Origin: Eubacteriales bacterium
GTDB lineage: Bacteria > Bacillota > Clostridia > Oscillospirales > QAKW01
Assembly (NCBI GenBank): GCA_045539135.1
Contig: JAZQET010000092.1
Coordinates: 1,200 to 65,199 of the forward strand
Reading direction: 5' to 3'
Length of the DNA: 64,000 nucleotides
Shown one piece after another: positions 1 to 64,000 of the stretch (position 1 is the stretch's first letter; every line of letters begins with the position of its first letter). Both the position numbers and the translations under genes were made by a program. A model generated the notes under the pieces. It was given only the letters and a program-made list of their open reading frames with translations. It did no database searches and was not told where the DNA came from.

Positions 1-724
1 CCACCTTGGGCAGACCGGTGGGGATGGTATAAAGATCCCCGATGGTAAAGACATTTTCTTCCATTCCGGGGATGAATTTTACCATCAGCGCACCCACCAC
101 CACCGCGATCAGGGAGGGGGGCAGGCGCTTTTCGATTTTGGGATAAACGATCAGGATCGCCAAGCAGACCACGCCCACCAGCAAGGCTTGCCAGCTAAAG
201 GTGGAGATGGCTTCCAGATTGGCATGGAGCTTTTCCAAGGTCTCCACCGGTTTGACACCTTCTCCATAGGTCAGACCCAAAAAGTCTTTGATCTGCCCCA
301 CCAAAATGGTGACGGCGATACCTGCGGTAAAGCCGGTGGTGATGGTAAAGGGAATAAATTTAATGAGGGCGCCGAACTTGAACACACCCATCAAGATCAG
401 CATAATACCTGCCAGCACGGTGGCGATAAAAAGACCGTCCATTCCGTTGGTGGCGACCACCCCCGCCACAATGGTGGCAAAGGCGGCGGTAGGGCCTGCG
501 ATCTGCACACGGCTGCCGCCCAAAAGGGAGACGCAAAAGCCTGCCGCAATGGCGGTATACACACCGCAAGCAGGTTCCACACCCGAAGCCAGCGCCAAGG
601 CGATGGACAGGGGCAGTGCGATGATCGCCACAATGATACCGGCGATCAGATCCTTGCCGAACTGGGCTTTTGTATAAGTTTTCATCACCGAAAAAAACTT
701 CGGTTTCAAATAGAATTTACTCAA
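1..724 (-). CDS. SulP-family inorganic anion transporter, N-terminal part (gene runs off the left edge)
   Basis: Own translation of the minus strand. It is absent from the ORF track because its stop lies outside the window. TTG at 724 is preceded by AAGGAG. Product begins LSKFYLKPKFFSVMKTYTKAQFGKDLIAGIIVAIIALPLSIALALASGV...LLGGSRVQIAGPTAAFA...KFIPFTITTGFTAGIA, a typical SulP N-terminal membrane region. Confidence 0.8.
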   Translation of the reverse strand, partial: MSKFYLKPKFFSVMKTYTKAQFGKDLIAGIIVAIIALPLSIALALASGVEPACGVYTAIAAGFCVSLLGGSRVQIAGPTAAFATIVAGVVATNGMDGLFIATVLAGIMLILMGVFKFGALIKFIPFTITTGFTAGIAVTILVGQIKDFLGLTYGEGVKPVETLEKLHANLEAISTFSWQALLVGVVCLAILIVYPKIEKRLPPSLIAVVVGALMVKFIPGMEENVFTIGDLYTIPTGLPKV

Positions 725-790
725 TTTCTTCACTCCTTTTTTAATGCACTATTATTATAATCCTTTGATTTTTGCTGTCAATGGGTTTGG

Positions 791-826
791 GTAAAAAATA
801 TCCTGCAGAGCAATCTCTGCAGGATT
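791..826 (-). terminator. Rho-independent terminator after the 90-aa gene
   Basis: Inverted repeat tcctgcagag-caat-ctctgcagga (801-824), followed on the minus strand by a T-run (plus-strand aaaaaata at 793-800). Confidence 0.7.
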
Positions 827-828
827 CA

Positions 829-1101
829 TTACCGATACCGCTTTTTATGGAGGAACATAAAGATGGAAAAGAGTTCCACATTTTTCTCTTCTGCAAAGGA
901 TTCAAGCAATTCCTCGCAAAGCCGATCGTCCCGCAAGGACTCCTCGATCTTATTGAGAAGATCCAAATGATTCAAACTGTAACGCGCCACCTCTTGATAG
1001 AAGGGATCCAACCACGCAAGGTGATCGGTCAACCGCCCCAATGTTTCCACCAAGTATTGCGCTTGGTTTTCCTCATAATTCTGAAACCGATTTTCGCTCA
1101 T
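829..1101 (-). CDS. Hypothetical small acidic protein (90 aa)
   Basis: ORF-track protein MSENRFQNYEENQAQYLVETL... It has a G-rich SD-like stretch (gggggaaaacgggATG) and is flanked by a leader terminator upstream and its own terminator downstream. I recognise no family. Confidence 0.55.
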   Translation of the reverse strand: MSENRFQNYEENQAQYLVETLGRLTDHLAWLDPFYQEVARYSLNHLDLLNKIEESLRDDRLCEELLESFAEEKNVELFSIFMFLHKKRYR

Positions 1102-1118
1102 CCCGTTTTCCCCCTAAA

Positions 1119-1150
1119 ATAAAAAAGTGCGCAGCGGATGCCGCGCACTG
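1119..1150 (-). terminator. Intrinsic terminator at the 3' end of a ~150-nt leader, directly upstream of the 90-aa gene
   Basis: Minus strand reads cagtgcgcggcatccgctgcgcacTTTTTTaTTTT. The GC-rich stem is agtgcgc/gcgcact, followed by a U-run. Confidence 0.7.
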
Positions 1151-1270
1151 AAAAACGGGTGCTACGGCTCCTGCTGCGACACAGTTATCCAAAAACGGAC
1201 GGTGAACCAAGCATACCGTTTTTACCAAACAGTATGCCGTTTTTGGATAATATTAAACTGTGTCGCACCA
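1150..1270 (-). promoter_or_regulatory. Candidate structured 5' leader or small RNA (long imperfect hairpin)
   Basis: Minus-strand RNA GCGACACAGUU..AUCCAAAAACGG..GCAUAC-loop-GUAUGC..CCGUUUUUGGAU..AACUGUGUCGC forms a ~95-nt rod. The motifs AAAAACGG and CCGUUUUU recur and could alternatively pair with ACCCGUUUUU just 5' of the terminator. Confidence 0.4.
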
Positions 1271-1272
1271 TT

Positions 1273-1301
1273 ATTTTATCACCGATTTGAAAAATATGCA
1301 A
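1273..1301 (-). promoter_or_regulatory. Sigma-A-type promoter for the leader and 90-aa gene
   Basis: Minus strand has TTGCAT (1301-1296), a 17-nt spacer, then TAAAAT (1278-1273). Confidence 0.6.
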
Positions 1302-1302
1302 C

Positions 1303-1340
1303 AAAAAAAGAAAAGATCCGCGAAAAAGCAGATCTTTTCT
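1303..1340 (-). terminator. Rho-independent terminator of the CapA-like gene
   Basis: Stem gaaaagatc/gatcttttc (1310-1339), followed on the minus strand by TTTTTTT. Confidence 0.7.
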
Positions 1341-1352
1341 TGATATTTACAT

Positions 1353-2639
1353 TTATTCCGCGATCAATGCGGCGGGAACCTCTTTGATTCCCAAGGTCTC
1401 GCGGCAGGCATTGAGCCCCTCGCCCACCACATCCATAATGCGGTCGTAAGAGGAGGTTAAGGAGCGAAGACTGTTGACCCCGAAAACCGAAAGATCTTTG
1501 GCTTCGGTATCCAGCGGGATGATGGTATACACCCGTCTGCCGCCCTCATATTCCATATTGACCCAAGTGGGCAGAATATCCATTGCGGAGACCTCCACCC
1601 GACCGTCGCTCCACTTTTGGAAGGTGATCTCGAAGACCATTCCGTCTTCGGTATGCCCGTTGGGCGCACTGGAAATACGGTCTCTGCGCTGGTTGGAAAC
1701 CGCATTGCCCACCGAGTAAACGCAATAGGTTTTATGCCCGTTTTCGGCGGTCAGTACCTCCATGGGCTGAAGCACATGGGGATGACCGCCCACGATCACA
1801 TCCACCCCCAGCTCATTCAGGCGGGCGGCGATGGTTTTTTGCTTTTTATTAGGCTTGAGTTGATATTCCTCGCCCCAATGGATAAACAGCATGGTGGCAT
1901 CGGCGCCCTCTGCCTTCATGGCGGCAAGGGTGGTCTCTACCTCCCGATAAAAGCTTTCCAGATCACTGTAATTAAAGCTGTTGACCAGCGGGCAGGCCTC
2001 CGCCTTCAAGGGGATGCCGTTTAAGGTCTTGCGCCCGTCGGAGGTCTTTTCGGTCTCATAGGTATAGCACGCCATTCCGAGGGAAATGCCGTCCACATCC
2101 CGCATAATATAATTTTTATCGGTCTCCGACAGGCGGGTGCCGGTATAGGCCATTCCCTTTTCCTTCAGCACCTGCTGCGTGCGGGTGAGCCCGTGATAGA
2201 AGGTATCATAGGTATGGTTATTGGCGGTGAGCACCATATCCACCCCTGCGCCCTGCAGGGCATCGATCACCGTGTCGGGACAGTTGAAGGTGGGATAGCC
2301 CACATAGGCGCCCGCCTCGGTGCCGCCCAAGGTGACCTCCAGATTGGCGATCATCAAGTCATAGCGGCTATAGTAGTCGGTGATATGGGTATAATTCTCG
2401 CTGAAATCATAATCGATCCGTGCCGCAGAGGTGATCAGCGGGGTATGGACCAGAATATCACCGGTCACACCCACGGTGGAATTGGCCACCACAAAGGGAC
2501 CCTCCGGCACGCCGGGGCGGTGCTCCTTTTCCACATAATCGGACACTGCCTGCTTGGCCGGTGCGCAAGAGGCGCAAAGCACCAAAATCATCAGCAATAA
2601 TGCGGCTTGCCGCAAAATGAAGCGTACTCTTTTTTTCAT
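1353..2639 (-). CDS. CapA/PGA_cap-family metallophosphatase-like lipoprotein
   Basis: 428 aa. Signal peptide with lipobox (LVLCASC). Motifs GDILVHTPL, ANLEVTLGG, FNCPD, LTANNHTYD and GGHPHVLQP are typical of the CapA family. Confidence 0.8.
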   Translation of the reverse strand: MKKRVRFILRQAALLLMILVLCASCAPAKQAVSDYVEKEHRPGVPEGPFVVANSTVGVTGDILVHTPLITSAARIDYDFSENYTHITDYYSRYDLMIANLEVTLGGTEAGAYVGYPTFNCPDTVIDALQGAGVDMVLTANNHTYDTFYHGLTRTQQVLKEKGMAYTGTRLSETDKNYIMRDVDGISLGMACYTYETEKTSDGRKTLNGIPLKAEACPLVNSFNYSDLESFYREVETTLAAMKAEGADATMLFIHWGEEYQLKPNKKQKTIAARLNELGVDVIVGGHPHVLQPMEVLTAENGHKTYCVYSVGNAVSNQRRDRISSAPNGHTEDGMVFEITFQKWSDGRVEVSAMDILPTWVNMEYEGGRRVYTIIPLDTEAKDLSVFGVNSLRSLTSSYDRIMDVVGEGLNACRETLGIKEVPAALIAE

Positions 2640-2648
2640 AGTTTCCCC

Positions 2649-2996
2649 TCAAATGATACGGGACAGCAGTTCATACAGAACATCCCACAGTGCATACAGC
2701 GGCATAAAGCTCAACAGCAGCACGCCGATGTCCAACGCCACGCCGCGCATGGTGAAATTTTTATGGCGGGAGATGACGTAAAACAGAAACAGCATCACCG
2801 CCGCCACCAAGCAAAGCAAGCCCGCAATAATGCTGACCCGATAGTCGATGGGGCTGATGATGATCTCCCCGAAGGACACCAGCTTATACCAAGTCAGCAA
2901 GCAATACAGCCCTGCACTGCCCGCCGCAGACAAACCCAGCGCCAGCAAAGCAGGCACCACAAACCGCCGCAGTCTCTTCCATTCCAATTTTTTCAT
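2649..2996 (-). CDS. Hypothetical small membrane protein (about 3 TM segments)
   Basis: 115 aa, hydrophobic segments, 9 nt upstream of the CapA-like gene in the same orientation. Confidence 0.55.
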   Translation of the reverse strand: MKKLEWKRLRRFVVPALLALGLSAAGSAGLYCLLTWYKLVSFGEIIISPIDYRVSIIAGLLCLVAAVMLFLFYVISRHKNFTMRGVALDIGVLLLSFMPLYALWDVLYELLSRII

Positions 2997-3147
2997 ATCC
3001 TCACCTGATTTCTTATATTTTATTTCACTTTATACTATACCGAATTTTTTCCGTTTTGACAAGAGGAAACGTTGAAAAAATCAAGGCTTTCCGATTTTCC
3101 GCCGGTTGCATTCTGTAATGTAAAAATTGGATTTTGTAAGTAACTAC

Positions 3148-3176
3148 TTGCTTTTTATATATTATTGTACTATAAT
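3148..3176 (+). promoter_or_regulatory. Candidate sigma-A promoter of the capsule biosynthesis operon
   Basis: TTGCTT (3148-3153), 17-nt spacer, TATAAT (3171-3176), about 80 nt upstream of the first cps gene. Confidence 0.55.
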
Positions 3177-3254
3177 ATATTTATATTTATGATGTGGTAT
3201 TGCGCCCATCGGCTCAAAGGCGCAAAAAACAACGGAAAAGGAAGTTTCAAAACG

Positions 3255-4442
3255 ATGGAATTCAAACCATTCAAGGAAAAAGTATGGCTCTCCTCCCCCA
3301 CTATGCACGGGGAAGAATTGGCTTACATAACCGAAGCGTATAAGACCAACTGGATGTCTACCATCGGTGAAAATATCAATCAAACCGAGGCTTATGCCGC
3401 CCAATATGTTGGCTGCAAGCACGCGGTAGGTCTCTCCTGCGGCACCGCCGCCCTGCATATGGCAATGAAGCTGGCAGGGGTCAAGCGGGGAGACAAGGTG
3501 TTTTGCTCCGATATGACCTTTGCGGCTACCGTCAATCCGGTGGTCTACGAGGGCGGCGTTCCCGTTTTCATCGATGTGGAGCGGGACACTTGGAATATGG
3601 ATCCTGTTGCATTGGAAAAAGCCTTTGAACTGTATCCCGATGTGAAGGTGGTGGTGGTTGCCAATCTTTACGGTACCCCCGCCAAGCTGGATGAGATCGC
3701 CGCCGTCTGCAAGCAGCACGGCGCCACTCTGATCGAGGATGCCGCCGAGTCTCTCGGCGCCACTTATAAAGGACAGCAGACCGGTTCCTTCGGTACATAC
3801 AATGTGATTTCCTTTAACGGCAATAAGATCATCACCGGCTCCTCCGGCGGAATGCTTTTGACCGATGATGCCGAAGCCGCCGCCAAGGTGCGCAAGTGGT
3901 CCACCCAAAGTCGGGACAATGCCCCTTGGTATCACCACACCGAGTTGGGTTATAACTACCGCATGAGCAATGTGATCGCAGGCGTGGTGCGCGGGCAGTT
4001 TCCTCATTTGGAGGAGCACATCGCGCAAAAGAAAGCCATCTTCGAGCGTTACAAGGAAGGCTTCAAGGACCTGCCTGTTACCATGAATCCTTTTGACGAA
4101 GAGACGATGGTGCCCAACTATTGGCTCTCCTGCCTGCTGATCGACGAAAGCGCCCTTTGCAAGCAGGAATACGGTGCCACCGCAGTGGAGTATGCCAAAG
4201 AGCAAGGCAAGACCTGCCCTGCCGAGATCTTGGAAAAGCTTTCCGCCTGCAATGCAGAGGGAAGACCCATCTGGAAGCCTATGCATCTGCAACCGATCTA
4301 TGCAAAGAATGCCTTTGTTACCGCGGCAGATACAGAGGTGGACACCGATATCTTCCAAAGAGGTCTTTGCCTGCCCAGCGATAATAAAATGACCGAGGAA
4401 CAGCAGGCGACGATCATCGAGATCATCCGCTCCTGCTTTTAA
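3255..4442 (+). CDS. DegT/DnrJ/EryC1/StrS-family sugar aminotransferase (PglE/EpsN-like)
   Basis: Trimmed from ORF 3165..4442 to MEFKPFKEKVWLSSPTMHGEEL. Contains FNGNKIITGSSGGMLLT (PLP-lysine region) and YNYRMSNV. Confidence 0.85.
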   Translation: MEFKPFKEKVWLSSPTMHGEELAYITEAYKTNWMSTIGENINQTEAYAAQYVGCKHAVGLSCGTAALHMAMKLAGVKRGDKVFCSDMTFAATVNPVVYEGGVPVFIDVERDTWNMDPVALEKAFELYPDVKVVVVANLYGTPAKLDEIAAVCKQHGATLIEDAAESLGATYKGQQTGSFGTYNVISFNGNKIITGSSGGMLLTDDAEAAAKVRKWSTQSRDNAPWYHHTELGYNYRMSNVIAGVVRGQFPHLEEHIAQKKAIFERYKEGFKDLPVTMNPFDEETMVPNYWLSCLLIDESALCKQEYGATAVEYAKEQGKTCPAEILEKLSACNAEGRPIWKPMHLQPIYAKNAFVTAADTEVDTDIFQRGLCLPSDNKMTEEQQATIIEIIRSCF

Positions 4443-4453
4443 GGTGTAAGCGT

Positions 4454-5083
4454 ATGTATGCAAACTGTTTCAAACGCGTTTTAGACTTCTTGCTTTCTCT
4501 TTGCGCCTTGACGGTGCTCTCTCCCCTGCTGCTGGCGCTGACTGTCATCGGCGCCATCGCGATGAAGGGGAACCCCTTTTTCACCCAACTGCGGCCGGGG
4601 AAGGACGAGCGGATCTTCAAGCTGATCAAATTCCGCACCATGACCTGCGAGACCGACGCCGACGGCAAGCCTTTGCCTGATGAACAGCGGCTGACCGCCT
4701 ACGGCAAGTTCTTGCGCGCTTCCTCGCTGGACGAACTGCCGGAGCTGTTCAACATCCTCATCGGCGATATGTCCATCGTGGGTCCGCGACCACTTTTGGT
4801 GGAATACTTACCCCTCTATAACGAAGAACAACGGCATCGTCACGATGTTCGCCCCGGACTGACCGGATATGCTCAAGTGCACGGACGCAACTCTGTGACT
4901 TGGGAAGAAAAGTTTCGGATGGATGTGGAGTATACCAAACACATCACCTTCGGAAAAGATCTACGCATTATTTTGGATACCGTGCTTGCGGTTTTGAAGC
5001 AAGACGGCATCAGTTCCGAAACCTCTGCTACAATGGAAAAATTTCAAGGTACATTTGAAGAAAAGGAATCTGTGAATTTATGA
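4454..5083 (+). CDS. Small monotopic phosphoglycosyl transferase (bacterial sugar transferase, PglC/EpsL-like)
   Basis: 209 aa. One N-terminal hydrophobic helix, KLIKFRTM, SLDELPELFNILIGDMSIVGPRP. Confidence 0.9.
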   Translation: MYANCFKRVLDFLLSLCALTVLSPLLLALTVIGAIAMKGNPFFTQLRPGKDERIFKLIKFRTMTCETDADGKPLPDEQRLTAYGKFLRASSLDELPELFNILIGDMSIVGPRPLLVEYLPLYNEEQRHRHDVRPGLTGYAQVHGRNSVTWEEKFRMDVEYTKHITFGKDLRIILDTVLAVLKQDGISSETSATMEKFQGTFEEKESVNL

Positions 5084-5688
5084 AAGAATTAATCATCTTT
5101 GGTGCAGGCGGGCACGCAAAAGTGGTTGCCGATCTGGCCATTCAGACAGGATATAAGATCCGCGGTTTTTTGGATGATCACCCCACCGCGCCCTCCTGCT
5201 TGGATTATCCCATTCTCGGATGTATTGAAGATTGTTTGAACTTTCCAAAGGCAGACTTCGCATTAGGCATCGGCAACAATGCTGTACGCAAACGCATTAT
5301 GGAACAGTTTCATCTGAATTTCCCCATCTTGATCCATCCGCGGGCAACAGTCAGCCCCTTCAGTACCGTTGGTGCAGGCACTGTTGTGATGGCGGGTGCG
5401 ATCGTCAATGCCTGTGCCACGATCGGGCAAGGGTGCGTGATCAATACCGCCGCTGTGGTGGAGCACGATTGCACAATAGGAGACTTTACCCTTCTGGCAC
5501 CCCACAGCACTGTTTGCGGCGGAACTTCTATCGGTTCGGAATGCTGGATCGGAGCGGGCAGTACCGTAAACAACGGTTTGCAGATCTGCAACGCAGCCAC
5601 GGTCGGATCCGGTGCTGCGGTGACAAAAAGCATCACTCAAGCCGGCACCTATGTGGGCGTGCCTGCAAAAATACGGAACGGAGAATAA
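5080..5688 (+). CDS. Hexapeptide-repeat sugar N-acetyltransferase (PglD/NeuD-like)
   Basis: 202 aa. N-terminal IIFGAGGHAKVVADL, C-terminal left-handed beta-helix repeats (GAGTVVMAGAIV..GQGCVINTAAVV). Confidence 0.85.
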   Translation: MKELIIFGAGGHAKVVADLAIQTGYKIRGFLDDHPTAPSCLDYPILGCIEDCLNFPKADFALGIGNNAVRKRIMEQFHLNFPILIHPRATVSPFSTVGAGTVVMAGAIVNACATIGQGCVINTAAVVEHDCTIGDFTLLAPHSTVCGGTSIGSECWIGAGSTVNNGLQICNAATVGSGAAVTKSITQAGTYVGVPAKIRNGE

Positions 5689-5689
5689 T

Positions 5690-6535
5690 ATGGCACTTAC
5701 CTTGATGTATATTACCAATAATCCAAAAGTTGCTCTGATTGCTCAAGAGGCAGGAGTAGACCGTATCTGGGTGGATATGGAATACATCGGCAAAGAAGAC
5801 CGTCAGGCAGGGATGAATACCGTAAAATCTCATCATACGCTCGAAGATATCAAAGCCTTGCGTCCTATCGTGACCAAGTCCCAATTAATGGTACGGGTAA
5901 ACCCCCTCCACGATGCCACGGAAGCATACGGCAGTTCGGAAGAAGAGATCGATGCCGCGATCCGCTACGGTGCCGATGTTTTAATGCTACCGATGTTTCG
6001 CACCAAAGAAGAGGCAGAGCGGTTTGTGCGTTATGTGAACGGGCGCGCAATCGTTCAGCTTTTGGTTGAAACGGCCGAAGCCGCAGAACACATTGATGAG
6101 ATCTTGGAAGTAGACGGTGTCGACGAAATCCATATCGGCTTAAATGATCTGCACTTAGCTTACGGCAAAGATTTTATGTTTGAACTTTTATGCGACGAAA
6201 CGGTACAAACGCTTTGCGCGAAAATTGCCGCAAAGGGAATTAAATACGGGTTCGGCGGAGTTGCTCGCGTAGGTTACGGAATGCTTCCTGCCGAATACAT
6301 CATTGCCGAACATTATGCACTCGGTTCCACCGCCGCCATTCTCTCAAGAGGATTTTGCGATGCCAACATCGTGAGCGACCCCACAGAGATCAAAGAGATC
6401 TTTATGGAAGGAGTGCGCAACATCCGCAAAAAAGAACAGGAAGTGGCGCAGTTCACTTGCGAACAATATGCAGAAAATCGCCGCACCATCCAAGAAAAAG
6501 TGGCAGCCATTGTTGCCAAAAAGAAGGGCTTATGA
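5690..6535 (+). CDS. HpcH/HpaI aldolase / citrate-lyase-beta-like family protein
   Basis: Trimmed to MALTLMYITNNPKVALIAQEAGVDRIWVDMEYIGKEDRQ. TIM-barrel aldolase-like pattern (LMVRVNP, ADVLMLPMFRT, LLVETAEA, IHIGLNDL). Confidence 0.7.
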   Translation: MALTLMYITNNPKVALIAQEAGVDRIWVDMEYIGKEDRQAGMNTVKSHHTLEDIKALRPIVTKSQLMVRVNPLHDATEAYGSSEEEIDAAIRYGADVLMLPMFRTKEEAERFVRYVNGRAIVQLLVETAEAAEHIDEILEVDGVDEIHIGLNDLHLAYGKDFMFELLCDETVQTLCAKIAAKGIKYGFGGVARVGYGMLPAEYIIAEHYALGSTAAILSRGFCDANIVSDPTEIKEIFMEGVRNIRKKEQEVAQFTCEQYAENRRTIQEKVAAIVAKKKGL

Positions 6536-7689
6536 AAAAGATTTGTATGATCACTACCGTTTCTTTGACCCTAAAAAGCTTTGTGGTGGAAACGGCAAAA
6601 CAATTGCAAAAGGAATGTGGGTATGAAGTAACGCTGGTGTGCCATCGGGACGATGCATTTGCCGCATCCCTTCCCGACGGAATCCGTTATATACCGGTCT
6701 CTATGGCACGCGGCATTGACTTTTCTGCTCTTTCTTCTGTTTTTCAATTTATCAAACTGTTTCGCAAGGAACGGTTTGATCTGGTTCAATATGCCACCCC
6801 CAATGCCTCTTGCTACGCAAGCATTGCCGCGCGGCTCTGCCGTGTACCCATCCGTCTTTACTGCCAATGGGGCATCCGCTATGTGGGCTTTTCGGGAACC
6901 AAACGGAAGATCTTCAAGTTTTTGGAGAAATTGGTCTGCCGCAATTCCACCCATATCCGTGCAGTCAGTCCTAAAAATATGCAGTTTGCGATTGAAGAAG
7001 GGCTTTATCCTCAAAGCAAAGCCAAGGTGGTAGGAAACGGAGGAACCATCGGTGTGGACCTGACCGCTTACGACATTCAGAAAAAAGACGAATGGCGGGA
7101 AACCATACGCAGTCAATACAGTATTGATTCCAATGATACCGTCTTCGGTTTTGTGGGCAGAATTTCAAAGGACAAGGGATGCACTGAGTTATTGAGTGCT
7201 TTTCAAACCCTTTGCAAAGAAATCGAAACCGTAAAACTTTTGATCGTGGGTCCTCTTGAGGAAGACTGCGGCGTGGATCCTGCGCTGATTCGATGGGCAC
7301 AGGAATCCGAAAAAGTCCTCTTCACCGGCAAGGTAGAAAACTCCGTTGTGAAAAATTACTATGCCGCCATGGACGCTTTAATACACCCCACCTATCGGGA
7401 AGGATTCGGAATGGTAATCCAAGAAGCAGGCGCGTTAGCCGTGCCGGTTCTGACCACCCGCATCATCGGCGCTTCCGAGGTGATGAAAGAAAACGTTTCC
7501 TGCCTCTTGGCAGAGCCAAAAAATACAGAAGACCTTTATGAGAAGATGCTTCTTCTCGCAAAAGATCCCGCTTTAATAAAGCGCTTGGGTGCCGCCGCTC
7601 TTGCGCAAACAGAAGCGCTTTATGCACGACCCATTATGCTCCGCAATCAGCAGGCGGATTATCAATTTTTGTTAGAGGAAACCAAATGA
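6532..7689 (+). CDS. Glycosyltransferase, GT4 (GT-B) family
   Basis: Trimmed to MKKICMITTVS, with an ATGA overlap with the upstream stop. Contains GRISKDKGCTELL and EGFGMVIQEAGALAVPVL (E-x7-E). Confidence 0.85.
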   Translation: MKKICMITTVSLTLKSFVVETAKQLQKECGYEVTLVCHRDDAFAASLPDGIRYIPVSMARGIDFSALSSVFQFIKLFRKERFDLVQYATPNASCYASIAARLCRVPIRLYCQWGIRYVGFSGTKRKIFKFLEKLVCRNSTHIRAVSPKNMQFAIEEGLYPQSKAKVVGNGGTIGVDLTAYDIQKKDEWRETIRSQYSIDSNDTVFGFVGRISKDKGCTELLSAFQTLCKEIETVKLLIVGPLEEDCGVDPALIRWAQESEKVLFTGKVENSVVKNYYAAMDALIHPTYREGFGMVIQEAGALAVPVLTTRIIGASEVMKENVSCLLAEPKNTEDLYEKMLLLAKDPALIKRLGAAALAQTEALYARPIMLRNQQADYQFLLEETK

Positions 7690-8618
7690 ACATCGTTTTA
7701 ACCGATAAACCTCTCCAAGAGGAACTGTTTCCAAAAGATACGGTAATCAAAACCGTCACACGGGAAACATTGCGAAATTATAACGGCGATCCTCAAGTAA
7801 CCGCCATCGCCGGTTCTCGCGCTATGGCAATTCAATGTGCCGATATGGATTTTCCTTCCCTAAGGCTCTTTCAGTTGACCAGTGCAGGCTTTGATGGAGT
7901 GCCGTTAGCCGCTTATGCCGAAAAGGGAATCCCTGTTGCCAATGCCGGAACGGTATATAGCGCTCCCATTGCCGAAACGGTTGTTTTCGGGATGTTGACA
8001 ATGGCAAAAAAACTGCGTCAAAACCCCAACAACCGCCGCTTCAAACTAACCCGCGGTTATCGTTTGATCACCGAATTGAAGGATAAAAAAATTCTGATTA
8101 TGGGTGCAGGCAACATCGGCACCGCAGTGGCAGAACGTCTTTTGGGTTTTGAGGCGCAAATTGAAGGATATGATCCATATTGCAAAGAGAAACCTCAATA
8201 TCGACGTATTCTGCGCACGCGTGAAGAGCTGCTTGCCAATCTGGGCACTTATGATTATATTATCTCCACCCTTCCCGACAACGAAGAGACCAACGGTTTT
8301 ATTAACGCCACTTTACTGAAGACAATGAAACCCTCTGCGGTAATCATCAATGTGGGCAGAAAAGCCGTATTCCAACAAAAGGAACTATACAATGCCTTGA
8401 AAAAGAGCACCATCGGCGGAGCGGTTTTGGATCATTTTGAAAAGATTCCCAATCCTTTAACAAACCCTTTTCGTCGGCTGTCAAATGTTGTGATCCTTCC
8501 CGGCGTTGCCGCCATATCCAACGAAGTAAACTTTCGCCTAAGCGCCTATATGTCCAGAAATATTAAAGCAGCGCTGAACGGTGACCCAATTTCTAATGTA
8601 ATAAACGGAGTGAAGTAA
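7686..8618 (+). CDS. D-isomer-specific 2-hydroxyacid dehydrogenase family, NAD-binding
   Basis: 310 aa. ILIMGAGNIGTAVAERL Rossmann motif and GAVLDHF. Confidence 0.8.
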   Translation: MNIVLTDKPLQEELFPKDTVIKTVTRETLRNYNGDPQVTAIAGSRAMAIQCADMDFPSLRLFQLTSAGFDGVPLAAYAEKGIPVANAGTVYSAPIAETVVFGMLTMAKKLRQNPNNRRFKLTRGYRLITELKDKKILIMGAGNIGTAVAERLLGFEAQIEGYDPYCKEKPQYRRILRTREELLANLGTYDYIISTLPDNEETNGFINATLLKTMKPSAVIINVGRKAVFQQKELYNALKKSTIGGAVLDHFEKIPNPLTNPFRRLSNVVILPGVAAISNEVNFRLSAYMSRNIKAALNGDPISNVINGVK

Positions 8619-9575
8619 ATGTTTTTCAGTATCGTTGTGCCAATCTATAATGCGGAGCAATATCTGCAAGAATGTGTCAACAGCGTTTTAAAACAGACCT
8701 TTCAAGATTTTGAATTGATCCTTGTGGATGACGGATCCACCGACAGCAGTTCCGCCCTTTGCGATGAATACGCCGCCAACGATCCTCGCGTGAAAGTGAT
8801 CCACAAAGCTAACGGCGGTCAATCTTCTGCCCGTAATGCAGGCATTGCGGCAGCCAACGGAATCTATGCAGTTTTTTTAGACAGCGATGACCTTTTGGCT
8901 TATAATACCTTTTTGGAAGATTTGAAAAACACCGTTGATACAGACACAGACATCGTCGTTTTTCGCTATCGAAAATACTACGGCACCCGAACCGAAGCTG
9001 TCGGTGTTGCTCTTGAGGATCTGAAAGGTGCCCCCGACGATATATTACTAACCGAATTAGTTAAGCGCGATACGTTTTTCTGTTCATGCTGGTCTAAAAC
9101 CGTTCGGATGGATCTCTTAAAAAAATATGGGATCCAGTTTGACGAAGCATTATGTTGCGAAGATATGGATTGGTATTATTCCGTTTTGGAATACGCAAAA
9201 CAGTTTAAGGTATTGGACAAGGAATGCATTCTTTACCGCCAACGGGAAAATTCAGTCACCTCCACCTTCAAAAAGAAAAGTATTACCGATTACATCTTCA
9301 CCATTGAAAAATGGTATCAAAAGATCTCTGCGATGAATTCTTCCCCCAAAAAGAACGCATTACTGTCTTCTTTGGCAAAGCTCTACTGCAATCTGCTGAT
9401 TTCCTATTCCAGACATGTCAAAGACCTGAAAGCTGAGAAAAAAGCCATCTTTGCTTTCAAGCCGCTTTTGCAATACCGTTTAAACCCTCGCACCGCAACG
9501 TTTTATAATATTTCAAAAATCGTAGGTCTAAACGGTTTATGTACAATGTTGAATTTGATCGATAAAGTCAGGTGA
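8619..9575 (+). CDS. Glycosyltransferase family 2
   Basis: FSIVVPIYNAEQYLQECVNSVLKQTFQDFELILVDDGSTDSS and FLDSDD (DxD). Confidence 0.9.
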   Translation: MFFSIVVPIYNAEQYLQECVNSVLKQTFQDFELILVDDGSTDSSSALCDEYAANDPRVKVIHKANGGQSSARNAGIAAANGIYAVFLDSDDLLAYNTFLEDLKNTVDTDTDIVVFRYRKYYGTRTEAVGVALEDLKGAPDDILLTELVKRDTFFCSCWSKTVRMDLLKKYGIQFDEALCCEDMDWYYSVLEYAKQFKVLDKECILYRQRENSVTSTFKKKSITDYIFTIEKWYQKISAMNSSPKKNALLSSLAKLYCNLLISYSRHVKDLKAEKKAIFAFKPLLQYRLNPRTATFYNISKIVGLNGLCTMLNLIDKVR

Positions 9576-9579
9576 AAAA

Positions 9580-10860
9580 ATGAAACAACCCAAAGTCCTT
9601 GTTGTTGGAATCAATCCGTGGATCGATAATACCGGCATCAACACACTTATCAATTTTTTCAGCCATTGGGGCACCGATAACTTGGCACATCTTTATACCC
9701 GCCAACAGCTCCCCAACACCGCAATTTGCGAGCGGTTCTTTCGCATTTCCGAAACTGCAGTGATGCAAAGCGTTTACAAACGCTCTGTTATAACCGGACA
9801 GCAGGTCTGCAATAACCCCGCAGGAACGGACACCAAAGAAGAGCAAAAACACTATCAAAAAAAGCACACCCCTTTAATGTCTCTTATGCGGGAGTTGGTA
9901 TGGCTTTTAGGAAAATGGAAAACACCTGCCTTGAAACAATTCTTGGACGAGTTTGATGCAGATGTTCTGTTTTTCCCTGTTTATTCCGGCATTTATATGT
10001 GTCGGTTGCAAAACTTCATCCGCAAATACACTAAAAAGCCGGTCATTCTTTACAGCTCTGATGACAACTATTCTTATCAATCGGTTGCAAAAGATCCTCT
10101 TTCTTTGTTTTTGCGTTTTTGGCTTCGCAAGCAAGAAAAAAAACTCTTTGACCACGCCGCAAAAGTACTGGTGATCGCGCCGAAACAAAAAGAGGAATAT
10201 GACCGCTTATTCAAAACCGACTGTGGCATCCTGACCAAAGGAATTGATTTTTCCGTGATCCCCTATGAAGAAAAAAACATCAACAGCCCCATCAAATTGG
10301 TTTATACCGGAAAATTGATCATCGGCAGATGGAAATCTCTTGCCGCCATTGCAGAGGCTTTGGGTACCATCAACCGCAATGAAACGCGGGCGGAATTGGA
10401 TATTTATACCACCGACACACTGACCGAAGAGCAAAAAGCAGCGCTCAACCGCAACGGATGCTCGGTCAAAGGGGCATTGGCCCTCAATGAAGTGCAAAAA
10501 GTACAGAGGGAAGCCGATGTACTGATCTTTGTGGAAAGTCTGGAGCCTCAATTCAAAAACGCCGCCCGCCTTTCCTTCTCCACCAAAATCACCGATTATC
10601 TGAAAAACGGCAAATGCATCTTTGCCATCGGCGACCGTGGCATTGCGCCCATTGACTATTTCAACCGTTATGATGCGGCAATCACTGCCTCTACTTATGA
10701 AGAAATCGGGCAACAACTCACCCGGCTGATCGATCATCCCGCGCAAATCACGAAATATTCCAAAAAAGCTTACGAATGCGGAAAGGAGCATCACAGCATT
10801 GAAAAGATGGACGAGGTTCTTCGGAATGCCATCTGTAACTGTGTAAAAGAAAGGATATGA
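9580..10860 (+). CDS. Uncharacterised capsule-locus protein, possibly a divergent GT-B-like transferase
   Basis: 426 aa, no TM segments. The C-terminal half (ADVLIFVESLE..SFSTKITDYLKNGKCIFAIG) loosely resembles a GT-B C-domain. I recognise no confident family. Confidence 0.45.
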   Translation: MKQPKVLVVGINPWIDNTGINTLINFFSHWGTDNLAHLYTRQQLPNTAICERFFRISETAVMQSVYKRSVITGQQVCNNPAGTDTKEEQKHYQKKHTPLMSLMRELVWLLGKWKTPALKQFLDEFDADVLFFPVYSGIYMCRLQNFIRKYTKKPVILYSSDDNYSYQSVAKDPLSLFLRFWLRKQEKKLFDHAAKVLVIAPKQKEEYDRLFKTDCGILTKGIDFSVIPYEEKNINSPIKLVYTGKLIIGRWKSLAAIAEALGTINRNETRAELDIYTTDTLTEEQKAALNRNGCSVKGALALNEVQKVQREADVLIFVESLEPQFKNAARLSFSTKITDYLKNGKCIFAIGDRGIAPIDYFNRYDAAITASTYEEIGQQLTRLIDHPAQITKYSKKAYECGKEHHSIEKMDEVLRNAICNCVKERI

Positions 10861-11897
10861 CCAAACAAACCTATACCGGTTTGGATATCGGAAAATTCCT
10901 CTGTGCGTTGTTGATTTTGTTTTACCATTTTTTCAGCGAACACGGTCCGGTTCCCGGTTTGATCGAAGAGATACTCTCCCTCTATGCGGTAGCCGTGGCA
11001 CTCTTTATGATTATCAGCGGATTTCTCACGTTCGATAAACTCCAAGGAATTGAACATCGGCAAGAGCGATGGCACTATGTTTTAAAACAGGTCAAACGGA
11101 TCTTTACCATTTATCTGCTTTGGAGCGTAGTTTATCTCCTATATACTGTTTTAACTTGGGATTTTGCCGCACTGACCCTTTCGGATGTTCTTTGGTCCAT
11201 ACAAAGTTGGATCTTTAACTCCACTTTTTATACCATTTGGTTTATGCCCGCTCTTGCCATCGGCTTGATCGTGGCTTTCTGGATGACAGAAAAACTGCCG
11301 AAAACCGCCTGCTGGCTCTTAGGAATTCTGCTATTTACCATTGGATCTTTAACGATGACCTACTCCTTTGTTGGCAAACAGTTAAACGGCTATGACCGTT
11401 TTTTCGCATTTTCCATCAATTGGTTAGGCGGTCCGCGCGGGTGGCTCTTTTACGCAACACCGCTTTTAATGCTGGGCAAATTTGCCGCCGGCATTAAACA
11501 TAGATTCAAATGGCTTCCCATGATGCTCCTCTCAATCTTATCAATGGGAGCTTTGCTTGCGGAAGCATTGATCTTAAGGCACTTTGTCGGGCACACCGGG
11601 ATCGATCTCACCATTATGATGGCGCCCGCAGTCTTATGCATTTTAGGCTTTCTTGTCAGTATTAAGATCCCCGGCGGGACCTATTCCGTTTGGATGCGCA
11701 AAATGAGTGTGCTGATCTTTATGGCGCAACGAATCTTTTTGACCGTCCTTCCGGATCTGTTACCGCAATCGGTCAATAACATTATTTTTGCAAACAACTA
11801 TGTGGGCGCCGTTATCATTTGCGGCGGCACATTCCTGTTTGCCGAGTTCATACTTTTGCTTTCCAAAAAAATTCAGTGGATGAAAAAGCTATATTGA
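10857..11897 (+). CDS. Acyltransferase-3 family membrane O-acyltransferase
   Basis: 346 aa, about 10 TM segments. N-terminal DIGKFLCALLILFYHF is typical of acyltransferase family 3. Confidence 0.75.
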   Translation: MTKQTYTGLDIGKFLCALLILFYHFFSEHGPVPGLIEEILSLYAVAVALFMIISGFLTFDKLQGIEHRQERWHYVLKQVKRIFTIYLLWSVVYLLYTVLTWDFAALTLSDVLWSIQSWIFNSTFYTIWFMPALAIGLIVAFWMTEKLPKTACWLLGILLFTIGSLTMTYSFVGKQLNGYDRFFAFSINWLGGPRGWLFYATPLLMLGKFAAGIKHRFKWLPMMLLSILSMGALLAEALILRHFVGHTGIDLTIMMAPAVLCILGFLVSIKIPGGTYSVWMRKMSVLIFMAQRIFLTVLPDLLPQSVNNIIFANNYVGAVIICGGTFLFAEFILLLSKKIQWMKKLY

Positions 11898-11910
11898 TAG
11901 GTGATATTTT

Positions 11911-13158
11911 ATGAAGATATTGTGGATCGTAAATATTGTGATGCCCGAATTAGCGGAGCATCTTGAGATTTCTGCAGCCTCCAGCGGAAGCTGGTTGATA
12001 GACATTTCTAACGGCCTATCCCAAAATGATCAAACGAGAATTGCTGTTGCTTGTGTTTATGGAGACTCATTTCAAAAAATTTCGTTAAACAACAAAATAT
12101 ACTATCTTTTGCCAGGCAACGGCAAAAATATGCTCTTTTATACAAAAAAATATGAAAAGTTATGGAAAAGAATTTATGAGGATTTCAAGCCGGATCTGGT
12201 ACATATTCATGGCACAGAGTACACACATGGCCTCGCTTTTATGCGCACGCATCCCACGGTGCCTTCTGTCATTTCCATTCAAGGCATTCTAAATCGAATT
12301 AAAAATGTCGATTTTGCCGAAATCCCACTTAAACACTTTATTTTGGGCCGCACTCTTAAGCAATGGCTAAAAATGAACGGAGAAATCGAGAATCATTTTA
12401 TTCACATCAAAAATGCGAAACATGAAAAAGAAATGTTTTCCCGCGCCGTTGCTGTCAACGGTGTCAACACATGGGATACCTCTATTGCAAAAAGCATCAA
12501 CCCCCAATTAAAGGTTTTCAAGATTGAGTATAATCTGCGCGACGAGTTTTATTCTTCTCCAAAGTGGGAGATTCATAATGTAAAACGCCACACAATCTTT
12601 ACCAATCCGGGCGGCACTCCATTAAAGGGATTACATATATTGATTCGTGCTGCGGCACTGCTGAGAAATAAATATCCCGACATTAAGATAAAAGTTCCGG
12701 GTATGTCCGGCAAAAATGGAAATGTCAAAATCACTTCCGCATATTCACGATATCTCAATAAATTGATCCATTCTTTGAATATGGAATCTCACATTGAGTT
12801 TTTAGGCAAGCAGACAGGGCAACAAATGATTGATAATGCATTGAATGCTCATATAACAGTAATTCCCTCCGCTATTGAAGGAACCTCATTAGTATTGAGA
12901 GAATCCATGTTCTTAGGTGCCCCCTGCATCGCCTCTTTCCGCGGTGGGATGGCAGATTTCATTTCGGACAAGCAAGATGGATTCTTATATGACTATCCGG
13001 AATACACCTATTTAGCCGCTCGTATTGATGCTCTTTTTGAAAGCGACTCCCTTTGCAATGCGATTTCCGAAAAAGCTATCGCCAAAGCGGAAAAAGCGCA
13101 TCAAAGAAAAGAAAATGTCGACGCGTATATAAAAATGTATTCTGCAGTATTAAAGTAA
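11911..13158 (+). CDS. Glycosyltransferase, GT4 family
   Basis: 415 aa. PSAIEGTSLVLRESMFLGAPCIAS (E-x7-E region). Confidence 0.8.
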   Translation: MKILWIVNIVMPELAEHLEISAASSGSWLIDISNGLSQNDQTRIAVACVYGDSFQKISLNNKIYYLLPGNGKNMLFYTKKYEKLWKRIYEDFKPDLVHIHGTEYTHGLAFMRTHPTVPSVISIQGILNRIKNVDFAEIPLKHFILGRTLKQWLKMNGEIENHFIHIKNAKHEKEMFSRAVAVNGVNTWDTSIAKSINPQLKVFKIEYNLRDEFYSSPKWEIHNVKRHTIFTNPGGTPLKGLHILIRAAALLRNKYPDIKIKVPGMSGKNGNVKITSAYSRYLNKLIHSLNMESHIEFLGKQTGQQMIDNALNAHITVIPSAIEGTSLVLRESMFLGAPCIASFRGGMADFISDKQDGFLYDYPEYTYLAARIDALFESDSLCNAISEKAIAKAEKAHQRKENVDAYIKMYSAVLK

Positions 13159-13181
13159 AATGAAATGGTGAAATATCAAAT

Positions 13182-14258
13182 ATGATTCCTTATATTATTT
13201 TAGCACTTTCTCCCATTGCGATTGCTTTTTTTGTGCGTTCTCGCAGCGGTCAACAACCTATTGATAAAAACAGAACTGCAAAAACCGCCTTTTTTGTACT
13301 GTTTGGCTTGGTTTTATTCGTTATGATTGCATTTCGAAGCCGTTACATCGGCAGTTCAGACTCTTCAAATTACTATAACAACTGGGCGCGGCTCTCTGCA
13401 ATGAATTTTGAAACATTCAAAGATTATTTGGAAATCACGGAAATGGAGAGTGGGTATCTCTTCACAGTGTGGACTCTTTCCAAAGTTTTTGTGAATCCAC
13501 AATGGATCTTTATATTTAGCGGCTTATTAACTGTATGCTCTGTTTGCAGTTTGATCCATAAAAACTCAGAAAACATAATGCTTAGTTCCATTATGTTTAT
13601 CACTTTAGGTTTATACTCTTTTATGGTACAAGGGTTGCGGCAAGCTATTGCTATGTGTATCTGTTTTTATGCTTACCAATATGCCAAAGAAAAGAAACCT
13701 TTTCCATTTATCCTTTTAGTTTTGATTGCAATGCTGTTTCATCGCACCGCGATCGTTTTCTTCATTGTTTATCTATTCAATTATTTTAAGTTAAATATAA
13801 AATCCATTCTTCTGTTTTCCGTATTTTCTGCTGCATTTTTCATCTTGTCCGATCGCATTGTCGCTCTTGCCAACCTCTTATTCAACGAAGATTATCAAGG
13901 TGCGGTTGACCACGGGGGGGTTATTGCGACAGCAATTTACATCATCATTGTATTCCTTGGTTTTATTGCCAACAGCAAAAAGCCATTCAATAACGCGGAG
14001 ACTTTGGACTTTTATATTCTTCTGTTGGGCATGCTTTGTTACATCTTGAGGTATGTTGGCGTTCTGTCCGCAGAAAGAATCAGTTTTTTCTTTATGTTTG
14101 CCCAAATGCTTGTATTACCCAAAGTGTTGTCCATCTTCAAAAAGAAAGATGCTGTATTGTTGAGTGGCATTGCTATTCTATTGTCTATTCTACTGTTTAT
14201 ATACAGATATAGTGGTAGTGATTTGGTTCCCTATATGTTCTGTTGGGAGCAGCCATAA
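13182..14258 (+). CDS. EpsG-family polysaccharide polymerase (Wzy-like)
   Basis: 358 aa, polytopic membrane protein with an EpsG-like pattern (SDSSNYYNNW, GLRQAIAMCICFYA). Confidence 0.7.
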   Translation: MIPYIILALSPIAIAFFVRSRSGQQPIDKNRTAKTAFFVLFGLVLFVMIAFRSRYIGSSDSSNYYNNWARLSAMNFETFKDYLEITEMESGYLFTVWTLSKVFVNPQWIFIFSGLLTVCSVCSLIHKNSENIMLSSIMFITLGLYSFMVQGLRQAIAMCICFYAYQYAKEKKPFPFILLVLIAMLFHRTAIVFFIVYLFNYFKLNIKSILLFSVFSAAFFILSDRIVALANLLFNEDYQGAVDHGGVIATAIYIIIVFLGFIANSKKPFNNAETLDFYILLLGMLCYILRYVGVLSAERISFFFMFAQMLVLPKVLSIFKKKDAVLLSGIAILLSILLFIYRYSGSDLVPYMFCWEQP

Positions 14259-14279
14259 CGCACAGAAAGGATTTGCAAA

Positions 14280-15329
14280 ATGAAAAAAGTTCTAATTATG
14301 CAAAATCGTATTGCAGAATACAGAGTTCCCATTTTCAATAAACTTTGTGACTATTACGATATCACGGTTGCCTACTCATCCGGTTCGGTACCGAAAAACA
14401 GTACATTCAAAACTTTTCAAGCAGTAAACCACCAAGGGAAACTCTTTTGGACTTATGATAAAACTACAAGAGCGGAATTCAAAAAATATGATGTTATCAT
14501 TGTTCCTATGGACAATAGACAGTTGGATATTCAAACTTTTATTTTTTTGAAAAAACACAAAATAATTGCATGGGGTATCGGGGTTCCCGCATCTTATAAA
14601 GTCCCTTATGATTCTTTGAAAAAGAACACTTTTGGTTTTGATAATTATATTAAAAATGCAACTGCTTGCCTATTCTATTGTGATTACCCGGTTGATAAGT
14701 ATCATAAAATGGGAGTTTGCAAAGATCGTCTCTTCGTGGCACCCAATACAGTAGAAGTGCTCCCCCTCCCTCGTGATCGTGAAAAAGATAAAATCATTTT
14801 CATTGGTAGCTTATATAAGCAGAAAAGGATTTTTGAATTACTGAATGCTTATTTAGCCGCTTATAAAGCAAGTCCTTTTATACCCACCTTGGAAATCATC
14901 GGCGATGGTTCTGAACGGGCAGAAGTTGAAAAATTCATTCAAACTAACGAACTGCAAAACCAAATCATATTAGCCGGAGAAATTTTTGACGAACAAATCA
15001 TCGCCGAAAAATTCCACCGTGCTATTGCTTGCTTTTCTCCCAATCAGGCAGGGCTCTCTGTTTTGAAATCCATGGGATACGGTGTTCCTTTTATCACTCA
15101 TAAGAATGCCATAACCGGCGGAGAACGGTTTAATATTACTCATAAAGAAACAGGCATCTTGTTTGATGATTTTTCCGAGTTGAAAGATATTATTTTAGAC
15201 ATTACTACCAATAAAGAAGCATACCTGCAATATGGCAAAAATGCCTATGATTATTACTGGACCGAACGAACACCTCAAAAAATGGTCGACGGATTTAGAG
15301 AAGCGATTGAATATGTGTTAGGTGAATGA
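14280..15329 (+). CDS. Glycosyltransferase, GT4 family
   Basis: 349 aa. FIGSLYKQKRIFELL and SPNQAGLSVLKSMGYGVPFIT. Confidence 0.75.
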   Translation: MKKVLIMQNRIAEYRVPIFNKLCDYYDITVAYSSGSVPKNSTFKTFQAVNHQGKLFWTYDKTTRAEFKKYDVIIVPMDNRQLDIQTFIFLKKHKIIAWGIGVPASYKVPYDSLKKNTFGFDNYIKNATACLFYCDYPVDKYHKMGVCKDRLFVAPNTVEVLPLPRDREKDKIIFIGSLYKQKRIFELLNAYLAAYKASPFIPTLEIIGDGSERAEVEKFIQTNELQNQIILAGEIFDEQIIAEKFHRAIACFSPNQAGLSVLKSMGYGVPFITHKNAITGGERFNITHKETGILFDDFSELKDIILDITTNKEAYLQYGKNAYDYYWTERTPQKMVDGFREAIEYVLGE

Positions 15330-16861
15330 CCGTGGCAAAAAACGAAGTTAAAAACGGAATTATTCTTTCATACGCCCTAATTGTGTTAAATGCTGTCTAC
15401 ACATTAATTGTGACCCCATTTATCATGGATGTCATTGGTGAAGCGGAGTTTGGCGTTTATAAGACAATTGCCTCGCTATCGTCTGCTCTTATGGTATTAG
15501 ACTTGGGTTTAGGCGGAACAACGATGCGCTACATTGCTAAATACCACACAGACGGTGATAACAACAAAATCAAAACTTTTGTTTCTATGGCATTAGGAGA
15601 AGCAATAGTTTTGATTTCGATTGTCGGAATTGCCAGCACAACACTATATTTTAATATCCACACCGTTTTTCAAGCAGGACTGAACTCTGTTGAAATCGAA
15701 TTGGCAAAAAAGCTATTCCTTCTGTTAGCATTTAATATCGGTCTTCACATCATTGAAAATGTTTTTAACGGTATCATCACCGGCTTTAATAAGTTTACCT
15801 TCGGCAATAGCTTAAAACTCTTTCGAATCATTGTTCGAATTGTCGCCACGCTGTTGTTTCTTAACCTTTTTAAAAGTGCCCTTGTATTAGCAATGATCGA
15901 TCTTGCTCTAACAATCGGTTTGATTTTGTTTGAAGGAGCCTATATAATATTAAAACTCAAGGTGAAACCGATTCTGACTCTTCGCAATTGGGATTTTACA
16001 GTCTTTAAAGAATCTATGATCTATACCATGTTTCTTTTCCTCACCTCGATTGCGGCACAGATTAACAATAATTTAGATAATGTTGTGATCGGTGCAATCA
16101 GCGGAGCATCCTTTGTGGCGGTTTATTCTTTCGGCTTGGTGATCTTCAGTATGTTTGAACAACTTTCAACTGCCGTTTCCGGTGTTATGCTTCCCACTGT
16201 AACACGGATCTTAAAAAAAGACGCAGATGGAAGCAAAATACAAAATGCCGTAATAAAAGCCGGTCGCCTCCAATTTGCCCTGCTTGGTGCTGCTGTAGTT
16301 GGTTTTAGTATCTTAGGGCAAGACTTTGTAGCCCTTTGGCTGGGTGATGGATTTGAAGATGTTTATATAATTGCTTTAACTTTGATGTTCCCCGCCCTAT
16401 TTGAACTGTGTGTAAATGTCTGCCTTTCAGTATTGCGTGCAAAAAACTTATTGGGATTTCGTACCCTTATTCTGACGGCTACCACAATTCTTAATTTCAT
16501 CATTACGGTTATCGGCGTTCGCCTTTTCGGCTATATTGCCGCCGCTGTTGGCACCGCAACCGGCTTTGTGATCGGCAGCTTGATCATTATGAACCTTTAT
16601 TATTATAAAAAATTAGGGTTTAATATGTTGCGTATCTATCAAAAGATTGTTGACAGAACTTGGATCTGTCTTCTTTTAGGTGGGTTGGCGATTTACATAA
16701 GTTCCCGCTATTTATATGGAACTTGGTTTGCCTTTATCATTAATGTTATTCTATTTGCTCTTGTTTACGGCATCTCAATGTTTTTATTTGGTTTTTCAAA
16801 GGAAGAGAAAAAACAAATCCCTATTCTAAATAAATTTTTAAAAGGAGAAAAAAATGGTTAA
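15326..16861 (+). CDS. wzx: Wzx-type flippase (MOP superfamily polysaccharide biosynthesis protein)
   Basis: 511 aa, about 12-14 TM segments, located in a cps locus next to the polymerase. Confidence 0.8.
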   Translation: MTVAKNEVKNGIILSYALIVLNAVYTLIVTPFIMDVIGEAEFGVYKTIASLSSALMVLDLGLGGTTMRYIAKYHTDGDNNKIKTFVSMALGEAIVLISIVGIASTTLYFNIHTVFQAGLNSVEIELAKKLFLLLAFNIGLHIIENVFNGIITGFNKFTFGNSLKLFRIIVRIVATLLFLNLFKSALVLAMIDLALTIGLILFEGAYIILKLKVKPILTLRNWDFTVFKESMIYTMFLFLTSIAAQINNNLDNVVIGAISGASFVAVYSFGLVIFSMFEQLSTAVSGVMLPTVTRILKKDADGSKIQNAVIKAGRLQFALLGAAVVGFSILGQDFVALWLGDGFEDVYIIALTLMFPALFELCVNVCLSVLRAKNLLGFRTLILTATTILNFIITVIGVRLFGYIAAAVGTATGFVIGSLIIMNLYYYKKLGFNMLRIYQKIVDRTWICLLLGGLAIYISSRYLYGTWFAFIINVILFALVYGISMFLFGFSKEEKKQIPILNKFLKGEKNG

Positions 16862-18074
16862 TGTAATTGGACTCGGCTATATCGGACTTCCCACTGCGCT
16901 TATGATGGCTTCTCATGGAATTGAAATCGTTGGAACAGATTACAATGCAGATCTTGTTGCAACATTAAATGCAGGAAAAACCACATTTAAGGAAGACGGT
17001 TTGGATGAATTGTTTGCCCGTGCAGTAGACGGCGGCGTCAAATTCACAACAAAGTATCAAGAAACCGACACTTATATTGTTTCGGTTCCCACCCCTTATG
17101 ATAAATTCAGCAAAAAAGTAGACGCCTGTTATGTTGTTTCTGCAATAAAAAGCGTTATGGAAGTTTGTCATAAAGGCGCAATCGTCGTTATTGAATCGAC
17201 AGTTTCTCCCGGTACAATTGATAAATTCGTACGTCCCGTTATTGAACAAAATGGATTTGAAATAGGCAAAGACATTCATCTTGTTCATGCTCCCGAACGC
17301 ATTATTCCCGGAAATATGGTTTACGAACTGCTCCATAACAACCGCACAATCGGCGCAGACAATAAACAGATTGGCGAAAAAGTAAAAGAATTGTATGCAT
17401 CTTTTTGCCAAGGAGAAATTGTTGTAACAGATATCCGTACTGCCGAAATGACCAAAGTCGTTGAAAACACATTCCGCGCTGTCAACATCGCTTTCTCAAA
17501 CGAATTGGCTAAAATCTGTCGGCATGACAATATGGATGTTTATGAAATTATCAAAATTTGTAATATGCATCCTCGTGTTAATATTTTACAACCGGGACCC
17601 GGTGTCGGTGGACATTGTATCAGTGTGGATCCTTGGTTTTTAGTTGGTGATTACCCAAGTCTTGCTAAAGTAATTGATGAATCTATGAAAACCAACGACA
17701 GTATGCCTGATTTCGTATTAAACCGCATCTATGAAATCATGAATGAAAATCAATTGACAGACATTTCCCGTGTGGGATTATACGGACTCACCTATAAAGA
17801 AAATGTAGATGATTGTCGTGAATCTCCGACCCTGCAATTGTTAGAAAGTCAGGAGCGGCATCTAGCTCCTATGCTCAAAGTCTACGATCCCTTTATTGAA
17901 AACGATATTTTGCCCAATCAATATCATGATCTGGATCAATTCTTGGCAGACATTGATTTGATCGTTATCATGGTGAGTCATAATGAAATCAAAGAAAACA
18001 TCCATAAACTGAACAAAAAAATTGTTTTTGATACAAAGAACATTTGTCATCTGCCCAATACATATAAGCTTTAA
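16854..18074 (+). CDS. UDP-N-acetyl-D-mannosamine dehydrogenase-type nucleotide-sugar dehydrogenase (WecC/Cap5O-like)
   Basis: VIGLGYIGLPTALMMASHG, catalytic-Cys region GPGVGGHCISVDPWF, about 400 aa. Confidence 0.85.
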   Translation: MVNVIGLGYIGLPTALMMASHGIEIVGTDYNADLVATLNAGKTTFKEDGLDELFARAVDGGVKFTTKYQETDTYIVSVPTPYDKFSKKVDACYVVSAIKSVMEVCHKGAIVVIESTVSPGTIDKFVRPVIEQNGFEIGKDIHLVHAPERIIPGNMVYELLHNNRTIGADNKQIGEKVKELYASFCQGEIVVTDIRTAEMTKVVENTFRAVNIAFSNELAKICRHDNMDVYEIIKICNMHPRVNILQPGPGVGGHCISVDPWFLVGDYPSLAKVIDESMKTNDSMPDFVLNRIYEIMNENQLTDISRVGLYGLTYKENVDDCRESPTLQLLESQERHLAPMLKVYDPFIENDILPNQYHDLDQFLADIDLIVIMVSHNEIKENIHKLNKKIVFDTKNICHLPNTYKL

Positions 18075-18117
18075 TCTCTATGAAAACTGATATGACCATA
18101 AAATGGAGCAAAACTAT

Positions 18118-19113
18118 ATGTCAAAATCAAACCAATCTCAACCAGAGAATTATCTCTCTAAAGAACAGACAAACGCCTTAAAAGGAATCGCTTCCTGTAT
18201 GGTTTTGATCTGCCATTTGCAAGCAAATGTGGATCTTTTTAAGAGTTCCATCATTGGCACTGTGTTTTCCTCTTTTGGCTATTTGGCAGTCTCTATTTTC
18301 TTTTTCATTTCCGGCTTCGGTTTATATGAACAACTCAAAAAAGCACCTGATAAGAAGGCATACATACAAAAATTCCCGCATCACAGAATTCTCCCCTTCT
18401 ATTTCCTGTACGGAGCTGTCGTTCTTATATATTTGGTTCGTGATATTTTGGTTAAACAAAGTGTCAACTTTGCTCTGGTTTTGAAATCATTCTTTTTTGG
18501 TGGAACGATTGTAGATTATGGTTGGTATTTTCAGGTTCAACTCCTCTTGTACATTGCTTTTTTCATTGTTTTTACCCTGATGAAAAAGCATCAAATTAAA
18601 GCCATTACTCTTTTGCTTCTTATTTACTGTGCAATCTGTGTTCTTCTGAAAATACCAACTACTTGGTATCAATCCGTTTTTTGTTTTTCACTGGGTTTAC
18701 TTTGCTCTTTCTGCAAAGATCGTTTATTCTCCATAAAGCTAAACATTCCATTATTAACGACCTTCTTTTTTATGCTTTTCATTATAACGCTGTTATTTGG
18801 CAATAAGCGGATCCTACCGGAATTTTTAAGAATGGTCATAAAAATCATTTCTTCGCTTTCTTTTGTGGCAACCATCACGCTTTTGATGAGATTTCTAAAT
18901 ATCGCGAATACATTCACAACAGTTCTTGGAAAATATTCCTTTGAGATTTATATATTGCAAGGCTTGTTTATAAACGGTTATCGAGATATAATCAACAACG
19001 ATATATTATATATAGCCGCGGTAACCGGTTCTTTAATAATTGCCTCGCTTTTATCGAATCCTGTTTTCAAACAAATCAATTTATTATTAAAGGGTGTAAA
19101 AAATGGAAAATAG
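18118..19113 (+). CDS. Acyltransferase-3 family membrane O-acyltransferase (second copy)
   Basis: Start moved to MSKSNQ (GGAG sits 9 nt upstream). ALKGIASCMVLICHL. Polytopic. Confidence 0.7.
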   Translation: MSKSNQSQPENYLSKEQTNALKGIASCMVLICHLQANVDLFKSSIIGTVFSSFGYLAVSIFFFISGFGLYEQLKKAPDKKAYIQKFPHHRILPFYFLYGAVVLIYLVRDILVKQSVNFALVLKSFFFGGTIVDYGWYFQVQLLLYIAFFIVFTLMKKHQIKAITLLLLIYCAICVLLKIPTTWYQSVFCFSLGLLCSFCKDRLFSIKLNIPLLTTFFFMLFIITLLFGNKRILPEFLRMVIKIISSLSFVATITLLMRFLNIANTFTTVLGKYSFEIYILQGLFINGYRDIINNDILYIAAVTGSLIIASLLSNPVFKQINLLLKGVKNGK

Positions 19114-20152
19114 TTTATTCACCAATAAAACCTTACTCATCACCGGTGGGACCGGTTCCTTCGGCAATGCGGTGCTGAACCGCTTTTTACAGACCGACAT
19201 CGGCGAGATCCGCATCTTTTCCCGCGATGAAAAGAAGCAGGATGATATGCGCCATGAATTTCAGGCAAAGATGCCTGAAGTGGCGCACAAGATTAAGTTC
19301 TACATCGGGGATGTGCGAGATCTCTCTTCGGTGAAAAATGCCATGCACGGGGTGGACTACATCTTCCACGCCGCCGCGCTGAAGCAGGTGCCTTCCTGCG
19401 AGTTCTTCCCCATTGAAGCGGTGAAGACCAATGTGATCGGCACCGACAATGTATTGACCGCCGCCATTGAGGCGGGCGTGCAGAAGGTGATCTGCCTTTC
19501 CACCGACAAAGCCGCCTACCCCGTGAATGCCATGGGCACCTCCAAGGCGATGATGGAGAAGGTAGTAGTGGCGAAATCCCGCACCGTTTCTCCCGAAAAG
19601 GCGATGATCTGCTGCACCCGTTACGGCAATGTGATGTGTTCCCGCGGATCGGTCATCCCCCTTTGGATCGATCAGATCAAAGCAGGCAATCCCATCACCA
19701 TTACCGATCCTGCCATGACCCGTTTCATTATGTCTTTGGATGAGGCGGTGGATCTGGTGCTCTTTGCCTTTGAGCACGGCATCAACGGCGATATTCTGGT
19801 GCAAAAGGCGCCTGCCTGCACCATCGAGACCCTTGCCAAGGCGGTGACCGGTCTCTTTGGTCCCGATACCGAGATCAAGACCATCGGTATTCGCCATGGA
19901 GAGAAGCTCTACGAGACGCTGCTCACCAATGAGGAATGTGCGGGTGCGGTGGATATGGGAGACTTTTATCGGGTGCCCAGCGACAACCGCGGCTTAAACT
20001 ACGACAAATACTTCAATCAGGGGGATGCTAAGCGCAACACCCTCACCGAGTTTAATTCCAACAATACCGATCTTCTGGATGTGAAGGCGGTGCAGGAAAA
20101 GCTGCTCTCCCTTGCCTACATTCGCGAAGAACTGGAAAAGATGGGAAAATAA
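19103..20152 (+). CDS. UDP-GlcNAc 4,6-dehydratase/5-epimerase of the CapE/FnlA/WbjB type
   Basis: LLITGGTGSFGNAVLNRFL, IRIFSRDEKKQ, STDKAAYPVNAMGTSKAMMEK. Confidence 0.9.
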   Translation: MENSLFTNKTLLITGGTGSFGNAVLNRFLQTDIGEIRIFSRDEKKQDDMRHEFQAKMPEVAHKIKFYIGDVRDLSSVKNAMHGVDYIFHAAALKQVPSCEFFPIEAVKTNVIGTDNVLTAAIEAGVQKVICLSTDKAAYPVNAMGTSKAMMEKVVVAKSRTVSPEKAMICCTRYGNVMCSRGSVIPLWIDQIKAGNPITITDPAMTRFIMSLDEAVDLVLFAFEHGINGDILVQKAPACTIETLAKAVTGLFGPDTEIKTIGIRHGEKLYETLLTNEECAGAVDMGDFYRVPSDNRGLNYDKYFNQGDAKRNTLTEFNSNNTDLLDVKAVQEKLLSLAYIREELEKMGK

Positions 20153-20155
20153 TCC

Positions 20156-21322
20156 ATGAACATACTGATTACCGGCGCCGCAGGGTTTGTTGGCAAAAAC
20201 CTGACGGCCACCTTGCAAAACATCCGCGACGGCAAAGACCGCACCCGCCCCAACCTGACGGTGGATCAGCTCTATCTCTATGATCTGGGATCCACCGCCG
20301 AAGAGTTGGAACTTGCCTGCAAGAATGCAGACTTTGTGTTCCACCTTGCAGGGGTCAACCGTCCCAAGGATCCCAAAGAATTTATGGAAGGCAACTTTGG
20401 ATTTACCTCCACCCTGCTTTCTACCTTAAAAAAATACGGAAACACCTGCCCTGTGATGCTCTCCTCCTCCATCCAAGCGACCTTGGAAGGACGCTATGCG
20501 GAAGGGGACTACGGCAAGAGCAAACGGGCGGGAGAAGATCTCTTCTTTAATTATAAGGAAGAAACCGGTGCAAAAGTGCTGGTTTACCGCCTGCCAAACC
20601 TCTTCGGGAAATGGTGCAGACCCAACTATAATTCGGCGGTAGCCACCTTCTGCCATAACATTGCAAACGACCTGCCTATCACCGTGAACGACCCTGCCAT
20701 TCAGTTGACGCTGCTCTATGTGGACGACTTGGTGGCAGAGTTATTGGATGCCTTGGAGGGCAAGGAACATCGGGACGGGCCTTTCTGCTACTGCCCCGTT
20801 ACCCATCAGGTGACCTTGGGAGAGATCGTGGAATTGCTGAACCGCTTTGCGGAGCAGCCCAAAACGCTGATCCTTCCCGAAATTCCCGCAGGCTCCTTTG
20901 CCAAAAAACTCTATTCCACCTATCTTTCATATCTGCCCAAGGAGAAGGTCTCCTTCCCCTTGAAAATGAACATTGATCCGCGGGGCAGCTTCACCGAACT
21001 GCTGAAGAGCGAAAAATGCGGGCAGGTTTCGGTCAACATTTCCAAACCGGGCATCACCAAAGGGCAACACTGGCACCACACCAAATGGGAGTTTTTCATT
21101 GTGGTGGCAGGGCACGGGTTGATCCAACTGCGCAAGATCGGCAGTGAGGAAGTGCTGAACTTTGAGGTCTGCGGAGAAAAGATCGAGGCGATCCATATGC
21201 TGCCGGGGTATACCCACAACATCATCAACCTCAGCGAAACCGAGGATCTGGTGACGGTGATGTGGGCCAACGAATCCTTCGACCCCGCTCATCCCGACAC
21301 CTTCTTTGAGGTGGTTCAGTGA
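20156..21322 (+). CDS. CapF/FnlB/WbjC-type reductase-epimerase (Rossmann N-domain plus cupin C-domain)
   Basis: ILITGAAGFVGKNL. C-terminal cupin-like DPRGSFTELLK..GITKGQHWHHTKWEFF. Confidence 0.85.
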   Translation: MNILITGAAGFVGKNLTATLQNIRDGKDRTRPNLTVDQLYLYDLGSTAEELELACKNADFVFHLAGVNRPKDPKEFMEGNFGFTSTLLSTLKKYGNTCPVMLSSSIQATLEGRYAEGDYGKSKRAGEDLFFNYKEETGAKVLVYRLPNLFGKWCRPNYNSAVATFCHNIANDLPITVNDPAIQLTLLYVDDLVAELLDALEGKEHRDGPFCYCPVTHQVTLGEIVELLNRFAEQPKTLILPEIPAGSFAKKLYSTYLSYLPKEKVSFPLKMNIDPRGSFTELLKSEKCGQVSVNISKPGITKGQHWHHTKWEFFIVVAGHGLIQLRKIGSEEVLNFEVCGEKIEAIHMLPGYTHNIINLSETEDLVTVMWANESFDPAHPDTFFEVVQ

Positions 21323-21786
21323 AAAAGAATAAATGGCTATGGATCCTTTCCGCCTTGGTACTTTTGACCACGCTGTTGATCTTCTCCAATTCCTTAAAAG
21401 GCAGTGTGAGCTCCACGGCAGACAGCGATTCCGTGATTTCCCTTCTCAATCCGCTGATCGAATGGATCTTCGGCAAGGATCATCAACTGGATCTGCACTT
21501 TTTGGTGCGGAAAGCCGCTCACCTCGTTGAGTTTGGTGCTTTGGGCTTTTTGGTCACCCTTTTGATCCTTGCTTGGAAGCAGAAAAAAAGCCGCTATTTC
21601 CGCGGCTATGAATTCTTCTATGTATTGGCGGTGGCGGTAGTAGATGAATTTATTCAGTCCTTCACCGGCAGAACCAGCTCCGTAAAAGACGTACTGCTGG
21701 ATTTTTTCGGAGCCCTTCTCGGATTTACCGTTGCATTCCTGATTGCAAAATGCATTACAAAAAAGAAAGTGAATGATAAAAAATGA
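21319..21786 (+). CDS. VanZ-family membrane protein
   Basis: 155 aa. DLHFLVRKAAHLVEFGALGF and DEFIQSFTGRTSSVKDVLLDFFGA. Confidence 0.75.
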   Translation: MKKNKWLWILSALVLLTTLLIFSNSLKGSVSSTADSDSVISLLNPLIEWIFGKDHQLDLHFLVRKAAHLVEFGALGFLVTLLILAWKQKKSRYFRGYEFFYVLAVAVVDEFIQSFTGRTSSVKDVLLDFFGALLGFTVAFLIAKCITKKKVNDKK

Positions 21787-22967
21787 ACATTAAAAAGGAT
21801 TATTCGGACATTCAATTCCAAAATAACGGCAAATTGAAGCTGTTGATCATTGTGGGCACCCGACCGGAGATCATCCGTTTGGCGGCGGTCATCAATAAAT
21901 GCCGTCAGTATTTCGATTGCATTCTTGCCCACACCGGTCAGAATTATGATTATACCCTGAACGGAGTCTTCTTCAAGGATCTGAAGATCGAAGCCCCCGA
22001 AGTCTATATGGATGCGGTGGGTGACGATCTTGGAGAAACGGTGGGGAATATCATCAACTGCTCTTATAAGCTGATGAATGCAATAAAGCCCGATGCCCTT
22101 TTGATCTTGGGCGACACCAACTCCTGCCTTTCCGCCATTGCGGCAAAGCGCCTGCACATCCCCATCTTCCATATGGAAGCAGGCAACCGCTGCAAGGATG
22201 AGTGCTTACCGGAGGAGACCAACCGTCGGATCGTGGACATCATCTCCGATGTGAACCTTGCCTATTCCGAGCACGCAAGACGGTATTTGGCAGACTGCGG
22301 TCTGCCCCGCGAGCGCACCTATGTGACCGGCTCTCCCATGGCGGAGGTCCTTCATAACAATCTGGAGGACATCAAAAAGAGCACCATTTTGGACACCCTG
22401 CAGTTGGAACCCAAAAAATACATTCTGCTCTCTGCCCATCGGGAAGAGAATATCGACACCGAAAAGAACTTTTTATCCCTTTTTAATGCCATTAATAAGA
22501 TCGCAGAGCTTTATGATCTGCCCATCCTCTATTCCTGCCATCCCCGCAGTAAAAAGCGGCTGGCGGAAAGCGGATTTCAACTGGATCCCCGCGTGATCCA
22601 ACACGAGCCTTTGGGCTTCCACGATTATAATCATCTGCAGATGAACGCCTTCGCCGTGATCTCCGACAGCGGCACCCTGCCTGAGGAAAGCAGTTTCTTT
22701 ACCTCGGTGGGCAATCCTTTCCCTGCGGTTTGCATCCGCACCTCCACCGAGCGTCCCGAAGCCTTGGACAAGGGTTGCTTTGTGCTAGCGGGCATTGATG
22801 AGAACTCGCTGACCCAAGCGGTAGAAACCGCCATCGCCTTGAATGAAAACGGTTGCCACGGCATTCCCGTGCCCGACTATGTGGAAGAGACCGTCTCCAC
22901 CAAAGTGGTGAAGATCATCCAAAGCTATACCGGCATCGTCAACAAAATGGTTTGGCGAAAATATTAA
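21783..22967 (+). CDS. UDP-N-acetylglucosamine 2-epimerase, non-hydrolysing (CapG/FnlC type)
   Basis: LLIIVGTRPEIIRLAAV, HMEAGNRC, ISDSGTLPEES. Confidence 0.9.
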   Translation: MNIKKDYSDIQFQNNGKLKLLIIVGTRPEIIRLAAVINKCRQYFDCILAHTGQNYDYTLNGVFFKDLKIEAPEVYMDAVGDDLGETVGNIINCSYKLMNAIKPDALLILGDTNSCLSAIAAKRLHIPIFHMEAGNRCKDECLPEETNRRIVDIISDVNLAYSEHARRYLADCGLPRERTYVTGSPMAEVLHNNLEDIKKSTILDTLQLEPKKYILLSAHREENIDTEKNFLSLFNAINKIAELYDLPILYSCHPRSKKRLAESGFQLDPRVIQHEPLGFHDYNHLQMNAFAVISDSGTLPEESSFFTSVGNPFPAVCIRTSTERPEALDKGCFVLAGIDENSLTQAVETAIALNENGCHGIPVPDYVEETVSTKVVKIIQSYTGIVNKMVWRKY

Positions 22968-22985
22968 ACGATAAGGAGCATTTTT

Positions 22986-24929
22986 ATGCGTTTTGAAAAC
23001 AGACCGCCGCTTAATCCCAAATTGATCTTACGGCAGATCTGCCTGATCCTGTTGGATGTAACCTTTTTCGCGTTTGCCTCTTTGTGCGCACTTTGGTTAC
23101 GGTTGGATTTCAGCTTTGCAAAACTGATGGAAGAAGTGTATTTGATGAATGTCCTTCGGTTGCTTCCCCTTTCTTCCGTACTGGCTGTTTGTATCTATTT
23201 TATCTGCGGATTGTATAACAGTCTGTGGGAATTTGCCGGAGAGCGAGAGACCTATCATATTATCTTAGGAACCTTTTTTGCTTCGACGGCGCATACTCTG
23301 TTACTGTTTTTGTTCCGATTTAATATTCCCCGCAGTTTTGTTTTGTTGCAATTTCTCTTTTTGTTGCTTTTAACATTGATGTCTCGCTTCTCCTATCGGT
23401 TTATCCGTAAACTCAAGGAGCGGAACCAACATCAAAAAAACGATGTTGCCCATCGCACCATGATCATCGGTGCAGGCGATGCAGGCGCGGTGATCGTGCG
23501 GGAGCTGCAACGCAGCAAATATTCCCAAAACCAAGTGGTTTGCTTTATCGACGATGATCTTTCCAAGATCGGGCGGTTTATGTATGGCATTCCGGTTGCC
23601 GGCACCACCGAGCATATTCTTTCTGCGGCGCAGAAATATGAGATCGAAGAGATCATCTTTGCCATCCCCAGCGCTACCGCAGGGGAGCGCAGCCGTATTT
23701 TGGACATCTGCAGCCAGACCTCCTGCCGCCTGCGGGCATTGCCCGGCATCTATCAGCTGGTAAACGGAGAGGTGAGCGTTCAAAAGATTCAGGATGTGCA
23801 GATCGAGGATCTGCTCTCGCGGGATTCCGTGAACCTGAACGGAAAAAAAGAACGGCAGTATTATTACGGTAAAACGGTATTGGTCACCGGAGGAGGCGGC
23901 TCCATCGGCAGTGAGCTTTGCCGCCAGATCGCCCGTTGCCACCCCGAAAAGCTGATTATCTTTGATATTTATGAAAATAATGCCTATGAGATCCAGCAGG
24001 AACTCTCTTATAAATACGGCGACCAATTGGATCTCATTGTAGAGATCGGTTCGGTGCGGGATCGGGAGCGGTTGGAAAGCGTTTTTGCCCGCTACCGTCC
24101 GCAGATCGTGTTCCATGCCGCCGCTCATAAGCACGTGCCCTTGATGGAGCACAGCAACTGCGAAGCCATCAAAAACAACGTGTTCGGCACCGCCAATACA
24201 GCCGATATGGCGGAAAAATACAAAGCCGAGAAGTTTATCCTGATTTCCACCGATAAAGCAGTGAACCCCACCAATATTATGGGCGCCTCCAAGCGTCTTT
24301 GCGAAATGCTGGTTCAATGCCGCACCGACGGAAACACCAGCTTTGCTGCGGTGCGTTTCGGCAATGTGTTGGGCTCCAACGGCAGCGTGATCCCCTTATT
24401 CAAAAAGCAGATCGCCGCAGGCGGCCCCGTGACCATTACCGACAAACGGATCGTACGCTATTTTATGACCATCTCCGAGGCCAGTCAGCTGGTGATGGAG
24501 GCGGGCGCCATGGCGAAAAAAGGCGAACTGTTTGTGTTGGATATGGGCAAACCCGTGCGGATCTATGATCTTGCCGTCAATATGATCCGACTTTCCGGCT
24601 TAAAGCCCAATGTGGACATCCGCATTGAAGAGATCGGACTTCGCCCCGGCGAAAAGCTCTATGAAGAGCTTCTGATGAAAAACGAAGCCTTGGTGAAAAC
24701 CGACAATGACCTGATCTTCATTGAACACGATGCCCCCCTGACCCGCGGGCAGGTGGAGGAAAAAATGCAGATCTTGGCCGCCGCATTGGAAAAAGCGGAA
24801 AGTATGTCGGACTCTCCCCATGTGAAAGAGGCGGTGCGCCGCACCGTTCCTACCTTCTGCGAACCGGAGGAACTGAATAAAACCGCCGAGCAGGCAGAAG
24901 AAATGAAGATGGCACGGTCCGGGTCTTGA
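22986..24929 (+). CDS. Membrane-anchored UDP-GlcNAc 4,6-dehydratase (CapD/PglF/EpsC family)
   Basis: 647 aa. About 4 N-terminal TM segments, VLVTGGGGSIGSEL, STDKAVNPTNIMGASKRLCE. Confidence 0.9.
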   Translation: MRFENRPPLNPKLILRQICLILLDVTFFAFASLCALWLRLDFSFAKLMEEVYLMNVLRLLPLSSVLAVCIYFICGLYNSLWEFAGERETYHIILGTFFASTAHTLLLFLFRFNIPRSFVLLQFLFLLLLTLMSRFSYRFIRKLKERNQHQKNDVAHRTMIIGAGDAGAVIVRELQRSKYSQNQVVCFIDDDLSKIGRFMYGIPVAGTTEHILSAAQKYEIEEIIFAIPSATAGERSRILDICSQTSCRLRALPGIYQLVNGEVSVQKIQDVQIEDLLSRDSVNLNGKKERQYYYGKTVLVTGGGGSIGSELCRQIARCHPEKLIIFDIYENNAYEIQQELSYKYGDQLDLIVEIGSVRDRERLESVFARYRPQIVFHAAAHKHVPLMEHSNCEAIKNNVFGTANTADMAEKYKAEKFILISTDKAVNPTNIMGASKRLCEMLVQCRTDGNTSFAAVRFGNVLGSNGSVIPLFKKQIAAGGPVTITDKRIVRYFMTISEASQLVMEAGAMAKKGELFVLDMGKPVRIYDLAVNMIRLSGLKPNVDIRIEEIGLRPGEKLYEELLMKNEALVKTDNDLIFIEHDAPLTRGQVEEKMQILAAALEKAESMSDSPHVKEAVRRTVPTFCEPEELNKTAEQAEEMKMARSGS

Positions 24930-24960
24930 CCTCTTTTCTGAAATTTTATCAACTTTTAGG

Positions 24961-24989
24961 TTGACTAAAACAAAATCATTTGCTATAAT
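24961..24989 (+). promoter_or_regulatory. Sigma-A promoter of the 3' capsule regulatory operon
   Basis: TTGACT (24961-24966), 17-nt spacer, TATAAT (24984-24989). Confidence 0.65.
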
Positions 24990-25073
24990 TCTTTTAATAG
25001 GGTGGATAGGTGTTTTTATGCCCTTTTTGCCCTTCGAGTCGGATTTTTTATCAAAAACCAATCGGGAGTTATC

Positions 25074-26621
25074 ATGAACGATCATAAAAATATAAACAAT
25101 GATGTTTTTGAAATCGATCTGAAGCGCCTGCTGAATGCCCTTTGGCATAAAGCATGGTTAATTGCCATCGCTGCTGTGGTGGGTGCCGCGCTTCTTTTCG
25201 GTGCAACCAAATATTTTGTTACCCCGCTGTACACCTCGTCCGCTATGTTTTATGTAAACAACAGTGCTCTTTCCTTGGGCGATACTTCTGTCAGCATTTC
25301 CAACAGCGATATTACCGCATCCAAAAACCTGGTGAACACCTATGCGGTCATTTTAAAAACCAGAGCTTGCTTAAACGACGTGATCGATTATGCCAATCTG
25401 GACTATAGTTACGGCACTTTGAAAGGAATGATCTCCGCTTCCTCTGTGAATGAGACCGAGATCTTCCAAGTAAAGGTTACCAGCCCCGATCCTGCAGAAG
25501 CAGAAAAGATCGCCAATGCCATTGCTTATATCCTGCCCAAGCGGATCACCGGCATTGTGGAAGGCACTTCGGCGAAGGTAGTGGATTACGCAGTAGTTCC
25601 CTCCTCTCCCAGTTCTCCCGATTATACGCAAAAAGCCGCTTTGGGCTTTTTGGCAGGCTTGATTCTTTCGGCAGCGGCCATTGTGGTCTATACCCTCTAT
25701 GATGTGACCGTCCGCACCGAAAAAGATATTGAGCAATGTGTAGATTCCCCGATCCTTGCGGCCGTTCCCAATCTTTTAAGCAAATCCAAAGGCGGCTATT
25801 ATCAACAGATGGAAGCCGGCCGTTCCAATCGGAATCGTAAAAAGAAATCCGCTTCTGTTGCTACTCAAAAGGTCGCTACCATCGGAAAGGATATCAGTTT
25901 TGCCGCTTCCGAGGCTTATAAGCTTTTGCGTACCAAGTTGCTCTTCTCCTTTGTCAGCGACAATCGCTGTCCGGTCATTGCTGTTTCCAGCGCCATGGCA
26001 GGAGAGGGTAAGAGTTTAACTTCCGTAAACCTGGCATATTCCCTTTCTCAGCTCAATAAAAAAGTATTGTTGGTGGACTGCGATATGCGCCGTCCCTCCC
26101 TTTTCAATAAGCTTCCCATTCGGAAGGACCCCGGCCTCTCCAACTATTTGACCGGTCAAAACAGTCTGTCGGTTACCATTCAGGAATGTAAGGTGGATGA
26201 GCAGGGCGGCTTTGATGTGATCGCCTCCGGCTGGACTCCTCCCAACCCCATTGAGCTTCTTAGCTCTGCAAAAATGGAACAGACCTTGACCGAACTGAAA
26301 GAGTCCTACGATTATATCATTTTGGATCTTCCCCCCGTGGGTGAAGTCAGCGACGCGATGGCAACTGCCAAATTGGCAGACGGTGTTTTGCTGGTGGTTC
26401 GTCAAGACTATTGCAGCACCAATGCCCTTTCCCACGCAGTTAGTCAATTTAACTTTATCAACTCTCGGATCTTGGGCATTTTGCTGAACTATACCGGCGA
26501 AAATGCTGCAGATGCACAATACAAATACAGTAAGAGATCCCATAAAAAATATTACGCCACTCATTATTATGAAAAGGCGGCCACTGCTCATACCAAAGCA
26601 GCCGACGAGCCAAAGGAATAA
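25074..26621 (+). CDS. Fused Wzz/CpsC chain-length modulator and CpsD-type BY-tyrosine kinase
   Basis: Trimmed to MNDHKNINNDVFEIDLKRLL (GGGAG SD). Two TM segments flank an extracytoplasmic loop. Walker A SSAMAGEGKSLTSVNLA. Tyr-rich tail YKYSKRSHKKYYATHYY. Confidence 0.85.
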   Translation: MNDHKNINNDVFEIDLKRLLNALWHKAWLIAIAAVVGAALLFGATKYFVTPLYTSSAMFYVNNSALSLGDTSVSISNSDITASKNLVNTYAVILKTRACLNDVIDYANLDYSYGTLKGMISASSVNETEIFQVKVTSPDPAEAEKIANAIAYILPKRITGIVEGTSAKVVDYAVVPSSPSSPDYTQKAALGFLAGLILSAAAIVVYTLYDVTVRTEKDIEQCVDSPILAAVPNLLSKSKGGYYQQMEAGRSNRNRKKKSASVATQKVATIGKDISFAASEAYKLLRTKLLFSFVSDNRCPVIAVSSAMAGEGKSLTSVNLAYSLSQLNKKVLLVDCDMRRPSLFNKLPIRKDPGLSNYLTGQNSLSVTIQECKVDEQGGFDVIASGWTPPNPIELLSSAKMEQTLTELKESYDYIILDLPPVGEVSDAMATAKLADGVLLVVRQDYCSTNALSHAVSQFNFINSRILGILLNYTGENAADAQYKYSKRSHKKYYATHYYEKAATAHTKAADEPKE

Positions 26622-26626
26622 CGGCG

Positions 26627-27343
26627 ATGCAAATGATCACAGACTTTCACGCTCATATCCTCCCCGGAATTGATGACGGCAGTAAGTCTATTGAGCAATC
26701 TGTTTTAATGCTTCGGCAAGAGGCGGCGCAAAAAATCGGGCACATTGTTGCGACCCCGCATTTTTACGCCGACCAACAATCTCCCAATAGTTTTTTAGAA
26801 AACCGTATGCAGGCGGAAACCCGCTTGCGTAAGGCAATACGCGAATTTCCCGATCTCCCTTCCCTTTCGGTGGGGGCAGAGGTTTACTTTTTTGATGGGA
26901 TCAGCACTTCCGAGCTCCTTCCCCAATTGACCATCGGCAATACCAATGCAATCTTAATTGAAATGCCTATGTCTGATTGGTCGGAGCGCAATCTGCAGGA
27001 GTTGACCGAGATCTATGAAGACCGTGGATTGATCCCCATCATTGCCCATCTGGATCGGTATATTCGCCCCTTTCACACCAAAGGCCTTCCCGAACGGCTG
27101 GCAGAACTGCCGGTGTTGGTGCAGGCCAATGCAAGTTTCTTTTTGGCACGCAACACCCGCCGCTTAGCCTTTCGCTTGTTGCAGCAGAATAAAATACACT
27201 TGTTGGGTTCGGATTGTCATAATCTTTCCACCCGACCCCCGAATTTAGGTGACGCACTGAATGCCATCCGTCTTCAATTGGGCGACCAAATTATAGAACG
27301 GATCGCAACGCAGGGCAACGACCTGTTTTCCAAAACGGTTTAA
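26627..27343 (+). CDS. cpsB: CpsB/CapC-type PHP-family tyrosine-protein phosphatase
   Basis: MQMITDFHAHILPGIDDGS, TPHFY, GSDCHN. Confidence 0.9.
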   Translation: MQMITDFHAHILPGIDDGSKSIEQSVLMLRQEAAQKIGHIVATPHFYADQQSPNSFLENRMQAETRLRKAIREFPDLPSLSVGAEVYFFDGISTSELLPQLTIGNTNAILIEMPMSDWSERNLQELTEIYEDRGLIPIIAHLDRYIRPFHTKGLPERLAELPVLVQANASFFLARNTRRLAFRLLQQNKIHLLGSDCHNLSTRPPNLGDALNAIRLQLGDQIIERIATQGNDLFSKTV

Positions 27344-27399
27344 TCCATTGCTAAGGCAATGATTAAAAGAATATATTATTTTTTAGGAGATGCAAAAAA

Positions 27400-28062
27400 A
27401 TGAAAAAAATCGTATCTATCGTTATGATCCTTGTGATGGCTTTGACCTGCTCTGTCAGCGCCTTTGCCGCACCCGCCGGCTTTGTTGCAAGCCCCGCTGT
27501 TGATTCTGTGAAGCTGGATTCTTTCGACAATGAAACCGAAAGCTGTGTTGCAGAGATCATCTTGACTCCCTATGCTGAAAAAGGCAAGTTGGATGCTGAA
27601 ACCAAGACTGCTTTGGATGCTGCATACAATGCCATCGTAAACAACGCTGCCGATTACACCAAAGCCTTGGACGCTATTGCCGCTGCTAAAAAGGTTGCCG
27701 CAAACCGTCTGGCTGTAAGCGATCTGTTTGATATCACCGTGAAAGATGATGCAGGTCATGAGCAGCACGGCACCTTCACCGTTACCCTGACTGCCAACAA
27801 TCTGGATAAGTTTGTAGCTCTTCTGCATTGCAACAACGGCGCTTGGACCACCGTTGAAGATGCAAAGGTCGAAGGCAATAAGCTGACCTTCACCTCCGAT
27901 GAGTTCTCTCCCTTCGCCATCGTGGTTGCTACCGGCAGTGCTACCGATTCTCCTGCAACCGGAGACAATTCCAATTTGGCTCTGTGGATCGCTCTGTTGG
28001 CTGTATCTGCCGGCGCTATCGTAGTTCTGGCTGTTTCCGCCAAAAAGAAGGCTGTTCGCTAA
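27400..28062 (+). CDS. Secreted cell-wall-sorted protein (signal peptide plus SPATGD sorting signal)
   Basis: Signal peptide MKKIVSIVMILVMALTCSVSAFA. C-terminus SPATGDNSNLALWIALLAVSAGAIVVLAVSAKKKAVR (motif, hydrophobic helix, basic tail). Confidence 0.75.
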   Translation: MKKIVSIVMILVMALTCSVSAFAAPAGFVASPAVDSVKLDSFDNETESCVAEIILTPYAEKGKLDAETKTALDAAYNAIVNNAADYTKALDAIAAAKKVAANRLAVSDLFDITVKDDAGHEQHGTFTVTLTANNLDKFVALLHCNNGAWTTVEDAKVEGNKLTFTSDEFSPFAIVVATGSATDSPATGDNSNLALWIALLAVSAGAIVVLAVSAKKKAVR

Positions 28063-28094
28063 TTCTGAAAACAGCCCGATAGGATGTGTTTGTG

Positions 28095-29087
28095 ATGAAT
28101 CATCGAAAAACATTCTCTCATCCTCTTAGAGTTATCCTTTTTATTGTTCTGATTGCTGTTTTTGTTTTCAGCGGTTGGAAGATCTTAGGTGGTTTATCTG
28201 CCCCTCAGAGCAATTTGACCCCCGATGACAGTCCTGCATCCAAAACCATTGTGAAGGACGGTGTGGAATACTTCCCCCGTCAAGACATTTCAGTGATGAT
28301 GCTTGCAGGCATCGATACCAAGGGTCCTATACAGGACAGCGGCTCTTATACCAACAACGGAAAAGCCGACATGGTAGCCTTACTGGTTTTTGATGAAACC
28401 GCAAGCACCTACCGTGCCTTGCTTCTGAATCGAGATACCATGGTGAATATGCCCGCATTGGGCTTGGGTGGAAAGCACATTGGATCGGTCTACGGTCAGC
28501 TTTCCCTTGCCCATACCTACGGCAGCGGATTGGAAGACAGTTCGGAAAATCTGCGCACTGCGGTTTCAGATCTTCTGAACGGCATTACCATTGACCATTA
28601 TCTCACCTTGAATATGGATGCCATCGCTCTGATGAACGGTGCAGTGGGCGGGGTGACCGTCCAAGTGCAGGATGACTTTTCTGCCATTGATCCCACCCTT
28701 ACCAAGGGTTCGGTCAAATTGACCAATGAGCAGGCGGTAACCTTTATTCAAAGTCGCGGCGGCGTAGGAGATCAGATGAATCTCTCCCGTATGGAGCGCC
28801 ATAAAGAGTATATCAACGGCTTTTTAACGGCTCTTGATACCAAATTGGAAGCAAGCGATACCTTCCTGCTGAAGACCTATGATTCTTTGGCCGATTATAA
28901 GGTGACTGATTGCTCCGCAACCACCTTGAATTCCTTGGTGACCCGCTATGCGGATTTCACCTTTGAAGGAATCTCCTCCATGGAAGGGGAAAACAAGCAG
29001 GGAGAGGAATATATGGAATTCTATCCGAATGAAACCGCCTTGGAAGATTTGATCCTATCGTTGTTTTATTCTGAAAAAAATCTTTAA
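28095..29087 (+). CDS. LytR-CpsA-Psr (LCP) family polymer-to-wall ligase
   Basis: Single N-terminal TM segment. ADMVALLVFDETASTYRALLLNRDTMV and QSRGGVGDQMNLSRMERHKEY. Confidence 0.85.
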   Translation: MNHRKTFSHPLRVILFIVLIAVFVFSGWKILGGLSAPQSNLTPDDSPASKTIVKDGVEYFPRQDISVMMLAGIDTKGPIQDSGSYTNNGKADMVALLVFDETASTYRALLLNRDTMVNMPALGLGGKHIGSVYGQLSLAHTYGSGLEDSSENLRTAVSDLLNGITIDHYLTLNMDAIALMNGAVGGVTVQVQDDFSAIDPTLTKGSVKLTNEQAVTFIQSRGGVGDQMNLSRMERHKEYINGFLTALDTKLEASDTFLLKTYDSLADYKVTDCSATTLNSLVTRYADFTFEGISSMEGENKQGEEYMEFYPNETALEDLILSLFYSEKNL

Positions 29088-29109
29088 TTTCCTAAAAATC
29101 AAATAAAAA

Positions 29110-29138
29110 AGAGCAAACACATTAATTGTGTCTGCTCT
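29110..29138. terminator. Bidirectional terminator between the convergent cps operon and the peptide-modification cassette
   Basis: Stem agagcaaacac-attaatt-gtgtctgctct, flanked by an A-run on the left and a T-run on the right. Confidence 0.75.
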
Positions 29139-29140
29139 TT

Positions 29141-29608
29141 TTATTTTATCTTTCGCTTCAGCCAGCCCCATCCCCGCCGCCAAAAATGGCGCAAGGGGCG
29201 GCTCCAATGCCACAGCCGACAGTAAGCTTGATGCCGGAAGGACGCGACTGACCGCATTTTATCTCCGCGGGAATACCCGCTGACGATGCCTATGATCTGC
29301 TCCTTGCAGACCCCTTTTTCCACAACAAATTGGTTATCTCCCATACAGGAAAGGGTCTCACCCACCGCCACAACGCGGTGCAGTACATAAGCCCCCTGGG
29401 CATTTTGATACAGCAACAGATCAAATTTTTTCGGTTGCTCCTTGAGCGGTGCCAATTCCACCCGATCCTTCCCTTGCCGCAGCATAGGCAACATACTGGT
29501 TCCGCGGGGAGAAAAGCAAACCTTCTGCCCTGCCGCCAGTTGCTCGCGCATCAAGGGCACCAGCTCTTCCATGGAGCAGATGCGCTCATTCGGTAAGCTC
29601 ATACGCAT
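29141..29608 (-). CDS. Soluble S24/S26-superfamily peptidase with a Ser/His (Sec11/SipW-type) signature
   Basis: 155 aa. GTSMLPML (box B Ser), YVLHRVVAV (HR where bacterial type-I SPases have KR), MGDNQ (box E). No TM segment. Trp/Arg-rich tail RLWHWSRPLRHFWRRGWGWLKRKIK. Confidence 0.7.
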   Translation of the reverse strand: MRMSLPNERICSMEELVPLMREQLAAGQKVCFSPRGTSMLPMLRQGKDRVELAPLKEQPKKFDLLLYQNAQGAYVLHRVVAVGETLSCMGDNQFVVEKGVCKEQIIGIVSGYSRGDKMRSVASFRHQAYCRLWHWSRPLRHFWRRGWGWLKRKIK

Positions 29609-29846
29609 TTAACTTTTCCAAAAAAGCCTGCACGCTGGCAAGCGCCTGCTCCTCGGTCACATCATATTCAGCAGTCAGTGCCTGCACCAACGCGTCTTCT
29701 GTGGTTTCTTTCTCCATCTGCTCCCAAAGAAACCGACCGGTCTCATTGAGGGTGATCATCATATTCAGATCCAAGGTGCTTCCCGAGGGGATCACAACCG
29801 TTTCTCCCGCCACCTGACGAAGCACAAACCCGTCTTTTAATTTCAT
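29586..29846 (-). CDS. PqqD-family protein (RiPP recognition element fold)
   Basis: 86 aa. FVLRQVAGETVVIP..MITLNETGRFLWEQMEKETTEDALVQALTAEYDV..EQALASVQAFLEKL, a typical stand-alone PqqD/RRE pattern. Confidence 0.8.
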   Translation of the reverse strand: MKLKDGFVLRQVAGETVVIPSGSTLDLNMMITLNETGRFLWEQMEKETTEDALVQALTAEYDVTEEQALASVQAFLEKLNAYELTE

Positions 29847-30547
29847 TGCTTTACTCCTTTAGACATTGCCTCATAAGCCACTGTCGCCGCTTCGGGCTCC
29901 ATATTGCATTGCAATTCCCAAATAGGCACATCGGTCAGTAGCCGATCCAATAACTCCAATAGCCTTTCCCGATCTTCTTTCTTCGGAGGACGATTAACCT
30001 GTTTGAGAATCTTTTGAATGGCATCGATTCCATTTGCAGGCTTGATCACATTGGTCTCTCCCCGCTTCAAAAGGGCAATGCCCCCCAAGGGAACCCGACG
30101 GTCTTCGCTGATATCATTTTTTCCGCTCCAAGGGGTGCCGTAGGCATACCAACCGCCCTCTTCACACCTTAAGGCAGGCTTATCGTCATTTAAGATATAG
30201 GCGCGCGTGCCAAACTGCTTCAGCCAAAGGCTGGTGTGGGTGGACTTTCCTGTTCCGCTGTCTGCAGTAAACAGATAAGCAACATCGTCCACTACTACAG
30301 CCGAGGAATGGAGCATTAAACCGTCATAACGCAATAAATGGCGGTAAAAAGAATACCCTGTAGACAGATACTGACCTATATCATCACTCAAAAGCGGATA
30401 CTGCTTCCGATACCTTTCCCAAGAAGAGGTAACCTCCATCATTGGTGCTTCTTGCTCTTGGATGCGGTATTTTTCCGCCCGCTCCGCAGTCATACCAGAA
30501 GCGTCCATTTGGAAGGGGATCCCTGCGACCCGATAAAACTTCTTCAT
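29843..30547 (-). CDS. HPr-kinase-C-domain-like P-loop protein (HprK-related kinase)
   Basis: 234 aa. LHSSAVVVDDVAYLFTADSGTGKSTHTSLW (P-loop) and YILNDDKPAL..YGTPWSGK. Four-nt overlap with the PqqD gene. Confidence 0.7.
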   Translation of the reverse strand: MKKFYRVAGIPFQMDASGMTAERAEKYRIQEQEAPMMEVTSSWERYRKQYPLLSDDIGQYLSTGYSFYRHLLRYDGLMLHSSAVVVDDVAYLFTADSGTGKSTHTSLWLKQFGTRAYILNDDKPALRCEEGGWYAYGTPWSGKNDISEDRRVPLGGIALLKRGETNVIKPANGIDAIQKILKQVNRPPKKEDRERLLELLDRLLTDVPIWELQCNMEPEAATVAYEAMSKGVKQ

Positions 30548-30550
30548 TTC

Positions 30551-31219
30551 TTAGGACTTTCCTTTCACATAATCGTGAAGATTCAAGGATCCGCCGTTTA
30601 CGGTGTTAGCCGCCTGCTTGGCATCATAAGCCGCCTGAGCCGCCTCCCGCCATTCGCGAAACGCAGAGGGACTTTTAAAGGTCTCGTGAAACGCTGCTTG
30701 GCGGGTCATATCCATAGCCAAATACTCTTCATACTCTTTTGCCAAGGCTTCATCATATACGATGGGTTCGCTTTCCCCTGACGAAGGTTCCGACGGGACG
30801 ATCTCTCCCGTCCCTTCATAAGAGGGGGTAGATCCCTCGTTCCCGCTTTCTCCGCCGCCTTCACCCATAAAGCCATCCTCCGAGGCGCCGCCTTCGCCCA
30901 TAGAGCCGTCTACCTGCTGGTTGCCGTCGGGCTGTTGGGGGCTTGAAGAGGTACCGTCGCTGCTGACTGCTTGATCGGGATCCTCCTCAAAGGAATCGGA
31001 GCCGGAAGAAGTGCCGCTTCCTTGATTACCAACAGTGCCGGAAGGCGCACTCACATTGCCGGACCCTTCGGTGCCGATCTCCGCCTCCCCTTGGCTCAGC
31101 TGTTCGCCTTTGGAATTTTCTTCTATGGGCTTTTCATCGGGATTGCATCCGGCGGTGCACAGCAACACACCTGCCAAAAGTCCCGCCATCATTGCCCGAA
31201 AAACCGTTCTTTTATTCAT
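30551..31219 (-). CDS. Acidic low-complexity lipoprotein, function unknown
   Basis: Signal and lipobox LLCTAGC. Long Ser/Gly/Glu/Asp-rich linker. Helical C-terminal region EYLAMDMTRQAAFHETFKSPSAFREWREAAQAAYDAKQ. Own promoter TTGCAC-17-TATTAT on the minus strand around 31250-31285. Confidence 0.65.
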   Translation of the reverse strand: MNKRTVFRAMMAGLLAGVLLCTAGCNPDEKPIEENSKGEQLSQGEAEIGTEGSGNVSAPSGTVGNQGSGTSSGSDSFEEDPDQAVSSDGTSSSPQQPDGNQQVDGSMGEGGASEDGFMGEGGGESGNEGSTPSYEGTGEIVPSEPSSGESEPIVYDEALAKEYEEYLAMDMTRQAAFHETFKSPSAFREWREAAQAAYDAKQAANTVNGGSLNLHDYVKGKS

Positions 31220-31299
31220 TCGGGAATTCTCCTTTAATCAAATCTTTGTTCTTATTCTATAATACCACACCGTAGGAGAATGTGCAAGTACAATAAATC

Positions 31300-31341
31300 T
31301 GACAAAAACACAAAAAGCAGAGCGAACTTTAGTCGCTCTGC
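31300..31341 (-). terminator. Rho-independent terminator immediately after the 40-codon ORF
   Basis: Stem gcagagcga-7 nt-tcgctctgc (31317-31341), followed on the minus strand by TTTTTgtgTTTTTg. Confidence 0.75.
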
Positions 31342-31367
31342 TTCGATTATAACAAAAGGATTACCAA

Positions 31368-31490
31368 TTACTCCCCTTCGGTAGTGGAATCTTCTTCGTA
31401 ATAATCACTGCCTTCAAAGGTAGCCATAATACGCTCAGCTTCCTGCAGTTTGATCACTTCTACGGTAGGCTCTTGGAAAAACTTCTTCAT
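31368..31490 (-). CDS. Unannotated 40-aa acidic peptide (candidate precursor/substrate peptide)
   Basis: Own translation: MKKFFQEPTVEVIKLQEAERIMATFEGSDYYEEDSTTEGE. AAGGAGG sits 8 nt upstream of the ATG and a terminator lies 26 nt after the stop. Too short to appear in the ORF track. Confidence 0.6.
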   Translation of the reverse strand: MKKFFQEPTVEVIKLQEAERIMATFEGSDYYEEDSTTEGE

Positions 31491-31643
31491 TTTTCATTCC
31501 TCCTTATTTCCGAATTACATACAAGGGCTCAAATAATCCCTCGCAGATATAAACCCATTATTTTTATACAAGAAATATTATAAAACAAATTCACTTGGTT
31601 GTGCATAGCCTGATGTTGTTTGTTTTTATCATTATGTGACTAA

Positions 31644-32843
31644 TCAATATTCAGCCTCTTCAAAAAGACCCAAACGGCTGTAAACCTCTGCCCGACAGTC
31701 TGCATCCTTATTCATCGACAGCAAAGAATACCGTTTTCCGGTCAATACCCTGCCCAAATACCGCATGGCGCGACCGCAATCCAGCACCAAGGCAAGCACC
31801 TTATTCTTGCGGGCGGCAGGATGCTGTTCCAAGGTGGAGCGATGCAATGTATCATAGAGATAATAGACCTTACTGCGGCCTACACCGTCTTTTCCGTGGT
31901 TAGAGATCATCAACCCGCTGGCGGCACGCTTGGGGTCTTTACGACCGAAATTGCCCCCCAAAAGTACATCCTCCAACACCGCCTCGATCAGATCCTCCTC
32001 TACTTCCTCCAGCCAAGAGGGGCGAGCGATTTCAAAAGCACGAACACAAACCGCCGTCATTACATGCATATAGCGAAGCAATCCCACCTCCCTCAATAAA
32101 GGAAGCAGTTGCTCCTGCCAAAACGGTTCCCGATGGGTGGCGTGCACAAAGCACCCCCAATCGCAAAGATGGCGAAGACCCAATCCCTCACCCACCATAT
32201 GGTGCTGCATATGTAAAAGCAGGATCAGTCCGTGATCCACAGGCGCAGGGGCGCAAAAGCCTTCCCGTTCCATCCCGCGGTTCCACGCTTCCGCGAGGGT
32301 CTCGCGCAGGATCTCCCCTGCCGCACCGTGGGGAATGCCTGCCGGCTCATGGTGCATCTCCAAATGGGAACCCGGCTTTTTAAACACCTGATGGCAGGTA
32401 TGCTCCTCATGGGAGCGGGCAAAGCCTTTTTCCATCAGCTCCGCGGCGATCTCCTCTTTCTGCTTGGGATCGATCAGAAAATCCACATCCCCCAGCATCC
32501 GCAAGTGGGGATTGGGATAATATGCCGCCGCGGCGGCACCCTTTAAGATCACATAAGGATACCCTTTCGCCTGCAAAAGTTCAACCAATTCCGCTTGTGC
32601 AACACCCACCAGCATATTGGCGCGCAACCGACGGAAGGACTCCTTTTGCCAGTTCTCATAAAGCTCCTTGGGGATCTGCTCTTTGACCGCCGCCGCACCG
32701 TCGAAGGCCTGAAGAAAGACCGCCTGTACTTTGGCATTTTTAATCAAAAGTTCCCAATCAATCTCTTCCGAAGGCACCGAGAGTTCTGTGCCCCAAAGGG
32801 AGCCGCGCAGCAGTTCCAACAAAAATTGATCTTCCTTTTGCAT
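31644..32843 (-). CDS. Nucleotidyltransferase-family protein (NTP_transf_5-like)
   Basis: Start moved to MQKEDQFLLELLRG (AAGGAGG 7 nt upstream). LRMLGDVDFLID (G-x-D-x-D nucleotidyltransferase motif). About 400 aa. Confidence 0.7.
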   Translation of the reverse strand: MQKEDQFLLELLRGSLWGTELSVPSEEIDWELLIKNAKVQAVFLQAFDGAAAVKEQIPKELYENWQKESFRRLRANMLVGVAQAELVELLQAKGYPYVILKGAAAAAYYPNPHLRMLGDVDFLIDPKQKEEIAAELMEKGFARSHEEHTCHQVFKKPGSHLEMHHEPAGIPHGAAGEILRETLAEAWNRGMEREGFCAPAPVDHGLILLLHMQHHMVGEGLGLRHLCDWGCFVHATHREPFWQEQLLPLLREVGLLRYMHVMTAVCVRAFEIARPSWLEEVEEDLIEAVLEDVLLGGNFGRKDPKRAASGLMISNHGKDGVGRSKVYYLYDTLHRSTLEQHPAARKNKVLALVLDCGRAMRYLGRVLTGKRYSLLSMNKDADCRAEVYSRLGLFEEAEY

Positions 32844-32881
32844 CTTCAGACCTCCTTTCAAAAATGGTTATTTACCTTTTT

Positions 32882-32910
32882 ATTATAGTCTTTCCTCCCC
32901 TTACTGTCAA
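32882..32910 (-). promoter_or_regulatory. Consensus sigma-A promoter for the nucleotidyltransferase and peptide genes
   Basis: Minus strand TTGACA (32910-32905), 17-nt spacer, TATAAT (32887-32882). Both hexamers match the consensus perfectly. Confidence 0.7.
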
Positions 32911-32924
32911 GCAAAGTCCCTCTC

Positions 32925-32952
32925 TTGCAAAAAGGAAAATTTATGCTATACT
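32925..32952 (+). promoter_or_regulatory. Promoter of the WYL regulator gene (divergent)
   Basis: TTGCAA (32925-32930), 16-nt spacer, TATACT (32947-32952). Confidence 0.55.
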
Positions 32953-32965
32953 GATAGGTGAGGTG

Positions 32966-33967
32966 ATGGAAATGGCAAAATCCCTATATCAACAGCAAAA
33001 GCTTTTGCGGTTGCAACAGATCTTTCTGCAAGAGACCGATGAACAGCACGGTCTCACTATGGAAGAAATTCTTGCCCGCCTTTCGGCTTACGGCATTCAG
33101 GCGGAGCGCAAAAGCATCTATGAAAATATTGAGACCCTCAATGCCTGCGGAATGGACATCCTCAAAGAACGGCGAAACAGCAAGACCTATTATTATTCGG
33201 TGGGCAGAGAGTTCGAGGAGGCGGAAGTGCGCCTGTTGGCAGATGCGGTGGCATCCTCCCGTTTTATTACAGTCAAAAAATCCGAAGAGCTTCTGAAAAA
33301 GCTCACCACCCTCACCAGCCGCCACCACGGTGCAGAACTGCGGCGTCAGTTATATGTGGCAAGTCGTATTAAAAATATGAACGAGACGGTCTATTATGTT
33401 TTAGATGAGCTGAACCGTGCCATCCACCGCAATGTTACCATCTCTTTTTGCTACTACGATTGGACCTTGGAGCGGGGCACCTTGCAAAAGACCGCCCGCC
33501 ACGGCGGACAGCAATACACCATCTCCCCTTGGCAATTGCTCTGGCAAGACGAACTTTATTACCTGATTGCCTTTGACCATACCTCCCAAGAGATCCGCCA
33601 CTATCGGGTGGATCGGATGGGGCTGATCACCCTCACCGACCTTCCCCGCCAAGGAGAGGAGGCGTTCCAACAAATTCGCATGGAAAACTATACCTCCCGC
33701 CTTTTCGGTATGTTCGGCGGCAAAAGCCAATGGGTGACCCTTTCCTTCCCCGCTCGGTTTTTGGACATTATGGTGGACCGATTCGGCAAGGATCTGCGTC
33801 CCACCCTTTTGAAGAACGGTGATCTGGAGATCCGCGCCGAGGTGATCCCCAGCCTGCCCTTTTACGGTTGGCTCTTTTCCTTGGGAAAAGAGGTGCAACT
33901 GACGGAGCCCCTCGCCTTGCGGGAAGAATATAAGACTTATCTTCAAGAGCAACTTTCTTCCATATAA
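32966..33967 (+). CDS. WYL-domain transcriptional regulator (wHTH-WYL-WCX architecture)
   Basis: Trimmed to MEMAKSLYQQQKLLRLQQIF. N-terminal HTH (LTMEEILARLSAYGIQAERKSIYENIETL). WYL core WQLLWQDELYYLIAFDHTSQEIRHYRVDRM. Confidence 0.8.
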   Translation: MEMAKSLYQQQKLLRLQQIFLQETDEQHGLTMEEILARLSAYGIQAERKSIYENIETLNACGMDILKERRNSKTYYYSVGREFEEAEVRLLADAVASSRFITVKKSEELLKKLTTLTSRHHGAELRRQLYVASRIKNMNETVYYVLDELNRAIHRNVTISFCYYDWTLERGTLQKTARHGGQQYTISPWQLLWQDELYYLIAFDHTSQEIRHYRVDRMGLITLTDLPRQGEEAFQQIRMENYTSRLFGMFGGKSQWVTLSFPARFLDIMVDRFGKDLRPTLLKNGDLEIRAEVIPSLPFYGWLFSLGKEVQLTEPLALREEYKTYLQEQLSSI

Positions 33968-33974
33968 ATATAAA

Positions 33975-34011
33975 AGCGGAAAAGCATTGGCTTTTCCGCT
34001 TTTTATTTTTT
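33975..34011. terminator. Terminator shared by the convergent WYL gene and ftsH
   Basis: Stem agcggaaaag-cattg-cttttccgct followed by TTTTTaTTTTTTT. Confidence 0.75.
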
Positions 34012-35924
34012 TACTCTTCTGCAGAGGTTTCGTTTTCGGAAACTGTTTCTTCTGCAGGGACTTCGGCAACCGCCTCTTCAGCGGCAGGCTCTTCTGCAGG
34101 AGCCTCCGACACAGGGGGCTCGAAAATAGCATTGAACTCTGCACCGGTGAGATGCTCTTTCTCCAAGAGGGCTTCGGCAGTGGCGCGCACCTCTGCTTCA
34201 TGCTCCTTTAAGATCTCTTCCGCCTTGCGGTAAGCCTCATCAATGATGGCTTTGATCTCATCATCGATCATGGCCGCCACATGCTCGGAATAATCCCGTT
34301 GGGTGGCAAAATCCCGACCCAAGAACACTTCATTGCTATCGTCGCCGTACAGAATGGGACCCAACCGATCGCTCATACCGTATTTGGTGACCATCTGACG
34401 GGCGATGGTGCTGGCACGCTGAATATCATTGGAAGCACCGGTGGAAATATCGTCCAGATACAGCTTTTCACTAACCCGACCGCCCAAAAGGCTGACGATC
34501 TCCTCAAACATCACATTCTTGGTGGCATAAGACAGGTCTTCCTGAGGAAGATGGAGGGTATAGCCCCCTGCTCTGCCGCGGGGCACGATGGAGATCTCGT
34601 GCACTGGGTCTGCGGTTTCCAAAAACTTGGCGACCACCGCGTGACCTGCTTCATGGAAGGCGGTAAGCTTCCGCTCTTTTTCCACCACCTTGCGGCTCTT
34701 CTTTTCGGGACCTGCGATCACCTTCATAATGGACTCTTCGATCTCTTTCTGACCGATATCGCTCCGCTCACGGCGGGCAGACAGCAAAGCCGCCTCATTC
34801 AAAAGGTTTTCCAGATCGGCGCCGGTGAAGCCGATGGTGCCTTTGGCAATATCGGCAAAATCCACATCCTCGGCAAACTTCTTATTGCGAGCGTGGACCT
34901 TCAAAATCTCTTCTCTGCCCTTTTGATCGGGAGCCCCCACATAGACCTCGCGGTCAAAACGGCCGGGGCGCAGCAGGGCGGGATCCAGAATATCGGCACG
35001 GTTGGTGGCGGCGATCACGATGATGCCTGCGTTGGCACCGAAACCGTCCATCTCCACCAACAACTGGTTGAGGGTCTGCTCCCGCTCATCGTGGCCGCCG
35101 CCGAGACCTGCGCCTCTTCTGCGGCCCACCGCATCGATCTCATCAATAAAGATGATACAGGGATTGTTCTTTTTAGCTTCATCAAACAGTTCGCGAACGC
35201 GGGACGCACCCACACCCACATAAAGCTCCACAAAGTCGGAACCGGAGATGGAGAAGAAGGGAACCCCCGCCTCTCCTGCCACCGCTTTTGCCAAAAGGGT
35301 CTTACCGGTGCCCGGAGGGCCCACCAGCAACACGCCCTTGGGGATACGGGCGCCCAGTTCCAAATATTTACGGGGAGATTTTAAGAAATCCACGATCTCC
35401 ACCAATTCTTCTTTTTCTTCATCGGCGCCTGCCACATCGGCAAAGGTCTTTTGGTCCTTTTGCTCGGCGCCGGTCTTGATCCGCACCCTTGCGAAGCCGG
35501 GCGCCTTTCCGCCGTTCATCTGGCGGCTGGTCATCACAAAGAACAAGATCACCAACCCGATCACCAGCAAGGTGGGCAACATATTCAGCCACCAAGGAAC
35601 GGTAAAGCCTTCCACAAAATTATAATCGGCAATAATGCCCGCCTTTTGCTGCTCGATAATGGTGGGCATCAGTTCCGCTTCAAACATACCGAGGCTCAAC
35701 AAGTCATGGACAACTTCGGTATCATCCTGCAGTTTACAGGTCAGCTTTGCACCTTTCAGTTCAAAGGACTTTACCTGCTGGTTATTAAAATACTGAACGA
35801 TCTGACCGTAGGAAACTTTTTTAACCTCTTCCCCTCGATTGAACAGGGAAAACATCCCCACCACAAGGGCAAACAGTACCACTGCATAAAGGATACCTTG
35901 CAGACCGGATCTCTTTTTATTCAA
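34011..35924 (-). CDS. ftsH: ATP-dependent zinc metalloprotease FtsH
   Basis: [23 protein letters not shown], the SRH region, and the HEAGHAV zinc site. Confidence 0.97.
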
Positions 35925-35962
35925 AACTCTCGCTCACTCCTCATTCTGCCGACCCAAAGGGA

Positions 35963-36508
35963 TCAGCTGTATACTTCTTCTTTCAAAATACCCACATAGG
36001 GCATATTGCGGTATTTCTCGGCATAATCCAGACCGTAGCCCACAATAAAGGCATCGGGGATCTCATAGCCCACATATTTGGCATCCACTTCCACCTGACG
36101 GCGGGAGGGCTTGGAAAAGAGGGTACAGATCTCAACAGACTTGGGCTCCCGCTGACGAAGCAGATTGATCAGGTTATGAAGGGTCACGCCGCTGTCCAGA
36201 ATATCCTCCACGATCAGCAGATCCTTACCCTTAATATCCACATCCAGATCCTTTAAGATCTTCACACTGCCTTTGGTCTCGGTGCCCGCCCCATAGCTGG
36301 ACACATTCATAAAATCAATCTGCAGCGGCAGGTCGACGGCACGCATCAGATCTGCCATCACCATCACACTTCCCTTCAGGATGGAGACCATCAGCAGGTC
36401 CTTCCCCTGATAATCGGCGGTAATGGCCGCACCCAATTCGGCGATCTTCGACTGAAGCTGCTCCTCTGAAAATAAAACTTCCTTAATATCCTTATCTTGA
36501 ACGGACAT
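35963..36508 (-). CDS. hpt: Hypoxanthine phosphoribosyltransferase
   Basis: 181 aa. LLIVEDILDSGVTL PRPP-binding motif. Position between tilS and ftsH. Confidence 0.93.
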   Translation of the reverse strand: MSVQDKDIKEVLFSEEQLQSKIAELGAAITADYQGKDLLMVSILKGSVMVMADLMRAVDLPLQIDFMNVSSYGAGTETKGSVKILKDLDVDIKGKDLLIVEDILDSGVTLHNLINLLRQREPKSVEICTLFSKPSRRQVEVDAKYVGYEIPDAFIVGYGLDYAEKYRNMPYVGILKEEVYS

Positions 36509-36510
36509 TT

Positions 36511-37794
36511 TTATTCCTCCTTTGCGATTTCAATGCACCAACAATGCCGACTGTGCTCATCGCAGGCAAATTCCTTGGAAGCACCGTAGCCTTCTGCCCA
36601 AAGGATCTGCCCCTGCTCATCCGCCAGCACCCAAAGGGCATCCCGACGGGAGCGAGGAACCCGATCGTTTTTTAAACGCTTCTGCAAGCGGGAGGTTCCG
36701 CCCGTCCCCACGGGAGAAAACCGATCCCCTGCCTGCTTATGCCGAAATACCGGATCGCTCTTTATTTTATCACAGTCTACATCGAAATGTGTAAACGGTC
36801 TGTTAATTTCTTCCAAACGAACGGTAAAACGCGTGTTTCCCCATACCGTTGTTTGCCCTTCGATCGCGGGGATCACCGCCTCTTCCGCGGCGGTCACAAA
36901 TACCCCTTTGCCGTATTCCAAGCGGAAATAGCGGCCTTTGGAAAGCTCCACCTGACCGGTGGTCGGATTTTTTTGGAGCAAGGCACAGATGGCGTTAAAA
37001 TGCACCCGATCCAAGGGGCTTCCGTAGCGCCGATCCAGCACCCGCTTCAGCACCGCCCGCGGCAATGCTCCTAATTCTTTCGGGTCTTGGGTGGTTACCC
37101 CTTCCGCCCAACAGGAAAGGGCTTCCTCTTCCTCTGCAAGGCACCCCATTGCGGCGGCAAGCCCCGCGGAAAACCGCCCCTCCTCCCGACTGTTCAGCAA
37201 GGGGAGCACCTGATGCCGCAAAAAGTTGCGCAGGTACGCGGTATCCGCATTGGTCTCATCGGTCACATAGGGCAAGCCTTTTTCCGAAGCATAGGCGGTA
37301 ATGGCTTGCTTTTCCATCTCCAAAAGGGGGCGAAGGTATCCGCCGCGGCGGGGCTTCATTCCCGAAAGACCCCCGCTTCCGCTTCCCCGATACAGGTTAA
37401 TGAAAAAGGTCTCCAACTGATCCTCCCGATGGTGGGCGGTAGCCACAAAGGACTGCTCCCCATCCGCCAAGGGATCCAAGAACCCATAGCGCAATGCCCG
37501 CGCTCCCTCTTCGGGGCTCAGATGGGCATAGTCTTCGATCCTTCCCTCAAACTCCGTTAAGGGAATCCCCCAATCGGCGCAAAGGCGGCGGCAGAATGCC
37601 TGATCCTCCTTCGCCGCCTCCCGCATCCCGTGGTTCACATGGGCGGCCTCCAAACGGAAGGTGCGGCGGGGCATATTTTTAAGCAGATACAGCAAGGTGA
37701 CCGAGTCGATGCCGCCGGAAAGCGCCACCGTGACTCTGCAGCCTTCGGGCAGTCCGAAGGACTCCATTGCCGCCTGAAAACGCCCTTCCATCAT
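36511..37794 (-). CDS. tilS: tRNA(Ile)-lysidine synthase
   Basis: PP-loop VALSGGIDSVTLLYLL. tilS-hpt-ftsH synteny. Confidence 0.9.
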   Translation of the reverse strand: MMEGRFQAAMESFGLPEGCRVTVALSGGIDSVTLLYLLKNMPRRTFRLEAAHVNHGMREAAKEDQAFCRRLCADWGIPLTEFEGRIEDYAHLSPEEGARALRYGFLDPLADGEQSFVATAHHREDQLETFFINLYRGSGSGGLSGMKPRRGGYLRPLLEMEKQAITAYASEKGLPYVTDETNADTAYLRNFLRHQVLPLLNSREEGRFSAGLAAAMGCLAEEEEALSCWAEGVTTQDPKELGALPRAVLKRVLDRRYGSPLDRVHFNAICALLQKNPTTGQVELSKGRYFRLEYGKGVFVTAAEEAVIPAIEGQTTVWGNTRFTVRLEEINRPFTHFDVDCDKIKSDPVFRHKQAGDRFSPVGTGGTSRLQKRLKNDRVPRSRRDALWVLADEQGQILWAEGYGASKEFACDEHSRHCWCIEIAKEE

Positions 37795-39158
37795 ACGGGA
37801 GGTGCCTCATCCGGCAGAGGAATGCCGCTGTTTGCATCCTTTTTCACCTTATAATTGCCAAACTTGGTCAGGGTATTATTCCAAGACAGATAGATGGTCT
37901 CGGTGGGACCGTGACGGTTTTTGGCAATGATCAGTTCGATCTTATTGGGGTTTGCCGTTTCTTTATTATAAATAGCATCGTTATACAGGAACAGAATTGC
38001 ATCTGCATCCTGCTCGATGGAACCGGATTCACGCAGATCGGAAGGCATGGGGCGGTGGTTATCCTCCCGCTTTTCCGACGCACGGGACAGCTGGGACAAG
38101 CACAGCACCGGCACATTAAACTCCTTCGCCAGCAGTTTCATGGAGCGGGAGATCTCCGAAACCGCCTCCTGACGGCTGTTGGTTCGGATATCGGAGCTCA
38201 TCAACTGCAGATAGTCCACGATCACCAGATCCAAAGAGGGCAGGCGGCGAAGCTTTGCCTTCATCTGACCCACGGTGATGCCGGGGGAGTCATCCAAATA
38301 CACCTTGGTATTGGAGAGGGTGGATGCCGATTGACCCATCCGCACCCATTCATTATTGGTCAGCTCACCGGTACGGAACTTTTTATTATCCACACCGCTA
38401 TGGCTGGCAAGCAAGCGGTTTGCCAACTGCTCGTTGCTCATTTCCAAGGAAAAGATGGCAACGGTTTTGCCCTGCAGACCGATATTTTGGGCGATATTCA
38501 GCGCCAACGAGGTCTTACCCAAGCCGGGACGGGCGGCAAGCAAAATCAAATCGCTCTTACCGAATCCGGAAAGCACACGGTCCAGATCACGGAAGTTGGT
38601 TTGAAGCCCTGCAAAGGCATCCTTATCCTGCGCGATCTTGGAAACATTTTCAAAGCTCTGCACCAAGGCGGTCTTCAATTCCACCATAGCGGTATTGGAC
38701 TGCTGATTGCGGATCTTAAAGATCTTGGCTTCCGCCAGATCCAAAATAGCCTGTGGGTCTTCCCCTTGGGAATAGCAAGCGTCGGTGATCTCATCGCAAA
38801 TAGAGATCAGCTCCCTGAGGTTATATTTTTCTGCCACGATCTTTCCGTAGACCGCCGCCGAATTGGCATTGGGCACGGAGGATGCCATATCATAAAGCAG
38901 CTGCTTGGCTTCGGTCTCCTCATAGATCCCCGCGGCAACCACCTGATTGAGCACGGTCACAAAATCGATGGGCTCATCGGCAAGGTGCATCCGCAGGATC
39001 TCGCCATAGACCTTTCCGTATTTTTCCACATAAAAGTGCTCCGGTTTCAGAATGGAGATCAGGTCTTCCATACACTTGGACTGGACCATCAGGGCGCCCA
39101 AAACGCTCTGTTCTGCCTCCAGACTGTGCGGAACGCGTTTGAGATCTTCAAATTCCAT
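37791..39158 (-). CDS. dnaB: Replicative DNA helicase DnaB
   Basis: PHSLEAEQSVLGA, LAARPGLGKTSLALNIA, VIVDYLQLM, ELRESGSIEQDAD. Confidence 0.96.
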   Translation of the reverse strand: MEFEDLKRVPHSLEAEQSVLGALMVQSKCMEDLISILKPEHFYVEKYGKVYGEILRMHLADEPIDFVTVLNQVVAAGIYEETEAKQLLYDMASSVPNANSAAVYGKIVAEKYNLRELISICDEITDACYSQGEDPQAILDLAEAKIFKIRNQQSNTAMVELKTALVQSFENVSKIAQDKDAFAGLQTNFRDLDRVLSGFGKSDLILLAARPGLGKTSLALNIAQNIGLQGKTVAIFSLEMSNEQLANRLLASHSGVDNKKFRTGELTNNEWVRMGQSASTLSNTKVYLDDSPGITVGQMKAKLRRLPSLDLVIVDYLQLMSSDIRTNSRQEAVSEISRSMKLLAKEFNVPVLCLSQLSRASEKREDNHRPMPSDLRESGSIEQDADAILFLYNDAIYNKETANPNKIELIIAKNRHGPTETIYLSWNNTLTKFGNYKVKKDANSGIPLPDEAPPV

Positions 39159-39179
39159 TTCAGATCTCCTCCTTACATC

Positions 39180-39626
39180 TTAATCTTGTTTCTCAACGGA
39201 CACATTGATCTTGGCGGCAATGCCGGTATAAAGCTTCACGGTGCAGGGATAGGTGCCGAAATTCTTAATGGTCTCCACCACCAATTTCTTTTTATCCACG
39301 GCAATGCCGGTCTCTTTTTCAATGAGGGCGGCGATCTCTTTGCCGGTGATGGCACCGAACAGCTTTCCGCTGTCGCCCCCCTTGGCCTTCAGCACCAAGG
39401 TCTTTCCGTCCAGCACCGCCTGATGCTCTTTGGCGGCGGCGGTATCCACATCAATTTTATGCTGTGCCGCGGCGGCTTTGCCCGCAAAATCATTCTGCAC
39501 CTGTGCGTTCACAGGGGTGGCAAGGCCTTTTGCGATCAAGAAGTTTCTGCCGTAACCGTCGGCAACGTTTACGGTATCGCCCTTTTTACCCTGCCCTTTT
39601 ACATCTTGCAATAAAATGACTTTCAT
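39180..39626 (-). CDS. rplI: 50S ribosomal protein L9
   Basis: [31 protein letters not shown]. Confidence 0.96.
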
Positions 39627-41620
39627 TTTTTCTTTCCTTCCTTTTCTTGCTCTAAAATCAAAGAAACCAGCTCCGCCCGTACCTCTTCCAGCGTGCGGTC
39701 CTTTACCTGCGCCCCTGCGGAGCTGCGGTGACCGCCGCCGCCCATCTTTTCCAAGACGGTCTGCACATTATAGGTGGCATCGCTTCGGCCGGAGATATGG
39801 ATCTGCTCTCCGTCGTCATACAACACAAAAGCACCGCTGATATCCGACACATTCAACAGTTCATCGGCGGTCTTTGCCGCGATGATCTTAATTCCGTCGA
39901 AGGGAACGCTCTCCCAAGCGGAAACGGCGATATGCTCGGTGACCATTTCCGCACCGGAGATGATCTCCATCTGCTTACGGTAAGAGGTGAGATCATTTTT
40001 GAAGTAGCCGCGAATATCCTGCGGATCGGCACCTGCCTTTCGCAGATTTGCCGCCGCCTCAAAGGTGCGGATGCCGGTACGCTCGGTAAAGTTTTTGGTA
40101 TCTAAGATAATACCCGCCAAAAGCACCTGCGCCTCCAATTTATTCAGGCGGCAGTTTTTAATGTTTTCGGTCAGCTCGGTCACCATCTCACTGCAGGAGG
40201 AGGCGCCCGGCTCATGGAAGGTGAGTACCGTATCGGTCACGGCGCCTTCCACCGCGCGGCGGTGATGGTCGATGACCGCCACATCGCGGAACATCTTCAA
40301 AACCTTTTCGCTTTCGATATACTCTAAATCATGGGTATCCACAATGATCAGCAGGGCATTTTCCGCCATTGCCTTGGTCATGGTGGTCACCTCCACCAAA
40401 ACATCCCGATAATCGGTGTCATACATCCGATCCAAAATGTCCTGACAAAGGTTTTCCCGTTGATTATATATGATATAGGGCTTTTTGCCCAAGCTGGAAA
40501 CGATCTTCGCCATACCCATAGAGGCACCGATGCAATCCAGATCGGCAAATTTATGACCCATAATATAAACGGATTCTACCCGCTCGATCTGCACCTTCAA
40601 GGCATCTGCCACCAAGCGCACCTTCACCCGCTTACGGCGAACACCTGCTTCGCTGTTTCCGCCGTAGAATTCATAGCGGTCGGTCTCGGTGTTGGTGAGC
40701 GCCACCTGATCGCCCCCGCGGGACAACGCAAGGTCCAACGCATTACGGGCAGCCTCATCGGTCTTCAAAAGACCTGACTCCCCATAGCCGATGCCGATGG
40801 ATAAGGTGGCGTGGAGGGTATCCTCAATACGGATATCCTTGATCTCTTCCAAGATCTTAAATTTTCCTTCTCTGAGGGTCTCCAAATGGCGCCGCTCAAA
40901 GATCAGCATATATTTATCCACTTCCGGCTTCTGCACGATGCCCCCCACCCGACGGGCAAGCTGGCGCACACGCACATCCACACGGTTCACAAAGTTGGTT
41001 TTCTGCAAGGAGCTTACATTCTCGGGAATCTCATCATAAGAATCCAGCAACAGATAAGCCACACACAATGCGTCTCCCTTCAGCTTTTTGATCTGCTCAT
41101 GGAGACGGTGGTTATCCATCCAATAGACGGCATAAAAATGATCTTTTCCCTCTTCGCCCTGACTTAAGATATAAACGGTATACCGCTTATCGGCGAAGGT
41201 AATGTCATATTTTCCGCTTTGGTGCTTTTTGGCCTTTTCAAAAGACAGGTTCTTATTGATCGCCTGCACCTTGCGGCCAAAGACCTCTTGGATATTCCCA
41301 TCGTGCAGCACCTGATGAAACAGCTCGTTATACCAGATGATCTCGCCCTTATCGTTCAAAAGGGTAATGGGCATGGGAAAATGCATCAGATTTTCCCGCG
41401 CCGCCTCATCCAAATAAGAGGTGATGTTCCGCAGGTAGGAATACACATGGCGGTTTCGCTGATCCATACGGATCAGGTTATAGATGATATAGAACCCTGT
41501 GAAGAGCAATTCGGCGATGCCCAGCCATAAATGCACCGTCATGGTGCCCACAGAGAAGGCGATCAACGCACCGAAGAAGCCGATCTCCCACGGGGTCACA
41601 TTCAATTTAATGGATCTCAA
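39623..41620 (-). CDS. gdpP: GdpP/YybT-type DHH-DHHA1 phosphodiesterase (c-di-AMP phosphodiesterase family)
   Basis: Two N-terminal TM segments, degenerate PAS/GGDEF region, DHH motif (VAVIDHHRR), GGGH motif ([11 protein letters not shown]). Synteny with rplI and dnaB. Confidence 0.88.
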
Positions 41621-41659
41621 AATGAAATTCCTCCGAAAATCAAATATTCCGCGATTTCT

Positions 41660-42682
41660 TTATTTCTTTTGCAAGGTTACAAAGGCAGGAAAGGCGGAGA
41701 TCCACCAGCCTGCATAAAGAAGGATCATATAGGGGCTGAGCAATGCATTGCCCACCGACCAATAAGCCAGTAAAAACAGCCCGCCGATGACGCCTTTTTT
41801 TGCCCAAGAGGGCCATCCTTTTTTGCGCAGATACTGCAACAACCGATACAGCGCCGCAAACACAAAGAGAAAGCCGAACAGATCAAAAGCGGCGATCATA
41901 TTCTGACCGATCCGATTGGGCAGGAACAGCACCACCAAATAGCCGAACATATAAAGGCGCGCCACCCATTGGGAAGGGATCATCCCCTGCCAGCTGCCCA
42001 GCATATTGCCATATCCGTCCCGCTGCGCCTTCCGATCGGCACGCCAAACGCTTAAGAAGAACAAACCGAATAATGCATAGACGATCAACTGAATGATGGT
42101 GAACACCAACACTCCGCTGTTTCCCCGCAGGAACTGCGTCATTGCCTGCATTTGGGTCAACTGCTCGCCGACATAGATCTCTTGGGAGATCTGCTCCGCC
42201 ATACGGATCATTTCTTCCAGCCGCAGAACCATCTGCTTGATCATTTTCAAAAAATCCCAACTGCCGAAATGCAGGCGGCTGTAAAGCAGGGTGCCCGCCA
42301 TGGCGATGGCACCTGCCGCAGGCAACGCCCGCATTGCCAAGGGCTTGATCCGCGGGCACAGCGGCCACACAAAAGACAAGCTCAAGGGAATGGCGCAGGT
42401 CAGTGCCCAAACCAAAATGCAGGTGGCAAGATCGCCGCCGGTATAAAAGAGCAGGCAAAAGGAAACCGCGGTTCCGCACCAAAGGGCAACCGTGCCCAAG
42501 CGGCGCAAGGCGGCGGTAAACAGCAACGGCACCGTTACGATCGCCAGCGAAAGGGCATAGATCATCCCAAGCCCGAAGCCGCCCAGCCGATAGACCGCGC
42601 CCACATAGGCGAGGATCAATCCGCCGAGGAACATTCCGCTCCATCCCTTGATCTGATTTTTAATCTTGTTTACATTACTCAT
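41660..42682 (-). CDS. YybS/DUF2232-family membrane protein
   Basis: Start moved to MSNVNKIKNQ to avoid a long overlap with rpiB. Polytopic membrane protein in the conserved position upstream of gdpP. Confidence 0.7.
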   Translation of the reverse strand: MSNVNKIKNQIKGWSGMFLGGLILAYVGAVYRLGGFGLGMIYALSLAIVTVPLLFTAALRRLGTVALWCGTAVSFCLLFYTGGDLATCILVWALTCAIPLSLSFVWPLCPRIKPLAMRALPAAGAIAMAGTLLYSRLHFGSWDFLKMIKQMVLRLEEMIRMAEQISQEIYVGEQLTQMQAMTQFLRGNSGVLVFTIIQLIVYALFGLFFLSVWRADRKAQRDGYGNMLGSWQGMIPSQWVARLYMFGYLVVLFLPNRIGQNMIAAFDLFGFLFVFAALYRLLQYLRKKGWPSWAKKGVIGGLFLLAYWSVGNALLSPYMILLYAGWWISAFPAFVTLQKK

Positions 42683-43115
42683 TTTCTTTTGCCATAATGG
42701 CATTGACCCGCCGCTCATGACGGCCGCCTGCCTCAAACTCTGCGGAGAAGTATTCCTCCACGATCTTCAAGCCCAATTCAATTCCCAGCACCCGTGCGCC
42801 CATACAGAGCACATTACTGTTATTATGCACCACCGTCATTTTGGCGGAATAGCAATCGCCGCAGACCGAAGCGCGGATGCCCTTCACCTTATTGGCGGCC
42901 ATACTCATCCCGATGCCGGTGCCGCAGACCAAGATGCCTTTTTCGGCTTCTCCTCTTGCCACCGTTTCCGCCACCAAAAAAGCGGCGTCGGTATAATCGC
43001 AACCGTCCTCGGTACCGTCGAAGAGAATTTTATTCTCCAAGCCCATGGCATTCAATTTTTCGCTGATGACAGGCAACCATTCGGTGCCTGCTTTGTCACA
43101 ACCCAATACGATCAT
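42675..43115 (-). CDS. rpiB: Ribose-5-phosphate isomerase B
   Basis: 146 aa. GILVCGTGIGMSMAANKVKGIRA and HNNSNVLCMGARV. Confidence 0.92.
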   Translation of the reverse strand: MIVLGCDKAGTEWLPVISEKLNAMGLENKILFDGTEDGCDYTDAAFLVAETVARGEAEKGILVCGTGIGMSMAANKVKGIRASVCGDCYSAKMTVVHNNSNVLCMGARVLGIELGLKIVEEYFSAEFEAGGRHERRVNAIMAKENE

Positions 43116-43789
43116 TTTTGTTCTCCTTTTCGTTGCTGATATTCCCGTTCCGCTTGGGATAATCTAAAATATGCGGGGATCAATTCCTCCGGCGGTCTTG
43201 CCTCCAGATGCATTGCCGCCTTCGCGATCCCTGCACCTTTGATGAAATTCTTTTCGCTTAAAATGATCCGGTCCCCGTCGGCAAGGTCAGCCAACAGATA
43301 GGCACCGTCGCCCAACAACACGGCAGGGGCCCCCAGCGCCGCGATCTGCGCTTTGGCTTCCTCCACCGAGCAGGCCTGATCGGGCAACACGCGGCGGGGC
43401 ACGCCGTTTTCAAAGGCATAGCCGCCCATATACACCTGCCGACAGCGGGCATCCAGCAATGCCACCGCCACTCTGCCGCTTTCGGCTTCGTTAAAGGCAA
43501 GCGCCATCAGGGTGGGCACGGCGATGCAGGGTCTTCCCAATGCCAAGCCCTTTGCCAAGCCGCAACCGATCCGAAGCCCTGTGAAAGAGCCGGGGCCGTT
43601 GGTCACCGCGAAGGCTTCGATCTCCCCCACCGTGAGCCCCGCATCCTTCAAGGTGCGGTCGATCAGGGGCAGGAGGGTCTGGCTATGGGTCAGCCCTTCA
43701 TCGGAAAAGCCTTCGGCAAGAAGCCTTGCTCCCTCGGAGACCGCAACGGCGGCGGTCTTACCGGTACTGTCCAAACTCAAAAGTTTCAT
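43112..43789 (-). CDS. tsaB: tRNA t6A biosynthesis protein TsaB
   Basis: Trimmed to MKLLSLDSTGKTAAVAV. FAVTNGPGSFTGLRIG. Confidence 0.88.
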   Translation of the reverse strand: MKLLSLDSTGKTAAVAVSEGARLLAEGFSDEGLTHSQTLLPLIDRTLKDAGLTVGEIEAFAVTNGPGSFTGLRIGCGLAKGLALGRPCIAVPTLMALAFNEAESGRVAVALLDARCRQVYMGGYAFENGVPRRVLPDQACSVEEAKAQIAALGAPAVLLGDGAYLLADLADGDRIILSEKNFIKGAGIAKAAMHLEARPPEELIPAYFRLSQAEREYQQRKGEQK

Positions 43790-44211
43790 TCTTTGCTCTC
43801 CACACGGATCACACGCTCTTCGGGGGTGGCACCGTGGGTAATCTCCACCCGCCAGTGATCGGGAGGCAATGCCTCTTCGATATGCTCGCTCCACTCAATG
43901 AGCATCAATCCGTTTTCCAAATAATCATAATATCCGGTGCTGAACAGGCTATCAAGATCCTCCACCCGATACATATCGAAATGGTAGACGGGGAACCGCC
44001 CGCTCCTATATTCGTGCACCATGGCATAGGTGGGGCTGGTGACCTCATCCTCGGGGCACAGCTCTTGGCACAGCCCGCGGATAAAGGTGGTCTTTCCCGC
44101 ACCCAGATCTCCGTAAAACGCAAGGGTCTCTCTTCCGCCCAGCATGGCCGCCACCTCTTTTGCCGCGGCAAAGGTATCGGAAAGAGACTTGCAATGAAAT
44201 ATGCGCTCCAT
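43786..44211 (-). CDS. tsaE: tRNA t6A biosynthesis ATPase TsaE
   Basis: Trimmed to MERIFHCKSL. GDLGAGKTTFIRG, SPTYAMVHEY, HFDMYRV. Confidence 0.88.
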   Translation of the reverse strand: MERIFHCKSLSDTFAAAKEVAAMLGGRETLAFYGDLGAGKTTFIRGLCQELCPEDEVTSPTYAMVHEYRSGRFPVYHFDMYRVEDLDSLFSTGYYDYLENGLMLIEWSEHIEEALPPDHWRVEITHGATPEERVIRVESKE

Positions 44212-44251
44212 AAATACTCCGTTTCTATATATACTTACAGAAGTATTGGAT

Positions 44252-44280
44252 ATTATAACATAGTAATATATATTTTGCAA
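44252..44280 (-). promoter_or_regulatory. Sigma-A promoter for tsaE-tsaB-rpiB
   Basis: Minus strand TTGCAA (44280-44275), 17-nt spacer, TATAAT (44257-44252). Confidence 0.65.
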
Positions 44281-44287
44281 GTTGTCC

Positions 44288-44316
44288 TTGCAAAAATTTC
44301 CGCCCTTTGCTATAAT
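44288..44316 (+). promoter_or_regulatory. Sigma-A promoter for the rodA/ftsW-family gene
   Basis: TTGCAA (44288-44293), 17-nt spacer, TATAAT (44311-44316). The two divergent -35 boxes form the palindrome TTGCAAG-ttgtc-CTTGCAA. Confidence 0.65.
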
Positions 44317-44383
44317 GGCTATGTTAATGTCGGAATAGGGCAAGGCCTTATTTCGACTGCGAATTCTTTGAAATGACATTGAA

Positions 44384-44465
44384 GTTGCAAAAAACGTTTT
44401 AAAACGTTTTTGCAACATAAAGCCGATTTTTTCGGCTTTCTCGAGAAATCGGGTCGATTTCTCGA
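44384..44465 (+). promoter_or_regulatory. Three consecutive hairpins in the ~200-nt rodA leader
   Basis: gttgcaaAAAACGTTTTAAAACGTTTTtgcaac (44384-44416), aaagccgattttttcggcttt (44419-44439), tcgagaaatcg-ggt-cgatttctcga (44441-44465). Confidence 0.45.
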
Positions 44466-44515
44466 CATTCAATCGTCATTATACTGAAGGAAACAGACGG
44501 AAAGGAGGAGACCGA

Positions 44516-45640
44516 ATGGGCGAGCAGATCAAACTGCTGATCCGCCATATTTTTCGGCGGGTAGACTATATTTTAGCGGCATTGGTGCTGGCCGCCTGCG
44601 GCTTCGGTTTATTATTGATCTCCTCTGCCGCCGCCACCTTCAACAGCCCTGTGAAATACCTGATCGTGCAAACGGTGGGCATCCTTGCAGGCTTCTTTAT
44701 GTGCTTGGTGATCAACACGCTGGAGCACCGCAACCTTGCCCGCTTTGCCATTCCCATCTATATCCTTTGCGTGGGGCTTTTGATCTTTACCCTTCTTTTC
44801 GGCAAAGAGGTTATGGGCAATAAGAACTGGATCGAACTGGGTCCCATCAATGTGCAGCCCTCGGAGTTTGTGAAGATCGGGTTTATTCTGACCTTCTCTT
44901 TGCACCTGACCAAGGTGCGCCATTCCATCAATCATCTTGCCTCTTTAATTCCGCTGGCGCTCCATTTCGGCATCATTGCCGCCTTGGTCTTAAAGGGCGG
45001 CGACCTTGGCACCACCTTGGTCTTTGTGTTTATCTTTTTGGCTATGCTGCTGGCGGCAGGGCTCCATTGGGGCTATTTTTTGGGCGGCGGTATTTTGGTG
45101 ACCGTTGCCGCGCCCTTTATCTTCAATCAGCTTGCCGATTATCAGCAGATGCGTATTTTGGCGGTCTATGACCCCTCCTTGGATCCCTTGGGCTATGGGT
45201 ACCACACCATCCAGAGCAAGATCGCGCTGGGCAGCGGCGGGCTGACGGGCACAGGGCTTTATCAGGGCATCCAGACGCAATACAGCATCCTGCCCGAAAA
45301 GCAGACCGACTTTATCTTCTCGGTCTGCGGGGAAGAGCTGGGCTTTGTGGGCTGCTTATTGGTGATCGCGCTGGAAGCCGCCATCATCTTCCGTATCCTT
45401 TATGTTGCCCGCCACGCCGTAGATCAAATGGGAATGCTGATCTGCGTGGGACTTGCGGCAATGCTCTTTGTGCAGGCGGCGGAAAACATCGGAATGTGCC
45501 TCGGTCTTTTGCCGGTCATCGGCTTGACCCTGCCTTTCTTCAGCTACGGCGGCTCTTCGGTGCTGGCGCTGTGTATGAGTATGGGATTGGCCATGTCGGT
45601 CAATGCCGATCGGGTGAAGCATGGATTTTTCAAAGACTGA
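44516..45640 (+). CDS. FtsW/RodA/SpoVE-family SEDS peptidoglycan polymerase
   Basis: 374 aa, about 10 TM segments. NWIELGPINVQPSEFVKI and LPEKQTDFIFSVCGEELGFVG. Confidence 0.9.
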   Translation: MGEQIKLLIRHIFRRVDYILAALVLAACGFGLLLISSAAATFNSPVKYLIVQTVGILAGFFMCLVINTLEHRNLARFAIPIYILCVGLLIFTLLFGKEVMGNKNWIELGPINVQPSEFVKIGFILTFSLHLTKVRHSINHLASLIPLALHFGIIAALVLKGGDLGTTLVFVFIFLAMLLAAGLHWGYFLGGGILVTVAAPFIFNQLADYQQMRILAVYDPSLDPLGYGYHTIQSKIALGSGGLTGTGLYQGIQTQYSILPEKQTDFIFSVCGEELGFVGCLLVIALEAAIIFRILYVARHAVDQMGMLICVGLAAMLFVQAAENIGMCLGLLPVIGLTLPFFSYGGSSVLALCMSMGLAMSVNADRVKHGFFKD

Positions 45641-45679
45641 TCTTGGGTGCTGAAAAAAGCGCAGAACGACAAAATAAGG

Positions 45680-45710
45680 AAGACCTCGGCATTTTGCCGA
45701 GGTCTTTTGA
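45680..45710 (+). terminator. Rho-independent terminator of the rodA-family gene
   Basis: aagacctcggc-atttt-gccgaggtctt followed by TTTTga. Confidence 0.7.
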
Positions 45711-45732
45711 TGTCTTCTTCATTTTTTTCGCT

Positions 45733-46075
45733 TGGCGTATCGCATACGCCTGCGCGAAAAGAAATGAAGATCTGCACTTTTTTGAGCGCCCTTTCTATCC
45801 CTCTGTCAAGACCGCCCAAAACGAGGCTCGATTTCGTCAAAAGAACCCGACGGCGTATGTGATACGCCGAGTGGTTGTTTTGGCGGAAAGCAATAAAAGA
45901 GGACCCGAATACCGTTTGGTTTCGGGTCCTTCCTTATTCTTCTGCGGTCGAGTCCGTTTTCGGCGGTCTCAAGGAAGAAAAAACAGATTATTGCTTGCTC
46001 TCTGTCAAGACCGTTCAAAACAGATGAAGATTTTCGTTTCTTTGCAGGAAGGCGTATGTGGATACGCCGAGTGCA
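45733..46075. repeat. Intergenic repeat cluster: three GGCGTAT-N3/4-ATACGCC hairpins and two copies of an ~85-bp unit
   Basis: ggcgtatcgcatacgcc (about 45733), ggcgtatgtgatacgccgagtg (about 45851), ggcgtatgtggatacgccgagtg (about 46051). ctctgtcaagaccgNNcaaaac precedes the second and third copies, at about 45801 and 45998. Confidence 0.6.
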
Positions 46076-46089
46076 AAAAACGGAAAAGA

Positions 46090-46117
46090 AAAAGACTTCT
46101 CACAGGAGAAGTCTTTT
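46090..46117 (-). terminator. Rho-independent terminator of trmB
   Basis: aaaagacttctc-acag-gagaagtctttt with a T-run on the minus strand. Confidence 0.7.
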
Positions 46118-46133
46118 TCGTTCTTCGCTGTTT

Positions 46134-46817
46134 TCAACGGTCATCCTTCAACAGCTTGGTACCTTCCAACATTTTATAGGTTTTTTCGGTGGGATATGCT
46201 ACAAACCGATTGATGGGCACCCCCATAGAGGAAAACCGTTCTTCATACTCGGTCATAATATTGGGGGTATCGGTACTGTGCAGATCATAGGTCAGCTCGG
46301 TAAGGCGGAAGCCGATCTCGGTAAATTCCTCTACCGAGAAATCAAAGAGGGGGCGGTTATCGGTCTTAAAGCAGATCTTGCCCCCCTCTTTCAGCAGGGG
46401 CAGGTATGCCGCCACCATCCGCCGATGAGTCAACCGCCGCTTGGCATAGCGGGCTTTGGGCCAAGGATCGGAAAAGTTGAGATACAGCGTATCGATGCTC
46501 TTTGCGGGGAAGCATTCGGTCAGCTCCGCCGCATCCATACAGAAAAAGCGGATATTATGCAACTCCTTATTCCGCGCCTTTTCCATTGCCATCACCAAGC
46601 AATCGATGACCCGCTCAATGGAAATATACTGACGGTCAGGGTTCTGCTCCGCCAAGGTCACAATAAAGCGCCCCTTACCGGAGCCGATCTCCATATCCAA
46701 GGGCTTTTCTTCATCGAAATGCTCCCAAAAACGGTCCAAAAGACCTGCGGTCTCTAAGGTATAATCGGCACACCGCTCAAAGCGGACACCGGCATTTTTC
46801 TTTTTTCTTAAACGCAT
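46134..46817 (-). CDS. trmB: tRNA (guanine-N7)-methyltransferase
   Basis: Trimmed to MRLRKKKNAGVRFE (GGAG SD). MEIGSGKGRFIVTLAEQNP, LNFSDPWPK. Confidence 0.88.
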   Translation of the reverse strand: MRLRKKKNAGVRFERCADYTLETAGLLDRFWEHFDEEKPLDMEIGSGKGRFIVTLAEQNPDRQYISIERVIDCLVMAMEKARNKELHNIRFFCMDAAELTECFPAKSIDTLYLNFSDPWPKARYAKRRLTHRRMVAAYLPLLKEGGKICFKTDNRPLFDFSVEEFTEIGFRLTELTYDLHSTDTPNIMTEYEERFSSMGVPINRFVAYPTEKTYKMLEGTKLLKDDR

Positions 46818-46909
46818 AACGGCTCCTTTTTGTTTTTTTCTATTGTACTTGGTTTTTTCGGATTTTTCAAGCATAGAATGAAGAAAAAACATCCGAAAGG
46901 AGAACATTT

Positions 46910-47509
46910 ATGCCCACCGTCTATCTTTCCCCCTCCACCCGCCAGTTCAACCAAGGCTACGGCACCTTCGGTTCCGAGGAGGAGCGGATGAACCTAATTG
47001 CCGACATTATTGAATTGGAACTGACCCGAAACGGAGTGACCACCTTGCGCAATAACCCCGCCTACGACCTGACCTCGGTGGTTTCCGATGCCAACACCAA
47101 GGGCGGCGATGTCTATGTGGCGCTCCGCTCTCTGCCTTGTCTGCGGGGCGCGGAAGGGGCGCGGGTGCTTTACTTTCGGGAGGGCTCCAACGGGCAGCGC
47201 TTGGCGCAGGATATTTACACCGAACTCTCCCCTCTGACTCCCACCCAAGACCGCGGCATTGAGGACGGCGGAGAAGCCTTCGGCGGGCAGGGTTTTTACG
47301 AGCTGCGGCGGACCCGCGCCCCTGCGGTGATCGTGGAGCTGGGGTGCCACAACGATCCGGAGCAAGCAGACTTTATCGTGCGCAATGTTTTTGACATCGG
47401 CGTTGCCGTTGCAAGAGGAATTTTGACCTATTTCGGGCTCCCCTACACCCCCTTGGAGGAGGAGCAGGAGCGACGTCTTCGGAATGAATATAATTCAATT
47501 TATTTATGA
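46910..47509 (+). CDS. MurNAc-LAA (amidase_3)-like protein, possibly catalytically degenerate
   Basis: 199 aa, no signal peptide. VYLSPSTRQFNQGYG..GSEEERMNLIADIIELEL..APAVIVELGCHNDPEQADFI. Confidence 0.55.
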   Translation: MPTVYLSPSTRQFNQGYGTFGSEEERMNLIADIIELELTRNGVTTLRNNPAYDLTSVVSDANTKGGDVYVALRSLPCLRGAEGARVLYFREGSNGQRLAQDIYTELSPLTPTQDRGIEDGGEAFGGQGFYELRRTRAPAVIVELGCHNDPEQADFIVRNVFDIGVAVARGILTYFGLPYTPLEEEQERRLRNEYNSIYL

Positions 47510-47637
47510 ATATTATTCATTTTATGCAGCCCCGCCGTTTTGAAAAATTCTCTTCGCGGAGGGGTAGATTTTATGCATTTTCAATCCTTAAATAAAATAA
47601 AAAGCGAATTTTATTCAAAAAAATTTCAAAATCCCTA

Positions 47638-47666
47638 TTGACAATGCGCATATTATGCATTATACT
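47638..47666 (+). promoter_or_regulatory. Sigma-A promoter of the amino-acid ABC transporter operon
   Basis: TTGACA (47638-47643), 17-nt spacer, TATACT (47661-47666). Confidence 0.65.
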
Positions 47667-47714
47667 GTATCCACAACCTTAAAAAACAATTTTTTAGAAA
47701 AGAGGATTATTCAA

Positions 47715-48482
47715 ATGAAAGCAATGAAGAAAGTTCTTTGCCTGGTTCTGGCTGTGATGATGGTCTTTACTCTGGCTGCTTGCGGCACTACCGGCAACGA
47801 CAAGGAATTGGTAATGGCTACCAACGCAAACTTCCCTCCCTATGAGTTTATGGAAGGCGAAGAGTATGCAGGTATCGATATCGATCTGGCAGAAGCCATC
47901 GCTGAGAAGCTTGGCAAGACTCTGGTGATCGAGAACGTAGAGTTCGGCTCCATCGTGACCGGCGTTCAGTCCGGCAAGTATGATGTAGGTATCGCCGGCA
48001 TGACCGTGACCGACGAGCGTAAAGAGCAGGTAAACTTCTCCGATTCTTATGCAACCGGTATTCAGGTTGTTATCGTGAAGGAAGGCTCTGCCATCACCGA
48101 TCTGGATGCTCTGAGCGGTGAGACCGTGAAGATCGGCGTTCAGCAGGATACCACCGGTCATATCTACGCTTCCGATACCGTTGAAAACGGCGGTTACGGC
48201 GAAGATCATGTAACTCCCTTCCTGAACGGTGCCGATGCAGTAAACGCTCTGGTAACCGGCAGTGTGGACGCTGTGATCATCGATCAGGAGCCCGCAAAGG
48301 CATTTGTTGCTGAAAATAAGGGCCTGAAGATTCTGGAAGCCGAGTGGGCAGTTGAGGATTATGCCATCGCCATCAATAAGGAAGACACCAAGTTGCTGGA
48401 AGACATCAACAAGGCTCTTGCTGAATTGAAGGCAGACGGTACCGTCGACAAGATCGTTGCTGAGTACATCAAGGCTGAGTAA
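47715..48482 (+). CDS. Amino-acid ABC transporter substrate-binding lipoprotein (family 3 SBP)
   Basis: Trimmed to MKAMKKVLCLVLAVMMVFTLAACG (lipobox). NANFPPYEF, GYDVGIAGMTVTDER pattern. Confidence 0.88.
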   Translation: MKAMKKVLCLVLAVMMVFTLAACGTTGNDKELVMATNANFPPYEFMEGEEYAGIDIDLAEAIAEKLGKTLVIENVEFGSIVTGVQSGKYDVGIAGMTVTDERKEQVNFSDSYATGIQVVIVKEGSAITDLDALSGETVKIGVQQDTTGHIYASDTVENGGYGEDHVTPFLNGADAVNALVTGSVDAVIIDQEPAKAFVAENKGLKILEAEWAVEDYAIAINKEDTKLLEDINKALAELKADGTVDKIVAEYIKAE

Positions 48483-48497
48483 TTAAATCAACAGAAT

Positions 48498-48534
48498 ATC
48501 GGGGTGCCTTCCCCGTAAGGCACCCCGATTTTTC
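48498..48534 (+). terminator. Intra-operon attenuating terminator after the SBP gene
   Basis: atcggggtgcctt-ccccg-taaggcaccccgat followed by TTTTT. Confidence 0.65.
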
Positions 48535-48556
48535 GCTGTGAAAGGACAGTTAAGTT

Positions 48557-49312
48557 TTGAATAAGATCATTCTTTGGTTCCAAGAAATGTGGACAGAGTT
48601 TTCTGCCGATTTCTATAAGAACTTTATTAAAAGCGATCGCTGGCTCTCCCTGCTCAAGGGCTTGGGTGCCACCCTGCAGATCACCTTTTTTGCACTGATC
48701 ATCGGTCTTTTGCTGGGCATTGTGGTGGCGGCGGTTCGCTCTACTTTTGATAAAAATCACGAAGTGATGAAGAAAAAGGGCGGCGTCAGCTGGGCCCTGC
48801 TGAAGTTCTTCAACAGCATCTGCAACATTTACCTGACGGTGATCCGCGGTACCCCTGTGGTGGTGCAGTTGATGATCTTCTTCTTTGTGGTGTTTGCAGG
48901 CTCCCGTAACGGAATTATGGTTGCCACCATCGCCTTCGGTGTGAACTCCGGTGCCTATGTGGCGGAGATCTTCCGCAGCGGCATCCTTTCGGTGGACAAC
49001 GGGCAGTTTGAAGCAGGCCGTTCCTTGGGATTCAGTTATCTGCAAACCATGATCTATGTGATCATTCCCCAAGCCTTCAAGGCGGTATTGCCCACCTTGT
49101 GTAATGAATTCATCGTGCTGCTGAAGGAGACCTCCGTAGCCGGCTATGTGGGCGTTATCGACCTGACCAAAGCGGGCGACATTATTCGCGGACGTACCTT
49201 CTCTGCCTATATGCCCCTGATCGCCGTTGCCATTGTTTATTTGGTGATGGTGATGATCCTGACCGCCTTGGTGCGGATGCTGGAAAGGAGGTTGCGTAAG
49301 AGTGAGCGATAA
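48557..49312 (+). CDS. Amino-acid ABC transporter permease
   Basis: 251 aa (TTG start). EAA loop [24 protein letters not shown]. Confidence 0.88.
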
Positions 49313-50042
49313 GATCATTGAAGTAATCGGCTTGAAAAAGCATTATAACGGCGGTGCCATCAAGGCACTCAACGGTATTGATGTGACCATCAACCGCGGC
49401 GAAGTGGTGGTGGTGATCGGACCTTCCGGCTCCGGCAAATCCACTCTTCTGCGCTCTTTGAACCTGCTGGAGGATCCCACCGAAGGGCAAATCATTGTGG
49501 ATGGCACCGATATTGCCGATAAAAAGGCAAACATCAACCTCCACCGCCAGAAGATGGGGATGGTGTTTCAGCACTTCAACCTCTTCCCCCATATGACCAT
49601 CCTGAAAAATATGACCATCGCCCCCATGAAGCTGAAAAAGGTGCCAAAGGAGGAGGCGGAAGCCACCGCTTTGGAGCTTTTGAAGCGGGTAGGTCTTGAG
49701 GATCGGGCGGGGGCTTATCCCAGCCAGCTTTCCGGCGGGCAGAAGCAGCGTGTTGCCATTGTGCGTGCATTGGCAATGAACCCTGCGGTAATGCTCTTCG
49801 ACGAGCCCACCTCCGCTTTGGATCCCGAAATGGTCGGCGAGGTTCTGGAAGTTATGAAGGAACTGGCCAAAGAAGGGATGACCATGGTGGTGGTGACCCA
49901 CGAAATGGGCTTTGCCAAAGAGGTTGCCGATCGGGTGCTCTTTATTGACGAGGGCATCATTCAGGAGCAGGGTACCCCCGAGGAGATCTTCGAGCATCCC
50001 CAAAATCCCCGTACCCAAAGCTTCCTCTCAAAAGTATTATAA
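49302..50042 (+). CDS. Amino-acid ABC transporter ATP-binding protein
   Basis: [35 protein letters not shown]. Confidence 0.93.
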
Positions 50043-50044
50043 TT

Positions 50045-50075
50045 AAAAAGGCAAGTCTTGCACTTGCCTTTTTTC
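50045..50075 (+). terminator. Rho-independent terminator of the ABC operon
   Basis: aaaaaggcaagt-cttgc-acttgccttttttc. Confidence 0.75.
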
Positions 50076-50122
50076 TTTTCAGAAGGTATACTAAAGATAT
50101 ACTATATTATAAGGAGTATGCT

Positions 50123-51136
50123 ATGCGATTTCTTGTGACCGCAGATCTACATATTCAAAAAGCAGACCGTCTGCCTTTGATGGAGCGGATCCTCCGCACC
50201 GCCGAGGAGCAGGTCTGCGATGCTCTGCTGATCGGCGGGGATCTTTTGGACTCTCCCTTCCCCGAAGCCGAGGCGGAAAAGGGGATCCTTTCCCTTTTTG
50301 CTCAATGGAGCAAGCCCATCTTTTTGGTGGCGGGGAATCACGATCCCTTGGCGCTGACCGCCCTTTACGGGCGGATGCCTGCCAATGTAACGGTATTTCC
50401 CGAGACCCTGACCGCCTATACCTTGGGGCAAAACCTGCGCCTATACGGTTATTCCGCCCTGCGGGAGCAAAGCGACCGCCATCCCTTGGCAGGGTTTTCC
50501 GTGCCCCGCGGAGAGACCGCCCTTTTATTGGGGCACGGTCATTTTGAAGGCACCGATTTTCAGCCGGTGCGGCCGGAGGAGTTGGTTCAAAGCGGAGTAA
50601 GCCTTGCCGTCTTGGGGCATATTCATAAGGGTGAACAGCGCCAGATAGGCGGCTGCCGCCTGTTGATCCCCGGCATCCCCCAAGGGCGGGGCTGGGATGA
50701 GACCGGCGAAAAATTTGTTTACCGCGTGGATGCCGATGAAAAGGGCATTGCGGTGGAGCCCCTTTCGGTGGCCGAGGTGCAATACCGCCAAGAAGAGGCA
50801 GAACTGACCGGTTGCACTTCAGCAGAAGAAATGCTTACCCGTATGGAGCGGCACCTGCCGAAAGCCAACACCGTTGTGCGATTAGTGCTGACGGGGGAGG
50901 TTGCGGAGGAAGCAGACATTGCCGCCCGCCTCTTTACCGAGAAATACGGTATTGAAGTGATCGACCGCACCACCCCTGCCCTTTCTGCAGAGGCGATGCA
51001 ACAGCAAAACACCCTGCAGGGGCACTTTGTGCGCCGTGCCATGAAGGAAATTGCCAACGCCACCCCCCAAGAGCGCCCTATTTTAGAGGAAGCCTTGCGG
51101 CTGGGTCTTAAGGCATTGAAGGAGGCGCGGTTATGA
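50123..51136 (+). CDS. Metallophosphoesterase / SbcD-like DNA repair exonuclease (YhaO-like)
   Basis: MRFLVTADLHI, IGGDLLD, VAGNHD, LLGHGH, VLGHIH. Confidence 0.75.
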   Translation: MRFLVTADLHIQKADRLPLMERILRTAEEQVCDALLIGGDLLDSPFPEAEAEKGILSLFAQWSKPIFLVAGNHDPLALTALYGRMPANVTVFPETLTAYTLGQNLRLYGYSALREQSDRHPLAGFSVPRGETALLLGHGHFEGTDFQPVRPEELVQSGVSLAVLGHIHKGEQRQIGGCRLLIPGIPQGRGWDETGEKFVYRVDADEKGIAVEPLSVAEVQYRQEEAELTGCTSAEEMLTRMERHLPKANTVVRLVLTGEVAEEADIAARLFTEKYGIEVIDRTTPALSAEAMQQQNTLQGHFVRRAMKEIANATPQERPILEEALRLGLKALKEARL

Positions 51137-53196
51137 GATTGATTCAAGCGGAGATCACCGCCTTCGGAAAATTCAAAAACTTCTCCCTTTCTTTTGAGGA
51201 AGGACTTAATCGGTTGATCCGCCCCAATGAGTTCGGCAAGACCACCCTGATCCATTTTCTCTATTTTATGCTCTTCGGCTATGAGGCCAAGCGGCTGAAG
51301 GGGTATTTTCCTTGGGACGAAGCCGCCTTGGCAGGTGCCTTGGTTTTAGAGCACCAAGGCAAGCGGTGGCGGATCGAGCGGATCCACCCCGCCAAGGGAG
51401 CGGAAAAACGGAAGATCTTTTGCCCCGATACGGGAGAAGAACTTGTGCTTTCCCCCAAGGAACAGCCTGCCGCCCGCTTTTTAAGCATCGACGGTGAGAC
51501 CTTTTTAAGAACTCTTTGCATCACCGAAAGCGACCTGCTTTTTGCCCGTACCGACGGGCTGGATGTGGCACTGAAAAACCTGACCGCCACCGGTGATGAG
51601 AATGTTTCCTATTCCCAGGCGGAAGGATATCTCCGAGATCTGCACAAGCGCTATATGCACTGGGGCAAGACCCAAGGACCCTTGCTGGATCTGAAAAAAG
51701 AACTGGAAAACGACCGCCTGCGCCTTAGCGCTCTGCAACAGCAGGTCAGCAGTCAGTTAGTGACCAAGGGGACTTGGGAACGGTTGGAGCAGGAGCGGGC
51801 AGAGCAGATGACCGCCATTGCCGCCCTGCAGGAGCGCTTGAAAAAAGCCACTGCCTCCGATGCCTTGGCACGGTTGCAGCAGCTGCAGCTTTTACGGGAG
51901 CAGAAAACCAGTTTAGAGCCGCCTGCCGTTTCCGAAGCGGATCTGGATCGGCTGGATGCCGCTTTCAACCAACAGGAGGAGGCCATCCGCCTTGCCAAAG
52001 ACTGCGCCGAGGAAAAGACCCGCGCTTGGGAGCAACTGCAGCTCTTAACCCAATCGGCAGACCGCTTTGGGTTCCACAGCGGCACCGCCCTTCAGCGGGA
52101 GGAGCTGAATAAAAAGACCTCTCCCCTGCTTATGGGCGGGGTAGGTTCGGCAGTTTTGAGTGCCGTCGCCTTGGTTTTAGGGGTTCTTTTGCACCCTTAT
52201 GCCTATCTTGCCGCCGGTATTCTTTTGGCGGCGGCGGTGGGTTGCTTTTTGGGGCATTCCTTCCGCAGAAACAGCCTTTTGCGGGCAAACGGGGTTGCCA
52301 CCCTTGGGCAGCTGAACGAAAAATGGGCACAGTATCAGGAGGTCCTCTCCCAACTGCAAGCCCAACAACAGCAGTTTGATGCCTTCTCCGCTCAAGAGGC
52401 GGATGCCCGCCGCAAGGAGGAGGATGCCCGCCGCCTTGCCGACGAATTAAAGGCGCAATTCCGCATCCTGACCGCAGGAGAGCTGAAAGAAGCGCGCATC
52501 CTTTGGGGTGTTTATCGCCAAAGCGAAAACCGCGCCGATCTGCGTTTGCAGGAGCAGATGATCTTGGGCAATAAGACCGAAGAGGAATGGCAAGCCTTAG
52601 CCCAAAATGCCGTACCCTGCGGGGAGACTGCCGAGCAAGTGCAAGCCCTTTTATCGGAGGCCCAGGAGCAATTACGCATCATCCAGCATCAAAAGGATGC
52701 TTTGGAGCTTGGGGATCTGCGCACCCTTTGGGAAGAACAGACCCGCCTTGGTACGCAGGTACAGCAAAAAGAGCAGCAGGTACAGCAGTGGCAGCAAGAG
52801 CTTCTTGCGGTGCAGCAAAGCCTTGCTTGGCTGAAGGCCGCCAATGAGGAGATGAACACCCGCTTTGCTCCCCGCCTTTGCGCCGAAGCAGGTGCCCTTC
52901 TCTCCCGCCTGACCGAAGGAAAATACGAAAGCCTGACCATGGATGAGAAATTCAACATCTTCCTGACGGTGGAGTCTGCCACCCATCCCCTTTCCGCCTT
53001 TTCTTCCGGCACGCAGGATGCGGTCTACTTCGCCTTCCGCACGGCGGTCAGCGATCTGATCAGCGAAGCACCCTTACCGCTGATCCTGGATGACCCCTTT
53101 GTGCATCTGGATGAGACCCGCAAAAAGGCCGCCGAGACCCTTTTGAAAAAAGCAGCGGAAGAGCGGCAAATTCTATACTTTTCCTGTCGGGAATAA
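51133..53196 (+). CDS. SbcC/Rad50-like AAA ATPase with a central TM hairpin (YhaN-like)
   Basis: Walker A PNEFGKTTL, long coiled-coil-type Q/E/L-rich regions, central hydrophobic pair LLMGGVGSAVLSAVALVLGVLL / AAGILLAAAVGCFLG, signature SSGTQDAVYFAF, Walker B LILDDPFVHLD. Confidence 0.75.
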   Translation: MRLIQAEITAFGKFKNFSLSFEEGLNRLIRPNEFGKTTLIHFLYFMLFGYEAKRLKGYFPWDEAALAGALVLEHQGKRWRIERIHPAKGAEKRKIFCPDTGEELVLSPKEQPAARFLSIDGETFLRTLCITESDLLFARTDGLDVALKNLTATGDENVSYSQAEGYLRDLHKRYMHWGKTQGPLLDLKKELENDRLRLSALQQQVSSQLVTKGTWERLEQERAEQMTAIAALQERLKKATASDALARLQQLQLLREQKTSLEPPAVSEADLDRLDAAFNQQEEAIRLAKDCAEEKTRAWEQLQLLTQSADRFGFHSGTALQREELNKKTSPLLMGGVGSAVLSAVALVLGVLLHPYAYLAAGILLAAAVGCFLGHSFRRNSLLRANGVATLGQLNEKWAQYQEVLSQLQAQQQQFDAFSAQEADARRKEEDARRLADELKAQFRILTAGELKEARILWGVYRQSENRADLRLQEQMILGNKTEEEWQALAQNAVPCGETAEQVQALLSEAQEQLRIIQHQKDALELGDLRTLWEEQTRLGTQVQQKEQQVQQWQQELLAVQQSLAWLKAANEEMNTRFAPRLCAEAGALLSRLTEGKYESLTMDEKFNIFLTVESATHPLSAFSSGTQDAVYFAFRTAVSDLISEAPLPLILDDPFVHLDETRKKAAETLLKKAAEERQILYFSCRE

Positions 53197-53268
53197 AAAA
53201 TGGTTGTATTTTTTACAATAATATTGTAAAATAGATATGATACAGAGATAAAAGGAGGTTTTTTCGCT

Positions 53269-53616
53269 ATGACCATCAACAATCATAACGGAACCATTAA
53301 TATTACGGAAACTGTATTTGCAAACATTGTGGGTAATGTTGCCAACTCTTGCTACGGCGTGGTGGGTATGGCCGCCAAGTCCGCAGGAGACGGAATCGTT
53401 TCCCTGCTGAAAAAAGATCATTATGAAAAAGGCGTGAAGATCATTCCCGACGGAGACGGTGTGATCGTGGAGATGCACATTGTGGTGCTCTACGGGGTGA
53501 ATTTGCCTGCCGTTACCCGCAGTATTTCCAAGGAAGTAAAATATATGGTGGAGCAGATGACCGGCTTTACCGTAAAGAAAGTCAATATTTTCATTGACGG
53601 TATGAAAGCGAACTAA
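53269..53616 (+). CDS. Asp23/Gls24-family envelope stress protein
   Basis: 115 aa. ITETVFANIVGNVANSCYGVVGM. Strong SD AAAGGAGG. Confidence 0.85.
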   Translation: MTINNHNGTINITETVFANIVGNVANSCYGVVGMAAKSAGDGIVSLLKKDHYEKGVKIIPDGDGVIVEMHIVVLYGVNLPAVTRSISKEVKYMVEQMTGFTVKKVNIFIDGMKAN

Positions 53617-53907
53617 GGGTGAAGTAAACCATCCAAGCGCGCCCCAAAGGGGCACCTTTTGGAGCTTTTCACCCAATTTATTCTTGCAAGGCATCAAGCC
53701 TTGCTTCACCTAAATTGAGTAAAAATCCCTCAAAATCTACTCCCTTTGGGGTCAAAGATTTTCAAAAGTGCGGATTTTTGGTCAATCAAGGCATAAAACA
53801 CAGCCAATACTTTGTGTATTGGCGAGTATTTTAACGCAGAGTGAGCGAAAATCCGCCTTTTCAAAACAGGCTTGGATGATTTGCTTCACCCTAAGGAGAC
53901 TCACAAT

Positions 53908-55545
53908 ATGATTACAGGTAAACAGTATTGCGAGATGATCATCTCCGGATGCAATCATATCAGCAATCAGAAAGTAGCCATAAATGCACTGAATGTATTC
54001 CCTGTTCCCGATGGGGATACCGGTACCAATATGACTTTGACCATCTCCGCCGCCTCGCGGGAGCTGAAGGCCTTGGGCGATTGCACGGTAGCAGAAGCTT
54101 CCGACCGCGCCGCAGGTGCCATGCTCAAAGGAGCGCGGGGCAACAGCGGCGTGATCCTTTCCTTGCTGTTCCGCGGAATTTCCAAGGGCTTCAAGGAGAA
54201 AGAGACCGCCACCGCCAAGGATTTTGCCGTTGCTATGAGCGAGGGTGTGAAGGCCGCTTATCGGGCGGTAATGAAGCCCACCGAGGGTACGGTATTGACC
54301 GTTTCCCGCGTTGCAAGCGAGCGGCTGACCGCTTATGTGGAGACCGCAGACCTGACCTTTGAGGAAGCCCTTCGCTATTATGTGGAGCAGGCAAACGAAG
54401 TGCTGGCAGAGACCCCCGAAATGCTTCCCCAGTTGAAGCAGGCAGGGGTGGTGGATGCCGGCGGTAAAGGCTTCTGCGTGGTGATGGAAGGCGCTTTGGC
54501 CGCCCTCACCGGCAACCCCGTTCAGCCCGAGGAAGAGCAGACCGCCATCGGCATCAACGATCCTGTGGTGGATGAGCTTGCCATGCGGGAAGAAGATATT
54601 AAATTTACCTACTGCACCGAATATATCGTGACGGTGGATGAGACCGCCAAGAAGGATAACCCCGCCGACCTGCGCTCCTATCTGGAGTCCATTGGCGACA
54701 GCGTGGTTTGCGTGCCCGACAACGATATTATCAAGGTCCATGTGCACACCAACCATCCCGGCCGCGCCATTGAAGAGGCCTTGCGGTACGGTTCCTTGGT
54801 CAACCTGAAGATCGATAATATGAAGGAAGAGTTCCGCGAGCGGCAAAAGAACCAGCCCGCAGAGCCCGCCATCGCCGCCCCCACCAAGAAATACGGTTTT
54901 GTTTCGGTGGTTGCAGGGGCAGGTCTTGCTTCCCTTTATAAGGATCTGGGTGTTGACACGGTAGTCGAGGGCGGTCAGACCATGAACCCCTCCACCGAGG
55001 ATATCCTCACCGCAGTCAATAAGACCCCCAGCGAGGTAGTCTTTGTACTGCCCAACAATAAGAACATTATTATGGCCGCCGAAACCGCCAAGGAGCTCTC
55101 CAAGGAGAAACAGGTGGTGGTGATCCCCTCCAAGACCGTACCTCAAGGTGTGACCGCAATGCTGGGCTTCGACGAGAGTATGTCTGTGGAAGAAGTGGAA
55201 GCGGCAATGACCGAGCAGTTGGCTATGGTGCAGACCGCGCAGGTGACCTATGCTGCCAGAGACTCGGTATTTGATGACCACGAGATCAAAGAGGGTCAAC
55301 TGCTGGGTCTGATGGAGACCAAGGTGACCTTTGTGGAAGACAAGATGGAAGATGTTGTCCGCAAGCTGTTTGAGCAGATGGCAGAAAAGGGCGGCTCTTA
55401 TGTGAATGTGTATTACGGCACCGATGTGACCGAAGAAGAGGCAAATAAAATTGCCGCACAGATCCAAGAGCAGATGCCCGATGCAGAGGTTGTTTGCTTG
55501 GAAGGCGGTCAGCCTGTATATCATTATATTTTCAGCGTGGAATAA
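53908..55545 (+). CDS. DAK2-domain protein (YloV-like)
   Basis: Trimmed to MITGKQYCEMIISG (AGGAG SD). VPDGDTGTNM. Pairing with the Asp23 gene is the usual yloU-yloV arrangement. Confidence 0.88.
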   Translation: MITGKQYCEMIISGCNHISNQKVAINALNVFPVPDGDTGTNMTLTISAASRELKALGDCTVAEASDRAAGAMLKGARGNSGVILSLLFRGISKGFKEKETATAKDFAVAMSEGVKAAYRAVMKPTEGTVLTVSRVASERLTAYVETADLTFEEALRYYVEQANEVLAETPEMLPQLKQAGVVDAGGKGFCVVMEGALAALTGNPVQPEEEQTAIGINDPVVDELAMREEDIKFTYCTEYIVTVDETAKKDNPADLRSYLESIGDSVVCVPDNDIIKVHVHTNHPGRAIEEALRYGSLVNLKIDNMKEEFRERQKNQPAEPAIAAPTKKYGFVSVVAGAGLASLYKDLGVDTVVEGGQTMNPSTEDILTAVNKTPSEVVFVLPNNKNIIMAAETAKELSKEKQVVVIPSKTVPQGVTAMLGFDESMSVEEVEAAMTEQLAMVQTAQVTYAARDSVFDDHEIKEGQLLGLMETKVTFVEDKMEDVVRKLFEQMAEKGGSYVNVYYGTDVTEEEANKIAAQIQEQMPDAEVVCLEGGQPVYHYIFSVE

Positions 55546-55571
55546 GACCGCCGAAAAAGACGCAGAATATC

Positions 55572-55603
55572 AAAAAACCTCCCTTTTCAGGGAGGTTTTT
55601 TTA
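55572..55603 (+). terminator. Rho-independent terminator of the DAK2 gene
   Basis: aaaaaacctccc-ttttca-gggaggttttttt. Confidence 0.8.
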
Positions 55604-55616
55604 TGGCATAATTATA

Positions 55617-55651
55617 AAAACAGGGCAGTTCTTTAAGAACTGCCCTGTTTT
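55617..55651 (-). terminator. Rho-independent terminator of the giant adhesin gene
   Basis: aaaacagggcagttc-tttaa-gaactgccctgtttt. The T-run is on the minus strand. Confidence 0.8.
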
Positions 55652-55657
55652 GTTTGA

Positions 55658-58600
55658 TCATCCGAAGATTTTCTTCTTGCCGAAGAGCATAGCTCCGAAC
55701 AGTCCGCCGCTGACCACCAGCAACGCGATCCACAGGAACAGGTTGCTATGATCCCCCGTATCGGGGTTGGTGGTGGGAGGCAGAGGAGGCTCCACGGGAG
55801 GTTGCGGCTCCACAGGAGGTTGAGGCTCCACAGGAGGTTGAGGCTCAATCGGCTCGGTATAGGTGTTGGTGAAGACGATGGCAGTATCCGCCTTGCCGTT
55901 TACGGTCTTGGCGGCCTTCAGCACACCGTTTTCATTCACCACCGTCACCACGATCTCATACACCGCGGTGTCATAGGTGATGGTGGCATCGGTGCCCGCC
56001 TTCTCCTTGATGAGGAAGCGATATTCTCCTGCCGCATTGAAGACCAGCGGAGTGAATTGAATGGCGCTTCCGCTGTTCAATACGCTCTCCTTCAAGGTTT
56101 GAGCATTGCCCTCTACCCGATAGAGTTCAAAGGTGAACTCCCGATCGGCAAGTGCTCTGCCGTTGAGGATCTTTTCGGCGGAAAGGGTCAGGGTGGCATC
56201 GTCTGCATCATAGATGTTGGTGAAGGCAATGGGGGTATCCGCTTTGCCGTTTACGGTCTTGGTGGCTTTCAGCACACCGTTTTCATCCACGACCGTTACC
56301 GCCACATCATACACAGTGGTATCATAGGTGACCTTGGCATTATCGCCCTTCTTCTCTTTGACCTTATACAGGTATTCCCCTGCCGCATCAAAGGTCAAGG
56401 TTTCGAAGGTAACGGTTTCGCCCTTATTGGTCACAGACTGCTTTAAGGTCTCCGCCTTGGAAGCGGCATCCACCGCATAAAGCTCGAAGGTGAACTCATC
56501 ATCGGTGATGGTCTTATTCTCCAAGGTCTTCTTGCCGGTGAGAGACAAGGTGGCATCGGCGGGATCATACACATTGGTAACCTTCACCGTTCCGCCGCGG
56601 ACGGTATCGGCAATCACTTCATACACCAATACATCGCGGCCGCTGTTATCGGTCACCTTGGTCACCTCGACCGTTACCACATAGGACTTGGTATCATAGG
56701 TGATGCCGTCCTTATGGTTTGCGGTGGCGCTCACGCCCTCGGGCAGTTTTTCTTTGATCACAAAGTGATAAAGTCCCTCTTTGGTAAAGGTCATATAGGC
56801 GGTCATATTCTGAATTCCGCTCAAATCGTCGGTGACCAGTTTTTCTTCAAATTTGAAGGAACCGTCTGCCTTATTGGCGGCCTCCAGCAAGGGATCGCCG
56901 ATGGCGACCACCGTGCCGCTTGCATCTTCCATTGCCTGATAGAGTTCAAAGGTGAACTGACCGTCGGTCAAAGTCTTATTATACTTCTTCTCGCCGCCCA
57001 GCTCCACCGCGATGGGTTCCACATTCAGCTTATTCTCGAAGCGGAGCACACCATCGGTAACCACCGAGGTCTCGCCCTTTTCATTCACCTTGCGCACCAA
57101 GGAGGTGGCTTTCAATCCGCCCTGCAGATTGTCGGTCACGTCGATCTCGATGTGATAGGTGGAACGGTCATAATCCATCAAGGGATCTGCATTGGCGGGA
57201 ACAACCTCTTTCACCACAAAGTGGTAACCGCCGATCTCGGTGAAGTTCAACTGCGGAATGGAATGATGATCGAAGAGGAAATCGCCGGTGCCGTTATCGG
57301 TCACGGTGGTAAGCAGAGCACCCTGCACCACGCTTTGGGTGGCGTGATCGTGATGGGCTTCATACAACTCAAATCGAAATCCGTTTGCACCGTTATACTT
57401 GGCAAGAGCATCGCCCAGCAGGGTCTTCTTGCCGGTAAGATCCAGATAGGTGGGAGCAACACGGTAGGCATTATCAAACTGCACCGCACCGTCCAAATAC
57501 TGAACCTGCGCGTGCAAGGTACCGTCGCCCTGATCGGTCACATCCACCTGAACCCGATACTCACGCAGATCGTAATTCACGCCGAAGGCGGAAGGATTGG
57601 CGGCATCCACACCCTGCGGCAGGTGCTCGCGCACCACATAGGAATAGGTTCCCTTTTGGGTGAAGGTGAGGGGTGCAAAGGCGAAGGAAGCATCATAATC
57701 CGAAGTGGGAACCTGATTGCCTACGCTTTGGATCACATTGCCGTTCTCCAGCAGCTCGAAGTAGAAGGCATTTGCCTGCAGCTTCCGAATGCCGCCGTGG
57801 AGGGTCTTATGCCCTTCGATCACCACATCGGTCACGGGATCCACCGTATAGCGGTTATGGAACAGAGCATCGGTGGTGTTGCCGTTCAAGGAATAGGCAA
57901 CGGTAGCGGAAAGTTCGCCGGTGGAATTATCCCCAACAACCGTTACGGTCACATCATAGACCGTTGCATCATAGGTGGTACCCTGATAGCGATGGTTTGC
58001 ATCGGCGCCTTGGGGGATCTTCTCGCGGATGGTATAGGTATACACATCGGGCTTGCTGAAATAGATGGGTTGGAAGGTTACCTTGCCGTTGCCGTCGTTG
58101 GAGCTCTCGCAGATCACTTGGGTGCCCTCCAGCACTTCGAAGTCGAAGAGGTCGGGAGTCAGATTCTTGCCGATCAGCTGCTTGGCGGCTTCCAAGGTAA
58201 CGGGGATAGAGGTGGGAACAAACTTATTCTCAAAGGAAAGGGTATCATGGACCGCCGCCTGCACAATGGCAGTACCGCTGCCGTTCACGGTCTTAAGCAA
58301 GGTTGCGGTGCCGTTCTCCAAGCGGTAGATCTTCACCTCCACGGTGAAGGCACTGCTTTGATGCCCCACGGTCACTTCCACACCGTATTCCTGCGCACTG
58401 TAGGTAATACGGGGATCGGCATTTTGAGGAACCGTTTCCTTCAGCACATAATACTTGGTGCCGATATCGTTGGCGGCATCATTGAAGAGCAGTTCGATCT
58501 CGGTCTTGCCGTCCAAGCCGGTCGCGATGGACTCTTGCAACAACGCACCTGCGGTAAACTGATTGTTCTCTGCGCGGTAAAGTCCGAACTGAAAACCGGA

Positions 58601-61600
58601 GGCGGGGATGGTCACCCCATTGGGGGCATCGATGGTCTTGCCGATATTCAGCACCACTTCTGCCGCACCGTTGACCTCATAGCGGTTCTCAAAGGAAGCC
58701 TTTATATTCCAAGAGGTGGTTGTGCCCACGGTATTGGCAACTACAGCGGTATCGGTCCCTGCCAGCACATCGCTGACATAGAGCTGACCCAAGCCGTCGT
58801 CGCTGACCACAACGGTGAAGTATGCGGGCGTTGCATCGTAAATGATACCGCCTTCCACATAAGCATTGTTGATCTTCTCGATCAAGCGGTAGGAATAGGT
58901 GCCTGCCGCATCATAGGTCTCCATGGCCATTGCGGGAAGCAAGGAGGCGGTCTTAACGCCGATCTCATTATTATAGGTGACCGAAGCGGTTCCGCCGGTT
59001 ACATTCCGATAGATTCCGGTGGTTGCATCATAGCGCTGGAGTTGGAACTCAAACTGCAAAGCGGTATTCCAAGCCGCAGAGGCCGCAAGGTTCTTTTCCA
59101 CATCAATGGTCACATTGGTGGGCGGAATGGTGGAATGGGCTTGATAGGTGTTGGTAAAGCGGATATACTTCGTAACTCCCGCTTCGGCGGTTGCATTCCC
59201 GCTCAAAGCATTGGCGGTAAAGCCAACACTGCTGTAATCGGTTTCCGTTGCGGTAACGGTCACGCCCTGCAGCAGGTCGGGGATATGCAAGGTCTGATTA
59301 TGAGCCAGTGTAACGATGTTATTCTGCCCTGCGATCAGGGGAATGCTCTGCCCATCGGAACGGGTGGCGGTAAAGGTATCCCCTGCGGTCACCTGCCCGC
59401 TCAACGCTACATTGAATTCAAATTCCTTGGTCAGATGGGTCTCCAAGGGGCTGACCACGGTCTTACTGATGATCACCTCGCCGCGGAACACCTTGGTATT
59501 CACAAAGGCGGCTTCATTGATGGTACCGGAGGCAACGGTGAAGGTAGCCTCGGTGGCATTGGGATCGCCGTTTACGCTGACCGGCTCATATTCACCGTTG
59601 ATGATCTCCCGCACGGTGAGGGTCTGACCGATCAGGGCGTTGCCCAGCACATAGGCGGCCTCGCCGCTCTTCACGGTAACGGTTGCCCTGCCGTTTGCAA
59701 ACTGCAAGGAACTCAAGGTGCGCTCGCCGTTGGCATCCTCTTTGATCAAGGTCACATTCTCGCCGAAGGAAGCATCTGCCGCGCTGATCTCAAAGGTATA
59801 AACAAGCTCGCGGTCCTCGATGGTGGAATCGGCGGTCTTCCGAATTTCAATGCCTTCATAGGGATCCACCAGCAGCTTTCCGTTGTTGCCAAGGTAAGCA
59901 TCTACATGGTAATCGTCTTTGGAGGGATGAGCGCCCACTTCCGGCTCATGGACAAAGGGCATATCGGACATGGGGAGAGTATTGGTGGTATTCTCGGTCT
60001 TGGTGCGGATATAATCGCCGTAGTGGTGATAAATGGTGCCGCGGAGAACCACCCAGCTCCCGTCGGAAAGCCGTGCCATATCGGTGGCTTCATGGTCCAG
60101 CACATATTTGGAGACCGGCTCATACTCATAATGGGCCTGTACATTGTTCCCAAAGCCGGTGTATACGATAAAGCGGTGATAATAGAGATTGTTCTCATCA
60201 TAGACCGGCTTGGCGGCGCCTTTATAGAGGGTACCGTTGGTATCGGAATAGATGGGGGTATCTACATTATAATAATACCGCTCATTCTCGATGGAGGGTT
60301 CAAAATAGGAAATGGTGTTCTTATTGGTGCTGTAAGCATAGGTTTCGGGGTTGGCGGTATGCCATTGATTGGTATAGAACACATATTTGCCGTTTTCCGT
60401 TTCAAGGGCATCGGGGGCGGTGTTGGCAAGATCCAAAAGGTCGATCTTACTGCTGAGCCCCACCTCATAGATCAAGCGGCTGGGAGCGGTAGCGCCCTTC
60501 ACGGTCATGGATGCGGGATCCATGGGATCCGTTCCGTTGAGTTGAACGTCATACTGCACCAGCGGGATCAAGGCGGCAGGCAATCTGCCGATCACGCGGA
60601 CATCGCCCACTTCGCTGGCGTCGATCTTTCCGTTTACCCCGCTCTTTAAGGTGGTACGCACCTGAATGGTGGCATACATCATATCGGTTTTACGATGGTT
60701 TTCGTCATCGCCGATGGCATCGTAATAACCGTAGGACTTTATGGCATAAACAGCGGCATCTGCCAATGCGGCGGGGACTGCGGTGGGGGATGCATCCTTT
60801 CCGTCCCAGAAGCCTACATATTTGCCGTTGACATCGCCATACCAGCCGATATAGTTGCTGTAGGCACCCGTTTCGGGATTATAATAAAGCTGACCGTTGG
60901 TATAAGCCGCATCGATCAGGTCGCGGGCGGTTTGCACATCCGCGATCCCCAATCTCTTTTGCACCGACCAAACCAAGTTATTACCTGCTTCGGTGGGGTT
61001 TTGCTGGGTGCCCATTCCGCCTTCATAGATCATCTTGGCCAAGGTGGCACCGGTATAGAGGTTTTCGCCCAGCTGGATCCCTTTAATGGCCTTGACTTCC
61101 ATATTCTTGCCGATATAATCCTCGAACTCTAAGAAGCCTGCTTCATTGATGCTGTCGCCGGTCTCCACCAAGGTGGGATAATAGAGAGACTGGATCACGA
61201 TCTGCTCCACAATGCTCTCAAAGGCATTGATCAGACCGTCTGCATTGCTGGCGGCGAAATAATCGGTCACATAGTTTTCCGACCAGCCCGCTGTCAAAAC
61301 AGCAGGGGTATAGGCGATGGTACGTGTTACGGCAGGGACCCAGCGGTTCCCGCCGGGGCCGCCTCCCGTCCAATAACCGGCGCGGATCTCCACGCTTTGG
61401 TTCTTATTGCTTGCGTTTTCCAATCCGATATAATCGGTCCACATCGCATCGGTGGCGGTATTTCCTGCAGGGTTCAGCACGCTCAAAGCGGCATCACTGC
61501 CGTCGACCTTCAGACCCAAGGTATAGAATAAGGGATCGGTTGCGTATTTTTCAGCCATCTTATCCCGCACCCAAGAGGCGGTCAGCTGCGTCAAGAAGGC

Positions 61601-62563
61601 AATGCCGGGAGTGGCATAATTACTGCTGCCGTCGCCGCTGTTGGCAGTACCCACAGCGGAAAAATCGGTGGTGGCGGTGGTGGGAGCACCGTCGCTGAGC
61701 AGGACCATAACAGGGGTACGCTTTACGCCCGCCTGCAGACCTTCGGTGATGGCGGTCTCGGCAACATCTTCAAATTGCTGCCAAGCCTGATACAGACCGT
61801 TTTGAATATAGGTACCGCCTTCGGCCTGCTTATTATTATTGGTACTGAAACTGCTGCCGACATTATCGGCAACGGTGCCGCTTACACCGGGGGCAACCTT
61901 TACGCCGGTACGGTTCCGATCATATTCGGTCCAGCTCGAAACCAAATAAGCAGGCTCTCTTTGGGAATTCTGACCGGGGGTATACCGCCCCAAGGGCAGG
62001 ATCACCTCGGCGGTGCCGGTGGTGGCGTAGCTATCGGTGCTGTTGCTTCCGCTGTAGGCGATCACGCCCACACGGTTATAAGCGGAAAGCTCCTGCAACC
62101 GTTTGATGGCATCGTTGGCGGCAGTCACGGTGGCGGCCACTGCCTGATTGCTCACCATACTGGCAGAAAGATCCAACACCAACATCGTGTCGGTAGGAAG
62201 GACTGAATAGCCTTCCACGCTCTTACTGGCGGCAATGGCGGAAAGAGCAACCAAAAAGTTGGAGGGCTCCAGCTTTGCCAAGCCCTGCACAGCGGCGGCA
62301 TTTTCCGTCTCATCGGTGGCATTGACCAAACTTTCGGTGGTGGTAAAGACCGATTTATCGGTCCACACGCTGCCTGCATAGGTGGTATTGGCGGCGGTGG
62401 GGCCGAAAAAGACTCTCCAGTTATTCACCGTGGAGGGGTCGGCAGACGCGGTATAATTCAGGGGAACCGTATCTGCGCCTGCGGCGAAGGGAATGCTCAT
62501 CGCCACGATGCAAAGTGCCAGAAATCCGGCAAGTACTCTTTTGAAGGTGGTGTTTCTTTTCAT
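55658..62563 (-). CDS. Giant cell-wall-anchored adhesin: signal peptide, VWA domain, large central region, at least 8 isopeptide-type (Spy0128/pilin-like) modules, Pro-rich stalk, NPDTGD sorting signal
   Basis: 2301 aa. MIDAS VLDLSASM..LLSDGAPT. Repeated modules F-x-F-x-L...Y-x-Y-x-(I/V)-x-E...Y-D-x-x-x-Y-x-V-x-V...F-x-N-x-Y. C-terminus PVEPQP x3, NPDTGDHSNLFLWIALLVVSGGLFGAMLFGKKKIFG. Confidence 0.9.
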   Translation of the reverse strand: MKRNTTFKRVLAGFLALCIVAMSIPFAAGADTVPLNYTASADPSTVNNWRVFFGPTAANTTYAGSVWTDKSVFTTTESLVNATDETENAAAVQGLAKLEPSNFLVALSAIAASKSVEGYSVLPTDTMLVLDLSASMVSNQAVAATVTAANDAIKRLQELSAYNRVGVIAYSGSNSTDSYATTGTAEVILPLGRYTPGQNSQREPAYLVSSWTEYDRNRTGVKVAPGVSGTVADNVGSSFSTNNNKQAEGGTYIQNGLYQAWQQFEDVAETAITEGLQAGVKRTPVMVLLSDGAPTTATTDFSAVGTANSGDGSSNYATPGIAFLTQLTASWVRDKMAEKYATDPLFYTLGLKVDGSDAALSVLNPAGNTATDAMWTDYIGLENASNKNQSVEIRAGYWTGGGPGGNRWVPAVTRTIAYTPAVLTAGWSENYVTDYFAASNADGLINAFESIVEQIVIQSLYYPTLVETGDSINEAGFLEFEDYIGKNMEVKAIKGIQLGENLYTGATLAKMIYEGGMGTQQNPTEAGNNLVWSVQKRLGIADVQTARDLIDAAYTNGQLYYNPETGAYSNYIGWYGDVNGKYVGFWDGKDASPTAVPAALADAAVYAIKSYGYYDAIGDDENHRKTDMMYATIQVRTTLKSGVNGKIDASEVGDVRVIGRLPAALIPLVQYDVQLNGTDPMDPASMTVKGATAPSRLIYEVGLSSKIDLLDLANTAPDALETENGKYVFYTNQWHTANPETYAYSTNKNTISYFEPSIENERYYYNVDTPIYSDTNGTLYKGAAKPVYDENNLYYHRFIVYTGFGNNVQAHYEYEPVSKYVLDHEATDMARLSDGSWVVLRGTIYHHYGDYIRTKTENTTNTLPMSDMPFVHEPEVGAHPSKDDYHVDAYLGNNGKLLVDPYEGIEIRKTADSTIEDRELVYTFEISAADASFGENVTLIKEDANGERTLSSLQFANGRATVTVKSGEAAYVLGNALIGQTLTVREIINGEYEPVSVNGDPNATEATFTVASGTINEAAFVNTKVFRGEVIISKTVVSPLETHLTKEFEFNVALSGQVTAGDTFTATRSDGQSIPLIAGQNNIVTLAHNQTLHIPDLLQGVTVTATETDYSSVGFTANALSGNATAEAGVTKYIRFTNTYQAHSTIPPTNVTIDVEKNLAASAAWNTALQFEFQLQRYDATTGIYRNVTGGTASVTYNNEIGVKTASLLPAMAMETYDAAGTYSYRLIEKINNAYVEGGIIYDATPAYFTVVVSDDGLGQLYVSDVLAGTDTAVVANTVGTTTSWNIKASFENRYEVNGAAEVVLNIGKTIDAPNGVTIPASGFQFGLYRAENNQFTAGALLQESIATGLDGKTEIELLFNDAANDIGTKYYVLKETVPQNADPRITYSAQEYGVEVTVGHQSSAFTVEVKIYRLENGTATLLKTVNGSGTAIVQAAVHDTLSFENKFVPTSIPVTLEAAKQLIGKNLTPDLFDFEVLEGTQVICESSNDGNGKVTFQPIYFSKPDVYTYTIREKIPQGADANHRYQGTTYDATVYDVTVTVVGDNSTGELSATVAYSLNGNTTDALFHNRYTVDPVTDVVIEGHKTLHGGIRKLQANAFYFELLENGNVIQSVGNQVPTSDYDASFAFAPLTFTQKGTYSYVVREHLPQGVDAANPSAFGVNYDLREYRVQVDVTDQGDGTLHAQVQYLDGAVQFDNAYRVAPTYLDLTGKKTLLGDALAKYNGANGFRFELYEAHHDHATQSVVQGALLTTVTDNGTGDFLFDHHSIPQLNFTEIGGYHFVVKEVVPANADPLMDYDRSTYHIEIDVTDNLQGGLKATSLVRKVNEKGETSVVTDGVLRFENKLNVEPIAVELGGEKKYNKTLTDGQFTFELYQAMEDASGTVVAIGDPLLEAANKADGSFKFEEKLVTDDLSGIQNMTAYMTFTKEGLYHFVIKEKLPEGVSATANHKDGITYDTKSYVVTVEVTKVTDNSGRDVLVYEVIADTVRGGTVKVTNVYDPADATLSLTGKKTLENKTITDDEFTFELYAVDAASKAETLKQSVTNKGETVTFETLTFDAAGEYLYKVKEKKGDNAKVTYDTTVYDVAVTVVDENGVLKATKTVNGKADTPIAFTNIYDADDATLTLSAEKILNGRALADREFTFELYRVEGNAQTLKESVLNSGSAIQFTPLVFNAAGEYRFLIKEKAGTDATITYDTAVYEIVVTVVNENGVLKAAKTVNGKADTAIVFTNTYTEPIEPQPPVEPQPPVEPQPPVEPPLPPTTNPDTGDHSNLFLWIALLVVSGGLFGAMLFGKKKIFG
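55785..55850 (-). repeat. 18-bp tandem repeat encoding the (PVEPQP)n stalk
   Basis: ggaggttgcggctccaca / ggaggttgaggctccaca / ggaggttgaggctcaatc, in frame within the adhesin gene. Confidence 0.85.
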
Positions 62564-62609
62564 TTTGCGCTCCTTTCTTGATTCTTAAAGGGTTCTACTT
62601 CTTCCAATT

Positions 62610-63320
62610 CTATTCTGTGTCTTTTTGGTGCCGTTGAAACAGTTCCGCAAAGGCCTGCTCATTGGCTTTTTCCACATAGTCCTTAAATTCTTTTAAGACC
62701 CTGCGCCCGATGGAGCGGTAGTCCATCGCCAGCACTTTCTCGACTTTCTTTTTTCGGAGCTCTTCGGGCACATTATAGATCATCATAATGCTGTGCAGAG
62801 CGCCTGCGATCCGCACATCCAGCGGGGATGAATCGTCGGTGGTCATCATGGTGGCATATTCAATACCGGAGACCAGCACCTCTGCTTCGGCAAAATTCAT
62901 CTCTTTCCAAGTGGGGCAGTATTCGGCAAACACTTTTTTCGCCCGTTCAATATCATTCTTTCGAATGATCCCCAAGGTCAAGGGATGGGAGTAGATAGAA
63001 ATGTAAAAATCCTTGGCGATCTCATCCTCCTCGCACATCGCCGCCATGGCGGTCAGCTCCAAGCAGACAGCCATCAGGGAGCTATACCCTTCATCGGCCT
63101 CCTTCTCCATCATCTTCCATTGAAAATCACAGAGCATTTCCACCAGCACTGCCAGCATATGCTCCTTGGTGGGATAATAGAAAGTTAAGTTTCCCGTGCT
63201 GATTCCCAGCTCATCGCAGATGGCCTTGGCAGAGGTGTGGGAAAAGCCCTTTTCCAAAAACATCCGCATAGCTACCTGCACGATCTCCATTTGAGTTGTA
63301 TTGACTCTTTTACGCGCCAT
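62610..63320 (-). CDS. TetR/AcrR-family transcriptional regulator
   Basis: 236 aa. N-terminal HTH FSHTSAKAICDELGISTGNLTFYYPTKEHM. It lies 46 nt upstream of the adhesin gene with no terminator between them. Confidence 0.88.
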   Translation of the reverse strand: MARKRVNTTQMEIVQVAMRMFLEKGFSHTSAKAICDELGISTGNLTFYYPTKEHMLAVLVEMLCDFQWKMMEKEADEGYSSLMAVCLELTAMAAMCEEDEIAKDFYISIYSHPLTLGIIRKNDIERAKKVFAEYCPTWKEMNFAEAEVLVSGIEYATMMTTDDSSPLDVRIAGALHSIMMIYNVPEELRKKKVEKVLAMDYRSIGRRVLKEFKDYVEKANEQAFAELFQRHQKDTE

Positions 63321-63393
63321 TGTACTCCTCCGAATTGTTTATTTTTTGCAAGCATCCTATTTTTAGCACGCTTCCTATTTAGTATCTATGCTA

Positions 63394-63422
63394 ATTTTAG
63401 CACGCGTGCTAAAAAATTGCAA
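63394..63422 (-). promoter_or_regulatory. TetR promoter with an embedded perfect 20-bp palindromic operator
   Basis: Minus strand TTGCAA (63422-63417), 17-nt spacer, TAAAAT (63399-63394). The palindrome TTTTAGCACGCGTGCTAAAA (63395-63414) fills the spacer. An extra half-site ttttagcacgc lies at 63361-63371. Confidence 0.7.
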
Positions 63423-63483
63423 CCCCCTTTTTGAAAATTTTTTATTTTTTTCAAAAAATTGGTGTTTTTGTTAAATGAAGATG

Positions 63484-63515
63484 AAAAAGACTTCGACCAA
63501 AATCGAAGTCTTTTT
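63484..63515. terminator. Bidirectional-looking terminator downstream of spo0A
   Basis: aaaaagacttcga-ccaaaa-tcgaagtcttttt. Confidence 0.7.
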
Positions 63516-63671
63516 ATAAGGAGTATGAAGATTATTTTTTAGTCTGCGCCGTTTATTATATGACCGATCAAAACGGATGCAGATCGCTGTTTCTTCAGCT
63601 GAAGCCGTATCCCGATACGGCGAAGATGAAAAACAGCGAAGAATTTATTCGTTCTGCGCCGTTTTCATCGG

Positions 63672-64000
63672 TCAGACCGCGATGCGGCGGTCTAATCTTA
63701 TTCGTTCAGTTAACATTGAAATAAATTCTCCGTTGGTAGGCTTTCCCTTAGAACTTTTCACGGTGAACCCGAAGATGGCATTGAGCACATCGATATCCCC
63801 ACGACTCCAAGCCACCTCAATGGCGTGGCGGATGGCGCGCTCCACCCGCGAGGCAGTGGTATGGTTATTTTTGGCGATGGTGGGATAAAGCTCTTTGGTG
63901 ATGGCTTTGAGCATACTGCGGTTTTCCAAGGAAAGGAGAATGGAATCCCGAATATAATCATAGCCGCGGATATGGGCGGGGACGCCCACTTCGTGCATCA
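63672..64000 (-). CDS. spo0A: Sporulation master regulator Spo0A, C-terminal DNA-binding domain (gene continues past the right edge)
   Basis: HEVGVPAHIRGYDYIRDSI..ITKELYPTIAKNNHTTASRVERAIRHAIEVAWSRGDIDVLNAIFGFTV..KGKPTNGEFISML, the Spo0A_C signature. The M at 63998 is internal. Confidence 0.93.
   Translation of the reverse strand, partial: MHEVGVPAHIRGYDYIRDSILLSLENRSMLKAITKELYPTIAKNNHTTASRVERAIRHAIEVAWSRGDIDVLNAIFGFTVKSSKGKPTNGEFISMLTERIRLDRRIAV

Follow-up and report, generated by a model that had tools for sequence, protein, structure and literature searches.

A short peptide gene with its own expression signals in a capsule locus

The 64,000-nt stretch of DNA analysed here (the window) carries, at 31368..31490 on the minus strand, an ATG-initiated ORF of 40 codons plus stop that encodes MKKFFQEPTVEVIKLQEAERIMATFEGSDYYEEDSTTEGE, a peptide free of Cys residues. 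Its Shine-Dalgarno sequence, AAGGAGG, was read directly at 31499..31505 (minus strand), 8 nt 5′ of the ATG (spacer AATGAAAA), and is identical in three syntenic loci, L001, L003 and L004. Further upstream, a consensus scan pointed to a promoter-like site, TGCACA-17-TATAAT (31577..31605, minus strand; score 10/12), whose putative -10 region is likewise identical in these three loci. Downstream, an intrinsic terminator hairpin (31314..31344, minus strand) comprises a 12-bp stem (GAAGCAGAGCGA/TCGCTCTGCTTT) followed by the T-run TTGTGTTTTT; it has a fold energy of -20.6 kcal/mol (z = -4.3 against shuffled sequences), and in the syntenic loci its stem is kept and its loop is variable. A first-pass annotation of this DNA had reported the same translation, the same ribosome-binding site and spacing and the lack of Cys. 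It had also placed a 9-bp GC-rich hairpin 26 nt past the stop codon; the position of the hairpin core holds, and the stem proved longer than stated.

A second promoter-like site, TGCACA-16-TATTAT preceded by TG (31259..31286, minus strand), was found in the same kind of scan. It is kept in relatives and is predicted to serve an operon encoding a lipoprotein, a kinase, an RRE and a peptidase. Given the succession of promoter-like site, terminator and second promoter-like site after the terminator, the peptide ORF looks like a transcription unit of its own.

Together with an NTP_transf_5 gene, these operon genes make up the gene set around the peptide. The cluster occupies the end of a capsule locus; capsule genes flank it, and an LCP transferase is encoded alongside. 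The NTP_transf_5 gene (LppN-like nucleotidyltransferase; 31644..32861, minus strand; PF14907, E = 1.3e-43) lies directly upstream of the peptide gene and is itself preceded by a perfect TTGACA-17-TATAAT at 32910..32882. Divergent from it is a gene for a WYL/WCX-domain protein (32864..33967, plus strand; PF13280 and PF25583), a possible regulator of the cluster, which adjoins the cluster in the close relatives L001, L002, L004, L005 and L006 only.

The peptide gene is conserved and belongs to a wider family

The ORF at 31368..31490 is a real, conserved gene. Two 34-aa homologues (P0002 and P0003) are encoded in syntenic loci. When L001, L003 and L004 were compared with the window, promoter, ribosome-binding site, the first 22 codons and the hairpin were near-identical, and the core codons were swapped in frame. 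Specifically, residues 1-22 (MKKFFQEPTVEVIKLQEAERIM; 31425..31490, minus strand), the leader part, differ by one amino acid change (Q6E) and synonymous changes. Residues 23-40 (ATFEGSDYYEEDSTTEGE; 31371..31424, minus strand), the variable core part, are exchanged, with in-frame indels, between near-identical flanks. Conservation in syntenic loci, on which the first-pass annotation had staked its reading, was thus found, with frame, start codon and ribosome-binding site retained. The exchange of short acidic cores between near-identical strains points to diversifying selection.

Beyond these close relatives, 39 distinct family peptides were identified beside homologous enzyme genes, usually immediately 5′ of the kinase gene and on the same strand. 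A profile of the family retrieved 240 short proteins at E ≤ 0.01 from 5.8 billion sequences, and it recognises the window ORF with 35 bits (E = 1.9e-9) as the sole such ORF in the 64 kb. Two of the 240 matches were traced back to their genomes, where their neighbours are ScmC/HprK-like and PqqD genes. The identical 40-aa product is already present, nameless, in an NCBI-derived record. An exact-sequence contig look-up with this product gave no match, no Pfam or NCBIfam model matched the peptide, and a PDB search with it was likewise without a match.

With 156 ORFs of 30 aa or more overlapping a 15-kb stretch here, ORF length is meaningless as evidence; it is the syntenic homologues, the 39 family members and the 240 profile matches that raise this ORF above chance. 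That abundance of ORFs would suit a chance reading frame, and the hairpin alone could be regulatory, as in a small RNA or attenuator that is merely translatable. We nevertheless regard a chance ORF or non-coding regulatory element as highly improbable: conservation is at the protein level, with synonymous changes in the leader, in-frame indels in the core and a preserved start and ribosome-binding site; the N-terminal motif recurs in distant loci whose DNA is otherwise unrelated; and an Rfam scan of 31100-31750 yielded a best E of 0.62, sub-threshold and on the opposite strand.

Of the 80 related loci, 44 had no recognisable family peptide within ~6 kb, despite three extra rounds of profile search and, for 21 of the 44, a scan for short ORFs preceded by a ribosome-binding site. 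In several cases the contig ends just upstream; those of L012, L020 and others do not. The enzymes of such loci may act on a substrate encoded elsewhere.

Leader, recognition motif and core

Across the 39 distinct peptides, the N terminus conforms to the consensus M-K-x-F-E-x-P-x-I-E-V-x-x-F, with the Pro present in all but one (38/39) and the residue three positions before it being Phe in 32 and Tyr in 7. In the window peptide this corresponds to F5-Q-E-P8-T-V10 (31461..31478, minus strand), the predicted RRE-binding motif. The prediction draws on linear polyphosphorylated peptides (LPPs), since LppB and lasso B1 proteins bind [Y/W]xxPx[L/V/I/F/A] (Popov et al., Nat Commun 2026;17:6633, PMC13381572), and a crystal structure of an LPP homologue has the leader motif bound as a β-strand by a PqqD-type recognition protein (PMC13381572). 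A conserved N-terminal leader followed by a variable C-terminal core is the organisation of a RiPP precursor, as the first-pass annotation had proposed, and its suggestion that the leader is bound by a PqqD-type RRE gains support from the aromatic-x-x-Pro-x-aliphatic motif.

Acidic residues abound in the family cores (D 15%, E 12%, against K+R+H 1.5%). The three core variants GSD, MSD and ISD share a single hydroxyl residue, the Ser of 'SD', which in the window is Ser28 (31407..31409, minus strand), the predicted phospho-acceptor. By this conservation and by analogy to LppK, which polyphosphorylates core Ser3 only and rejects Thr and Tyr (PMC13381572), the phosphorylated residue of the window peptide is most likely this core Ser. 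Counted from the anchor residue, this Ser is at +22/+23, versus +18 in LppA, so that acceptor and cleavage site are both guesses. In the wider clade the leader/core junction reads EDV-I-T-T-S, and the conserved T-T-S may be either an AxA-like cleavage site or the phospho-acceptor. The DSTTEGE tail, earlier put forward as the source of acceptor hydroxyls, turned out to be a window-specific in-frame extension absent from the closest relatives, which argues against that role.

The combination of a small peptide and a PqqD-family chaperone is also reminiscent of PqqA/PqqD/PqqE, and the sequence E-G-S-D-Y had prompted the idea of a PqqA-like cross-link between Glu26 and Tyr30 (E-x3-Y). However, the two nearest homologues are free of Tyr, the Glu/Tyr pair and its spacing are no feature of the family and occur in the window copy alone, the cluster contains no radical SAM (PqqE-like) gene, and TIGR03859 scores 20.8 bits where the cut-off is 46. 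We therefore assign this chemistry a virtually negligible probability.

The neighbouring enzymes form a kinase-RRE-peptidase triad

The kinase gene (29843..30547, minus strand) encodes an LppK-like protein of the HprK fold, assigned to the Pfam ScmC family and containing the P-loop SGTGKST. As a PDB sequence-profile search with the kinase alignment returned noise only, a structure model and Foldseek were required. The AlphaFold model (pLDDT 91.7) gave HprK/P (1kkm_A) as its best PDB match, with E = 3.3e-5 and a probability of 1.00, followed by PEP carboxykinases. Residues G98, G100, K101, S102 and T103 (Walker A) are invariant in homologues, of which public data hold at least 7,700 sequence clusters. 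The fold match, along with the PF14907 match of the NTP_transf_5 protein, bears out the kinase and nucleotidyltransferase that the first-pass annotation had named as partners of the peptide. At the level of family models, the kinase matches TIGR04249 and TIGR04352 weakly, and PF27840 (ScmC) is precomputed for its homologues. These matches, together with a weak one of the PqqD protein to ScmD (TIGR04248), recall the SynChlorMet (SCM) system, but the scores are far under the curated cut-offs (20.9 vs 125 bits and 22.4 vs 100 bits). The SCM cassette also has radical SAM/SPASM partners; the window cluster contains no radical SAM gene.

The second member of the triad is an LppB-like discrete RRE of 86 aa (29586..29846, minus strand; PF05402, E = 6.8e-20), whose gene shares 23 nt with that of the peptidase. 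Its three best PDB matches, 9x90_B, 5v1u_A and 9x8z_B, are lasso/LPP recognition proteins, all of them weak matches, and the direct comparison with LppB (E = 0.17) is below significance on sequence alone. The leader-contact residues are nonetheless retained: N34, F75 and L33 in 80/80 loci and Y61 in 75/80, with N34, Y61 and F75 corresponding to the LppB contacts N33, Y60 and F74.

The third member (29141..29608, minus strand; 155 aa) is an LppS-like homologue of archaeal/SipW-type signal peptidase I and a putative leader peptidase. BLASTP aligned it to LppS (WP_029196374.1) with 27% identity (E = 2e-12) and to SCH01704.1 with 41% identity (E = 9e-33). Its predicted catalytic residues Ser38, His77 and Glu97 align to S29, H68 and D93 of LppS; the first two are invariant in 70/70 homologues, and the third is present in 69/70. 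Since neither Pfam nor NCBIfam holds a model for it, the identity of this protein derives entirely from comparison with sequences from the supplement of PMC13381572. No transmembrane segment was apparent when the sequence was read by eye. A terminator-like hairpin with a 16-bp stem and T-run (29106..29142, minus strand) marks the end of the operon. The leader peptidase had escaped the first-pass annotation, as had the match of the whole system to a family published in 2026.

The triad is whole in ~70 of the 80 loci, the kinase being the most constant partner. NTP_transf_5 genes co-occur with the triad in many loci, either up- or downstream, and are absent near many others.

Assignment of the cluster to a gut-Clostridia branch of LPPs

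LPPs were first described in 2026 from ~126 clusters, mostly of Bacilli, with lppA-K-B-S-D-N of Paenibacillus alginolyticus DSM5050 as the characterised case (PMC13381572). LppA/K/B/S/D/N are located in capsule loci without a lasso cyclase, and the clusters yield linear peptides whose final product the authors call unknown; cleavage by LppS requires LppB (PMC13381572).

The window cluster belongs to a gut-Clostridia branch of this family. In both systems the precursor is short and joins a conserved leader of the aromatic-xx-P-x-aliphatic type to a variable core; both also have a discrete PqqD-type RRE adjoining a peptidase gene, an HprK-like kinase (in the window by way of the HprK/P fold match), a cytoplasmic leader peptidase of the archaeal-type SpI/SipW-like kind and an NTP_transf_5-type transferase (LppN). 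Both are set in capsule loci, and a macrolactam cyclase is absent from the published clusters and, in the window, from the cluster genes and 12 ORFs of 388-687 aa. Two Clostridia loci, L091 and L092, keep the LPP order A-K-B-S-exporter-N, followed by Wzz. In PMC13381572 the branch is represented solely by SSN cluster 9, with whose pair the window peptidase and RRE share 41% and 47% identity, respectively. The precursor of that cluster is entered as 'ND' (PMC13381572), and the window thus supplies a precursor family for a branch whose precursor had been given as 'not determined'. In this sense, a sister branch of the LPPs exists in gut and rumen Clostridia.

The two branches differ in several respects. 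Identity of the window peptidase to LppS is just 27%, and the similarity of the RRE to LppB is marginal. The anchor residue of the window leader is Phe, not Tyr or Trp; correspondingly placed in the recognition protein, Asp70 of LppB, which hydrogen-bonds the Tyr hydroxyl, is Ser71 in the window RRE. A Phe anchor together with a recognition protein that lacks the Tyr-binding Asp bears directly on the view, argued in PMC13381572, that specificity of recognition is determined by the aromatic residue. Compared with the longer LPP leader motif YxxPxVLxHQxIxFETxxS, with cleavage after T-1 and the phospho-Ser at +3 (PMC13381572), the window reads FQEPTVEVIKLQEAERIMATFEGS, which matches xxPxV but not the remainder (VLxHQxIxFETxxS); F25-E26-G27-S28 is a possible echo of FET..S that is lost in L001 (AIGMS). 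Where LppS has the catalytic Asp93, the window peptidase has Glu97, a conservative change. The window core is short and strongly acidic, as opposed to the two LppA cores of the supplement, which by eye are rich in Gly, Asn, Pro and Lys. An MsbA-like exporter (LppD) is absent from the window cluster and present in L091 and L092; neither the cluster nor its flanks encode an ABC transporter, the sole LSGGQ ORF of the window being 49263-50042, ~18 kb off. Finally, a conserved lipoprotein gene separates precursor and kinase, and the host is of the Clostridia/Oscillospiraceae type rather than of the Bacilli.

A proposed route to a linear phosphopeptide

Taken together, we consider it likely that the ORF encodes an LppA-like precursor of a linear, phosphorylated ribosomal peptide, which is most probably phosphorylated and trimmed by the chaperone, kinase and peptidase encoded next to it. 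Binding, phosphorylation and cleavage, as well as their order, are modelled on the Paenibacillus system. The peptide would be transcribed as a separate short unit with its own promoter, strong ribosome-binding site and terminator, and could hence be made in excess, an idea already present in the first-pass annotation that promoter and terminator fit. The 86-aa PqqD-family protein would bind the leader at F5-x-x-P8-x-V10 as an added β-strand; the HprK-fold kinase would add at least one phosphate to an early core Ser, most probably Ser28; and the cytoplasmic SipW-type serine peptidase (Ser38/His77/Glu97), dependent on the recognition protein, would remove the leader, probably by a cut between residues 24 and 28. 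The NTP_transf_5 enzyme may further decorate the phosphate. The predicted product is an acidic peptide of ~13-16 residues made from inside a capsule-synthesis locus.

Lasso peptides of the paeninodin/pseudomycoidin type offer the nearest parallel outside the LPPs. In these, a PqqD-type B1 protein recognises a [Y/W]xxP leader, an HPr-kinase homologue (poly)phosphorylates a precursor Ser and a nucleotidyltransferase is associated (PMC7533575; PMC13381572); lasso clusters of Firmicutes bring together PqqD, an HPr-type kinase and a nucleotidyltransferase (PMC7533575). Moreover, the best NCBIfam and PDB matches of the window PqqD protein are lasso B1 proteins. Thus the peptide could be a lasso precursor with cyclase and B2 encoded elsewhere, the PqqD protein serving as B1 and kinase and nucleotidyltransferase as tailoring enzymes. 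Yet among the cluster genes and 12 ORFs of 388-687 aa, neither an asparagine-synthase-like cyclase (lasso C) nor a transglutaminase-like cysteine protease (B2) was found; leader removal instead falls to a serine peptidase, a dedicated SipW-type enzyme that is part of the operon in ~70/80 loci. Clusters of this composition make linear peptides (PMC13381572). In addition, the acceptor of the paeninodin/pseudomycoidin type is, according to PMC7533575, the C-terminal Ser, as against a C-terminal Glu in the window peptide. We hence deem a lasso precursor very unlikely.

A different question is whether the same enzymes use the peptide for another chemistry, namely nucleotidylation or glycosylation by the NTP_transf_5 protein, or joining to a capsule or cell-wall polymer. 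The setting among capsule genes and beside an LCP transferase is consistent with this, as is pseudomycoidin, for which work cited in PMC7533575 links the nucleotidyltransferase to glycosylation of the phosphorylated C-terminus. Some cores, e.g. that of L063, (TTS)VVGGENQLPLG, are devoid of Ser/Thr past the junction motif, and the final LPP product is described as unknown by its own authors (PMC13381572). Against this stand the constancy of the kinase, compared with an NTP_transf_5 gene that is missing near many triads, and the published genetics: deletion of lppK abolished modification, whereas deletion of lppN changed nothing and LppN activity was unseen (PMC13381572). On balance, such an alternative fate appears unlikely, and phosphorylation and trimming to a linear peptide is the reading we prefer.

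An acidic lipoprotein and matched C-terminal tags

Between peptide and kinase genes, the operon encodes an acidic, Ser/Gly-rich lipoprotein of 222 aa (30551..31219, minus strand) with the lipobox LTAGC and a conserved C-terminal domain of ~65 aa, for which Pfam and NCBIfam returned no match. In at least 18 related loci, a homologue is encoded immediately 5′ of the kinase gene. Its sequence contains SDSFEED, matching the motif SD..EED (S-D-x-x-E-E-D) of the peptide core. Such a resemblance is no general rule: at the lipoprotein-type loci L001, L003, L010, L017, L037 and L039, cognate pairs of core and lipoprotein scored no better than non-cognate ones.

In at least seven related loci, the peptide and a neighbouring secreted protein end in an identical stretch of 6-10 residues, such as ...VGGENQLPLG, ...PNATPWG, ...VPGGEW or ...ENETPDW, with codons that differ at synonymous sites. 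It is conceivable, if doubtful, that in the Clostridia branch the core is the matched partner of an adjacent acidic cell-surface lipoprotein or SLH protein, rather than a free antimicrobial or signal. In that case the hypervariable core would act as a strain-specific tag common to the phosphopeptide and a surface protein, and the tag could serve in recognition, in attachment to capsule or wall polymer, or in competition for one binding partner. The final structure and role of LPPs are still unknown in the published family (PMC13381572); should the matched tags hold up, they would be the first lead to LPP function in capsule loci.

A constrained leader joined to a replaced core

The 40-codon ORF starting with ATG at 31368-31490 (-) is likely a real precursor-peptide gene of a cluster of the linear polyphosphorylated peptide (LPP) type, a variant of the kind published in 2026; our translation is identical to that given in the first-pass annotation. 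The ORF is preceded by an AAGGAGG ribosome-binding site (31505-31499 (-); 8-nt spacer to the ATG) and a promoter-like TGCACA-17-TATAAT site (31605-31577 (-)), and followed by a hairpin with a 12-bp stem and a T-run (31344-31314 (-); fold energy -20.6 kcal/mol, z = -4.3 versus shuffles), whose core is the 9-bp GC-rich hairpin described earlier, starting 26 nt past the stop codon. A second promoter-like site (31286-31259 (-)) lies after the hairpin and before the next gene, encoding a lipoprotein. With these elements, the ORF is laid out as its own short transcription unit. Its length by itself is no evidence, as the same 15-kb stretch is overlapped by 156 ORFs of 30 aa or more.

A protein search with the 40-mer returned an identical, unnamed 40-mer from an NCBI source and two 34-aa relatives, MKKFFEEPTVEVIKLQEAERIMAIGMSDGTEEDE and MKKFFEEPTVEVIKLQEAERIMFENISDEVEEDE, both from loci with the window's gene order. 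When the window is aligned at the nucleotide level with three close syntenic loci (L001, L003 and L004), near-identity covers the promoter, the ribosome-binding site, codons 1-22 and the stem of the hairpin. The leader differs by one Q6E and synonymous substitutions, while from residue 23 on the coding sequence is exchanged completely, with indels that keep the frame. Conservation versus frame disruption in syntenic loci had been proposed as a check, and here the leader is kept and the core stays in frame. This pattern is one of protein-level constraint on the leader and fast core turnover. A Ser-Asp pair and an E-E-D run are kept in all three core variants, and nothing else. The Ser/Thr-rich DSTTEGE tail, earlier put forward as an acceptor, is an in-frame replacement specific to the window, through which the relatives' stop codon is gone; that assignment is not upheld.

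Relative to the same three loci, the core stretch 31371-31424 (-) stands out as a localised hypervariable cassette between near-identical flanks (promoter, leader, hairpin, next promoter), which suggests diversifying selection or recombination.

The partner genes resemble the published LPP set

On the same strand, the gene order is NTP_transf_5 nucleotidyltransferase (31644-32861 (-); PF14907, E = 1.3e-43), peptide, 222-aa lipoprotein (30551-31219 (-); lipobox LTAGC, no Pfam or NCBIfam match), 234-aa HprK-fold kinase (29843-30547 (-)), PqqD protein (29586-29846 (-); PF05402, E = 6.8e-20), 155-aa peptidase (29141-29608 (-)) and terminator. The kinase was assigned by its P-loop, invariant among relatives of the 234-aa protein, and by an AlphaFold model (pLDDT 91.7) matching HPr kinase/phosphorylase 1kkm_A (E = 3.3e-5) and PEP carboxykinases, which share the fold. 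Together with PF14907, this bears out the earlier proposal of a kinase and a nucleotidyltransferase as partners. In contrast, a PqqA-like E-x3-Y cross-link finds no footing, the nearest homologues being without Tyr and the cluster without a radical SAM enzyme; neither the cluster nor 12 scanned window ORFs of 388-687 aa contained a radical SAM enzyme, lasso cyclase or B2 protease. The earlier view that thioether chemistry is not to be expected, the peptide having no Cys, was right.

LPP clusters have been described from Bacilli, where they lie in capsule loci (Popov et al., Nat Commun 2026;17:6633; PMC13381572). The LppA precursor (35-200 aa) has a conserved N-terminus, YxxPxVLxHQxIxFETxxS, and a variable C-terminus, and is encoded with an HprK-like kinase (LppK), a discrete PqqD-family RiPP recognition element (RRE; LppB), an archaeal-type signal peptidase (LppS), an MsbA-like exporter (LppD) and an NTP transferase (LppN), whose deletion had no visible effect (PMC13381572). 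In B. subtilis, LppK loads each peptide with up to four phosphates, which map to core Ser3 rather than to Thr or Tyr; LppS removes the leader after Thr-1, acting poorly on unphosphorylated peptide and only with LppB present (PMC13381572).

The downstream 155-aa gene, unrecognised in the first-pass annotation, appears to encode the leader peptidase. Its product matches no family and shows no apparent membrane segment when read by eye, and aligns with LppS of Paenibacillus alginolyticus (27% identity, E = 2e-12), with Ser38, His77 and Glu97 (kept in 70/70, 70/70 and 69/70 homologues) opposite the experimentally required Ser29, His68 and Asp93 (PMC13381572). The acidic residue is Glu in 69/70 clade peptidases and in SSN clusters 4 and 9 of that paper, versus Asp in the characterised LppS and SSN cluster 1. 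The supplementary table includes a cluster 9 pair from 'uncultured Ruminococcus sp.', its precursor entered as 'ND' (PMC13381572); the window peptidase is 41% (E = 9e-33) and the PqqD protein 47% (E = 1e-24) identical to it.

Two related loci, L091 and L092, show the lppAKBSDN order itself (peptide-kinase-RRE-peptidase-ABC exporter-NTP_transf_5-Wzz). The window differs in having a Phe rather than a Tyr anchor, another sequence in the C-terminal half of the leader, a core that is short and acidic, the catalytic Glu, an extra lipoprotein gene and no exporter in the cluster, the only ABC ATPase signature lying ~18 kb away. With two features of the LPP set missing, an exporter and the extended consensus of the leader, we file the cluster as a variant operating like an LPP and not as a plain member. 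The basic logic of the system is already known; the window extends this very recent family, whose paper does not mention Clostridia in its text, to abundant gut Clostridia, supplies precursors that the paper could not assign, and raises a link of the peptides to neighbouring surface proteins.

A family of leader-sharing peptides

Relatives of the kinase number more than 7,700 among the scored candidates, all unnamed. From their alignment we fetched 80 loci (L009-L088), each from a metagenome-assembled genome with a Clostridia annotation, in most cases Oscillospiraceae (e.g. Faecousia) and in a few Lachnospiraceae. About 70/80 have an intact kinase-PqqD-peptidase triad, and NTP_transf_5 is often but not always nearby. 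The window lipoprotein pairs an acidic Ser/Gly-rich linker with a conserved C-terminal domain of ~65 aa (LTYEEYxAMSxxEQQAYYxSFxSxxDFxAW...); in at least 18 loci, a homologue is encoded immediately upstream of the kinase.

An iterated leader profile detected a family peptide in 35/80 loci, in eight close loci and in the window, where the 40-aa ORF is the sole match; two further loci (L045, L059) gave near-threshold matches. The peptide usually lies on the same strand directly upstream of the kinase gene. The 39 distinct peptides (31-50 aa) share the N-terminus M-K-x-F-E-x-P-x-I-E-V-x-x-F, mostly with E-D-V-I-T-T-S; Pro is present in 38/39, and the residue three before it is Phe in 32 and Tyr in seven. 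Toward the C-terminus the peptides can no longer be aligned and are acidic (D 15%, G 13%, E 12%, K+R+H 1.5%). This constrained leader with variable core, recurring beside homologous enzymes, agrees with the original reading as a RiPP precursor. No NCBIfam model covers the family, and its profile retrieved 240 short unnamed proteins at E <= 0.01 from 5.8 billion sequences; ScmC/HprK-like and PqqD genes adjoin both of the two looked up in reverse.

In 44/80 loci (e.g. L012, L020, L021, L047), no family peptide was detected within ~6 kb despite an intact triad, in some cases on contigs reaching well upstream; there the precursor may be encoded elsewhere or have diverged beyond detection.

By our own count, about eleven of the 39 cores have Asn-x-Ser/Thr close to their C-terminal end (NET, NDT, NAT, NQT, NES, NDS), which may be a low-complexity by-product or a modification site. 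Some related loci have extra chemistry: a B12-binding radical SAM enzyme lies between peptide and kinase in L029 (2150-3901), and in L075 a Cys-rich peptide of 77 aa whose N-terminus resembles that of the family (10089-10322) directly precedes a second PqqD gene (10323-10604).

A proposed maturation route

By homology, the PqqD protein would bind the leader motif F5-x-x-P8-x-V10; reading of the leader by a PqqD-type RRE was already put forward in the first-pass annotation. In the LppB-leader crystal structure, the leader is a bound beta-strand, with Tyr-16 in a hydrophobic pocket, hydrogen-bonded to Asp70, and Pro-13 against Val35 and Phe74, fixed by Asn33 (PMC13381572). In a weak alignment to LppB, the contact residues Asn34, Tyr61 and Phe75 (LppB Asn33, Tyr60 and Phe74) are kept in 80/80, 75/80 and 80/80 loci; in the same weak alignment, the position of Asp70, the LppB residue holding the hydroxyl of the Tyr, is occupied by Ser71 in the window and variable in the clade, fitting a Phe anchor.

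In the clade this position is Ala, Ser, His or Cys, with His accompanying 3/7 Tyr-anchored versus 1/32 Phe-anchored peptides (raw counts, kinship ignored), which hints at co-variation with the anchor.

Next, a Ser of the core would be phosphorylated by the kinase. No hydroxyl residue other than Ser28 is kept across the three core variants; because it lies +23 (window) or +22 (two relatives) from the anchor, versus +18 for LppA Ser3, its role as phospho-acceptor is one that we infer, with about an even chance of being right. The peptidase would cut the leader off somewhere within residues 24-28, where F25-E26-G27, preceding S28, resembles the F-E-T before the LppA cut, though it is not conserved in L001. 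The nucleotidyltransferase may attach a further group to the phosphate.

Shared C-terminal tags on neighbouring surface proteins

In several loci, the peptide and an adjacent secreted protein end in the same 6-10 residues: L063 (4387-4491 and 4732-5880), L054 (798-917 and 1155-2306), L055 (4662-4793 and 5026-5925), L057 (333-464 and 547-915), L022 (5753-5860 and 6730-7149) and L089/L090 (L089: 5001-5102 and 5245-5595), with approximate versions in L029 and L084. The shared tags are VGGENQLPLG, NQLPLG, QLPFLPGV, PNATPWG, VPGGEW and ENETPDW, and the neighbour, which has a signal peptide, is either a lipoprotein, acidic and rich in Thr and Glu, or an SLH-domain protein. Since the codons for the tag vary synonymously, identity is held at the protein level. 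We found no mention of such tags in the available portion of PMC13381572.

The window core scores 36 against its own lipoprotein, a value reached by 2/300 shuffles, and S-D-x-x-E-E-D, present in all three core variants, recurs there as SDSFEED (35/20,000 shuffles); other lipoprotein-type loci lack this signal. The shared tags and this motif match are the basis of a bolder and rather unlikely reading, in which core and adjacent surface protein would be two halves of one tag pair.

The surrounding capsule locus

The cluster has a capsule locus upstream of it (glycosyltransferase, flippase, UDP-sugar enzymes, CapD, Wzz/CpsD, CpsB, LCP). The nucleotidyltransferase gene has a perfect TTGACA-17-TATAAT promoter match (32882-32910 (-)); divergent from it is a WYL/WCX-domain regulator (32864-33967 (+)) that adjoins the cluster in close relatives only. 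Close to the cluster on its downstream side, the genes for the capsule phosphatase CpsB and the LCP transferase flank one for an LPXTG-anchored protein of 220 aa that weakly matches an MBG domain (27400-28062 (+)). In L091 and L092, the gene for a large MBG-domain protein stops 45 nt before the precursor gene.
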